From Octopus vulgaris (taxonomy: Eukaryota), in the NCBI GenBank assembly GCA_951406725.2, contig OX597824.1, forward strand, positions 6,076,001 to 6,140,000: a stretch of DNA of 64,000 nt, in the 5' to 3' direction. The notes beneath the pieces were generated by a model, which did no database searches, was not told the origin of the DNA, and worked only from the letters and a program-made list of their open reading frames with translations. This document shows, piece after piece, positions 1 through 64,000 of this stretch. Position 1 is the first letter of the stretch. Each line of letters opens with the position of its first letter. The position numbers were made by a program, and so were the translations under genes.

Positions 1-352
1 GGTTGCTCGAAGATATAGTCTTACAAAACGTAGAAATACGTCAATTCGCGAACCCATTCGCTGGAATTTAGTGGCAGAAGAAAAAAAAAGCTTAGTTTGA
101 TAAGGACAGATTCCATAAAATTTAAATTTGTATAAGTTTCTTTAATTAGCTTGTAGTCGGAATGTCCCTGAGCCATGAGATTACTTGGAAACGGAAGAAA
201 AAAAAGTTTTGTATGACTAGCGAAAAATAAAAAGAACTAGAAAAAGAAATCTTGAATGAGACACAATTATGGATATATATATATATATATAAATGTCTGT
301 GTGCGTGCGTTTGTGTGTGTGCATGTTTGTGTGCGTGTGCATGTATATGCCA

Positions 353-449
<97 letters not shown>

Positions 450-556
450 GCAAAACTATATACATGAATATACGTGTACATATTTATGTTTGTTTGATTG
501 TTAGACGTAAATACAAACATAGACATATACTTACATACACATACATACATAAATAA

Positions 557-587
<31 letters not shown>

Positions 588-924
588 CATATACATATAT
601 ATATGCCGTAGGTAATGACAGTAGATGACGTAAGTAAAAATATCTGAATGAAAAAAAACGTCTTTGAGTTTGGATCAAGAAACGAAAACTTAGCAGAAAT
701 TTTTCACGACCATCATAGTAATCGGGAGATTCACTTTTAAGAACTTAAGAATTACAAATAATAAAAAGTTATGCTAAGTGCCAAACGTCTCTCTTATTAG
801 CGGGGACTCTGTCATCAATGGTAATGTGTTAGCCTTACTGGATCTCGTTAGTATTTGATCAATTAAGAGAACGATCTGTATATACGTATGTATATGTGTG
901 TGTGTATATATATATATATATATA

Positions 925-1098
925 CTTTATTTTAAGCAGCAGAAAATTCAACAAAATCTGTTACTCTGAGTTTCTCCGAGAAACTCAGAGTAACAGATTT
1001 TGTTGAATTTTCTGCTGCTTAAAATAAAGCATATTACTCTACCACTGGTATTTGAGTACTCTTTTTTCCACCTTGTTTCACATTTATGTGTTTACTCC

Positions 1099-1100
<2 letters not shown>
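925..1100 (+). mobile_element. Non-autonomous PLE/retrozyme-like element (family H1), collapsed to a 105-bp palindrome plus a 3' tail, between (TA)n tracts
   Basis: Perfect inverted repeat 925-1029 centred on 977 (ctttattttaagcagcag...gagtttctc c gagaaactc...ctgctgcttaaaataaag). The tail is nearly identical to 22930-23001. The HHR half GAAActcagagTAacag is kept but the CUGANGA half is deleted. Confidence 0.75.
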
Positions 1101-1137
<37 letters not shown>

Positions 1138-1357
1138 CCCTGGACCGGATTCCGGTTAGTCGCAGAGTTCCACAGTTTTGCCTGTCGAGTGGTTTGGAAC
1201 AAGGTTAAATGAAGTGTTTGCTCCAGAGCACAACCCATCGTCCTGTCCAGGAATCGAAAGTATAATCTTACGATCCTGAGTGCATTACTGCATCATTTAC
1301 ACCGTGTGACTCCACAAGCATTATATATGTGTGGTGGTGGTGGTGGTGGTGGGGGGA

Positions 1358-1520
1358 GTGTGTTCAAATTCCGCCGAGGTCGACTTTGCCTTTCATCCTT
1401 TCGGGGTCGATTAAATAAATACCAGTTACGCACTCGGGTCGATATGATCGACTTAATCCGTGTGTCTGTCCTTGTTTATCCCCTCTGTGTTTAGCCCCTT
1501 GTGGGTAATAAAGAAATAGG
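1358..1520 (+). mobile_element. SINE family B fragment (Meta-domain-like)
   Basis: gttcaaattccgccgaggtcgactttgcctttcatcctttcggggtcgattaaataa matches the copy at 16550; its 3' part matches the copy at 36929. Confidence 0.8.
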
Positions 1521-2104
1521 TGGAGGTTTTAGATATTACGGTATATGTTGATGTCAAATTTTTATGAATGGCATTAATAAAAATTCATTCCAGCAGAAGA
1601 AAAGAACAGAAGAAAAATGTACGTAATTCTTTGAAGAATATGCGTCAGCAGACTTGTGGTGAAAGGTTAAATGCCAGAATTTCATAAACTGTGATTTTCA
1701 CGAATTCCTTTTCCAAAGAGTTAATAGAACTGTTAAACGTAATGAGTGATCGGGTGCAATCAGTTAAAAGAGAGCAGAATTACTCTATAGCTATAGTAAA
1801 TAATTAATGGAGCTTTAGAAGTCCTCTGAAATTTCAAAGCCACATATTAATAAACTAGAATCACAGACATTGCGGAGTCTGAGTTGCAATATTTGCTCTT
1901 TCGAGTTTCTCATTGGCAAATATGCCAAAAACATCAAATATTGCGATTTCAATTAATAGCGATGCATCTATGTGCATGAATGTATGTATGTATATATATA
2001 TGTGTGTGCGTGTGTTTATATAAATGTATATATGTTTGTGTATATGTACAAATAAGAAATATATAATAAATATGCTTACACACATATGCATGTGATTGTA
2101 TATA

Positions 2105-2220
<116 letters not shown>

Positions 2221-2241
2221 CATATATATATCTGTGTATTT

Positions 2242-2279
<38 letters not shown>

Positions 2280-2336
2280 AAATGGATAGGTGAATTATAT
2301 TGTTACGGATTATTCAAGTGATAACCGATACCTGGG

Positions 2337-2372
<36 letters not shown>

Positions 2373-3451
2373 TATAACTTTGTCCTTGATATGTGAGTAT
2401 CAAAATCTCTGACGTACAGAATGTACATGCTAATAAAAATCAATATTAATCTACATATAAAATAACTTGAAGGATCAATATAAAATTCTAGTTTTCTTGT
2501 AAGAATCATTTATTGCGTTATCATTGACATCAGTAGAAGCTTTCTACCAAACATGGCATCATAAAATCTTCATTAAGATTGCAGACTACGATGCACTGCA
2601 ACTGTGCAGCTAGAAATTACACGATTTTACAAATATTTATAGTGCAAATGCGCGCCGTTGAATTAAACAGTCCAAACTTTAGGCTACCAAAACTCGCGGC
2701 TGTTTCGTTATTATTTTTGCGCAGCAATATCCCGTTCGAATTCTCTTACATACAAACTTCCATTCAAAGATCATTAATTGCCGATGTAAAATTACAAATA
2801 TGCATCTATGAATTATCTGTAATAAAAATAAACTTTATTTTTGCCAACTTCCTGAAATATTTCTCGATTTAAAGAGAAGATATGAAATATTTATATGTGA
2901 TGTTACAAGATGATTGAATATGCCTTTCCTTCAATGGCTATAATAAAATTAATCTTTCGGGTATATCTTTCTATTTTCTATGGCAAACAAGAATTTATGG
3001 GTGCCAATCAATGCAAGAAGCGAACAGGGTTTTATTCCTTTACCATCCAGACATACATTATCTACATTACATACATCTCTCGTTCGATATTATTCCAAGG
3101 GAACATTCTGACAGTTTAATATCCACACTCTAAATTGACATATCAACCTAATTATATAGTTATGAACGATAATCGATATTGAATTCGAAAGCTGGTTCCA
3201 GAATCACAATACGATACACGATGTGTATTTCTAAAGGATAGCATTGGGCTTCTATGGACAGCAGTGCACGCATACACACACATGTGTGCACCCATACACA
3301 CATATATATATTTACACATACACACACACACATATATATATGTACACATACGCATATATATATATATACACACACATTAGATATATACACATGCATATAT
3401 ATATATATATATATGTGTGTGTGTCTATATATTACCATTTATATAAACATA

Positions 3452-3515
<64 letters not shown>

Positions 3516-3559
3516 TATATCATATATATGAGTATGTGTCTGTGTATTAGCATTTATAC

Positions 3560-3608
<49 letters not shown>

Positions 3609-3611
3609 GCT

Positions 3612-3654
3612 ATACACTTCTCTCGAGTGTTTCTATCGTTATAGCATCTAATCT

Positions 3655-3732
<78 letters not shown>

Positions 3733-3837
3733 TATTTATGTGTGTGTGTCTGTGTATTACCATTTATATAATCATATATAAGAAAAGGAATAAGAGATTA
3801 CATGCTATAACGATAGAAACACTCGAGAGAAGTGTAT
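3612..3837. repeat. 48-bp inverted duplication flanking a (TA)n tract
   Basis: 3612-3659 is the reverse complement of 3790-3837 with one mismatch. Confidence 0.9.
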
Positions 3838-4240
3838 GTATGTATGTATGTATGTATGTATGTATGTATGTATGTATGTATGTATGTATGTATGAGTGTG
3901 CGGTGTTTGTTTATGAGTACGTATAATTGCTATGAAATATTTTTGCTCTATATTTTCCGTTTTGCTTATTTTCTCATTTTCAATTGAACCCTGAAACAGA
4001 TGAATAATGGAAACATAAAACTGTAATTATTGACGTACATTGATAGCTTGATAGACAGCGGCATTGTCTATGGACAGGTAGTGAATACGAAAACAAAGAA
4101 TGGTGGTGTTGTTGCTAATGATGTCTGTCTTATAACCGTGTTGGTTCTATCGATTTTCTCGTGGTTGGAATACACTGTAATAGAACGATATAGAAATGAA
4201 GCACACATAGACACAAAACGCTCATAAAACGTCGACTCTG

Positions 4241-4332
<92 letters not shown>

Positions 4333-4529
4333 CTCTGAATGAGCTATAAACAGCAGCTACACGACAACGTGAAGTATATTTGCCACTTAAATGCGACTAA
4401 CCACTAAGGGTTGATGTAGCTTGTAGCCCCAGGAGAAAATCTTCTCTAGCTGGTTATTGTCACACTTTCTGTGCCCTATCAGTATTTGCAAAGGGAAGCC
4501 ATACTTCTCATCGTCGACCTGACGTGATA

Positions 4530-4583
4530 CGCACGGACCCGAGTTTCTGGGTATTTACACGACAATCACCGGTCTTCAATGCG
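4530..4583 (-). ncRNA. Degenerate type I hammerhead-like motif in a ~300-bp element (4331-4638) bounded by (TA)n
   Basis: Minus strand: cgca TTGAAGA ccggt..accca GAAA ctcggg TC cg tgcg. C3 is changed to U and helices I and II are imperfect. Confidence 0.4.
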
Positions 4584-4634
4584 AAGGGGTCCCACTGCAA
4601 ATACATATATGCTTTTCCCAGTGGCGAAAAGTCA

Positions 4635-4671
<37 letters not shown>

Positions 4672-4765
4672 GTATACTTATATACGAGTGGTACCCAAAA
4701 GAAACCAGAATTTGCAATATTGTTTTATTTATTTAGTTTTACATGTCTTCACTTTTATCTCGTAG

Positions 4766-5031
4766 GAAGCAATCTACATTTGATGCAATGAATCAGTCTA
4801 GGCGTCTCTTCCACTATTCGATGAAGTACTGCAACTCTTACGAAGTGATACCTTTTAACGCTTCCGTCACTTTTCTTCACTTCTTCCACATCTTCCATAC
4901 CTGCAAATTCCAAAACACCAGTTTCTGTCACCACTGACGGCCTTTGAAAAAAGGTCCAGATCAACTTCCAACTGTATTTTCAGTTCACGACACGCATTCA
5001 ATTGTGACTGCTTTTGATCCTTGCAAATATG
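4766..5031 (+). other. Possible spliced exon (perhaps a 5' UTR exon ending in ATG)
   Basis: Pyrimidine tract plus tcgtag acceptor at 4764-65; donor ATG|gtaagt at 5031/5032; non-repetitive sequence. No frame is fully open. Confidence 0.25.
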
Positions 5032-7283
5032 GTAAGTCTTTGCTACTTATTTGATCAGAGCTTATTGCTATTTAAAGCTCAGCTTTTGACCACGTACACT
5101 ATTCCTCACATACAATGCAGTATATGGTTTTGAACATATAGCTAAAGGTTTGGGCAACTTGCTACCGGAGTCTTTTTTATATTATAATTGCAGAATTTGA
5201 TACGCATGGACCGTTTAGGCGTGTACAAGGATGGCTAAGTGCCATTAACTAACATGTCACTGATAAGTGCATCCCATTTGGACGAGAAAAGGGACAGTTT
5301 TGACAATATTGGGGTTGATATATAGAATAGATAAGGAGGAGTATACGTTGCACTGAAATGTTGGCTAGAATTAAGGTAACTGGGAAGTAAATCTTGTTAT
5401 CAGTTGTGTGCTGGCTGGTCTGGAAAGCAATGGTTCAAATGGAGAGCTTGAGTTCTGTCTGGCGCCCATAACTGCTTGAGTCTATCCGAGTTTGTGGAAA
5501 ATAGGGCCACATCGCATTTCTTCGATATTTTTTGCGACTAAAGCTGATCAATGAAACATTTTACCCAGAATTCTATATTCTTTATCAAAGTAAATGCCTC
5601 GCGTTGCTAAAATCATGGCTTCGAAATCTTATTTGAAATAGAATATATGATGGTCCGCATTCAATATAGAATATTTCGCTCTAATGGGACTGTTAGAAAG
5701 AAATTTTTAGGAAGATTGCAAACTGTGAAACGGTTGAAGAACATTACGCAATGAGATTTAACCTCTGCTGAATATGGCTTTTCTTCATAGATCAATATCG
5801 AAGGAGGCTAACGTGAGGGTAAACAACAACACTTCCAATTATGCTTTCATTCCAAAGAGACTATATCTTATCTCGTCAGTGTTAATGACCTCATGAAGGG
5901 GCTTGAAAGTAATTTAAAGTTCCCTTCTTACTAGATTCTAATAAACAAAACTGCAATAAACTAAGCATTAAGTGTGTGTCTCGTTTCATTCGGTACATTT
6001 TACACGCGAACGTAAGCGACTTTGTTCCCAGTCAAAATAAATAATATCTTGCCATAAAAAAAAAATAATTTCTCCGAACATTTGGATAACATTCATTATA
6101 GTATGTGATAAGGAGAAGGTTTCCCGAAGTATCATACGAGAAAAAAACTGTCTGGTAATATATCTTCTCTTTATTTTTATCTATTATCAACCTTGCCTTA
6201 AAAATTTTGCCTAGATTCTCAACTACATTGATTAAAGTTCTTTTTTTAAATATTTATGTCATTTATATATTATAATACTTCGAGCAAATTGCAATGCTCT
6301 TTAATAATGATTACCAAAATTTACACTGAATCAGAAAATTATCGGGAAGAGATACGTCTACTGAATTTTAATTCTAATTCACGATCATATACCTGACGTT
6401 TATTATATTCCTCACAAAATTAATCCAGAAAGGATGCGAAGAGAGAAAGATGAGACGTGGAGAAAGAATGATTTAGAAAAGATTCAATACTTCTACATAA
6501 TATGCTAATTTCAGTGAGGCAGGAGTGGCAATATTTTATTCGGTTTGGTTTGAAGGAGATGTGTACGAGAGGGTTGAGGGGGGGTATTATAATCACGGTT
6601 TCTAGACAGAAATTTTGCAGAGTTATTATCTTCTAATACTTCACATGTTTATGTTTTATATAAAAAGAAAGTAATTTCAACTTCCTTGTAAATGGTTAGC
6701 AATGTATTCGATTAATATCTAGGCAGCACTTCAATAAACGCAATATTTGCAATGATAATACATATTTCATGTTCGTTTCCTCTCAGTCTAATTACGTCTT
6801 TCACGATGCCTTTAGGCAACAAGAATTCTTAAATTTATTATACAGTCTTCTACAAAACTTGGAAATGGTAAAAAGAAAAAAAATTCTACTTTGCAGAATA
6901 TAAGCAAATAGCTTGTAGAGAATTAAAAGGAAGTTTGTTATTTCTATCACATGTATCAATTTAATTTAATGTTCAAGCAATATGATACTCTCCGGGAAGC
7001 AATGGTCTAAACAATGGATATTTCTAAATACTACCAACAAAAGTCAATTGACTTGAAATATTGGATTGAATCAATAGAACAATGACAACAAGAATGACAC
7101 CATTGCTTCAGATTCGTTTTGTTGTAATAAAAGTGTGTTGGATTAAATTGGCGACATGCAAGACTTACCAAAGAGTTGGTTGCTTATATTCTGCAATTGG
7201 TTCTGCGCTTCTCGCATGGCAGAATCTCTTTAACTGTCAACATCCTAATATGACTATGAGTAAATATCAATAAACACACATAC

Positions 7284-7369
<86 letters not shown>

Positions 7370-7370
<1 letters not shown>

Positions 7371-7683
7371 GAGGTGCAAAGGCCCAGTGATTAAAGCAAC
7401 AGACACGTAGTAGTAGGTTCGCGATTTCGATTCCCAGACCGGGCGTTGAGAGTGTTTCTTGAGCGAAAGCACCTAAAGCCCCACGAGGTTCCGGCAGGGG
7501 GGGGGGGGGCAATCCCTGCTGTACTCTTTCACCACAACTTTCTCCCACTCTTTCTTCTGTAGGCCTGCTCGCTCAGCCAGCGGAGTGGGGGGTCATTTGA
7601 AGGCTAAAACAATGCGAAGCGCATTGTGAACAACGATGTGTAGCAACATCTGATAGCCTGGTCAGTCACGGTGGTCACGGTGA
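7370..7683 (+). mobile_element. tRNA-derived SINE family C
   Basis: Head ggaggtgcaaaggcccagtgattaaagcaacagac...gatttcgattcccagaccgggcgttg with A/B-box-like motifs, shared with 19354, 21207 and 39339; ends in a gtcacggt repeat. Confidence 0.8.
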
Positions 7684-8306
7684 TATATATATATAATTGT
7701 GAACATTTCATCTGTGCAGGTTGTTGTTAGGACGCAAATCAGACTCAACTCGTAGATCTGTGTTCGAAGGCTAAGCAAGCCTTCCTTTTCTTCGATATAG
7801 TGTATGATAGACGCGTGCGATTTGAGGGATATATATCTTTTATTATTACTGGAATGTCGAGTGATCAAGAACAGGTGGGTTCAAATTTCAGATAAGAGTA
7901 CCTTATTCTCGGTCCCCATGTTTTTCATTGATCATCTTTGAAAGGACATCGTAGTATGCATGAATATTGCAATAGTTACTCGGAGTGTGAAAACTAGATA
8001 GGACAAAAATCCATCAAAGTAACTATACGCTACACCAGTGTTTGTAGGTTCTCTGTTTGCCAATAACAGTGGCGAAAGATTTCATCTTAGCATACAGTTC
8101 AGTGTGAGTGCATGCAACTGATAAGGCGTACGGAGGTAGAAACGTGCTTCTCGTATTCTCTCTAACTGCCAACGAGACAATTTCCGTCTGCCTCCAATGT
8201 ATAGTAGGGTTTCCAACAAAGCAAGGAAGGAGACGAATACTTCAATAAATTCGACTGTTCGCAATGTATTTATATTATAAAACAGACATGTTTAAATATA
8301 CATACG

Positions 8307-8376
<70 letters not shown>

Positions 8377-9627
8377 GGTGCGTGTGTGTATACATAGATG
8401 CATACGCACACATATGTATATGTGTATGCATGAATCTATGAGTGTGTGTGTGAGTGCGTGCGCACGTGCGTACGTGTGTGTGTGTGCGTGCAGTTGCGTG
8501 TATATATGTGTTACCTAGAGCAAAATGCTTTATAAAATTTGGTAAGTATTAATATTGAATAAGCCATACACGCCCGCATGCTGAAGTGTTTCTTCTACAC
8601 ACGTTCCTTTATTCTAGTAGATGGATCATAAATTCCTGCGTTACCGTATGAATCCTCACACCAGATGAAGTAGTAATTTTGTCTTGGTTTTCAATGTGTG
8701 ATTTCTAAATATACTGTAGCTGAAATTATCATTTATTTATTCGTTTATAGAATTCATCATAAATAAATACCAGTAATAAGCGGCTGTCGATATAATACGT
8801 ATATAATCTTCCCTTACGAATGTGTCTAAATGCCTCTATTTCTGTCAGGAAATATCTTAGCAAGGGAATTTTGTAAATTTTATAAAAAATTGATTTATTC
8901 TCTCTTGAGGTTTATATCCAGTCTTTGGGAATGTTATTGGAAAATAGATGTACTATTAAAGCAAATACCAGTATTCTTAAACTAAACATATTTTGATCAG
9001 TCTTTTATCTCTCACGCACTTATATCTCTTTCAATTCGCAGTTTCCATTTCAAACTATAAACTACATACTCGTGTCATAACAAAGAGGATGGAATGAAAT
9101 AATAGTGAAGAAAAAGGAGAAGACAAAGGAAGACCAATAGCCAATATATTGTTAAGTAGCAGAAAAGTACACACCATTGTGTTTTTAAATGGGTGAGCGC
9201 AAATAAATTGCAGAATGCTTTCGAAAGCTTAAAAGGTATAATTTCCGCCATTATGAAAGTAAGGGCGCAAGGTGAGACAATGGTAACACATTTTACCACT
9301 TGATGCTGTGAAAAATTCAGAAATTCATTTACGACACACACAATCACGAACGCACGCACACACACACACGCACACACAGACACACACATACACACACACA
9401 CACATATATATGTATATATGCATATATTTGTATATTATATAAGCGTATAAATATACATACACACACATATGTATATATATATATATATACAGTGTACATT
9501 TAAACACACAAGAGACATCTATCATAGGACTCCTTGCACGCCGCTAGAGACGACAGTGAAATTCCAAACCACTATTAGGGATAAAATTTCGAAGGGAATG
9601 AAAAATAAAAACATGTACCATCTAATT

Positions 9628-9693
9628 CCTGGACCAATGGTTTCAGACTTTTTTATCAAATAAAATGAATTGCTAGAAGTCTTCTTCAGCAGG
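9628..9693 (-). ncRNA. Type I hammerhead ribozyme, canonical core
   Basis: Minus strand: cctg CTGAAGA agactt..aagtct GAAA ccattgg TC cagg. Helix I 4 bp, helix II 6 bp, palindromic helix III, GUC cleavage triplet. Confidence 0.88.
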
Positions 9694-10288
9694 TACACCT
9701 TAGATTAAATATATATATACAGGAGGCAATCCAGTATATGACCCGTGCTTATACATTCTAATTTTTCAAATCTACTGCGCAAGCGCAGCTTATTGTCGGC
9801 ATTATATTTATATGCCGGCTTTTCACTTCGAAAATTATCCAGAGAACAAATTATCAATAATTAATAATATCAAAGCGTAATTAGTAATATTTGAAATTTC
9901 CATTACAAGTGGCCTAGCGTGTAAGAATTTAGTCAATAGACTATATATTATTCATATAAATACAGTGTACATTTAAACATATAAGAGGTATCCACCATAG
10001 GACTCATTTAAATGTACACTGTATTTATATGAATAATATATAGTCTATTGACTAAACTTTTACAAGCTAGGCCACTGGTAATGGAAATTTCTAATATTTC
10101 TGATTACCCTTTGATATTATTAATTATTTGAAATTTTTTCTCTGCATAATTTTCTCATTGAAAAGCCGGCATATTTATATATCACCGACAAGGAGCTGCG
10201 CTTCTGCGGTAGATTTGAAAAATCAGAATGTTTAAACACGGGTCATATACTGGATTGCCTCGTGTGTATATATTTAATCTAAGGTGTA

Positions 10289-10360
10289 CCTGCTGAAGAA
10301 GACTTCGCCTAACAAATTATATTATTTGCTAAAAAAAACTTCTGAAACCATTGGTCTAGG
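10289..10360 (+). ncRNA. Type I hammerhead ribozyme (inverted partner of 9628-9693)
   Basis: cctg CTGAAGA aga..tct GAAA ccattgg TC tagg. Helix II is partly decayed. Confidence 0.8.
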
Positions 10361-10597
10361 AGTTAGATGGTAAATGCTTTTATTTTTCATTCCCTTCGAA
10401 ATTTTATCCCTAACAGTGGTTTGGCATTTAACTGTTCTCTCTAGCGTGCAAGGAGTCTTATGATGGATGTCTCTTATGTGTTTAAACGTACACTATATCT
10501 ATATGAATAATATATACTCTATTGACTAAATTTTTACAAGGTAGGCCACTGGCAATGGAAATTTCTAATTTTTTTATTACACTTTGATATTATTAAT

Positions 10598-10687
<90 letters not shown>

Positions 10688-10846
10688 ATGTGTGTGTGTG
10701 TGTGTGTGTACATACACACACGTATCGACTTATTTAATAATTGGTTGCAAGGTACAGGACATGTGCTCATGGGAGTGAGTTAGTGATCGCCATTGTTATA
10801 TTAGTCTGACACCAAATCAAATGTGAATCTGTATACCACTGAATGC

Positions 10847-10908
<62 letters not shown>

Positions 10909-11404
10909 TATATATATTTGTGTGTGTGTATATACATGAATATTGTGTATATAAATACAGGAACACACACAGTGACACACACACACACATTTTGGATGAT
11001 TATATTGGTATAATAAGTTCCAGTTATTTACTTCCATTCAAGTGGACGGACTTCAGAAGTCTGGTTGGTAGATCCGAACATTTATTTCTGGAATATATTG
11101 CGTCTGTATATTTTTCTTCATTGGCTTAATAGACAAACTGATACCCCAACCACTTTTGTTTTAGCAACCGGTGAAGTATGAAGCCCACAAACAAAACAAC
11201 GCTGTGTCAAACACATATATGCATACTTGTATACTCGCAAGAACACTCACACACACACACACACATACACACACACACATACATTCCCACAAGCAGACAT
11301 GTACTCACATAGAAGCGTATGTTTACATACATACACACGCACATGTCTATGTGTGTGTGTATTTTAAGCCTGTCATTCTGTCTGTCTTTCTCTTTCTCTC
11401 TCTG

Positions 11405-11568
<164 letters not shown>

Positions 11569-11593
11569 ACATATATATATATGTATGTATATA

Positions 11594-12870
11594 CAGTTGC
11601 GACCAAAATGTTCAGAACGGCATTGTTTTCGTCAGAAGAGTAAGTATAATTTTTTATCACAGTTGTTTTATATTCTATAATTCTCACAGACAATAAATAC
11701 AATATTTATTGTTATTGTCTGAGATTTTGGTGTAATTTGAGAGGATAATAGAAAAATTATGGATGATTTAGTGATTTACTGCAAAACCCATGGCGGCCAA
11801 AATTATCAGAACGGTCGAAAAAATAAGAAAATAATCAAAAATGCCAGAGAATACTGGAATTATTTAATATTTAGTGTGAAGCCCTTTAGCTTCAATCATA
11901 CTTTGACATCTTCGACTGCATGAGGAAATTATATTTTTAATTTCTTGCTGGGTGATCTTATTTTATCGTTCCTGAAGAGCATTCCATAGATGCTCGGTTG
12001 TTTTAGGATTTCTGGCTTTCGCACCGTCTCCTAGAATATTCCACACATTTGCAATAGGATTGAGATCTGGGCTGTGAGCAGGCCAATCCATAACAATAAC
12101 CTTTTCAGCCTTAAGGAAGTTCATGACCACCTTAGCCTTGTGACATGGGGCATTGTCCTGCATGAACATGGGTGGTCGCTTACTTGAATTTCTCAGCACA
12201 GGAAAGACAAGTTGTTTATAAACTCCTTCATTTAACTTTCCATGTAATCGCACCAAAGGGCCCACACCATCTCCAGATATCATCCCCCAAACCATGGCAC
12301 TTCCTCCACTGAATGTAACACTAGTCTTAAGGCATTTAAGCGACAATCTTTCATCTAGTTTTCGACAAACTGAGTCAAATAACATAAACTTAGATTCATC
12401 ACTGAAATGCATCGTTTGCGTTTTTTCTTGTGACCACAACACATGTTCGGTTGCAAAGGTAAGACGACACTTTTTATTCTTGGAGCTGATTAGTGGCTTC
12501 ACTGCCGGTGCTCTTGGTCATGTTCAACTAAACGACGAGACACAGTTTTTCGAGATAAAGTTTTCTTCAGTGCAATGCTCATTTCCCGAGAAACAGCAGC
12601 AGCAGTTTTAAATCTGTCCTTTTTAACCAACTTTACCATAGCACGATCTTCTCTGTTGGTCGTTTTTCTTGGCCTACCTGTAAACTTTCTTGCTTCACAC
12701 GAACTACAATCATCGTAGACCTTAAGAATACCGTGAACAACACTTTTTGACTTGTTAAAAATATTTGCAATAGACCCAATACTTAAATTATCCTTCTTTC
12801 GATGCTTAATAATCTGCTGACGAATTGGTAACGGAGTGAGTGGCATTATATTAGCAAAGTACACTGTTGT
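11594..12870 (-). mobile_element. Tc1-like DNA transposon of IR/DR type, one end missing
   Basis: TA|cagttgcgaccaaaatgttcagaacgg terminus at 11594 with an inner direct repeat tggcggccaaaattatcagaacgg at 11791. No matching TIR is seen beyond 12870. Confidence 0.85.
11864..12846 (-). pseudogene. Tc1 DD34E transposase pseudogene
   Basis: Paired-like HTH and GRPRKTT motif (ORF 12499-12864); FSDESKF, GGSAMVWG, FMQDNAPCH and WPAHSPDLNPIANVW (catalytic E changed to A); frameshift near 12500, premature stop near 11963, native end GLHTKY*. Confidence 0.92.
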
Positions 12871-13432
12871 TTCAATATTTCCTGACAGCTTTGTCTAGAA
12901 GCACATGCATTTTAAAGTCGATACTTTCCCGAAAGATAATGACCCGACTGAAGCCAGAAAGTAGTCACATCACGAAATTTCATGTGGTCGAAAAATTAGC
13001 AAAGTGTATCCGAAAGTTTATCGAAAAACAAAGAGACTTGCGTGACCCAAAGAGGGTTCTACAAGAAGTACCAACCAAAAAGCGTTCAAATCATATCCTT
13101 GTGACATTAATATTTGCAGAACGACATAACGGACTGAGTACAGAGCAATAAGCAAAGGTTTTCGTTTTGATAAAACGGGATGGGCATGACTGTGATACTT
13201 TGCTCATCTGTCCGTTCAGCTAGCCTTGGGCTGAGGAGGAGCAGCGGCGGTGACAGAGGCCGCAACAGCAGCGACATGATTATCGGCAAGTATACGTCTA
13301 TTTGGTAGATGTGATGCGCAGAACTGGGTCAGCATCGTCTTCGCAATATAATTTGTTTTTCTAGTTCCAGCTCAGAGCTGCAGCCATGCTGTTGCACCGC
13401 CGTTTTATTTATTAAATTTTTTTTTTTATTCT

Positions 13433-13921
<489 letters not shown>

Positions 13922-14424
13922 TTTTTGTGTGTATTGTACAAAGCGAATCACGTAAACCCAGCAACTATTTTACTTGAGGTAGTTAATATACATAACTGAC
14001 TGTTAAATTTGATGACGTCATGAATATCGCATCCTATGTTTATAAAATTTGATGTAATAAAATTATGCTGCATCATTCATCGAATAAACACCTAGAACAA
14101 ACTTCCCTCTCTTTCTATATAAAAACATAAACATACATACACAATAACTACACATACACACACACACATACACAAACGAACACACATACTTACACAAACG
14201 CACAAAGATCGATATACGAGCATAAATATATATTCATGTGACTATGTGTGAATGAGGTTGATGGTTGATAAGAAGAAGGATGAGGCGTTGATATTAAAGT
14301 TTAGAAAGTGGAGAAACGTAGGTAGGCTATTAGCAAAGATATAGAAATGTTGTACAAAATACGGAGGCGTAAAAATCTCTGGTTCTGGCGTTCTGAGTTC
14401 ACATCCCACAGAGTTTAGCTTGAA

Positions 14425-14600
14425 AACCGATGCTGGTGTGTCTGTGTCCCCTTTCTAGCAGTTCGGCAAAAGAGTCCGATAGAATAAGTACCAGGCTTAC
14501 AAAGGATAAGTTCTGGAGTTGGATTTCTTCAACTAAAACCCTTTAAGGCGGTGCTCCAGCATGACCGCCGTCAGATGAGTGTACAAATAAAAGAAATAAA
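14425..14600 (+). mobile_element. SINE family A 3' half
   Basis: accgatgctggtgtg...aggcggtgctccagcatgaccgcc. Confidence 0.7.
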
Positions 14601-14606
14601 AGAAGG

Positions 14607-14643
<37 letters not shown>

Positions 14644-16549
14644 ATATATATATATATATATATGAGGGTACGTGGCCTAGTGGTTAGGTTGTTGCACGCG
14701 AGATCGTGGTTTCAATTCCTAGACAGGGCGGTATGTTGTGTTCATGGCAAAGCACTTCATTACACACTGCGCTGGAATCACTTCGACACCTGACACGTAG
14801 TACATCGCGCACCTGTTTCATGCAACGTCGAAATATATACAAGTTGTAGAGGAAGAATACATCAACAAACACACACTCGCGCGCAAACACACATCACTAC
14901 GATAAATTCGATAAAAATATTTTCGTGGTGATTCATGACAATCGGAACGATTAGAATAAAAGGAAAAATATCGAAGGAATTTATCTAAAACCCAAAATGC
15001 TTAAACGGAAAATAAATACCTTTACACAAAGGGAACCAATCTGATGGGAAAATACAGAAGTATCATAGAAAATGCTGGAAGAAGACATATAGTATTTTTG
15101 GGAGAGGTTCAAATCAGTTTCATTGACTCCAGTGCAAAACCGATACTTATTTTATCGATCTCCGAAGGGAATAAAGGCAGAAATCGATCTCGGTGGTTTT
15201 TGAACTCAAAACTTAAATAGATAGAACCAATACCACTGGGCCCAGGGCGGTAACGATTTTGTCAGCCAGCTAGCCACAATTACATTAAAGGAAATGTAAT
15301 TATAAAACTTTAATGCGTCTTAACTAAAGTTTTATTGGCAGCCTCGGCATACTGTTGCATCCGTAAGGACCCTGTTTCGATCACACCGCGTGGAATCTTG
15401 GGTAAATGACCCCTTTTTTTCATATAACCACACATACCTTGTGAGTGAAATAACGGAAACATTACAGAGGCTCATCGCTTGGATTGTGTCGAATTCAAAA
15501 GTCCGTTTTACACACTGTTAAATACGAGTTTAACCTGAGAATTACGTTAAGGGTTATTTAGAAACTTTTAGCACCTTGGAGCGCATTTAGCCTACCCAGG
15601 TGGGCTGGGTTCCAAGCTGTGGCAAATGCAACAGTCGCACGTGATGGAGAACTCTAATAGAAAATCCTGAAAAGTATGTTGTGCCTTGAGTGTGTAATAA
15701 ACTTTTGCACCAACTTTCTTCTATCAATATTTTCGAAAAGTGTGGCTGGTCCGACATAAGTCTTTGCTATTGAAAGCAAATTCTCAGGCCCTTTACACGT
15801 GAATTCATGAGCAGCTAATTTAGTTTATCGAACATCGGAATCCCTATCGTTGAGCGAAGGAGATCCTCCATATAATCACTCTTGCCTTACATATCTTTAA
15901 CAGAAATAACCAGTGAATATACTATCAGTTTTAGATAATGGAACCATTCCATCAGGGATATCTTCCGGCTAAATTACAACAACAACAACTAACAACGATA
16001 TATCACAACGCTATCGAATTTTGAAATCATTTTGAATTCTAGCATATTAACTGTTCGTATGGCATATGTCTGCTTTGATGTCAAATCGATTAGTTTGAAT
16101 CAGAAACTCTTTTATTTATTATATAATACCGACAGTGGCAACAATCATCTATTTCACTCAGATAATTTTATCGTACGGAAATGAAAGTGAAAAATAAAGC
16201 AAAAAAAACACACAATTGATCGCAACTTCAAAGAAAATCTCGCAGTATTTCAAAAATAAATTATTTATTGATTTGTTCGAGAAGCAAAAGCTCTCAATAT
16301 TTCTGGGTCGAAGTATATTCGATTAAATATATTCTAATACATATGTGAATGAATTACTTCACCGTGACGAAAACGACATATGTAACGTTTTGAAGAATTT
16401 CCTCTGCAGTTAAAGGGCTCAGCACTCATTGCTAGACAACATTTCATCATGGCATACCGATTTCTTTAGATCTGTGTTCATTAAGAATATTTACAACTTG
16501 CCGACGCACCCGTCACACGTTTCCTCGGAATTTATTGTATTATCTTTAT

Positions 16550-16774
16550 AAGGCGACGAGCTGGCAGAAACGTTAGCACGCCGGGTGAAATGCGTAGCCG
16601 TATTTCGTCTGTCTTTATGTTCTGAGTTCAAATTCCGCCGAGGTCGACTTTGCCTTTCATCCTTTCAGGGTCGATTAAATAAGTACCAGTTGCGCTCTGG
16701 GGTCGATCTAATCTACTTAATCCGTTTGTCTGTCCTTTTATGTCCTCTCTGTGGGTAGTAAAGATTTAAAAAAA
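16550..16774 (+). mobile_element. SINE family B (Meta-domain-like) with target-site duplication
   Basis: Head ggcgacgagctggcagaaacgttagcacgccggg; core gcctttcatcctttcagggtcgattaaataagtaccag; TSD ttattg(t/c)attatctttat at 16532 and 16775. Confidence 0.88.
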
Positions 16775-17763
16775 TTATTGCATTATCTTTATTCGTCTGA
16801 GAGAAAAAGAGCTGCGAATCGGTCATGTGGTCTTAAATTATGTATATCTGAGATCAAATCCCAACTTAGTCGACTTTAACATTCATCTGTCCACGTCTGA
16901 TGAAAAGAATGCATTTAAGGACATTACAGGATAGGATCGTGCGTACAGTCCATCTCCAAATCATGTCGTCTTGTGCTTCTGTGAAAACTCAATAAATAAA
17001 TAACTGACTGTTGTTATAATTTCTGTAGGTGGTAAAGCTTCAAAGATGGCGTGTCAGCGTTCGAGCCTCTACATCAGTGGTATCCAACAATTTCATTAGC
17101 TAAGACCCGTGTTATTTACATAAATATTCTCCCAGCATTCTGGTGTTTTCAAAGACTTATAGACACACCCAACTCGGTTTGCCCCTCAGTTGAAATACAT
17201 AACTGAATTGTTGCGAATTGCTTTATCGTTGGAATACGCTTTTCCAGGCAGAACGTTTGAAAACGTCTCAATGATAAACTGATTCTTGAAGATAAAGAAA
17301 CTACTTTGATATATTCAATTTTGTTTTTCATCAGCCTTATTATAAGGAAATCTTTATTTAGCACCGCAACAGCTGCAAAAAGTTGAACGTATCCCACGAA
17401 CTCTCGGCATTAACTTGACTGGACCACATTGATACTAGAGGTTAGGTGCTGCAGCTCGATGTAGTTAATCAAAAAATAAGCTGCAGAAAACATATTCCTC
17501 ACTAGCGCGATTCAATGGTATTGTTCAGGGACTACTGTAGGTGAAAAAGACAGGAGATTTATGACTGGAATTGAAATGGTCACTGGTAATAGAACAGATA
17601 CGAACTTAGATTTCGTTCAGTGATCATTAATCCCGTAGGGACAGGAAAAAACAATGTAATAATTTAAATCAAATTAGTTTCCCGTGCACCTATTCTGTCC
17701 GACCAGTCAAAAAAAATGAGTTTTAAATAATGTGTGTTTCTTGGAGGAAAACAACACACACAC

Positions 17764-17821
<58 letters not shown>

Positions 17822-17946
17822 CCGGAACTCATATCAATCAAAAAATATATATTATCAATATCAATTACTGTTCGAACACTTTTTTTTAACAATTACTATA
17901 ATCATTACAATTATTTGACTGATTTCATAGACATGGTAGACATATT

Positions 17947-17982
<36 letters not shown>

Positions 17983-17986
17983 CATT

Positions 17987-18034
<48 letters not shown>

Positions 18035-18510
18035 AATATACATATATATATATAAATATATATATATAAATATAAACAAATACATATATAAATATGTATA
18101 TATATATATACATATTTACATATATGTATGCATATATGTGTGTGTACGTACATTTATACACACACATAGCTATAGATATTTATATTATTATAGACGCGCA
18201 CAGACATGAAAATAAAGAAGGCAGAAATACTGCTTAGGAGACGGGAGAAAATGATGATAGCCTATTAATGTCTTAATAACTGAGTTATCCATCACCGGAA
18301 CGGAACTGTCAAATACATATTAAATATCAGGCATGATTAGTAAATATATACACATATATGTATGTGTACATACACACGCGCATATATATATATATGTATA
18401 TGTATATATATATATGTATGATTTTCCAAAACAATATATATGTATGTATATAAATATATATAAATATGTATGTATGTATATATATATGTATATGTATATG
18501 TATGCATATC

Positions 18511-18561
<51 letters not shown>

Positions 18562-18586
18562 GTGTATATGTATCTATGTATATATG

Positions 18587-18619
<33 letters not shown>

Positions 18620-18621
<2 letters not shown>

Positions 18622-18895
18622 TTTTAATTGTTTTACTCAATTGAGTGCGGCCATGCTGGAGCACCGCATTTAGTCGAGCAAATCGACCCCGGGACTTATT
18701 CTCTGTAAGCCCAGTACTTATTCTATCGGTCAGTTTTGCCGAACCGCTAAGTGACGGGGACGTAGACACACCAGCATCGGTTGTCAAGCAATGCTAGGGG
18801 GACAAACACAGACACACAAACACATACACACACACTTATACATAAATATATACATATATACGACAGGCTTCTTTCAGTTTCCGTCTACCAAATCC
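18620..18895 (-). mobile_element. SINE family A, 5'-truncated
   Basis: Near-identical to 31050-31310. Confidence 0.8.
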
Positions 18896-18927
<32 letters not shown>

Positions 18928-18961
18928 ACATGTATGTGTGTGCATGTATGTATTTGTATGT

Positions 18962-19800
18962 ACGTTAAAGGCTATATTGGTTTTGGGGTGCTTTGGGTGG
19001 GGTTGCAGAACAGCAGTTATTGATTTCTGTGTTGGTTTCTGTTAGTAAGTCATTTTATGATGCCTAAAGACTAATTTTTATGATGTTTTTGAATCTTCCA
19101 ACGGAAATTCTATGGTGCGGATTGTGTTATTAATTAAGTTTTAAAAATCCAAGTGTTGATCCATGTTATGTGAGCACGCAATGAAACAATCAGCCAGGTA
19201 GCATTACCTGTTGGCGAATAAGTATTTATGGAAAATATCCTGAATTTGAGTGTGGCGCCTTTGTATATTTGGACTTCGAAGTATACTATGACAAGCTTAG
19301 CAAAAGTGGGGGCTACCCTCATTCCCTTCGAAATTCCAGATATTTGTCTGTATGGATGGAAGCACTCCGTCGGTTACGACGACGAGGGTTCCGGTTGATC
19401 CGAATCAACGGAACAGCCTGCTCGTGAAATTAACGTGTAAGTGGCTGAGCACTCCACAGACACGTGTACCCTTACCGTAGTTCTCGGGGATATTCAGCGT
19501 GACACAGAGAGTGACAAGGCCGGCCCTTTGAAATACAGTTACAACTGAAACAGGAAGTAAGGGTGAGAGAAAGTTGTGGTGAAAGAGTACAGCAGGGATC
19601 ACCACCATCCCCTGCCGGAGCCTCGTGGAGCTTTAGGTGTTTTCGCTCAATAAACACCCACAACGCCCGGTCTGGGAATCGAAACCGCGATCCTATGACC
19701 GCGAGTCCGCTGCCCTAAACACTGGGCCATTGCGCCTCATTTGTCTGTATATGCTGTCCTTGAAGTTAGAAAGTTATTTTGGATGATGAACAATTTTCCA
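18962..19800 (-). pseudogene. Penelope-like element reverse transcriptase fossil, split by a SINE
   Basis: After removing the SINE the minus strand reads FIIQNNF/FKDSIYRQISGISKGMRVAPTFAKLVIVYFEVQIY/ANR*CYLADCFI...LINN..RTIEFPLEDS...KPT...PHPKHPKTNIAFN. These match the PLE RT motifs YxQxxGxxMG..AP, RYxDD, IxFTxE and HPxHxKxNIPF. Confidence 0.85.
19354..19738 (-). mobile_element. Full-length SINE family C inserted in the PLE RT
   Basis: Perfect 12-bp TSD atttgtctgtat at 19342-19353 and 19739-19750; head gaggcgcaatggcccagtgtttagggcagcggactcgcggtc. Confidence 0.92.
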
Positions 19801-20006
19801 TTTTGGTCAGGTGTGTCATTTCGGGATTCGTACAGTTTCTCTTCCGTTTTAGTGTTTATTTCGGCTTTAGAAATTTGTTCATCGAATTATTATTATTATT
19901 CTTCCTTTAGGACTCGATAAATTAAGTAGCAGTTACATACTGAGGTCAATCGAATCGCCTGGTCCCCACAAAAATTAGTTCAGGCCTTGTGCCAGTAGTA
20001 GAAAGG

Positions 20007-20044
<38 letters not shown>

Positions 20045-20364
20045 GATCATCATCATCATTATTATTATCATTATTATTATCATTATTATTATTATTATTA
20101 TTATTATGATCATCATCATCATTACTATTATTATTAAAGTGTTGACCTGGCCGGGTCGTAAGCACGCCGAGCGAAGTACTTAGCGATATTTCATCTGTCG
20201 CTACGTTTTGAGTTTAAATTCCGCCGGGGTCGACTTCTTCTGGGGTCGATAAATTAAGTAGCAAAGAAACATTAGTGTCGATGTAATCCACTAGAAGCCT
20301 CCCGCTAAATTTGGGCCTTGTACTTCTAGTAGAAAGGATGATATTATTACCATTATTATAGAAT

Positions 20365-20910
20365 GAGAAAGCAGTGCATGCCATCAAAGTAACACAGGGG
20401 TTAGATATACGAAGCTCATTATACTCATCATAACTACCCGTCTGATTAGGGTACACCAGACACATACATCAAAACCATATGTCCGCACCATGATGATCTC
20501 ATATCAAAATAAACAGCACATGACCTTGCAGGTGGGGCACAGTTTGAATTTTCTTCAGGTTGAGTAGCCCATCCCGCGCAAAAGGTCCCTGAATAAGGGT
20601 GGTTTAAAGATGCTGAACTAAATACCCATGTTTCCAAAGGTGAATTATCCAACCCCAAAGAATCCCTCTCGACACATGGCTATGATACTCCCCCACTACT
20701 CTGCTCGTGATCAGAGATGCTGATATTGTCAGCCACTAAGGGACATCTCAACTGGTTAAGATCAAACAAATGACAAGTAAATCTGTGGTATTGAGCAGAA
20801 TATTTGCTGTAGCCCATCTTTTATACCAAGACAAAACAATGTACATGATAACACTTCCAATCAGTTAAGATCAGAAGCCATGAGAGTCAATGTCTGGTGC
20901 TACATCCAAG
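20365..20910. repeat. Unclassified ~550-bp sequence between (TTA/TCA)n tracts, possibly a microsatellite-targeted retroelement fragment
   Basis: Sharp boundaries with trinucleotide repeats and higher GC than the flanks; only one copy in the window. Confidence 0.35.
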
Positions 20911-20912
20911 TA

Positions 20913-20971
<59 letters not shown>

Positions 20972-21206
20972 AATAAAAGAAGTGTTTCGTGAGAATCAAT
21001 AGCGCACCAGGAAAATGTTGAGGGGTAGTTCGGAATTTTTTTTTTTTTTGGCACGTTATATTTTTTGGATTTATCATTCCAAAGTCGATAAAATAGGTAC
21101 CAGTTGAGCACTGGGGTTGATGTAATCGACTTTTTCTATCCCTTAACATTTATTACTACTACTACCACTGAGCTTGCTACTGCTGCTGCTGCTGCTGCTG
21201 TTGCTG

Positions 21207-21572
21207 TTGAGCGAAGCGGTCTTCGTCCCAGAGCTCGCAGTGGGAGAAGTCCGAATCGTGGTCCTTTGCTATTCGTAAGACCCGTAGAAGAGAAAGCAGT
21301 TCAACCCCTGACACCGAGAGCATCGACGGATGGATGAATGCGCATCCAGGCTCAGCGGTTGCGGAGGAAGTCGGGGACAAGAAACAGGAAGAAAGAGCGA
21401 GAGAAAGTTGGAGCGAAAGAGTACAACAAGGGTCGCCCCCACCCCTATCGGAGCCTTGTGGAGCTTTAGGTATTTTCGCTCAATAAACACACACAACGCT
21501 CGGTCTGGGAATCGAAATCGCGATCCTCCGACCGCGAGTCCGCTGCCCTAACCACTGGGCCATTGCGCCTCC
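21207..21572 (-). mobile_element. SINE family C
   Basis: Head ggaggcgcaatggcccagtggttagggcagcggactcgcggtcggaggatcgcg; the tail differs from the other copies. Confidence 0.85.
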
Positions 21573-22556
21573 ATTTGCCGCTGCTACTGCACACGATATA
21601 GTCGAACGGTAAAGTCTCGTCGTTTCTTGATTGCTATTTATTTTATTGATTCCAAATCGATGAAACGTAAATCCGATATTCGCAGGATTTCCAAGCAAAA
21701 CGTAAACATCTTAAATCGATATTGATTCGCAGCATAGGCACTAAGACTTTCGCTGAGGTTTGGGCATAGCCGATTAGATCGACCTTCATAATCAATTAGT
21801 GCTTATATAATCGATCGGTAAAGATGAAAAGCAAAGTATACCTCAGCAGAATATGGAATTATATAGCATTAATGTGTGAAGATAAATATAGGAATGCCGT
21901 AATCCCCCTTTCACTACCTTTATCTATACAATAAGAGAGAAAGTTAGAATAACCTCGATAGGTTTTGAACACAGAACGTCGACGTTCGTGACTAAATACA
22001 ACAATGCAATAACCAGGCTTACACTATAACGATTGTAATTGTTTTTAACACAGTGACAAGGGCAAAAATTTAGGAAAGGATGTCAGTGGATTTAATTGAT
22101 TGTATTACTTTTATATGTGGAAGCCGTGAGGAAGAAAGACAAAGTTTATTTCGACAACTCAGTCTAGCCATGGCCGAAGCTTGTCTTCCATTACCTGTAG
22201 TAAGCTTATTAACCTGAAGTGAAATTGAATTGTATTTACCGTGAGGCCACCGATTGTCCTCTGTTTCTTTGGGCCTAAGTAAGTGCGTGTGTATGTATTC
22301 GAGAATGTGTGTGTGTGTCCCTTTCTGTTGAACCCAGCATCTCATTCTCTGTTCGAAATGTTGATGAAACGTCTTACAGTAAAGCCATTATAGAGTTCAC
22401 AAATCATGAAAAGCATTCGTGATGTCGGTATTTTGTTACCGGGTGCGAAGTAGCATGATACAAGGGGTTATTTTCCAACATTTAGATAACTTCCAGTCTT
22501 CCATATCAGCTAACATTTTCTCAACTACAGCCTTAATCTTTATGCTCTCCAAAATA

Positions 22557-22770
22557 CTGCTACTCAGTTTCACGTTCCCTTTCATTGGACAGCTGTGATC
22601 GAGAATGCTCACAACTGCCCGATGAACGGGAACGTGAAACTCTGAGGGGCTGTTTTTTATGATATCTTTGTGGTGTATTTTCAGCTTTAAAAATAAAACA
22701 TATTATTCTCCTTCCAGTATTCGAGTACTATTTTTCAACCTTGTTTCACATATTTATTGTGCTTACTCGG

Positions 22771-22771
<1 letters not shown>
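22557..22771 (+). mobile_element. Older family H1 copy with two inverted, decayed minimal HHRs
   Basis: Plus: ctgc CCGATGA acg ggaa cgt GAAA ctctgag GG. Minus: ctgt CCAATGA aag ggaa cgt GAAA ctgag TA gcag. Tail homologous to 1030-1100. Confidence 0.7.
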
Positions 22772-22825
<54 letters not shown>

Positions 22826-23001
22826 CTTTATTTAAAGCAGCAGAAAATTCAACAAAACCTGTTACTCTGATGAACAGCAACGGGAAACTCAGAGTAACAT
22901 CTTTTGTTGATTCTGCTGCTTTAAATAAAGCATATTACTCTACCGCTTGTATTTGAGTACTCTTTTTTCCACCTTGTTTCACATTTATGTGTTTACTCCG
23001 G
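22826..23001 (+). mobile_element. Family H1 element with palindromic arms and an HHR core
   Basis: Arms homologous to 925-1029 surround CTGATGA acagcaacgg GAAA ctcagag TA aca; flanked by (TA)n on both sides. Confidence 0.8.
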
Positions 23002-23789
23002 TATATATATATATATATATATATGAAAAGCTAAAAAATAACTCAAGACTGTAGAACTTAGTTATGATTTACGAAAATTTAGTTAGAGTGTGTAAACTGA
23101 AATCTACGTACAATCGATACTTAAGGTTTCGGAATTGGTTTCTTTGTTAAGAAAATGAAAGCATCAATTATTTAAATTGATAAGCAGTTTAAAAGACAAT
23201 CTCAGTTTTGTTGCAAAAAAAGTCAATTATGTACAGATGTTCCGACCTGTCAGACTTCGTTTGCCTTAAACAGCCTTGGTTTGCCAACAGATCAGAAGAT
23301 TAATAGGTTTTGTTCTTTATTTTTTTACATTTTTAAAAATTTCAAATCACTTTTTACACCCATCATCATTGTTGATACTGAATCAGGCGATCGAATCTTT
23401 AGAAATCTATATTTATTAACGGTATCGCTAAAATATGCAAATTAAAAATGTCTAAGAGCTATGTAATATAACGGATTAATTAGCAATCGTGTCTTTTAAA
23501 ATTTGTTTTGTGGCTCGATTTATGTTGAAATCGATATTGTTATAATTTGGTGGTCTCATATTGACAATGACCATACTCACAGTATGGTGTCACTCTCTTC
23601 AGTTTCAGTTATGTTTTCAGTAAGTTTCCGTCACACAACTGTACTTGAAGAAATTGAAATCATTGCAAAGATCACAGATGTGTAATGAAAAATAAAGTTG
23701 TGATAATAAATGTAAACCGAACCGCAGTTACTGAGAGCGTTGCCTAGCAGCATGACTTTCTTTGTATACGGGAATCTTTAATAATATTA

Positions 23790-24071
23790 CGGAGATGTAC
23801 TTACATAGCGAGTAACCTGATCTGAGATCGTGTGCTAGAACGTAAACAATTGCAGCGTGGAAGGTGTTTATAAGCCATTTAAAAACACACAAAAACCGTT
23901 AGATTCACTTCAACATTTAAATTTGATTTGCCAAAATATTTTCGTCGCTTTGAGACCGCCGACCTGTTCACTGACAAAATTCTGTTCATTGACAAAATTC
24001 CGTGCAGCACGGAATCTAACGGTTTTTGTGTGTTTTTAAATGGCTTATAAACACCTTCCACGCTGCAATTG
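23790..24071 (-). mobile_element. PLE/retrozyme-like element with 60-bp perfect inverted arms
   Basis: 23847-23906 is the exact reverse complement of 24012-24071; an HHR variant lies between the arms. Confidence 0.75.
23927..23978 (-). ncRNA. Type I hammerhead with G3-C8 swapped core
   Basis: Minus strand: tttgtca GTGAACA g gtcg..cgac GAAA atat TT tggcaaa. Helix I 7 bp, helix II 4 bp, palindromic helix III. Confidence 0.65.
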
Positions 24072-24081
24072 CTTAATAGTA

Positions 24082-24883
24082 TTGTGTTGAGTCAAAGGGT
24101 TTTCACTATTTTTGAAACGTAGGTGTTTTATTCGCAAAAACAAAATATTGGGAGAAATGCAACGTAGTATTCTAGAGATCATCGTGTAGCACTGTCAAAG
24201 GTCACCTTTCCGCTACTTCTTTGATTCTTGATACCAGTTCTTGTCCTTCTAGGCGAAGAACTTCTTTACTGAAGCTTTCACCTCGATAAAAAGTCGTGAG
24301 CACAAGAAGTGAGGCATTGATTGGAACAAGTAATAATCCGAGAGATCTAGATGGGGACTATAAGCTGAATGTAGAATCAGTTCGTATTCTTCAATTTTTT
24401 TGAGTTTATTCTGAGTCGTTCGAGCTTTATGAGGGCTTGCGTTGTCTTGCCGCAGAAGAGTTCGATTTCGGTTAACGAATGATTGGTAATTTTACCGCAA
24501 AATACAATACATTCTCTCCAGCTGTTTGAACTATCCACCAGACTCAGATCCTCACCTTGTATTCGAAACGTCCATGTTTGATGAATGGTTCGGGAATACA
24601 TCCTTTGCTGAACCAAGTTTGGACTTCGGGAAAATATGTCCTACACATTATTGTTTGTTCCAATTCGTGACACACGCCCAGCGCTCATCAACCCAGAGGA
24701 TGGAGATGCTTCAATGAAGGAGTTTTCTACCTCCAAATACAAGAAACCGTATAAATATGAGAGCAAAGAACTGGCAGAAGGATGGCCTCAGATGGTGCAA
24801 CACGTCGGATTCTTCATTGAATGTTCGGGTACATTTTTGTAAAGCAGATAACAAAATATTGCAAAATTTTTAGCACAACGCAA
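24082..24883 (+). mobile_element. Old, internally deleted mariner remnant
   Basis: Degenerate TA-flanked TIRs (tattgtgttgagtcaaa / tttagcacaacgcaata); peptides PTHYCLFQFVTHA and KELAEGWPQMVQHVGFFIE resemble the mariner PSDYHLF motif and C-terminus. Confidence 0.55.
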
Positions 24884-26456
24884 TATAAAACGTGTGAATG
24901 TGATGCAGAGGGAACCCAAATTTTAGGGAAATGTGTAAATATATCGTTATTATTTAATTTTATCAGCAACTTGTATATCTGTTTGTTTGTTTTGCTTGTT
25001 TTTGTAATGGAGAAAAGCAAACCAATGAATCACCACTATCGAAACACCATTACTATTGGAAAAAAGAATTGTTTTGTAATTTGAACAAAGGAAAAAATTA
25101 TAAAGATACTTTGAGCAAAATAAAATAGCCAAACTAAAACAGTCAAGCTAAATGCATTTCATCTGTTCTCCTAATGTATCTTGGGATACATTATCCTTTG
25201 GTTTCCGGTTTTGTAGAATGATTTGAGTGAAAGTTGGATGCTATTTCTTAAAGGACCAGAGAATATCTAGAATATAAAATTAGATAAAATAGCGGATCGA
25301 TAAACAATATATACGCGTTACAAACTACATCATATTTGATGGTGCCATTCACTCTTGTGGGTGAGGAAAAGACCTTAAAATAACGTTCGGCTCCTTCCAC
25401 GCAATATTGATTTCGAGCTACGAAAAAGTAATCAATGTGTAAGGCGAGATTTAATCAACGAGAGTGTTATGATTAACAGATTCTTACTTTCGATTTAATT
25501 AAAAGTCTTTCAATAATGTTTGTCTATAATTTCATCGATTATACGTACACGTATAACGCGCAGAATGAAAACTATAACATTCAGTGCCCCAAGAGAAAAC
25601 TCCTATGACCCCTACCAATAGAACTCTACAGAAAATAGAGCCAGAAATGAATAAGAATTACAGAAGCGAATCGTCGGCAGAAACTGTTGCGCGGCCGGAC
25701 TCGATGAGAAATAGAAATTAATTCCTTACCTGTCACTGACCTATTTTAACACTCACCAAGTCTACTTTTGCTTCACGTTGTATCCAGTTCAATACAATAG
25801 GCACCAAATTGTATAGTGGAATAGTTTGCCCTGCTTACCTAAGATATCAATAACAACAACCATATTTATAAAAAGACATCAGCAGAATGAAAAACAACGT
25901 GTCATTCCATTTAAATTTCCATTTGGGGAGTTACACATGTCTAATAAATTGAAACTATTTATTGAATAAAAAAAAAAAGGTTTTTTGAATTTCCACTGGA
26001 AAAGATGTGTTTGAAGATTCACTAACAAAATATGAAGAAGGTATATGTTTAAACTATAAAAAACACATGTCTCCAGAAAAAATCATATGCACAGAGGATT
26101 TAATAGAAAAAAGAAAAAGAATCGAATATTTATTACAATTATAGTCTTAGAGATTTCAGTATTTCACCCAGGTATATAGCATTAGCATATTCAAATTACC
26201 AGATCTTGAATTATCCACATCACCGGAAATATTTCGTAGTCATTTTCACTATAATATTACATGTGCGTGTGTGTTGTATGTTTGAGAGTAATATAGATAT
26301 GGATATATGAATATATATAAGCATGTATATACTTACATGTATAAACATATATAGGTGTCACTATGAACGGACGAAAGCGCTAATAAAGTATAATCCAACA
26401 TTCTGACTGCCTCCTTTGACTTATAAATTATTCACACATATATATACATATATATG

Positions 26457-26545
<89 letters not shown>

Positions 26546-27017
26546 GCTTCTTTATATACATAAATCTATACCTAAATATACACTTGTATATATATATATA
26601 TATATACACATATATAGAAATGTGCATATGTGTGTGTTGGGTGCGTGTGTGTTTGTGTGTGACTTATGTTTTCAACTTACAAAGAAACGTCGTAGTCCAT
26701 TTGAGCCGACCTCTGTTCATAAATCGTATCTGATGTTATTGACTGTAAGTTAATATAAGCATGGTAGGAAGTGTAAATGTAGTGAGAAGCAGACGATTGA
26801 TTTACAAACAGAAAGCAAAAGGCCAACAACAGTAAATAATGTAAAGAAATTGCCGCTGCGCTGTAATATTCTGTACGATAACTTCAAAGACAGATGTACT
26901 TACATAACGATTTCTTCTCAACAGATTCAGTGAGAATTGTTAAAGATGATACAGTAGAATCGTTCGTATTGACTTTAGAATTTAAGCATATATATATGCG
27001 TGTGTGATTATGTATGC

Positions 27018-27054
<37 letters not shown>

Positions 27055-27183
27055 TAAAAAGAATTCCAACCTTGTCTGATTTTCACGTTTTATTTACAAT
27101 CTTATAATGATATATTATAAGATAATATATTATAATTGAATAAAATAAAATGAAATAGTAGAATGTTAAATATTCATTCTGAT

Positions 27184-27228
27184 TGAACTAGTACTTTCAT
27201 GCATTGAATTCTGCAATCTTCGGGTTCA
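27184..27228 (-). ncRNA. Minimal type I hammerhead in a ~220-bp (TA)n-bounded element (27051-27270)
   Basis: Minus strand: tgaac CCGAAGA t tgca gaattcaa tgca t GAAA gtac TA gttca. Helix I is a perfect 5 bp; U4 is changed to C. Confidence 0.72.
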
Positions 27229-27267
27229 TGTAGTAGTGTTGACAGTCATGCTTCACAATTTTTGACT

Positions 27268-27324
<57 letters not shown>

Positions 27325-27329
27325 CGGGT

Positions 27330-27375
27330 TCGATTCGATTCTTTCGCTTCGTTCCGTTTCTTATTCTACCAGTAC

Positions 27376-27431
<56 letters not shown>

Positions 27432-27690
27432 GTCTCCAGGACTTATTCTTTGTAAGCATAGTACTTATTCTCTCCCCTTTCGCCGAACCGCTAGGTTAGG
27501 GGGACGTAAACACACCAACAATGGTTGCCAAGCGATTGATGGGAGGACACACACATACACATACGTATAACAGACTTTTTCAGTTTCCGTCTTTGGTCAG
27601 CCCGAAGCTATAGTAGAAGACATTTTCGCTATGTGCCAGGCAGTGGGACTGAACCTGGAAGTTACTTACCACACAGCCACACCTGCACCT
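27330..27690 (-). mobile_element. Degenerate SINE family A
   Basis: ggacttattctttgtaagc...cagtgggactgaacc...cttaccacacagccacacctgcacc. Confidence 0.7.
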
Positions 27691-27696
27691 ATGTAT

Positions 27697-27757
<61 letters not shown>

Positions 27758-28270
27758 AACACACACACATACACACACATATATATATATAATGGATGAC
27801 TGATTAGTCACAGGTAAAATCGATCCCAGCAAATTTGGAATGCCGGGTCACAAATTCTAAATATTCTAAGCGATATTTGTTAAAATATGTTATTTCTTTG
27901 AGCTTCGCAAGGCCAATAAACTTACATAATTACCCGAAGACATGTTAATATCAAATGAATTCCCAACTGCGATCATAATCGAATGGAACTAATTATTGTT
28001 CGTTTATGTACTAAGGTGTACATTTCTTCTACTAAAAAGATTTTTATGACCTGCCTCTATCTACTTGTCAAAGAACTTAGTGTTTCAATGCGATTTTTTT
28101 TTATTTTTCTCATATAAGAAATTACAGGAGCAGCAGAGGAGACATGAATGTAGCTTCTTAAAAAGACAGCAACAGTAAGGGGATCAATAGCAGCTCAATA
28201 AATAACAGGCTGGACTAGAATCTTTGCAATGCATACATACACACACACACATACACACACACACATATAT

Positions 28271-28304
<34 letters not shown>

Positions 28305-28306
<2 letters not shown>

Positions 28307-28401
28307 ACTTCAACCGTGTTTTTTCTGTTGTGATTTTTGCTACCCAGGTATCGGTTAAATTTTGAATAATCCTTAACAAGATAATTCATTTATCCATTTC
28401 A

Positions 28402-28472
<71 letters not shown>

Positions 28473-28490
28473 TGTATGTATATATATATG

Positions 28491-28537
<47 letters not shown>

Positions 28538-28634
28538 TGAAATGGATAAATGAATTATCTTGTTAAGGATTATTCAAAATTTAACCGATACCTGGGTAGC
28601 AAAAATCACAACAGAAAAAACACGGTTGAAGTTA
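28305..28634. repeat. 104-bp perfect inverted duplication flanking a (TA)n/(TATG)n tract
   Basis: 28305-28408 is the exact reverse complement of 28531-28634. The same repeat family occurs at 2275-2337 and 59824-60000. Confidence 0.92.
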
Positions 28635-28929
28635 CGACCTTGGGGTGTCGCAACCGTGCCTTAGCGCGGATAATTGAAGTTTAATATATTTAGTGAAGGG
28701 AAGAAATGGAGCTGAACGAAGATTCTACAGAATTCCTTTTATTATTTTCTACACATGTTTCAAAGGCCGCAAATTTCCAAATTCGGACTGAATAAGGAGA
28801 CCATTTTGCAGCTTTCTCTTCAGGAAAATCCAGGAATTTAAAACTCCAAAACAAATGCGCAGCAAGGTATTCGAACAAAACGCTCCTTAGGAGCCCATGA
28901 AATAGCACAAAACTGTATATGTATATATA

Positions 28930-29105
28930 CATATTAAAAATATCGTGTACATTAAAGCACATTATGAAGTTTGCATCATAGGAAAACCTTGCGCTAGAAA
29001 GAGCAGTAAGCAACTCAAACCACTAATTATGGATAAATTCTCATAGGGAATGAAAATTAAAAACATTTACCTTCTATTTTAGTTCCTAGATCATGTTTTC
29101 TGACT
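28930..29105 (-). mobile_element. Decayed 3' portion of family H2
   Basis: ccttgcgctagaaagagcagt...caaaccactaattatggataaattc...agggaatgaaaattaaaaacatttacc...tcctagatcatg aligns to 9530-9645. Confidence 0.65.
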
Positions 29106-29119
29106 AATTTCAATATATA

Positions 29120-29176
<57 letters not shown>

Positions 29177-29193
29177 GTATATATATACACATG

Positions 29194-29288
<95 letters not shown>

Positions 29289-29454
29289 ACATGTATATTA
29301 AACAGAAAAATGGAAATTTGGGGCATTATTTATTACATTTATTTCAATTTCGAACAAGAATCGCAAAGATTTACATGTTTTATGGACATGAAAGTAGTTT
29401 CCTATAAGAGATTATCACCTTACAGAAATTTTATTTATTTTCGTATTTATAAGA

Positions 29455-29557
29455 TTTTCTGTCTGACGATTTCTCTAAAATGAAATTCCTTATATGTCTA
29501 GGCAACATATAACTCTTTGTGATTGCTATTAGAAAATGAAACACGTGTAATGGAAAA
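29455..29557 (+). ncRNA. Type I hammerhead with long helix II
   Basis: ttttctgt CTGACGA tttctctaa..ttagaaaat GAAA cacgtg TA atggaaaa. Helix I 8 bp (two G-U pairs), palindromic helix III, GUA site; the first pair of helix II is mismatched. Confidence 0.75.
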
Positions 29558-30595
29558 TAATAGTATCTCAAAAAATACTATTTCCCTGCTTTTGTACCCA
29601 ACACCTCTCCAAATAATCTTTTCGTAATCTTTAACGTGCATTTTGATTTACATACAACAGTAAAAATCGATATAGAATGATTGGAATAAGCAAATGTTCA
29701 GATTTACTCTAAATACACACACAGACACACACACACTTAGAGGAAAAAATATGGCATAAATACATAAAACGTAGTAGTAACTGAAATCAGGGAAACCGAT
29801 TCTAGGTCAATTGAATATGATTTTGTTCATATAACGAAAAAGACACTTTTGAACGCAAAACTCAAAAAAATTTATAATGAAAACTCTTTCTATACAAATG
29901 CCTAGAGGTAACATATGACTCCTTGCTCTTCTTTTCCTTGTTCCCTCCCGTCTTTATCATTTTTATTATATGTTTATATATATATATGATAGATGCTAAA
30001 CGCACCTTTAAAATATGTATACTATTATAGTTTCAGTTGAAGTATGATATAAATAATTCATTCTGTAAATGCGCATCGTTCAAAGATTGTTTTCCATACA
30101 TATAAATACAGAATGAAATTACTCTCTACTTATATTTAAAAATTATACTTGTTTTATTTACACCATGTATATGTATATATATATATATAGAGAGACCACG
30201 TGGGTGGAATGGGGAGTGCAGAATTTTACGCCTGCGCATTTTGAATTTGTTGACACTGTTTAGTTGGAGTGGTTCATCTGAAGCGACAAGTTCGCTGATA
30301 GGTAAAGTTCCTTCTTTTTAGTGTTTCCAAATCCAAATTAAGAAATTTTGAGCTGACAAAAGAAATGCTGATTTTATTTGGCTAATCTTGAAACGTTGAC
30401 GTACTCAAATGATCTATGTACTTGTGATATTTTTCTGTATTTACCCCCCAAACCTTCGTGAGCTGTCTAGAGTAAACATTATCTGAGAGAAATTTTCTTT
30501 AAGTAGTAGAAATGCTAAGAAAATTTTTTTGGGCTGCTATTTCTACTAAGTTCAGTATGTGGCAAAGTAATTTAATTTACTAAGCCCTAATTATA

Positions 30596-30636
<41 letters not shown>

Positions 30637-30811
30637 GTTTATATATTTGTTTGGCAAGATTTTTTATGTGAAGTCGTGTGTTGAAACAGATATTGTTATA
30701 TTTCGGAATGGTCATTTTGCCAGTTTAGCCAATAAAAACACACGCACTATATATTTAGTGTTATTTTGCTTCAGTGTTATTTATTTTTTGCATTAATCTT
30801 AATCTTATTTC

Positions 30812-30856
30812 GGCCAGAGATTTTTCGTCACACTCCTGTGACCGCATCAGTGGTCC
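30812..30856 (-). ncRNA. Variant or decayed type I hammerhead in a ~255-bp (TA)n-bounded element (30636-30892)
   Basis: Minus strand: ggacca CTGATGC g gtcac aggagt gtgac GAAA aatc TC tggcc. A9 is changed to C, with an extra G before helix II. Confidence 0.55.
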
Positions 30857-30911
30857 TTTGTTTTCTTCTTTCTTATTTGTATCTCTCCTTACTATATATA
30901 CATATATATAC

Positions 30912-31503
<592 letters not shown>

Positions 31504-31777
31504 TGCACACAATACAAATTTATCAAATCAGGTGGCGCTCATAAAAAAACTCCTTTAATGGATCAGGTTACAAAGACCATAGGATCCCCCCGAAAAAAAA
31601 CCACGTGGTGTAAGGCATTTGTCTGGTGCAGTTGAAATCCAATAAATCCAATTGGTAATATTTGTTTCATTGGGAGTGTATAAAAAAATAAAGATAGACA
31701 GAAACAGAAGAGGTATAAAATGAATATGTTTATTTCACCGGTTGAAATGATGCCGCCTTTCTTTCTTTATATATATA

Positions 31778-33130
31778 CTAGTATTATGACCCGTCGTTGC
31801 CGGGTCATAGTGCTAGTGCATGTATATATGTGTATATATATGTGTACATATTACATGTACATCTATATATATACATCTACACATAAAATACAAAATACAA
31901 ATTTATCTCTTGATATCGCTAGTGATAACAATACTTAAAATATAACAGACTGGAATTGTAGGCCCGTCACTTGCAATTTCGATCAATTGTATCTTGTCAT
32001 CCCTCTTGTATAGAAGTGTGGCTACAATCCAGCCTACCTCTACTTCTGGGGGGACATTTTTACCCGGGACGTCCTACGTCCCAGATATAAAGATAAAAAT
32101 AAAATATTTCCACTTTGCAAGTTCGAGTCGAGTACTCCCTTGCACGCTCTGTTGACTTGAACCTTGCTTCTAATGTGGCAAATTTACCGCCACTGGTAAG
32201 ATATCTTTCATAGTCACACCAAGACACTTTTCGATGGTGCTTTCCTCCAGGTGTTCAAATCTTCTTTTTTCTTTACTTTGTATACTTTATAGACAATAGT
32301 ATTTTCTTGAATTTGATTTTTTATTTCATTTGGTGGTGCTATCCTAGATTCACCGTCTTTGTCGGTGATCAATCCGAAATAGCTCTGTATTTCTTCCATT
32401 TTAATTTTAATGAGTTCGCGCCCGCCGACGGCTGCAGCGAAGTTCATTTTTGGACTTTCTTCTATCGAAGGCATTCTAACAAAAATGCTTCCGTGTAAAC
32501 GGGGAAAATATTGTCAATTTCCCCGAACAGGGACACAATTCAATTTTTAAGCAATAACTAAAGCTCCTTCTCCCAAAGGGAGAGGGTTACAGTTTACAAT
32601 TATTTGTAACCTGTAACCAACAAACGTTATAACAATAGTTAAACAGTAATAATAATAACAACAAACCTTACGGTGAATCAAAAAGCAGTATGCAGTTGAT
32701 TTAATTTAATTTATTCTCATTCATGTGAAACCATTTATTCAAGTTCAAGCCACTGATGCAATATTATACCAATTGCTATCTTTACTTTTGTTATGTTACG
32801 ATTATATTATACTTTAGTTTGGTTTTTATTATTACTTGCTACATATAATTCAATTGTTATTATTATCTTTAATTTTTATTGTTACAGTGAAAATATGTGA
32901 CATAAATAGAGAAATGTTTTGTTTCACTTTTAACACGTAATACTGAAATAGTGGAGAAGATATGATATTGCTGTGGGCTCGCCCTAGGCAAAAAGTGCCG
33001 ATGACACTCCCCGGACCCTAAGTAAGGCATGTGTAAAATATGAATGAAATTGGTTGAGTAGTTCTCAAGTTTTAGGGAAACACACAGACAGACAGACAAA
33101 CACACATTCTCAGTTTTATATATATAAGGA
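31778..33130 (-). mobile_element. Non-autonomous Helitron-like element
   Basis: Minus strand starts A|TC..(TA)n..(CTGT)n at 33130 and ends with hairpin atgacccg-7nt-cgggtcat followed by CTAG|T at 31778; no TSD. Confidence 0.7.
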
Positions 33131-33384
33131 TAATATCTATACCTATATATATACGATGTATATATATTTCTTGCTGGATCGCTGGTAGCGGAGAATTTTT
33201 TGTAGAATTTTTTGCTACCCTTATATTTATTAATTAATGATTTTTTACTAATTTTGAAATTAAATCAGCAGTTTATATTTGCTGCTGAGAAGACCGCACG
33301 ATTGCGGTAGATTTTGAAAATTTATAGCATATAGACTGGAGGCTTCCTTACCATCGCCTCGTGGATATATACTCGTCCTTGGCT

Positions 33385-33479
33385 TCTCTGCTGACGAGGC
33401 ACGCCAGTTGTAAATAAATTTAATTTAATTTAATTCATTTATTTACCAAAGTTTGCCGAAACTATGCATAGTCCAGAGA
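33385..33479 (+). ncRNA. Type I hammerhead ribozyme, fully canonical
   Basis: tctctg CTGACGA ggca..tgcc GAAA ctatgcatag TC cagaga. Helix I 6 bp, helix II 4 bp plus an AU-rich extension, 10-nt palindromic helix III; predicted cleavage after C33473. Confidence 0.92.
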
Positions 33480-33982
33480 TGAAAGGGGTAAACGTTTTTA
33501 TTTCTCTTTCAATTTCAGAATTACAACTTTTAGCGGTTTGAATTTGGCTGCTCTTTCTAGTGAGTCGAATGTCCTATTATGGCCATTCCTTATATTTTTT
33601 AATATACAATATATATATATATATATATATAGTATAGTTTTCATATGGTCATTCTATCGAACAAATCAAGTCTCTGCAAAGAATATCGTTACAGCAATTC
33701 CTGAAAAGTGTAAGAGTCAAGGCTGAGGCTGATAGCGATCCATGACCAAAGCTTGGCCAGGGAAAACCTATAATCTGTATCTGCAGAATATATTAAGTTT
33801 AAAACGTAACAATTTCAACTCCCTTGCCTTTCGCCGCCCAGTCTTAACCAGAAGTGAAGACGTAGACAAAAGTGAAGGCATAGGCAACCAGATTAGATAG
33901 AACTTAGGCATTGAAACGCTGGAAATTGAGCTATATTTTATTGCAAACAGAGAAGAGGTGGTTCAATCATATACTTCTACTA

Positions 33983-34374
33983 CGAGCAAATACCCCCACC
34001 CGTCCAATGGACGGTGCTGAGTTGTCAAACGTTTAAACCAAATTTTCTCAAAACAACTTGTCCGACCATTCCATTTTGTGGAATTATTTCAAGCCAGCGG
34101 GCTTTTTTTTTTCCACAAACGTCACGTGTATTTTTCTCGCGTACGCGTAGTATCGATCGCAATAGCTGATGTACTTGCGCATACAAATGCACGTTCCCAC
34201 AGCTTTATCGATCGTATTCTAACCTGGAGTCGATTTTTGTAATTTATTCAAGATTTATACTCGCCCTGATATCGTCGGTATCTACATATGAAATTTGAGC
34301 GCAATCGGATGGAGGATGCCCGAGATCTTAGAAGATACACACACAGACAGACAGAACGGATTTTATAATATAGA
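33983..34374 (-). mobile_element. Short Helitron-like element
   Basis: Same terminal layout as 31778-33130: acagacagac...ttttataatataga at one end and hairpin ccgtcc-aat-ggacgg near a degenerate CTAG (cgag) at the other. Confidence 0.55.
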
Positions 34375-36028
34375 TTCTCGCACGCTATGAAAAAAGAGAA
34401 TATTTTGTGATATGTTAATCCATAAAAATAGAGAGGGCTTGAGAGTAATCCGAAGAATCAACTTTTCAAAGACAACCAGGAATAGACGTACAGACTAATC
34501 AATGCATCGATCCCGAGAATTTATGTAAATTATTTGAAACGGTTCCTCTAAATATATAATCCGGAAAGAAAGACGACTGGAACTTAAAGATTGTAAACAG
34601 AAAAAAAAAATCACTATACAAATAAATTGCTTGTAAATTGTCATAAACAATTGAGACACCGCGAGGCACTGCTCATATATTTGAAGTTTCTTTCAACAGA
34701 ACAGCGAAGTTAAAACCCAACCAAAACACTGCCCTCACCCAAACTGAACAGAGCTGTGATCACTTGTGCAGTTGAAGGATGCAATAGACTTAGGACTACT
34801 GGAAAATAATTATAGTAACTAACGTTTTGCGTGATATATTTTGTAATGGATAAACTCTTGCCAGTCAGATCAAAACTTTTCAATGACTGGTTAATATATT
34901 ATTATAATAGAGAAACGTTTGCGTGTGATATAACTGAAGAATTTGCGTGATAACTCTTTTCTAAACTTCAACAAGATTATTAGAAATGAACGTAATTTCC
35001 TCCTTTCAAAACATTAACCTTTTATTATATTCTTTTTAGTGATTTTTCTTCGAAACATAATTTCCTACGAAAAGGTCCATGGAACTACCTTGCTTTCTCT
35101 ATGAATACAGTATATCAAGTATTTATGGAATATGCGACATATTACGGTGAGTATTTCCAAGGCGAAGGAAATGCACTCTAGTCGTTTTTTTTTTTTAGTG
35201 AAAGAACAATACGATGTGAAAATAATGCTATGAGCAAAATATTAATAACAATAACAATATCAATAATGATAACAATAATAATAATTGTAAGAAGAAATAG
35301 AAGAGGAAGAATAAGAAGAATCCGGCAAGGCTAAGTTAAACATGCAAAAACGTATTGCAGACGACGGGCCAAATAAGACGTAAATACTGACATGCAATGT
35401 AGCGTTGGGGAAAAGACGTTTCAAATATACGGGGGAGAATAAGTAAATTAAGTATAGGGCTTCTTTTCAGTCGTATTGCGTGACATCTTGGGCAAGTGTC
35501 TTCGCATCGACCAATGCTTTGTGAGAGGATCTGGTAACTGAAAACAAAAAGAAGCAGATTGTTTATGCATATCTGTGTGTGTATATTCAATAAGAACTCT
35601 AAAGTTATCCGAACTTTTTGGTCAAAATTTAATTTTGGTTGGCGGCACTGCCTTCACCCCTTGCAGTCAAAGACATAAAACTGCTCTTCTGCGAGATTTC
35701 AAAGCATCAATAATCAGTGCGCCACAAAATAGGGACATTATTTCAAGGAAGCACTTGACTAGACATGCAAATCGGCAACGAAAATATTCTGATTCCGGAA
35801 GTAGAACCATCAAATTTTCTCCTTCGGTGATATGAAAACCTTTAGGTCGACGTACTGAGTAGTGCCAGAGTTGTCGCCCAGTTCATCTGAAAATGAGAGA
35901 ATTCATCTCAAATATACTGGAATTCATATAACGACAGTTCTTCAGTATTCTTCTCGAAAAAGAAACATGACCGATCTGCCGCAAGGGTGCAAGTCAATAA
36001 GTCAAAAGACCCACTGACATCGCACGGT

Positions 36029-36069
<41 letters not shown>

Positions 36070-36085
36070 TTGTGTGTCTCTCTCC

Positions 36086-36136
<51 letters not shown>

Positions 36137-36144
36137 TACATATG

Positions 36145-36395
36145 TATCCTTTGACCTTGAGCAAGACACTTTATTTCACCTTGCTCCAGTCCACTCAGCT
36201 GGCTAAAATGAGTAGTACCTGTGTTTCAAAGGGCCAGCCTTGTCACACTGTATCACGCTGAATCTCCCTGAGAACTACAATAAGGATACACGTGTCTGTG
36301 GAGTGCTCAACCACTTGCACATTGATTTCACGAGCAGGCTGTTGCGTTGATTGTATCAGCTGGGACCCTCGTCGTCGCCACTGACGGAGTGCTCC
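36145..36395 (+). mobile_element. SINE 3' portion sharing its tail with 19354-19540
   Basis: tcaaagggccagccttgtcacactgtatcacgctgaatctccctgagaactac...gacggagtgct. Confidence 0.75.
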
Positions 36396-36928
36396 TATAT
36401 ATATATATATCTACAAATATGTCTGTCGTGGCTTTTGATTGAAAAGTCATGAACTCTTTTGGTGAGGGGAGATGGAACAGTTTTGGCGACAATTAAATTG
36501 TGTCTATTAGTCATCAACAGAAGAGAAAACTCTTAGATTTGCACTGAGTAACGTGAAAGTCTATTAGTTTAAATGATTTGGTCAGTGACCGTGCAACAAT
36601 GAAATAAGTGAGTCAGGTTTTTCCGCTTCCTAATCAGACACACGACAACATTGTCATTAATTAATTACTTAGCACTTGTACAAGAAATATAATAATTCGT
36701 ATTACGAAATTTATCAAAACATTAATTAAACTACCTCGTTCTAAAAGTATTTATGCCAAACCAAAATGAATATAAAGTTTATCTAATTTCTGTTTAATGA
36801 GATGGCCTTTCAATCATTTTAACAATTTTCATAGAACTGACATAATACAAGTTAATTAGTATACAAAGAATACCGGATATTTTACGAGAGTAGAAACTTT
36901 ACTTGAATACTTTAACACAGTTTGAAGA

Positions 36929-37131
36929 TGGCGAGCTGGCAGAAACGTTAGCACGCCGGGCGAAATGTGTAGCCGTATTTCGTCTGTTGTTACGTTCATT
37001 CATTCTTTCGGGGTCGATAAATAAAGTACCAGTTTCGCACTGGCGTCGATGTAATCGACTTAATCCGTTTGTCTGTCCTTGTTTGTCCCTTCTATGTTTA
37101 GCCCCTTGTGCGCAATAATGAAATAAATGCT
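36929..37131 (+). mobile_element. SINE family B, internally deleted, with degenerate TSD
   Basis: ggcgagctggcagaaacgttagcacgccgggcgaaatg; TSD taacacagtttgaaga / taacacaatttaaga. Confidence 0.82.
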
Positions 37132-37399
37132 GTAACACAATTTAAGATATACTTGAGGCAAGTTCTGCTCTTCATTGATCGGATGTCAACAAAATAGACA
37201 TCAGTAACAACCGGTCGTTTATTTAAGCGTCTGAAGAAGACCATTTAGGATAATTATGTCATGCTATAAACACTACAGAAAATTAGGGGCTGTTTCTGCC
37301 CTAAAAGTTACGTATTCTTTCATAGGAGTAGAATGGTGTATTAAGCGTCATTGTAGGCTATTCTTGTCTTCGTTTATTCTTTCATTCTTAAATGTGCTT

Positions 37400-37631
37400 A
37401 AGTCATTTGACTGCGGCCATGCTAGAGCACTGCCTTGAAGGGTTTTAGTCGAAACAAATCGACGCCAGCCTTTTATAGCCTTGTATTTATTGTATCGATA
37501 TCTTTTGCTGAAATGCTAAGTTACGGGGACCTAAGCAAGACCAAAACCAATTGCCATGCGGTGATGAGGGGAACAAATAGAAGCACAAAGACACTCACAC
37601 ATAGATATATATACACACACAAATGCGCGCA

Positions 37632-37685
<54 letters not shown>

Positions 37686-37852
37686 CATACGAGGGGTTTC
37701 TTTCAGCTTCCGTTTACCAAATTCACTCACAATGTGTTGGTCGGTCCGAAGCTATAGTAGAATACACTTGCCCAAGGTGCCACGCATTTGGACTGAGCCC
37801 GGAACCATGAGGTTGGGAAGCAAGCTACTTACCTGACAGCCACTCCTGTGCC
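37400..37852 (-). mobile_element. SINE family A (diverged); a plus-strand 3' half follows at 37985-38125
   Basis: Homologous to 31030-31441 along its length. Confidence 0.8.
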
Positions 37853-38563
37853 TATGTTTGTATTTTATTCGCTTTTTATCCGTTCGAAATACCATCGTAC
37901 TCAATACAGACTCCTGTTGTGCATCGAGGATCTCTCCATGCATGAAAGATTCTCCCGCGAGAACGACATATGAGCACTCAGGTGTTCTGCAAAAGAGACC
38001 GATAGAATAACTGCTAGGCTTACAAAGAATAAGTTCTGGGGTCGATTTGCTCGACTAAAGGCGGTGCTCCAGCATGCCCGCAGTCAAATGACTGGGACGA
38101 GTAAAAGAGTAAAATAGTAAAAGAGTATATAACATAGACCTTCTAATGAATAATGTCTAAATGTATTTTATTTCATGAAGGAAAAAGAAATTAAGAATGA
38201 AGAAACAGAAGAAAACTTAATAACGTTTGCAATGTTCGAATTTACAGCTTTTCAATTCGCAAGAATTCCTTGAACGCTGTAATTACATTTTTTCCATTTT
38301 TTTTGTGTCTGGGAAACTTATATTGAGTAATAATTTTACCGTTCAGTGTATCTTTTGTGTAATACTTTCACACAAACTTCTACTAATATTCTGATAGTGC
38401 AAGAGAACTTACACATGCAATACAAAGTTAGGATGTAAGTCTTCGACAATTTTTTTACTCGAAACTCTTTTACAACACTCAAATTTTATTTATGGAGATT
38501 CAACGAAATTTGCGTTTCTAAATTATCCACAAACTTTATGTCTACCTGTACAGTTGTGCGTGA

Positions 38564-38621
<58 letters not shown>

Positions 38622-38781
38622 TTCATTTTATACTTTTTGAGATCTAGTTATAAGTTATATATACAAAACAAAAAATATTATATGTATATATATATTTATA
38701 TATAGATAATATTTGTTATTTTTGTATTGATTTATGTCTATCACTGCTTGAGTTGCATAATAGTGGTTTTATCTCTAATTC

Positions 38782-38881
<100 letters not shown>

Positions 38882-39338
38882 CTGATTACAGTGTATCTAA
38901 TAATACTTGAAGGTGCGAAACGATAAAGAATATCTTCAGAACGTGACAGTCTAATAATTTACGATCAAAAATTAAAACCTTTTCATATATTTAAATAGAA
39001 GCATAACGTAATTTATTTTCCCATGTATTTTAAGAAATATCAATTAGCTGTTAATTAATGTAATTATGTTATATAATCACTGAAGCCATTTTTTTCTAAT
39101 TGGTAAATAAGAAAACTTTGATTTCGAGAAATTGATTTTAATTTCGGTGTCTGATATTTTTTTAGCAGACTTTCTGAAATTCCTCATACAAAGTAAAATG
39201 TCTTCCTTTAATATCTGACTCGGATTTTTTTTTCCTGTAGGTAACACTCTTTTGCCATTTTGGTGTGAATCAGCTCTTCATTTATTCTGAAAAAAAAAAT
39301 ATATATATAATATTAGTCCCTACTATACACTTTAGTCG

Positions 39339-39629
39339 TGGAGGGACATGGTCTAGTGGTTAGAGCAGCGGAGTCGCGGTCGAGGGAGCGCGGGTTTGAA
39401 TCTCAGACTGGGCGATTTGTTTATGTTTATGAGCGAAATACCTAAGCTCGATGCGGCTCCGGTAATGGCGTACTTCTGCTGACTCTTTCGTCACAACTTT
39501 CTCTCACTCTTTCCTCCTGCATCTTGCAGCTCACCTGCGACGGACCGGCGTCCCGTCCAGGTGGGAAACCTATACGCAAGGTAACCGGGAAACTGGCCCT
39601 TATGAGCCAGGCGTGGCTGGAGAAGGAAC
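39339..39629 (+). mobile_element. SINE family C with TSD
   Basis: Head ggagggacatggtctagtggttagagcagcggagtcgcggtcg; TSD atacacttta(g/c)tcg at 39325 and 39630. Confidence 0.85.
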
Positions 39630-40067
39630 ATACACTTTACTCGAAACGAAGTTTAAATGGTAAAAATTGTACTCCATCCATTAGAGACAAGGCTGTTCAG
39701 CCATCCAGTCTTTACAACTTTGACATCAGCTTTTCTACTGGTCTTTTGTCAATACAATGAATTGTATTCAAAGGAACCTCTTGTACTATCGTGTATTAGG
39801 AGTCATGTAGTTGATAAATATATTTTTATAATTAAGAAAGTAAGGCTTGATTTAAAGAATACTTAATCTTTTATTCTTTCGTTCTGGATTCAGCCACTGA
39901 ATGAGAGTTTGCTGGAGCAATGCCTTGTAGGATTTCGTCAATCATATCTACTTTAGTATCTATTTTGTGTTTGATACTTATGCAAATGATATCCTGTTGC
40001 CGAACTGGTAAATTACGGGATGTAATTGAAATGATGGCAGTTCTGGAGTGAGACACACACACACACA

Positions 40068-40119
<52 letters not shown>

Positions 40120-40657
40120 GGCACACGCACACGCATACACAAACACACACACGACACCCCCACACACACACACACAGGCACACGCATACGCATACACACA
40201 CACATACACGACGTACACCCACCCACAGACACACACAGACACACACCACACACAAACAGGTATTCTGGTATTCTTGTACTTTTTCCACTTATTGCCCTGA
40301 GCTAATTCTATAGTCGTTGCTTTAATGCATACAAACCGACTGCAGTGCTTGCTTTCAGTTACGAAAATATTCCATCGTTATCTTTTGCCGAACTGCTAGA
40401 TAACAGATGTATCTATAATCCAAATCAGAAATAAATCAATCAGGACGAATACACAAACAAATATGATAAGCATCACTGCCTGCTTGCCTGCACGGCAATT
40501 GGTCAAAGTTCACCACACTAACGCCGAAACTCAAAGCACGTGAGTGCGAAGCAAACTCTTTCGACGCACACGCATGGTATGCGCCTATATAACTATATAT
40601 CTATGCATATGTATGTATACGTAAATGTATGCAAATACATGTATGTATATATGTAAA

Positions 40658-40740
<83 letters not shown>

Positions 40741-42936
40741 GATACATGTATACATATATAATATATACATATATACACAAATATATATATATATGTATGT
40801 ATATATATATATACATATATATAGTATATATACATATATTTAATATATAATATATATATATATGTATACGTATATGTATATATACGCATATATGTATGTG
40901 TGTGTGTGTTTATATATGAGTGTGTGTGTGTATTCTCTTTCATTTTCTATCTATAAATTCTATTTTAATTCTCGTTTTATTTGGGATGTAATTATCTAAT
41001 CCTCTACCACTGACGCCACAGAAATAATCTTGGGAATATGAAGTTGTATCAGGCAACATTTGGCTGATGCTTTTAGTTTCTTTTACTTTTAATCTTAGAC
41101 TGAGAACAAGATATTATTTAGAAATGAAATTATCATTGGTAATTTCGTCTCTGTAGTATAGGAAATTTTGAGATTAATTATAAAACGTTGGTTTGTTTCT
41201 TAATCCGTATTTCTTTGTAATGTTAAAGACGGATTGATTCTGGCTCGATGCAGGAGCATCTTCTTAGTCCCTTGATCTGCTTGAAATACCTGTGCAATTT
41301 CCTTCAGATCACACTCTGTCATTGTAAAGGAATGATACGGTGAGTAATGTTCTTATATGTAAGGGGGAAAAGAGTTCCACGAGATTAGTGAATCTTTCAG
41401 TAAATGCCTGTTTCGTCGAAGTTGATCTGTCGAAAAGCGCGAATAAAGCAACCCCGAAATATATGAAATGAAATCTGGGGTTCAAGACGAAAGATTAAAC
41501 CTGTACGAAATCCATGAATCACAAATTTTGCCACAAGGCCAGTAATTTCAGGTGAAGAGATAAGTTGATTACATTCACCTCAATGCTCAGCTGGTATTTT
41601 TTCGACCCTGAAAGAATGAAAGGCAAGGTCGATTTCTGTTGAATGCGAAATCAGGACGTAAAATCGGATATAGTAGCAGACACTTGCCCAAGATGGCATG
41701 CAGTGGGACTGAACCCGAAACTAGGTGGTCGGTCAGCAATCTACTTACCACAAATACATATATTTACAAACACACACACACACACATATATATATATGCA
41801 TATATGTATATTACAGGACCATTGCCGTAACCTTCCCAAACAGTATTCTCTAGACCTTCAACACGACGACCGAATGTCATTCTTATTTATATGTGCGTGT
41901 GCATGTGTGTGTGTGTGTGTATGTGTGTGTATTCATATATACACAGATATACATAGAGAAAGATGCATATATACTTATACATGTACATATGTAAGTGTTC
42001 TAATTACAAATACCGACAAAAAGCTCTTTCATCTCTGAAGGATAGGTAATGTATTTTCGTGTCAACAACTGAGACTCATTCAGCCACAGAACTCTCTGGC
42101 AAATTTAATTGGTTGTATTTGCATCAGTAACAATTATAATTAATATTTGTAGTAGCAGTAAACTATAAACCTTCCGATAAGAGCACATTTGCGGGAACGG
42201 GTGTCACATTTGAAACTGAATTTCAAGTCGGACGCTTCCACTGAAATTTACATTCTAAACTGCCACGAAAAGTCCACCTCTATTTCAACCTATTCATTTA
42301 ATAATACTGGAATTTAATTGGTAACAGAAGGTGGTTGTTATGAGAAAAGAAATTCTACAACAGCTACGTGAATTGCTGTGATATTTATAATATTAAGATT
42401 TGAATTGCGAAAAAAAAAATGTGGTAAAATGAGTAATATTTTGTGAAATGGCAAACGAAAACAAATAACAGTAATTGAAAGTGAAGAGACCCCTTCGCAT
42501 TTATAATGGCCTGATAAATGTTGAAATTACATAGAATGAAAATAATTTGTTGGAATAGTTGAGTTGAAGAACGCAAAGAACAGTCTTGAACCGTACATTA
42601 ATTTCAAGACCCTGGATGAATTTGTTTTAAAGATAGTGCAATAAAATACCATCATTATTTTGCTTCGCTTTAACCTTCCCACATTAAATTCTAAATTTAT
42701 ATTTATTTCATTTCATTTTTCTGTAACATTCTAGTGATTACGCAATTTGTTTCTAAATATTTTTTATTGCCAGTTAATTTTTATATAGTTACCTCCCAGA
42801 AACACTCTATACTGCTAAATGTTTTCTACACTCTACTAATACAACCTTCTTAATTTCCGTTTTGGTGACAATTACAATAATATTTTATATGGTCACCGAG
42901 AAGCCCTCTATGTAGTCACTTGCCCAGTTAGAAATA

Positions 42937-43632
42937 CAGTAATCCCGCACAATATCGCCGTTCGCCTATCACTGTTCACCTATCGCGGTTCACCATATCG
43001 CGGTTTATTATTGAAGCTTACGTCGATTCCTCCGCGATGTTGTTTTGCTTTTATAATAAAACAAATGCAACTAAGACTCTACTCTTTGGAGAGGAGACTG
43101 GAGAGGTATGCAGTAATATACATCTGGAATATACTGGCAGGAATTGTGCCAAATTTTAGCATTGAAAGCTACACCAATGCCAGAACGGGACGACACTGCA
43201 TAGTGCCAAAGACTCCAGCAACGCCATCGCATTTCAGTACCAGCTACTGCAACAGCCTGGGTTTCAGCCAAAGAGCATAAGGAACCTGCAAAAAGTAGAT
43301 GTAGGCGTTTTAAAATCAAAGCTGGACATCTTCCTGTCGAGGGTCCCAGATGAACTTACCTCACGGCAAGAGGTGCAATTGAGGGTAGCTACATCCAACT
43401 CCATTCTTCACCAAGTGCCACATATTGGAGAAGGCTCTCAGTAATAAACAGTGTAGCAAAACGGCCTTGCATCAGCATGGCCGCAGCTCTGAGCTGAAAC
43501 TACAGCAAAAAAAATATAATTATAAAAATAATTTTTAAAAATATACAGTAGAGTACTGATTCTACTTCGCGGATTTTCACCTATCGCGTGGGGCTTTAGA
43601 ACGTAACGCCCGCGATAGCCGAAGGATTACTG
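42937..43632. mobile_element. pogo/Tigger-type MITE containing a LINE fragment
   Basis: TA|cagtaatcccgc ... cgaaggattactg|TA termini; subterminal tcacctatcgcg repeats. Confidence 0.7.
43060..43515 (+). mobile_element. 3' end of a CR1-like LINE
   Basis: LRLYSLERRLERYAVIYIWNILAGIVPN resembles the CR1-clade ORF2 C-terminus; ends cagcatggccgcagctctgagctgaaac plus an A-rich tail. Confidence 0.75.
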
Positions 43633-44427
43633 TAGTCATTAAATTTCATTTAAATCTTCATCTATCATCTTAAAAAGTAGACATGTAGTCATAAATATAA
43701 TTAAAAGAAAAACATAACATTAATCATCGCGATCTAACTGTCACTGATTGTGACAGTTCACCAATGAAGAGTTTGTTGAATTAGGACTGACCTGGGGTTA
43801 AGCAGCCTCCGTTGTAAATCTCTGAAATTCTACGAATGCCATAATTTCGGTGAAGAGTTTCTTTGCCTTTCAATATTCACAGAATTTAAGTAATTGATGA
43901 GGAAGCTGCTTTCTCAGCTTTTCAGTTTAAAAACCTTAATGACAATCTTACATGTTTTTTTTCCCACAAAATCGAATGTCAGATCATTCCATATTATAGA
44001 ACATTCCATGCTGTCTAGATTAGATCAAGATACATGAAAAAAAGTACATGTATATATCATAGATTATTGATACAGTGAGTTGTTCATGAAAGACTAAGAT
44101 AAACAATGAGAATGAATAGAGCACTGGAAAACTATGGTACAATTTTTTTGAAAACCTTATTGGTCCGATGTAGACGATTTGAAATTTTCCCAATGGAGGT
44201 TCGTATTTAGTCAAAAAGAAATCGATGTCATATGTCCGATTAAGCTGAGGCTGTCTCCCAAATGGCTGAATCTTTGAAATTAATGACACAAACCTCCTTA
44301 TTTTATGCTGCATAATTTGCATGATAGATATTGAGAATATCATAGAGCGTGATACATATTCGTGGAAGACAACGCGCAGTAAGAGAGGCGAAAAATTATC
44401 GACAAACTTGTTATGAACTCCACCGAA

Positions 44428-44491
<64 letters not shown>

Positions 44492-45364
44492 CGTAATTAA
44501 AACGATTTTACTTCTTAGGATAAGTAGAAGATAATTTTTGTTTCATTTTATGTGCTTGTGTATGAAAAATAAAAATATAACAAATATGTTTTCACAGAAT
44601 AAGTGTTTTGTATCGTAGTTCAACTAAAATTATGTTCGCATACGTATACTTAAAGTGAGTTTAGTATATACAATTTCTAGAAACATAGATTATAAAGTAA
44701 CAATGATGGAACAAGACAAGAGAAAATAAAGAGTCACATGTTGCTTCGTGTTTTTTGTTTAGAAAAATATTTTACTACATACATCTGTGAGTTTAGCGAT
44801 TGAAAGGATGCTTTTATTTATTTTTTCCTTTTTTGTTGTATAGGAAACAAAAGTAATATTTTACTGACCTGGATCTGGTTTCACTGTTTTCAATTCAAAA
44901 GTTTTACGTAATTTTTCCATATTTTTCATAATTTAAAACCGTGTGAGGTTTAATGATCAAATAGGCATGTCAAGTACGTGAATAGCTATATGTATGACAG
45001 TATGTCTGTCTGCGTGTCTCTGCGTGTATTATATATTATTTGTAAATATGTCTCTCTCTCTCTATATATATATATATATACATGTATATATATACATGTA
45101 TATATACACATATGTATACATGTATATATACACATATGTATACATGTATATATGCACATATGTATACATGTATATATATATATACGTTATATTATATTAA
45201 ATTAGAGATAAAACCACTATTAGGCAAATAAAACAGTGAAAAACATAAGCCAATACATAAAATTAATTTTAAAATATAAAAGTTAAAAATACATATATAT
45301 GTATATATATATACATACATACATAAATACACACACACACACACGCACACCCCTGCACACACAC

Positions 45365-45421
<57 letters not shown>

Positions 45422-46770
45422 CAAAGGCGTGCTCGGGTGAGAAGCATATGATAATTTACATAAGAATGAATATAAAGCAATGTATACTGGTATGCATCTT
45501 AAGGTCACTATAAACATAAACATAGCGACGTCATTACAATGACAAACCGAATTAACTGTTGTTACAGAAGCTCAAAGCTGACATTTAACGCACCCAAACG
45601 CACCAGCAAACAAAAGTCTAGCAAAAGAAATATTTACACCGCAGCCCCCATATAAATATCTGCATAGTTTTTGCTATAAAACGTGCTTCATACAATTTTA
45701 TATCAGATTGTAAAATATGATGAAGACCACTAAAAGAAAAAAAGTATAAGTGCAAGAAAAAAAAAACAAGAGCAAAGTTGAGGAAATTAATCTTTGTTTT
45801 GGAATAAAAAGAAAGTAAGAAAGAAAGAAAGAAAGAAAGAAAGGAAGGGAAGAAGGAAAAAGAAAGAAAGAAGGAAGATTACTGCTTCAGTGACAGTTAA
45901 TGGTGATGCTCTGCTTCAGAGACGGATAAATTTGAGAAATGGATATTATATATTTTTCGTGCAAAGTTTGTCTGGAGAAAGATGAATGCTTTGCCTAGAC
46001 ACATATTTGCATTCATCGGGAATAAGTCGAAAATTGAGCGTTGGTAAATATTCAATAGAGTTAGCACGAAATGAACGAGCAAAAGAAAGGACTTTAAAAG
46101 AAGTTTTTCAAAAGATCGGCCGGTCAGTCCAGAGCAAACAGAATCTATGGTAAATATGAACGAGTCTGGTAGCAACATCTACGTTTACATCTGTAGTTAG
46201 AAACACATCATTCAACGGAACTCAATTTCCAAAATGAATTCCTTTCCAATAAATTATTAAATAAAACAAATTCATAATACATAGACATTGAAAGAAAATA
46301 TATGAACACACTGAGTGTTGGCAGTGACCTTAGAAATATATTTATAACTAATTACGACAGACTGACAAGAACAAATGTGATTATTTAGTAGTTGTGTTAG
46401 AGAGATGTTGGATTAAATTAACAGTAATTAACTTTATGTTTGTATTCAAATCCCTGTTGAAGCATCGTTTTTTTTTTTTTTTGCCAACACGGTTAACACC
46501 TTCATGTATCAGAGACAACACTACAGATTCCTCTACGCCTCGACATGTACGTGACATTGTTCGGAATATGTATATGCTTGCTGTCACCATTGTTTTCCTT
46601 CTGTGGCTACTTCTTTGAATTGATTAGGGTAGTGGAGGTTTCATATTTTATTTAGTTGGACTTTAAAGTATATGTATGGGGAAAATATTGTAAAATATTG
46701 AATAGAATATTGGGGTTCTGTGTAATGTGTCTACGATTACATGAAAAGTAAATACAGTAATATTTTGCTA

Positions 46771-47336
46771 CTGTGTTGTCCGGAAAGTTCATACCGATTT
46801 ATAGTAGCTTACCTTTTGACTTATTTTAGAACATGATTGAGTCCATAAAATAGGATTTGACTACACCTCCATTTAGAGCACAGTTTAAGCTATCTTTTCG
46901 TGGAAGAAGGTTTATCTTCCTATAACCTGTGTTAATTTTGTAACCCTTTAAAATGGAAGAAAAGAAAGTTCATTTTCGGCACTTGATTATTTGGAAACCA
47001 GACAAAAATTGCTGCAGCTCGGCTGGGATGTGTTACCCTACCCTCCATATTCACCAGATATTGCTCCTTTGGATTTCCACTTATTCAGGTCTCTGTAGAA
47101 TAGTCATAATGGCAAAAATTTCAATTTCTTGTATGATGTAAAAAGATACCTTGATGAATTTTTTGCCATGAAACCATCTCAATTCTGGGAAGAGGGTATT
47201 TTCAAGCTAAGGGAAAGATGGTGACGCATTGTGCAACAAAATGGTTCATATTTGGTTGATTAAAAATGTAATGGCAAGTATTTATTGACCTTTTTCTTTC
47301 CTTTAGAAATCGGCATGAACTTTCCGGACAACCCAA
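46771..47336 (+). mobile_element. Internally deleted mariner (566 bp)
   Basis: TA-flanked ~30-bp TIRs (ctgtgttgtccggaaagttcataccgattt / aaatcggcatgaactttccggacaacccaa); N-terminal MEEKKVHFRHL joined to C-terminal LGWDVLPYPPYSPDIAPLDFHLFRSL...QNGSYLVD. Confidence 0.9.
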
Positions 47337-47961
47337 TATAACCATTCGACTGTAACTGCGCAATTTGATATAAACGACATTACAAAGAATAAAATAACTC
47401 ATTTTGGACGTGATTTGGTAGAATTGTCAGTGCGTCGGACAAAATAACTTGCGGTGTCTATTGGTGGACCTTTTACTTTTGAGTACAAATTCTAACGACA
47501 CAAACTTTATTTTACATAATTCCTGTGATGCTAAAGTAAAGAACCAGCCATGTATTGCTCAAAAATGACTAATCCCTCTCTCTACTTTTCAGTTGGGCAA
47601 AGTTATGCTGTAGCAGTCAGGTTAAGACGTTTGATATGCAACTACAAAGCACTGTATTCGAACTTTATGCACGATAAAGTGAGCAGCTATTTTCTTATAT
47701 GGAGGGCGGCCAAAGGTTCGTGACTGACATCTTGTAAAGATTAATTATGTATAAGTTTGTTAGATTATGTGCGCGCGCATATGTATGTATGTCATTGTTC
47801 AGGTTTATTTGAAGATTTCTTGCCAATAGGGAGAGAACTGGTTTCTAACCAAGTTCCAAGGCACCTTCATTGGAATTTCAACATCAGGAACAGGGTATGT
47901 TTGTATGTATGTATGTATGTATGTATGTATGTATAAACGTACGTACATATGTATGTATGTA

Positions 47962-48500
47962 TGTAGTGCTACTGGTGACATGTAACCCAGTACTACCTGT
48001 TGCATGGTCGGGTCGTCGGCGACTAAACCGGCAACCCCACCAAGCTTTCTTGGTGAGGAGGGTGTTTATTGGACACCCTGCGGGAGAAAAAACAAAACCT
48101 GTCTAAGGGCGGAGGAACTCTTGAGAGTCAACGGCCATCCAATAAATGTCTTAAGGCTGTATCTTGCGCGGGAACATAGAAATAATCGGACTGAATACCT
48201 GATCGCGCGGTTAAACCATTGGGAGTGAAGGACTCCTATGTATGTTAGGGCATCCTTCTAGGAGAAGGTAACTCAGGTAACTGAGATAACTCCGATGTAA
48301 AACCTGCGGCTCAATGGTTACCGATGATGTTGACTTGTTCTTCTTTTCGGATTATGGCTGATGTTGCTTAGTGAGTGGGATTGACTCAGTGCACAGCCTA
48401 TCCTCACTTTAAAAAATCTTCTTGCATAGGCATTGCACGATAACAACATTAATTAAGCTTCGTGCAATGGCCATACTCGATAACGAGGGGGCAGCCACCA
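47962..48500 (+). mobile_element. Structured, higher-GC element embedded in (TATG)n, possibly a retrotransposon 5' UTR derivative
   Basis: Bounded by tatg repeats; successive hairpins (gtagt..actac; gttgc..gtcg tcgg cgac..gcaac; cacca..tggtg); tctaggagaaggtaactc is reminiscent of RTE-clade 5' UTRs. Confidence 0.4.
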
Positions 48501-51500
48501 TGTATGTATGTATGTATGTATGTATATGTGCAGATTTGTATGTTTTGCTTTATGTATGTATTCTCATGCTTGTAGTTGTATGTTTAAACATGCTCATATA
48601 TATTTAAATGACAAACGTCTGGAAAGTTTTACCGAATTTTACGTATGTATGTATGTATGTATGTATTTATGTGTATGTTCGTCATATGAAAGTCAGTGAT
48701 AGTTGTTCCGTTAAATTTGGGGTTGCCATAGTAATAGGTCAAAATAAACAGCTAAATAAATCCATTTTACAAAAAACAGAGACAGAAAGAAATCAAACAG
48801 AATAAGACAGGCTTTAAGTTATCTTGTGTGTCCACTGATGATCAAGAAAAGCAAAGATTTCAAATATACGGTATTTTGATAAGTGATTCGTCTATGCAGG
48901 GCCCCAGATAATCACAAATGCGTCCGTTTATGCTACACATTCTGTGTGTCTCCATTTACGGAAGCGGCGGTCTTTCATGGTCGCAAATGCCTGATTTTCT
49001 CACTCCAGCAATGAATTATGCGACGTTTGTAACTACAAGTTTAAGACATCGCTGGTCAATGGATTGACATTGATTGAGCAGGCAACACTGCATCAAATGA
49101 GGCAAAAAATACCATGAGAGTCAGTTTATGAAAATAACACGTGTACCTGTGTGTGTATGTATGTATGTATGTATGTATGTATGTATGTATGTATGTATGT
49201 ATGTTTGTATGTATGTATGCATTTACGTATGTATGTATATATGCATTTATGTATGTAGTCTATGTAATGTATGTATGTTTGCATGAATGCATGCATTTAT
49301 TTACGTATGTATGTAATGTATGTATGCATGTCTGTAGGCATTTATGTAGGTGTGTATGTATGTATATATGAGCTTCGAATAGCTAATGTTGAACGAAAAT
49401 ACTTTATTTCGATACGATTCTACGATAAAATTAATGTTCGTAATTTCATTCTGATGCAAGAATTAGAATAACAAATATGAATAAATTTAACACCACTGAT
49501 AAAAAAAAAAGGAATAACAATAAAATGACTGTCCTACGAAGAGGGTTATAGATTATCTCCAGCTAAATGTGACTAAGTTGGACGTATACGATTAAATAAG
49601 AAGGCAATAGTAAAGAATGAATGGTTTGGAGCAGAAGAATCTCTCCAAAATTCGTTGAATTTGTTACTGTTGTCGTCTTCATTCCTTGTAGACAGAACAA
49701 ACAGCTCCGAGCGAATCACTTGCTTTCGCATTTCGTTGAATATTTTATCAGGAGTGTTACTTTCGTAAAATGAATACCAAGCTGAACATAATTCCATATA
49801 TAACGTATATTTCGTCAAAACATTTGAATAAACTGATTATTAGTGGATGAATTCACTGAAAATATAGCCTGAAGTTGTTGTTTTTTTCTAAATGAGACTT
49901 CGACTGCTGTGTTTATCATAGAACCGTTGACAGAGTGTAAACGGATACAACGTAACCTGTAGGTGAATAAAATTAATAGAGATTAGAGGCGGAGAAGAGA
50001 ATGTCTGAGTCAATTAAATGATAAATGAGGTAGATGGATAAATTGTGTAAGATCTATAATATATGCTGCTTAACTTACAAAAAGAAAACTTAAATGTCTG
50101 GACACACATTGGAATGAATCCGTGAAGCATTTCGTCACGCAATTTTTTCATGTTTATTTCACGGTTACCCCATCAATAAGCAAGGATGCGACAGGTATAA
50201 CAACCAAAATACACCGCTTCGCAGAAAATGGTAATTCTCTAACTTAAATCAATATGGAGGAGGTAGATTGCTGAACTACAACTTTAAAGATTGTCTCATG
50301 CTGTCTGCGTTGCGCTGTTTCCGTGACAAACGTTTTAAAGTTTTATCTATTTGACAATCTATTTGTATAGTATGTCGCATAAATATGTGCATCTAGGAGT
50401 GCATTTGATAAATGGCTTTGTAACATACGATCCCGTGTTCAAATCAGCATCGGGCATCGATATGCGTAGGCAGGATAGGCTTAAAGAGATTTTGCAATTA
50501 AAACAAATCCGTCAGCAGACATTTCTGGTAATGAAAGAAATCAAATGATTAATTCTAATAACTTTTAATGGAAAGTAATTTAGAGCATTTCAAGGATGGT
50601 GCTAGGGAGATTATTACAATTCTACAGATAAGTAATAAAGAAATAAACAAAACAAATATAAACCATTATCTCCCGAAACTCAACTAATGGATTATTTTCA
50701 ATTATACATAAACAGCGATCAAAGGATAGACTAGAATCAGTACCATGCGGTGTATATTGTTGCTATTGTTGTTGTTGTGGTGGTGGTTTTGATGGGATTG
50801 TAGCAGTTGTTTAGCCCCGGGCCAGCCACACTTAGGAATTCTTATGACCAAAGATGCTCCAACGTCACAATTCTATCCATTCATTGAATAATAGGAAAGC
50901 ATATTTACAAGTTAGTAGATTAAAATTTCAAGATGATATGAATACAGCCATTTCTAGCAACCCATACGAGAGCGCACGGGCTCGCGTGTGGGTATCACTG
51001 ATAGAATAAAGGGCTTCATGCCATGTTTTGATACGCAGACAGGCACAGATACCTAAGGAGGACGATTCAAGAGATGGCACAACTTGTTAGACATAACAAC
51101 TCAAATTCTTTTTCACCAAAAGCTACCGTCATAATATAGTCGGACACATTGGGAAATACAGGCTCACACACATACACAACACACACACACATACACACAC
51201 ACACAAACAAACACACACACACACACACACACATGCACACAAAAATATGCTACATATTTTCATGTTCGTTTTTATGGGAGGATGTATAGAAAAAATCGCT
51301 TAATGTTTTCATTAGATTACATATCAAATTCTCAAGACAAGACATTGACGGTAATTTCAAAGTTTCTTTTTATGGACCAATATCAGTGCGCACAGTTACT
51401 AAACCGAAATTTCCAAGTCCCCTTTGATATTATTCTTGAAGAATGGTTAATACATAAGCATACAGACGAGCGCGCGTGGGTTTGTGTGGGAGTAAGTGTG

Positions 51501-51944
51501 TAGAAAATATGGACAGTGTTTCTAAATCAGTTTATCACAGAACCCATTCTACAGTAAGGATTCCTGTAAGTTACTTGCACGGAATCCAAAGAAGTGTCAA
51601 ACACTTATTTCATCATAAATCAGATGTTGCAGATATAAAACGATAATTTCCTGTTCTCTTCGTTTCCATAAAATTTCTAAATATTGTAACAGAATCAGAT
51701 GTGAAGAACCTACAAATTAGAAAAACAGAGTTAGCGCAGATGGTAGAGTTACCAAATTGTATAAAGCCGTAGGTAAGAAATACTTGACTTCAAAGTGAAA
51801 TACAGAAGGTTCTTAATCAACCACATATTTACCATATATACACATTATGTATGTGCGTATATATATATATACATATGTATGTATATGTGTGTGTGTATAT
51901 ATATTAAACACATTCATATATATATATATACATAGTTATATATG

Positions 51945-51994
<50 letters not shown>

Positions 51995-52064
51995 TACATA
52001 TGTATGTATATGCATGTGTGAGTGTGCATGTATATATTATATATATATATGTATATACGCAAAC

Positions 52065-52135
<71 letters not shown>

Positions 52136-52507
52136 AAGACTATTGAAAAAGTTGCAAGACTCAACAACAATTTTCGGAAAATAAATATAGGGGAATAAAT
52201 GGAAATTTTACTGGTGAGTGTGTTAAATTATAAAGCACAAAAAGAAAATGACTCTCCCCAGACACAAGCATAGTTATATATAATTTATATACACATATAT
52301 GTATATATATATATATAGTGAAAATATATATATATATACATATATATATATAGATTTTTGTGCACAAATAGACTTTTTCGTTTCTCTTATTTTTTCCCTT
52401 TTACAACTTATTTGTAAATATCCGGTTGAATTTTCCCCATTACCCCATCAACTTTTCCTTGTTGACTTTTAACAATACCTTTTTTGATGTTCTTCCTTAA
52501 AATCTTC

Positions 52508-52607
52508 ACACTGATGAGAATTATAAGGCATAACTTTAATAATAATTATTATCATTATTATAATTTTTTCTTATATATTTGTATTGTCATTTGAAACGTT
52601 CGTATGT
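52508..52607 (+). ncRNA. Type I hammerhead with long AU-rich loop II, in a ~470-bp (TA)n-bounded element (52360-52828)
   Basis: aca CTGATGA gaat..attt GAAA cgttcg TA tgt; GUA site; helix I only 3 bp. Confidence 0.68.
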
Positions 52608-52825
52608 ATTAAATCCAATTTTGATTTTAACATCGTCTCTCCATTTTTATACTCGTTTATGGCATTTGTATACCTATAACGAACTTTTTCAATTGTTATT
52701 TTCATATTGTTACTACTTGTTCCGGCTGATTTTTATGAATATGTTGAATTTTTATTGCAAATTATTTTGTCTCTTTTTGGATTCCTCAAAAAGTTTGATT
52801 GTTCTATTTGAAATTATGTTTTTGT

Positions 52826-52881
<56 letters not shown>

Positions 52882-52994
52882 ACAAGATAGGAGCAGAAGA
52901 AAAATTCTAATGCCAGATACGCCGAAACAAAAAAATTGTCGATAACCATTAAATTTATGCGTCTCGAAACAAACCGATAGAAATCCCTAAAAAT

Positions 52995-53053
52995 TACCGT
53001 ATTGGTCCAATTTCGGGGTTAATTCACAATAAATTTCCCCCTCTTCAGCGGCA
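52995..53053 (-). ncRNA. Type I hammerhead, canonical core, in a ~285-bp element (52877-53162)
   Basis: Minus strand: tgccg CTGAAGA gggg..cccc GAAA ttggaccaa TA cggta. Helix I 5 bp, helix II 4 G-C pairs, palindromic helix III, AUA site. Confidence 0.88.
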
Positions 53054-53161
53054 CATACGCGAGATACAAATGAAATACTTATTCATACCAATGGAAGAAG
53101 CAAGCACCAAGTCCCGAGCAGACTTAAGTACCCCAAATATATCCAAAATAGAAAAATCTTC

Positions 53162-53264
<103 letters not shown>

Positions 53265-53334
53265 ATGTATGTATGTATGTATGTATGTGTGTATGTATGT
53301 ATGTATATATATGTATGTATATGTATGTACATAT

Positions 53335-53768
53335 TTTATATGTAAATTTGTAGTTCCAGTGATGGATTGGATCTGTAGTTTTCGAATTAGCTTTCTCTTT
53401 TCTGATTTTGAGAAGCCTAATTTCACAAGACTTTTTTTAGGAAGTCTCTTACATATCCCAGTACCCCAACAGGTATAATCGTGAATTTGTAATCTGCATA
53501 GAGAAACTGCAGATATCTCAATAGTTCAGCATGGGTTTTCTCTTTTTCGCTGCTCTTCAGCTTTATGTTGACATCTACTGGGCACCTGATTTCCCCAACT
53601 GTGCAAAGTTTCTCTTCTCTATCCCAAATCATTATATCAGGTCTGTCGTGCTTACGTTTTATTGAGGTCTTCACTGGGACATTCCACCAGTATTCCTCTT
53701 TATTCTGAGTAGCTATGACTTCTACCATATTGTGGGTTTTTTTGCTTGTCTTCGGGATATCCTTCCGA
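53335..53768 (-). mobile_element. R4/Dong-like non-LTR retrotransposon 3' fragment (restriction-like endonuclease)
   Basis: EYWWNVPVKTSIKRKHDRPDIMIWDREEKLCTVGEIRCPVD..EKEKTHAEL contains the RPD..E..K RLE motif; flanked by (TATG)n. Confidence 0.85.
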
Positions 53769-53799
53769 TGTATGTATGTATGTATGTATGTATGTATGT

Positions 53800-54610
53800 A
53801 CATGTGCATATTTGTATGTTTTGTTTTTTGTAAGTATTCTCATATATATACTTGCATATCTAGACATGCTCATATATACTTAAATAATAAACTTCTGGAA
53901 AGTTTTACAGATTTTTACAGTTCTAGTAATTGATTGGATCTGTGGTCTTTGAATTAGCTTTCGCCTTTCTGGTTTTGAGAAGCCTAATTTCTCAAGATTG
54001 GTATTGAAGCAGTGTATTACATATCATATCTCATCGGTATATAATACCGTTATGATATTTTCGGACGACTATTTATGATGTGGGTGATAGCTTCGGTTTT
54101 AACTCCACAAAGTCTGCCTCGGTTATAAAATTTTACTACTTTTCCTGCATCTCTATATCTTTTGGGCATCAGGCATTTGGTTGATATTTCCTGTTCTTGG
54201 ATTGCAAACTCATAACCTTCAAAGTTGGAGGTAATAATCCGATTGTTGGTCCATGACAGACTGCTTTGATGATTAATGTTACTATTGTCCCGGAGCTTTC
54301 TATTAACATATTCATGAATAGTCTTCTGCAGATACGTTGCGGTAGAGTCGTGCGAGCGCTTTTGATATGTATTCAAGTTTATCAGACAAGGAAAGTCGCT
54401 CAAAGAGCTGCCTTCCAAGTCTTATGATGCTATCGGTCTCATGTATGCAAACTTGGTAAAAGGATGCACTTCGACACTTGGTGGTTAAAAGAAGTTACCA
54501 AAGGGATATGATGCGACATTCAAGGGCATTTTGGATCGATGTTAAACCTCTTCCACCTTGTTTTCGTCTTAGGTATATGCGGTCTACGTCACTGTTCATG
54601 TGCAAATGTA
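53800..54610 (-). mobile_element. R4/Dong-like fragment (post-RT region, zinc knuckle, 3' end)
   Basis: HMNSDVDRIYLRRKQGGRGLTSI, EGYEFAIQEQEISTK and GRLCGVKTEAITHIINSRP (decayed CCHC); 3' end shared with the neighbouring copies. Confidence 0.82.
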
Positions 54611-54659
54611 CGTATTATGAATATATGCATTATGTATGTATTTATGTGTGTATGTATGT

Positions 54660-55185
54660 ATATGTGCAGATGTGTATGTTTTCTTTATGTTTTGTCTTAT
54701 GTATATATTATCATGCATATACTTGCATATCCACAGATGCATATATATATTTAAATGATAAACCTCTGAAAACTTTTACAGTTATTTATGGTTCCATTGA
54801 TGGATTGAATCTGAAGTCTTCGAATTAGCTTTCCCCTTTCTGGTTTTGAGAAACCTAATATCTCAAGATTGGTATTTAGGCAGTGTGTTACATATCTCAG
54901 GGTCCCCAAAATTACAGGTATAAACCTTGATTTGTAATCTGGATAGAGTAACTGCAGATTCCTCAAAAAAAGTTCAGCATAGGTATTCTCTTTTATGTTA
55001 ACATCCGTTTCTTTTCTCTATCCCAAATCATTATATATGGTCTGTTGTGCTTACATTTTATTGCGGTTTTCACTTAGACATTTCACCAGTACTACTTTTC
55101 TATTATGAGTGGTTATGGTTTCAGCCATACTGTAGGTTCTTATTTCTCTGTCCTTGGGGCTATCCTCCCAACGGATTTCATTATA
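54660..55185 (-). mobile_element. R4/Dong-like 3' fragment, third copy; a short 3' tail also lies at 48525-48640
   Basis: RNLQLLYPDYKSRFIPVILGTLRYVTHCLNTNLEILGFSKPERGKLIRRLQIQSINGT is homologous to 53335-53768; bounded by tatg repeats. Confidence 0.82.
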
Positions 55186-57838
55186 TACGTATGTACGCAT
55201 GTATATATTATGTATGTTCATGTGCATGAATGTGTGCATGCATGTACGTATAAAAGGAGTGTTTATAACACTGAAGAGAAATTGTTTAGTCAGCGACATA
55301 AAGATGATAATAAATGTTTATATGTAAAATAAACTCCCACGTTCTTCTCAGTAATTTGCCTTAAAGTTTCTACTAAATCATTCTGTTTTAATAAAACAGA
55401 AACTTTTTTAACTAAATTTTTCTGTTTTCCCATAGCAAGTAAGAAATCTAAAATTTACAAATGCAATTCTTTATTTTGCCTATATACATATTTTGTATAT
55501 ATAAAGATGTGTATATCTACATTCATTGAAAGCATTTTTTCACTTTCTGAAACGTAAAACTTTCATTTTCTCACTTGAAATTTTCTTATTGTTATTATAT
55601 GTGAAAACGAAAAAGCATCCGAGTTGATGTACTTGCATATGTGTGGGTACATACAAAAGTGGTGCGTTTATTTAGCCGCTGTAATACTAGCGAAACAAAA
55701 CCTTATTGCCATCAAGAATCACAGATAAATGTAATCGTATATCTACCCTAAAAATAGATTTCGTTGTCATTTGAATTGTACATATCTTTACATTTATTGA
55801 AAACAGTTTTTTTTTTCAACTTATGAAATTTTAGGCGCGCTTCTTTCAGCTGACATTTCTTAATGCTTTATGAGCGTAAAATATTATAAAATATTATAAA
55901 CTTGAAATGAAAGGAAGAAAGTATTTCGGTTGAATGGATATCTGAGTAAATCATTTCTTCTTTAAAATAAAGCAAAAATTCTTTTCGCACCTCCACATTT
56001 TCTAAAGTGAAACACACACGCACACAATGAAAGTGAACGGATATTTATCATTTCAATACCAATTTTCCAGTCAGCTGGAAAAATATTCTTGACTTAAAAT
56101 AAACAATTACTTTTAGTTAAATATCAACTATTCAGCAGAATGCATATTTAAAGTAGTTGCAGTTTGGTGAATAGGAAGATACGTCTCCTTCATATTGGGA
56201 ATATTAAAAATAAAATATTTCATAAGAAAATAATATCTTTTCTTTCCAAAAACGCTAAATGCATTCGTTTGTTGTTTCATTTTCTTTAAGGATGAAAAGC
56301 TTCCTTCAGGTGCATACAAAATAGTTATAAACTTCGATTAATAAACAAAAAGTATACATATACTGCAGTTCTATCTCACTCATATATATTCAGTTCTGTA
56401 TTGAATAAAGTAAAAATGTTTTGAAATTTTGCAAAAATCTTTTACACTTTCCCCCACTATGTTCAATGAAAAATAAATCGTTTAGAATTCAACAGAGTCA
56501 AAATATAATTTATTCAATGGTAGACAATGGAATTATATCAAATCTAGAAAAGGAGCGTCGTTTCAAAGAACAGCGCCATCTCAGCTGTAACATACCCTCC
56601 ACAGAGGAAAGATTACAAGAACATCTTGAAAGAATAAAGCAGGCTTCCAGGAAGGAGAGAGAAAATAATGACAAATGGACACAGAGAGGAGAAGGTGACA
56701 GAATATGACACTGCCACGAAGTCCTAAACCTGCTTCAAATACGCTAGACCGGGCTTTTCAAGACATTTCCCATACATCTAACAAATGACGGTTCTAAAGA
56801 GTATAGAACTGAAATAAAATGCATGGGAAAGGTAAACGAGAAATGTTTTAAATGTCAAGCATTTATGTAGCTGAAAGGAAGACTTTCTCGGATTTCCCAG
56901 AGAGTATCTTCCCTCATTTTGTGTTTTGTCAAAGACCAACCGCTAATATTTCGAGCCCCCTATCCTTCACCTTGAAGAACTGTTGACTTCAAATACTGTC
57001 CAATTTAGATATAATACTTCCACTACAATTTCATTTGTGTTTCTGAAAGACTGAGATAATACGAACCCACAAGAACAGCAGAAAGTATCAAACCGTGTAC
57101 CAATGGAAGCAAAACACATTCCAAGAGGCTTTTTGTTTAATTCGCTAGTAATTAATTCAGTCATTAATTTCACATATCTAACTGCAGCTGGAGGGATTAG
57201 AACATCAATTTCGATGCAAATTCCGTAACTATATGTTCTTCGCTCTATCAAAATTCTTGACGATTTCATAGTTTCTTTCTCATTTCAACCAGTCCAAAGA
57301 TCGCTCTACCTCTTGTGTCTATACGATCGCATGTGAAAAATACAGACTATAGCCAGCTATAAGAAAACAATAAGTAACATAAATTAGTTCGATACGCGCC
57401 TTCGTGGACAGTTTTGAAGGAGGAGTTATATGCAAAAGCTATTATACAATAAATATATTTCATTGCTTTATCATCCATTTTCACTTTCCCTTACCGAAAT
57501 TATTTTGCACTTTTTGTAATGTCCCGTAAAATTCAACCATCAACATCTTACTTACAGAATTCAAACCATGACACATATTACTCATCAATGACTTATGTAA
57601 TCAGAAAGAATTACAATATCAAGTACCAAAAATTTAGGTGGTTGGAATGTCTTGACCAGAATCATTCCAGCCTTGGTTATCCTGTCTTTTGAGGTTATAT
57701 CTGAAATTACATTATTCTATGAAACCTGAAAGTAATTGGGTTTGTTTATTTCTAACACAAACGTAAACCATGTACAAGCACCAACTATCAAAAGCATATA
57801 AAATTAAAATGGTATGTTCGAAGGTTTATGTATACTCC

Positions 57839-57901
<63 letters not shown>

Positions 57902-58005
57902 TAAAAATGAGGATGAAAAATTGAATATTAATATGATTAACATAAATTTAAAACCAGTGGTCTAGCATATTAAAATCTGAAAGTTCACAAAATTGTATTA
58001 CATAC

Positions 58006-58074
<69 letters not shown>

Positions 58075-58075
<1 letters not shown>

Positions 58076-58285
58076 GTCTGTGTCTATGTTTGTCTCCCCA
58101 ACATCGTTTGACAACCGATGCTGGTATGTTTACGTCCCCGTAACTTATTGAGCTGTTCGGCGAGAGACACTGATAGAATAGATATTAGGTTTACAACGAA
58201 TGAGTCCTGGGTTCGACTTGTTCGATTAAAGACGGTACTCCAGCGTGGCTGCAGTCAAATGATTGAAATAAATCAAAGAAGAAAA
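58075..58285 (+). mobile_element. SINE family A 3' half
   Basis: ttgacaaccgatgctggtatgtttacgtccccg...ctccagcgtggctgcagtcaaatga. Confidence 0.75.
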
Positions 58286-58315
58286 GAATAATAGAATATA
58301 TATATACATATACTT

Positions 58316-58380
<65 letters not shown>

Positions 58381-58458
58381 GAAATGAGGTACTCAGAAGA
58401 TCGAATGGTTTATATTTACAGATATTTATTTGTATATTACATTTTTTATATATCATAT

Positions 58459-58520
58459 AACTTAGATCATGTATTAGCGCTTTCTCCCATTCTTGTGGGG
58501 TTTTCAAATCAAACTAAGTT
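58459..58520 (-). ncRNA. Hammerhead-like motif with U3-A8 core
   Basis: Minus strand: aacttag tttgat TTGAAAA cccca caagaa tggga GAAA gcgc TA atacatgat ctaagtt. Interrupted helix I with a 7-bp distal stem; palindromic helix III. Confidence 0.5.
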
Positions 58521-58956
58521 CCTGTGTGAGGAGTTTTGACCATTTTATAGTGGTATTGAATTTGTGGTGGTGGGGAGGAATATAAGACAGTACAAGAGGG
58601 GGATATATATATATTGCAGCATAATGGCAGATGATTCCAAAAGGCCATACACCAAACACTAAATACGAAGTACGATCATACTGTACGCCATCTTGGAAAA
58701 AGTTCGTATTGTATAGGATTCTCTAGAACCCCTACATTGAGACGGATGGATTATATTTGCAATTTACAAGCTGGTCACATTTATTACACCTATGAGACAT
58801 ATATTAATAGTGAATGTGCCTGTGAATTACCCAACTAGTAACATTCTAATTCAATGAACATGTAATACAGCGTGCGAAACCAAGAACCCATCGTCGGAGC
58901 CATTGGGAATCCATATATTCATCTATTTTGATGCATATACATAAATGTGGATTAAC

Positions 58957-59015
<59 letters not shown>

Positions 59016-59528
59016 GTATGTATATCTAATGTATTTATTTAAGCACGAGCATGCTTATGTTCACATCAGTGTTCGATTTAGTCAGTACCAGATAACAAGA
59101 AGTACTTAATGGAATATATTGAACAGAATCCTTCACAAAGGTGCTTCTCGTGCGGTCGCAATCCAATAGCTGAAACCAATAAAAGAATATACTTAATTAA
59201 CACTCGAATATATTCCTTTATGAGATCGAACCGTTACGTACAACTGCGTCTCCGATACACCTTTGTGAGATTTGTTAATCATAGTTCTCCATGGAATAAT
59301 GGAAGACAAGATGTATTCTCTTTCTGAAAACAAACTTGATGCAGGTCTCTGGGAATATTTGATTGACGTCGTAAGAAATTCTGTTCAGTAACAAAAAAAA
59401 AAAACTTCCGTACATTCCAGTACACAATTGCAGATCACTGACATTGATGCGCATGTATATTGACACATGTGGTTTGGTGCGTTTGAAAGTAGCTATGCAT
59501 AAGCACGTGCAAACACATTTACACATAT

Positions 59529-59570
<42 letters not shown>

Positions 59571-59618
59571 CACGCATACCCACACACATGTACACACACA
59601 CGTATATATGTATATAGA

Positions 59619-59662
<44 letters not shown>

Positions 59663-59823
59663 GTAATCTCCCTACCTTTCTCTCTCTTGGTATACATTTA
59701 TATACATACAAACATACACACACACGCACACACATATATACATGTATATTGTACTCTTAGCAATACCCGCTGGGTAGCGTTGATTACAACTCACAAGAAT
59801 ATATATATATATATATATATTAT

Positions 59824-60000
59824 GTGAAATAGAAAGATGAATAATCTTGTAGTAGATTAATCAAAAGTTTAACCGATACCTTAGTAGCAAAAATCACAGC
59901 AGTAAACAGCACGGTTGGAGGTACAACCATATGGTGTTGCAACCGTGCGTTGGTGCGGATAATTGAAATTAAAACATTATTGGTGAATTGAAGAAATGAA
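59824..60000 (-). repeat. Diverged copy of the 28531-28710 repeat, abutting (TA)n
   Basis: tttaaccgataccttagtagcaaaaatcacagcag...gcacggttgg...gcaaccgtgc...gcggataattgaa. Confidence 0.8.
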
Positions 60001-60847
60001 TATATATATATTCCTGAGCGTTATACTAATACATCTGTTTGTTTTGTACACCACCTGTCTTCGTCTTTTGGTTTTTTTCCGTGAACTCTCCTATATATAC
60101 GCACACACAAACATACACACATTCATTTATGTACGTATATTTACGTACATTAAAACATACACAGATGATTTTGTGTAAGTGTATATTTCTATGTCTGTGT
60201 GAAAATTCCGATTTACGTCAATAAAATTAATATGCTGAGCATGTTAAAAAATTTAATTTATTTAGATTCCAAATTACATTATAAGCCTATCTTACTCTTA
60301 ACGTTGCATCCTTTTAAATTGTTTCTAATTTTTTTTATTTATTCGTAGCTACGAGATTGTATACGTTCTGAATGAGTGTTTCAGGTAAAATTCTAACAAA
60401 AAATGCTAATCATATTTCCATAAAATGATATGATATACGTATAGTTATAGTAGTTTACACTTTCTTTATAAAACTTTTGGTTACTCTGATATTTTCGAAA
60501 TAACTTTACAATCTATATTACATCTAAAAAAATTAGATGTTATTTGATAAATTTGAGACGAGCGATCTTCAATAATCTGAAACATAGTGATACTAACTAG
60601 ATTGTAATTTAAAATGGATCATTAATCAAACCGATAGCAGAGATAATTTGACAATCAGCTCTAACAGAGTAATTAGATTACCAACTCTAAATATCATTCT
60701 GTAATAGACAGTAAATTTCGAGATTCCAGTATTTTATGGACACTTATAAAGTCAAGTTAATTCCCATTTTGGAATGCTTTCTTAATTTGCTATTTTTGTA
60801 GAATTACGCGTTCACCTAAAGTTGAATGAAGATTGATTCCTATTGCA

Positions 60848-62102
60848 TCAGGTCATCCTATAAGTTCTGTCCGAATTTTGAACAAAGAAAACAAGTGACC
60901 AAATGTTATATTTAACTGAAATTTAATCATCAATGTACTTTCCCTGATTATCTATGACTTCCTTCCATCTATTTACAAGCTTTTTAATCCCATCACTGTA
61001 AAACTCTTTTGGTTTCAAAGCGAAGAACTCTGAAATGTCAGTTTCGACCTCCTCCTGGCTTGCGAAAGTTACGTCCCCCAAATGATTCTGTAAACTACGA
61101 AACAAATGGTAGTCTGAAGGAGCAAGGTTGGGAGAATATGGTGGATGAGGAATTCTTTTCCCAACCAAGCTCTTCAATCTTCTGTGACGTGATCTTTGTA
61201 ATGTGGCGTCACGCACTTACTGATGAAACATCACTCCTTTTCGATTCATTAAAGCGGATCTTTTTTTCTTCAAAGTTTGGTTCAAACAACGCTCTAATTG
61301 CTGACAGCTGACTTGAGTATTGATTTTTGCATTAGGTGGTAGCAATTCAAAGTGAATTACTCCGTTGCAATCCCACCAGATAGAGGGAAGGATCTTTTTC
61401 CTATGAAGTTCCCTTCTAGGTTGTGGTTGAGCTTTTTCCCTTTTACCAAGCTATTATTTACGACGTTTAATATTTCGATAGAAGATCCATTTTTCGTCAC
61501 CAGTCACAAGCGTATCTAGAAAAGGTGAAATGAGTTAGTGAAAATGGAGAGAAGAACAGATGTGAATTCGGGATTTGCGGTTGCTTTCAGACAATTCATG
61601 AGGCACCCATTTTCCAAGTTTAGGAACCTTTCCAAGTTGTTGAAGATGACGATGAATAGTTGTATCATTTGTACTAAGCTTTATTGCCAATTCCTCAACT
61701 GATAATGTAGTATTTTCTTCAAGTAATGTATCAAGGAGCTTATCATCAAACTCAACTGGACGTCCTTTTCGATTTTTGCAAACTGAATTTTGCAAACCAT
61801 CTTTTGCATGTTCTTTCATTCAAGTTTTCTTTCCTATAAACTGAGTGTATGTTTCAAGTCACTTCAGCTGCAGAGTTTCCTTTTTTGTAGTCATAAAGCA
61901 TTATGTGCCTCAAATACTCTTTGGATACTTCCAAATCAACGAAATTTTAATTCTATTATTCTGTAAAATAATATTTAATTAGTTTAAATGTACACAAATG
62001 CATAAAAATAATTTTTAATACCATTAGACATTCTAAAATACTATTAAATTTCCTTCAATTTTAATAAAGGTAAAATCGGACAGAACTTATAGAATGACCT
62101 GA
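60848..62102 (-). mobile_element. Near full-length mariner transposon (1255 bp)
   Basis: TIRs tcaggtcatcctataagttctgtccga / tcggacagaacttatagaatgacctga; TA at 62103, and the left TA is mutated to CA. Confidence 0.93.
60923..61934 (-). pseudogene. mariner (DD34D-type) transposase pseudogene
   Basis: EYLRHIMLYDYKKG, GKWVPHEL, VTGDEKWI and HPPYSPNLAPSDYHLFRSLQN; start decayed to TTG; several stops and frameshifts. Confidence 0.93.
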
Positions 62103-63408
62103 TATTTTTATTGAAGTTCTTATATTTATGGGTTCCTAGGAAAATTTTTCTCACGGCTAAAGTTAACGTATTGTATGGAAATGCTGATACTGACATTAAC
62201 ATTGGTAGCGACATAATTATTTAATAATTTGTGTTTGGAAATGAATTGTTTGTTTCCCGAATTTACATAGAAGTGAAAATCTCGTAGTGGACACGCATCC
62301 TTTTAATCTAACTTTCACTTATCATCTTTGTTGTTTTCGGGAAAGCTGAAAGAACGTTGAAGAGAAATTTGTTTACGTAGATTTGGCTTTCCAGAAATAA
62401 ATGTTTCTGAAATAGACATGTAGTCAGAAATTTCGAGGGGAGATATTTCGTCGACTAGAGTGTTAAACGGGTACTTAATCTTATTGAACCCAGAGAGATG
62501 AAAAGCAAATATAAACCGGCGGCATCTGAGTTCGAATCGTAAGGGGCTGCTTCTAAACACCAGACATTACTTCTTTTCGATGATGTAATATCACAAAATA
62601 ACCTCGTATGTGGAAATAATTGGAGCAGACCAAACAATATAAGCAAGTTAAGGATTACTGTGAACTTTGGCTCTTTGGCATATCTATATGCAGAAGTATT
62701 TTAACACCCATTCAGAACTAATATATTATGCTTCGTAATGATCGTGGCATGGATAAACGCCCATAATTATTCTCTTTATAAATAATGCCGACAAGTGGTT
62801 AAGACTTTAAAAGATATATCATGGCATATTCTTATATATGAACTCAATGAATTGGTGAAGCGAATATTTCAAGACCTTTCATTTGCTTTCCAACTCAAAT
62901 TAGCGTGTGTTTTTTTTAGCACGATATCTATTTCTTCTTCAACGTTTAGACTTCATTTGGGATACGTTAATTAGGAAATCGTCAGAAGGGTAATAAAGGT
63001 TAAAATCAATATTGGGTGCCCCTTTAATCATTCTAATTATACTGCTTTCTTTTCAACGCTCATGAGTATAAAATATACAGGCCACCTGTCTGTCTTTCAA
63101 ATATTCTGAGCATAATAAACCGAAAATGTTATCATTGATCATTCCCTAGAGTTTTTAGTATTAAGATCTCAAAGAGAAATGGCGAAGACGATAAATATAT
63201 TCACTAAATTACGCAGCGCAGAGCTATAGAGACTTGATATTTTAGCTTTGGTTTTAGACAGGATATTACGAGAATATTTTAGTTAATAAATGTAACCTTC
63301 ATTTAGATTTCTTTTGTGAGACATTTACGATTTTAAGCGATAATTCAGCTGCATATATTTCTATACGTAAATGGCAAAACTTAAAGATGTATATGTAATA
63401 CAATATAA

Positions 63409-63443
<35 letters not shown>

Positions 63444-63448
<5 letters not shown>

Positions 63449-63626
63449 CCAAGAAAAAAGCAACAAGAATGGATTAGCATCCATTCTTGTTGCTTTTTTC
63501 TTGGTTATAATCACCCCACATTTTTTTATGGTTAATACCATAAAGAATTCTGGTGCATCTAAGTTAAGTACCATATTCATTTGAATTCATTGGAATTCAC
63601 TTGAATCTTAATTGTTTTTGCTGAAA

Positions 63627-63628
<2 letters not shown>
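63444..63628 (+). mobile_element. Palindrome-plus-tail element between (TA)n tracts
   Basis: Perfect 31-bp arms with a 4-nt loop (63444-63509), then a ~120-bp tail and (TA)n. Same layout as 925-1100 but unrelated sequence. Confidence 0.6.
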
Positions 63629-63684
<56 letters not shown>

Positions 63685-64000
63685 ACATATATAAATATAT
63701 ATATATATATATATGTATCTACATATATAAATAGATGAATAATCAATATGAATAAAATTTGTGAGTGTGCGTGTACGTTTGTGTATGTGTGTGTGTGTGT
63801 GAGTGTATGTTTTATATACAATGTATCGAGCGTTTCTTGATAGAATAAGCAAATGAGTGAGACAAAATATCCTTCAATGAATACGGACTCCACGTATCAT
63901 CTCGGAAAGATCTATATAGAGTCGCGTTTATGTAAGGCCAACACTATACGATACAGCAAGCGTTATAACACTAATTGGCCTTACCGTAAGAGAATACCGA

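What the first reader, a model, noticed from the sequence alone, without database searches (positions are those of the whole stretch)
9488..10599. 1.1-kb inverted dimer of 473-bp ribozyme monomers with terminal redundancy
Each arm is slightly more than one unit of a 473/474-bp repeat (about 45 bp extra on the left, 120 bp on the right). The arms join head-to-head at 10005/6, each carries one HHR pointing outward, and each ends in (TA)n. Permuted, more-than-unit-length copies are expected from reverse transcription of a circular or multimeric RNA, and an inverted 5' copy is typical of PLE insertions. A transcript across the locus would also form ~480 bp of imperfect dsRNA, a possible ADAR substrate.
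Basis: partly seen in the sequence, partly recalled or inferred. Interest (0 to 1): 0.8.

Follow-up and report, generated by a model that had tools for sequence, protein, structure and literature searches.

The report
Mirror-pair Penelope mini-element with hammerheads
This 1.1-kb mirror-image pair is one aged copy of an abundant 470-base non-coding repeat with a predicted self-cutting hammerhead RNA motif, likely pasted into a TA microsatellite by a Penelope-type retrotransposon enzyme; it is a known kind of element, though its two mirror arms almost always end at two different fixed points, which hints at how that enzyme works.

Summary
Observation confirmed. Two head-to-head arms (about 520 and 594 nt) of a 473/474-nt unit each carry an outward type I hammerhead motif (0 of 1000 shuffles) and end in (TA)n. 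The unit is a dispersed family: 104 exact 27-mer hits genome-wide, copies about 6% from the majority. In 109 loci 5' ends vary, 3' ends fall at two sites about 100 nt apart, and 48 loci are head-to-head pairs. This is the published Penelope-like (PLE) footprint (partial tandem, inverted 5' copy, tail at one end) on a non-coding retrozyme unit. The scan has noted such elements before, in this genome and others.

Most useful result: in pairs with both ends intact, one arm is short and the other tailed in 23 of 24 cases, and in 32 of 33 in a sister family. In about half, neither arm is contained in the other, which favours two separate priming events.

Not shown: self-cleavage, a circular RNA, transcription or editing of this locus, or the helper. 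Hydra-like PLEs with the same end layout exist here but share no detectable sequence with the unit.

The parts
9488..10005 (-). Left arm: 5'-truncated partial unit (~30 nt) + full 473-nt unit + ~17 nt; ends at the short 3' site (site A, no tail)
10007..10600 (+). Right arm: full 474-nt unit (10007-10480) + 121 nt; ends at the long 3' site (site B, with tail)
9620..9705 (-). Type I hammerhead motif, left arm; core at 9689, predicted cleavage after 9632; stems I, II, III intact
   Evidence: outer stem I read from the sequence
10277..10368 (+). Type I hammerhead motif, right arm; core at 10293, predicted cleavage after 10356; stem II weakened, G-U in stem I
   Evidence: outer stem I read from the sequence
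10498..10600 (+). ~100-nt tail between 3' site A and 3' site B, present on the right arm's end only
10004..10008 (.). Head-to-head junction of the two 5' ends (about 2 nt of overlap)
9471..9489 (.). Left (TA)n target tract
10598..10683 (.). Right (TA)n target tract

Best explanation
The locus is one aged copy of a dispersed, non-coding 470-nt repeat family with a predicted hammerhead ribozyme (a miniature Penelope-like element, or non-LTR retrozyme), likely inserted in a single event into a (TA)n tract by a borrowed Penelope-type reverse transcriptase-endonuclease. Shown: family, copy structure, two fixed 3' ends, variable 5' ends, (TA)n flanks, the short/tailed pairing and the shared subfamily alleles of paired arms. 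Inferred: the helper nicks both strands of the TA tract. Each target end primes its own cDNA on the element RNA, one at site A and one at site B. The cDNAs run past the unit junction because the template is repeated (multimer, circle or template jump; not resolved), and their truncated ends are joined head-to-head. Hydra-clade PLEs are the likeliest helpers (inferred from end layout only). The locus itself is likely inert.
For: Family: 2429 first-look candidates and 104 exact 27-mer matches with control 0; mean divergence 6.2% over 154 arms. Of 171 arms in 109 loci, 77 end at site A and 46 at site B (53 with a wider window); 5' ends are spread over the unit. 48 of 109 loci are head-to-head and none tail-to-tail. 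Intact pairs are A+B in 18 of 19 (p=4e-5), or 23 of 24 with the wider window; 32 of 33 in the sister family (p=4e-9); 2 of 2 in Hydra-like PLE loci. Neither arm is contained in the other in 12 of 23 and 15 of 32 pairs. Paired arms share non-majority alleles at 14.7 per 1000 sites against 4.6 for unpaired arms. The same layout is described for PLEs in PMC8557442 and PMC3846280. Two RT start sites and extension of both strands in vitro are reported in PMC11167929.
Against: No helper shares sequence with the unit: a profile search of 38 GIY-YIG/Neptune-like loci and 50 Hydra-like loci found only neighbouring mini-elements. The tail is ~100 nt, against 30-40 nt in described PLEs. No target-site duplication can be read inside (TA)n. 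24 of 48 pairs (family 1) and 19 of 52 (family 2) had a damaged 3' end and were left out of the A/B count. The wider B window was chosen after seeing the data. Rfam does not recognise the hammerhead, and the MFE fold is not the hammerhead fold.
Confidence: 0.8

Rival explanations
1. The template is specifically a hammerhead-generated 470-nt circular RNA, copied by rolling-circle reverse transcription.
For: Arms pass through one or two cleavage sites and exceed unit length (15 of 119 arms in the pattern-picked subset, up to 909 nt). Tandem units of one arm share subfamily alleles (16.8 vs 5.7 per 1000), and no first-unit/second-unit diagnostic variant exists (best p 0.009 in 379 tests). Circles are shown for mussel, coral and axolotl retrozymes (PMC7229834).
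Against: The same data fit a homogeneous linear tandem or template jumps. In the longest sister-family insertion (L224, about five units) some units are identical while others differ by up to 17 of 381 sites, which one circle would not give unless changed later. Hammerhead cleavage was dispensable for insertion in vitro (PMC11167929). Eight of nine retrozyme dimers did not cleave in vitro (10.64898/2026.07.22.740005).
Confidence: 0.35
2. The unit is only the terminal repeat (pLTR) of a longer autonomous PLE, and the locus is a truncated stump.
For: Opposite-strand hammerhead pairs 100-700 bp apart were ascribed to truncated PLEs (PMC4209133). My searches score only the best candidates, so rare ORF-bearing copies could be missed.
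Against: The unit's 3' end runs straight into its own start with no ORF between, in 53 of 171 arms. Of 67 free 5' flanks only one pair shares sequence, at unlike unit positions. The filtered stop-free frames of 130+ codons upstream of 336 arms were unrelated repeats, and the one Hydra-like endonuclease belonged to a separate element ending at its own 3' site.
Confidence: 0.07
3. The mirror arm arises by self-priming or fold-back copying of a single cDNA or antisense template (the self-priming model of PMC3846280), or by two independent insertions into the same TA tract.
For: A few pairs have both 5' ends at nearly the same unit position (for example L075, L186, L191). Self-priming was proposed for head-to-head PLE junctions.
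Against: In 27 of 55 A+B pairs neither arm lies within the other, so one cannot be a fold-back copy of the other. Independent insertions would not give A+B in 55 of 57 pairs, no tail-to-tail pairs, no TA at the junction, or shared subfamily alleles.
Confidence: 0.1
4. The locus matters to the host as a ~480-bp dsRNA and ADAR substrate.
For: 475 base pairs in the predicted fold of the region.
Against: The arms diverge from each other about as much as unrelated copies (10.3% vs 10.1%), so there is no sign of selection on pairing. I recognised no host exon among the window's frames of 90+ codons, though a long intron is not excluded.
Confidence: 0.05

Closest known systems
Metazoan non-LTR retrozymes (Cervera and de la Pena 2020, PMC7229834; Li, Clavereau and Pollet 2026, 10.64898/2026.07.22.740005)
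   Same: Short, AT-rich, non-coding unit with one type I hammerhead; dispersed monomers and partial tandems; proposed to be non-autonomous PLE derivatives.
   Different: Unit of 470 nt (mussel 350-390). Mostly under two units per arm, with frequent head-to-head pairs. Expression, cleavage and circles are untested here. No matching pLTR was found, whereas 24 of 57 Xenopus families matched known elements.
Insertions of endonuclease-bearing Penelope-like elements (Arkhipova et al. 2013, PMC3846280; Craig et al. 2021, PMC8557442)
   Same: 5' truncation, partial tandem, inverted 5' copy in head-to-head orientation, tail on one of the two inverted ends, (TA)n targets, hammerhead near the 3' end.
   Different: No ORF; the whole element is pLTR-sized; tail ~100 nt rather than 30-40 nt.
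Hydra-clade PLEs (Craig et al. 2021)
   Same: Canonical type I hammerhead shortly before the 3' end and (TA)n targeting. Elements with the clade's DKT and CxCx5C motifs occur in this genome and show the same two 3' ends.
   Different: They encode RT and endonuclease. Their terminal repeats share no detectable sequence with the unit. Clade assignment is by motif only, with no tree built.
Poseidon element of Anolis (Frangieh et al. 2024, PMC11167929)
   Same: Two internal RT start sites bounding the tail; AT-rich target; both strands cut and extended; predicted dimer.
   Different: That work compares start sites in bulk; it does not report, in the sections I read, that the two ends of one insertion use different sites.

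Membership tests
Non-LTR retrozyme | Type I hammerhead motif in the unit | tested here: met
   Own descriptor, 0 of 1000 shuffles; all three stems change in compensating fashion in the sister family. Not recognised by Rfam.
Non-LTR retrozyme | Short, low-GC, non-coding repeat unit in many copies | tested here: met
   470-474 nt; GC 0.29 in the central part; no stop-free frame of 90+ codons within 9488-10599; 104 exact motif matches.
Non-LTR retrozyme | Two consecutive same-strand units, each with a complete hammerhead ('active' in Li et al. 2026) | tested here: not met
   This locus has one motif per arm on opposite strands. Met by other family loci such as L014, L016, L029.
Non-LTR retrozyme | Self-cleavage in vitro | not testable with these tools
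   MFE folds do not give the hammerhead shape; the right stem II is damaged.
Non-LTR retrozyme | Expressed as linear and circular monomer RNA | not testable with these tools
   Only contigs of runs guessed to be RNA were available.
Non-LTR retrozyme | Absence of LTR, PBS and PPT | not tested
   No primer-binding-site search was run.
PLE-mobilised element | Variable 5' truncation with fixed 3' ends | tested here: met
   123 of 171 arms end at two sites; 5' ends spread.
PLE-mobilised element | Partial tandem and inverted 5' copy | tested here: met
   48 of 109 loci head-to-head, 0 tail-to-tail; 32 of 74 in the pattern-picked subset.
PLE-mobilised element | Tail on one end only | tested here: met
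   23 of 24 and 32 of 33 intact pairs; tail ~100 nt.
PLE-mobilised element | Insertion in AT-rich or (TA)n targets | tested here: met
   Microsatellite after 42 of 46 B ends, 52 of 77 A ends and 8 of 48 other ends.
PLE-mobilised element | Target-site duplication | tested here: inconclusive
   Both flanks are (TA)n; no duplication can be read.
PLE-mobilised element | Sequence similarity to the terminal repeat of an autonomous PLE | tested here: not met
   None in 38 GIY-YIG/Neptune-like and 50 Hydra-like loci; the sample of helpers is partial.
Autonomous PLE | RT plus GIY-YIG ORF | tested here: not met
   No ORF in or linked to the unit.

The most novel reading that the evidence does not exclude
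Each head-to-head insertion is the footprint of an obligately asymmetric double-priming reaction: a dimeric Penelope enzyme cuts both strands and primes one target end at start site A and the other at start site B, never the same site twice. The A+B rule (55 of 57 pairs in two families) would then be a genome-scale readout of the unresolved PLE integration step, and a 470-nt unit would be a minimal substrate to test it.
Probability: 0.5. Interest if true: 0.55.

Novelty: new member of a known kind. Interest (0 to 1): 0.3.

Why it matters
The element is ordinary for its class. Its value is as a clean data set on PLE integration, whose tandem and inverted products are still unexplained. The tail on one inverted end has been described qualitatively; here it is counted, replicated in a second family and combined with a containment argument against fold-back copying. 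This predicts what single products of the existing in vitro PLE system should look like. It also adds PLE footprints to the case that animal retrozymes are moved by PLE enzymes.

Tried and rejected
Rfam: no hammerhead family; only hairpin-driven miRNA-family noise.

5' ends at the hammerhead cut site: 7 of 16 arms at risk ended just 3' of the upstream site against a background of 26 of 147 (window chosen after the fact), and two arms start at the cut (L026, L077). The sister family did not repeat this, so it is inconclusive.

Fixed linear dimer master: no register-specific variants.

Helper search: the young 781-codon RT/GIY-YIG family and Hydra-like families share no sequence with the unit. 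The L114 adjacency is an insertion at the end of a Hydra-like copy.

Expression: no RNA holder listed among 24 runs. Contigs of 4 runs guessed to be RNA, laid on 9495-10595 only, carried family variants rather than this locus, and none spanned it. No A-to-G cluster can be assigned without matching DNA. Flank junctions were not examined.

A cross-family MAFFT alignment of hammerheads was out of register and was discarded. Pfam did not recognise the Hydra-like ORFs. A sequence look-up in earlier scan findings returned nothing.

Full report
1. Observation. The description is accurate. Taking 10007-10480 as the unit, the right arm is a full unit plus 121 nt. The left arm, on the minus strand, is unit positions ~444-474, a full 473-nt unit and ~17 nt that merge into (TA)n. 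The 5' ends meet at 10005/6 with about 2 nt of overlap. The arms differ at 48 of 465 columns. Each has a type I hammerhead motif: CUGAAGA core, 4-bp stem II, GAAA, short near-palindromic stem III, GUC triplet and stem I. An outer 6-bp extension of stem I is visible in the sequence. My descriptor matched 0 of 1000 shuffled units. The sister family at 33391 changes all three stems while keeping the pairing. Against activity: Rfam finds nothing, the right stem II is damaged, and MFE folds are not the hammerhead.

2. Family. The genome (2.8 Gb; likely an octopus according to earlier scan notes, not tested here) gave 2429 first-look candidates, 40 scored, and 104 exact matches to a 27-mer with 0 for the control. 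I analysed 109 distinct loci: 35 from the similarity search and 74 picked by the motif alone; six duplicate fetches were dropped and 4 unlisted motif matches were not seen. The majority unit is 470 nt and the mean divergence 6.2%. Of 171 arms, 77 end at site A (unit 10-45, blurred by TA) and 46 at site B (105-125; 53 with the window widened to 135). 5' ends are spread across the unit. Microsatellite follows 52 of 77 A ends, 42 of 46 B ends and 8 of 48 other ends (a different pattern gives lower counts with the same trend). Head-to-head pairs occur in 48 of 109 loci and tail-to-tail in none. Both arms exceed unit length in 3 of 109 loci and 0 of 74 motif-picked ones, so the focal locus is a long example, not a unique one.

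3. Not the stump of a longer element. The unit runs into itself without an ORF in 53 of 171 arms (15 of 119 in the motif-picked set). Among 67 free 5' flanks one pair shares sequence, at unlike unit positions. Upstream frames of 336 arms were unrelated repeats.

4. The A+B rule. In pairs with both 3' ends intact, one arm is short and the other tailed in 18 of 19 (p=4e-5) or 23 of 24 with the wider window; 24 of 48 pairs had a damaged end and were not counted. The sister family (101 loci, 165 arms, nine duplicates dropped) gave 32 of 33 (p=4e-9; 19 of 52 pairs not countable). Motif-picked subsets gave 15 of 16 and 16 of 17. The short arm lies left in 12 of 23 and 20 of 32 pairs. Neither arm is contained in the other in 12 of 23 and 15 of 32 pairs; by the lengths the focal locus is one of these. 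Paired arms share non-majority alleles three times more often than unpaired ones. I infer one event with two separately primed cDNAs.

5. Template shape. Tandem units in one arm share subfamily alleles (16.8 vs 5.7 per 1000 sites), and no register-specific variant appears in 379 tests. This fits a circle, a homogeneous multimer or template jumps. L224, the longest sister-family insertion, has heterogeneous units, which argues mildly against one circle, but later conversion or duplication blurs it. A 5'-end excess at the upstream cut site in the focal family (7 of 16 vs 26 of 147, window chosen afterwards) was not repeated in the sister family. The question stays open.

6. Helper. A young 781-codon RT/GIY-YIG family and several older ones exist, as do elements with Hydra-clade motifs. 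The Hydra-like elements carry type I hammerheads about 100 nt before a short 3' end, have a longer tailed end, and show A+B in 2 of 2 head-to-head loci. None shares sequence with the unit in profile searches of 38 and 50 loci. Hydra-like helpers are thus a likely guess, not a result.

7. RNA. The available runs could not test expression or editing of this locus (see Tried and rejected). The arms are as diverged from each other as unrelated copies (10.3% vs 10.1%), so there is no sign that pairing is maintained.

8. Literature seen. 10.64898/2026.07.22.740005: abstract to discussion, parts 1-3 of 5. PMC11167929: main text and part of the methods, parts 1-2 of 4. PMC8557442: passages and the Hydra section. 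PMC3846280, PMC4209133, PMC7229834, PMC13282606: passages; the last has no occurrence of 'ribozyme' in its main text. PMC3846280 states that the tail is optionally present on one of the inverted pLTRs and that head-to-head is the usual arrangement, so the layout is in print. In five searches I saw no count of the A+B pairing and no description of this family. Supplements, repeat libraries and subscription journals were not seen and may hold either.

9. Verdict. A new member of a known kind; the scan has noted similar elements several times. Interest 0.3. The double-priming reading has probability 0.5 and interest 0.55 if true.

Noticed in passing
window 33150-33612 (+): Copy of a younger sister family (468-nt unit, mean divergence 3.7%, 114 exact 30-mer matches) with a hammerhead at 33391 and the same two 3' ends; used as a replicate.
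   Followed up: yes
sister-family loci L194-L263: 5' ends cluster in the tail region of the upstream unit: 19 of 24 arms at risk end there, against 8 of 15 in the focal family. Could be a transcription start region or an RT stall; unexplained.
   Followed up: partly
L224:1368-4327: Sister-family insertion of about five units (a 3.3-unit arm interrupted by two other repeats, plus an 828-nt arm). Some units are identical, others differ by up to 4.5%.
   Followed up: partly
window 28933-29112 (-) and 28750-28823 (-): 3' part of another relative of the unit (E 9e-22) next to a hammerhead of a different family.
   Followed up: no
window 28305-28634: 156-nt inverted repeat, 96% complementary, with a TA tract in the middle.
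   Followed up: no
window 53000-53048 (-): A further type I hammerhead motif; a near-identical one lies in L042.
   Followed up: no
L061-L068: Young PLE family with a 781-codon RT/GIY-YIG frame (16 of 148 listed matches) and an upstream frame of up to 479 codons; Neptune-like by motifs, label from recall and PMC8557442.
   Followed up: partly
L294:1431-3254, L295:2072-4600: Hydra-like PLE frames with long asparagine-rich inserts, like those described in rotifer Penelope ORFs in PMC3846280.
   Followed up: no
L114:358-2190: A family copy joined directly, with no TA tract, to the short 3' end of a Hydra-like PLE.
   Followed up: partly
L034:415-1020 (-): Another hammerhead mini-element with terminal redundancy, period about 450 nt.
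   Followed up: no
window 11963-12894 and 60923-61819: Fragments that read like Tc1/mariner transposases (label from recall).
   Followed up: no
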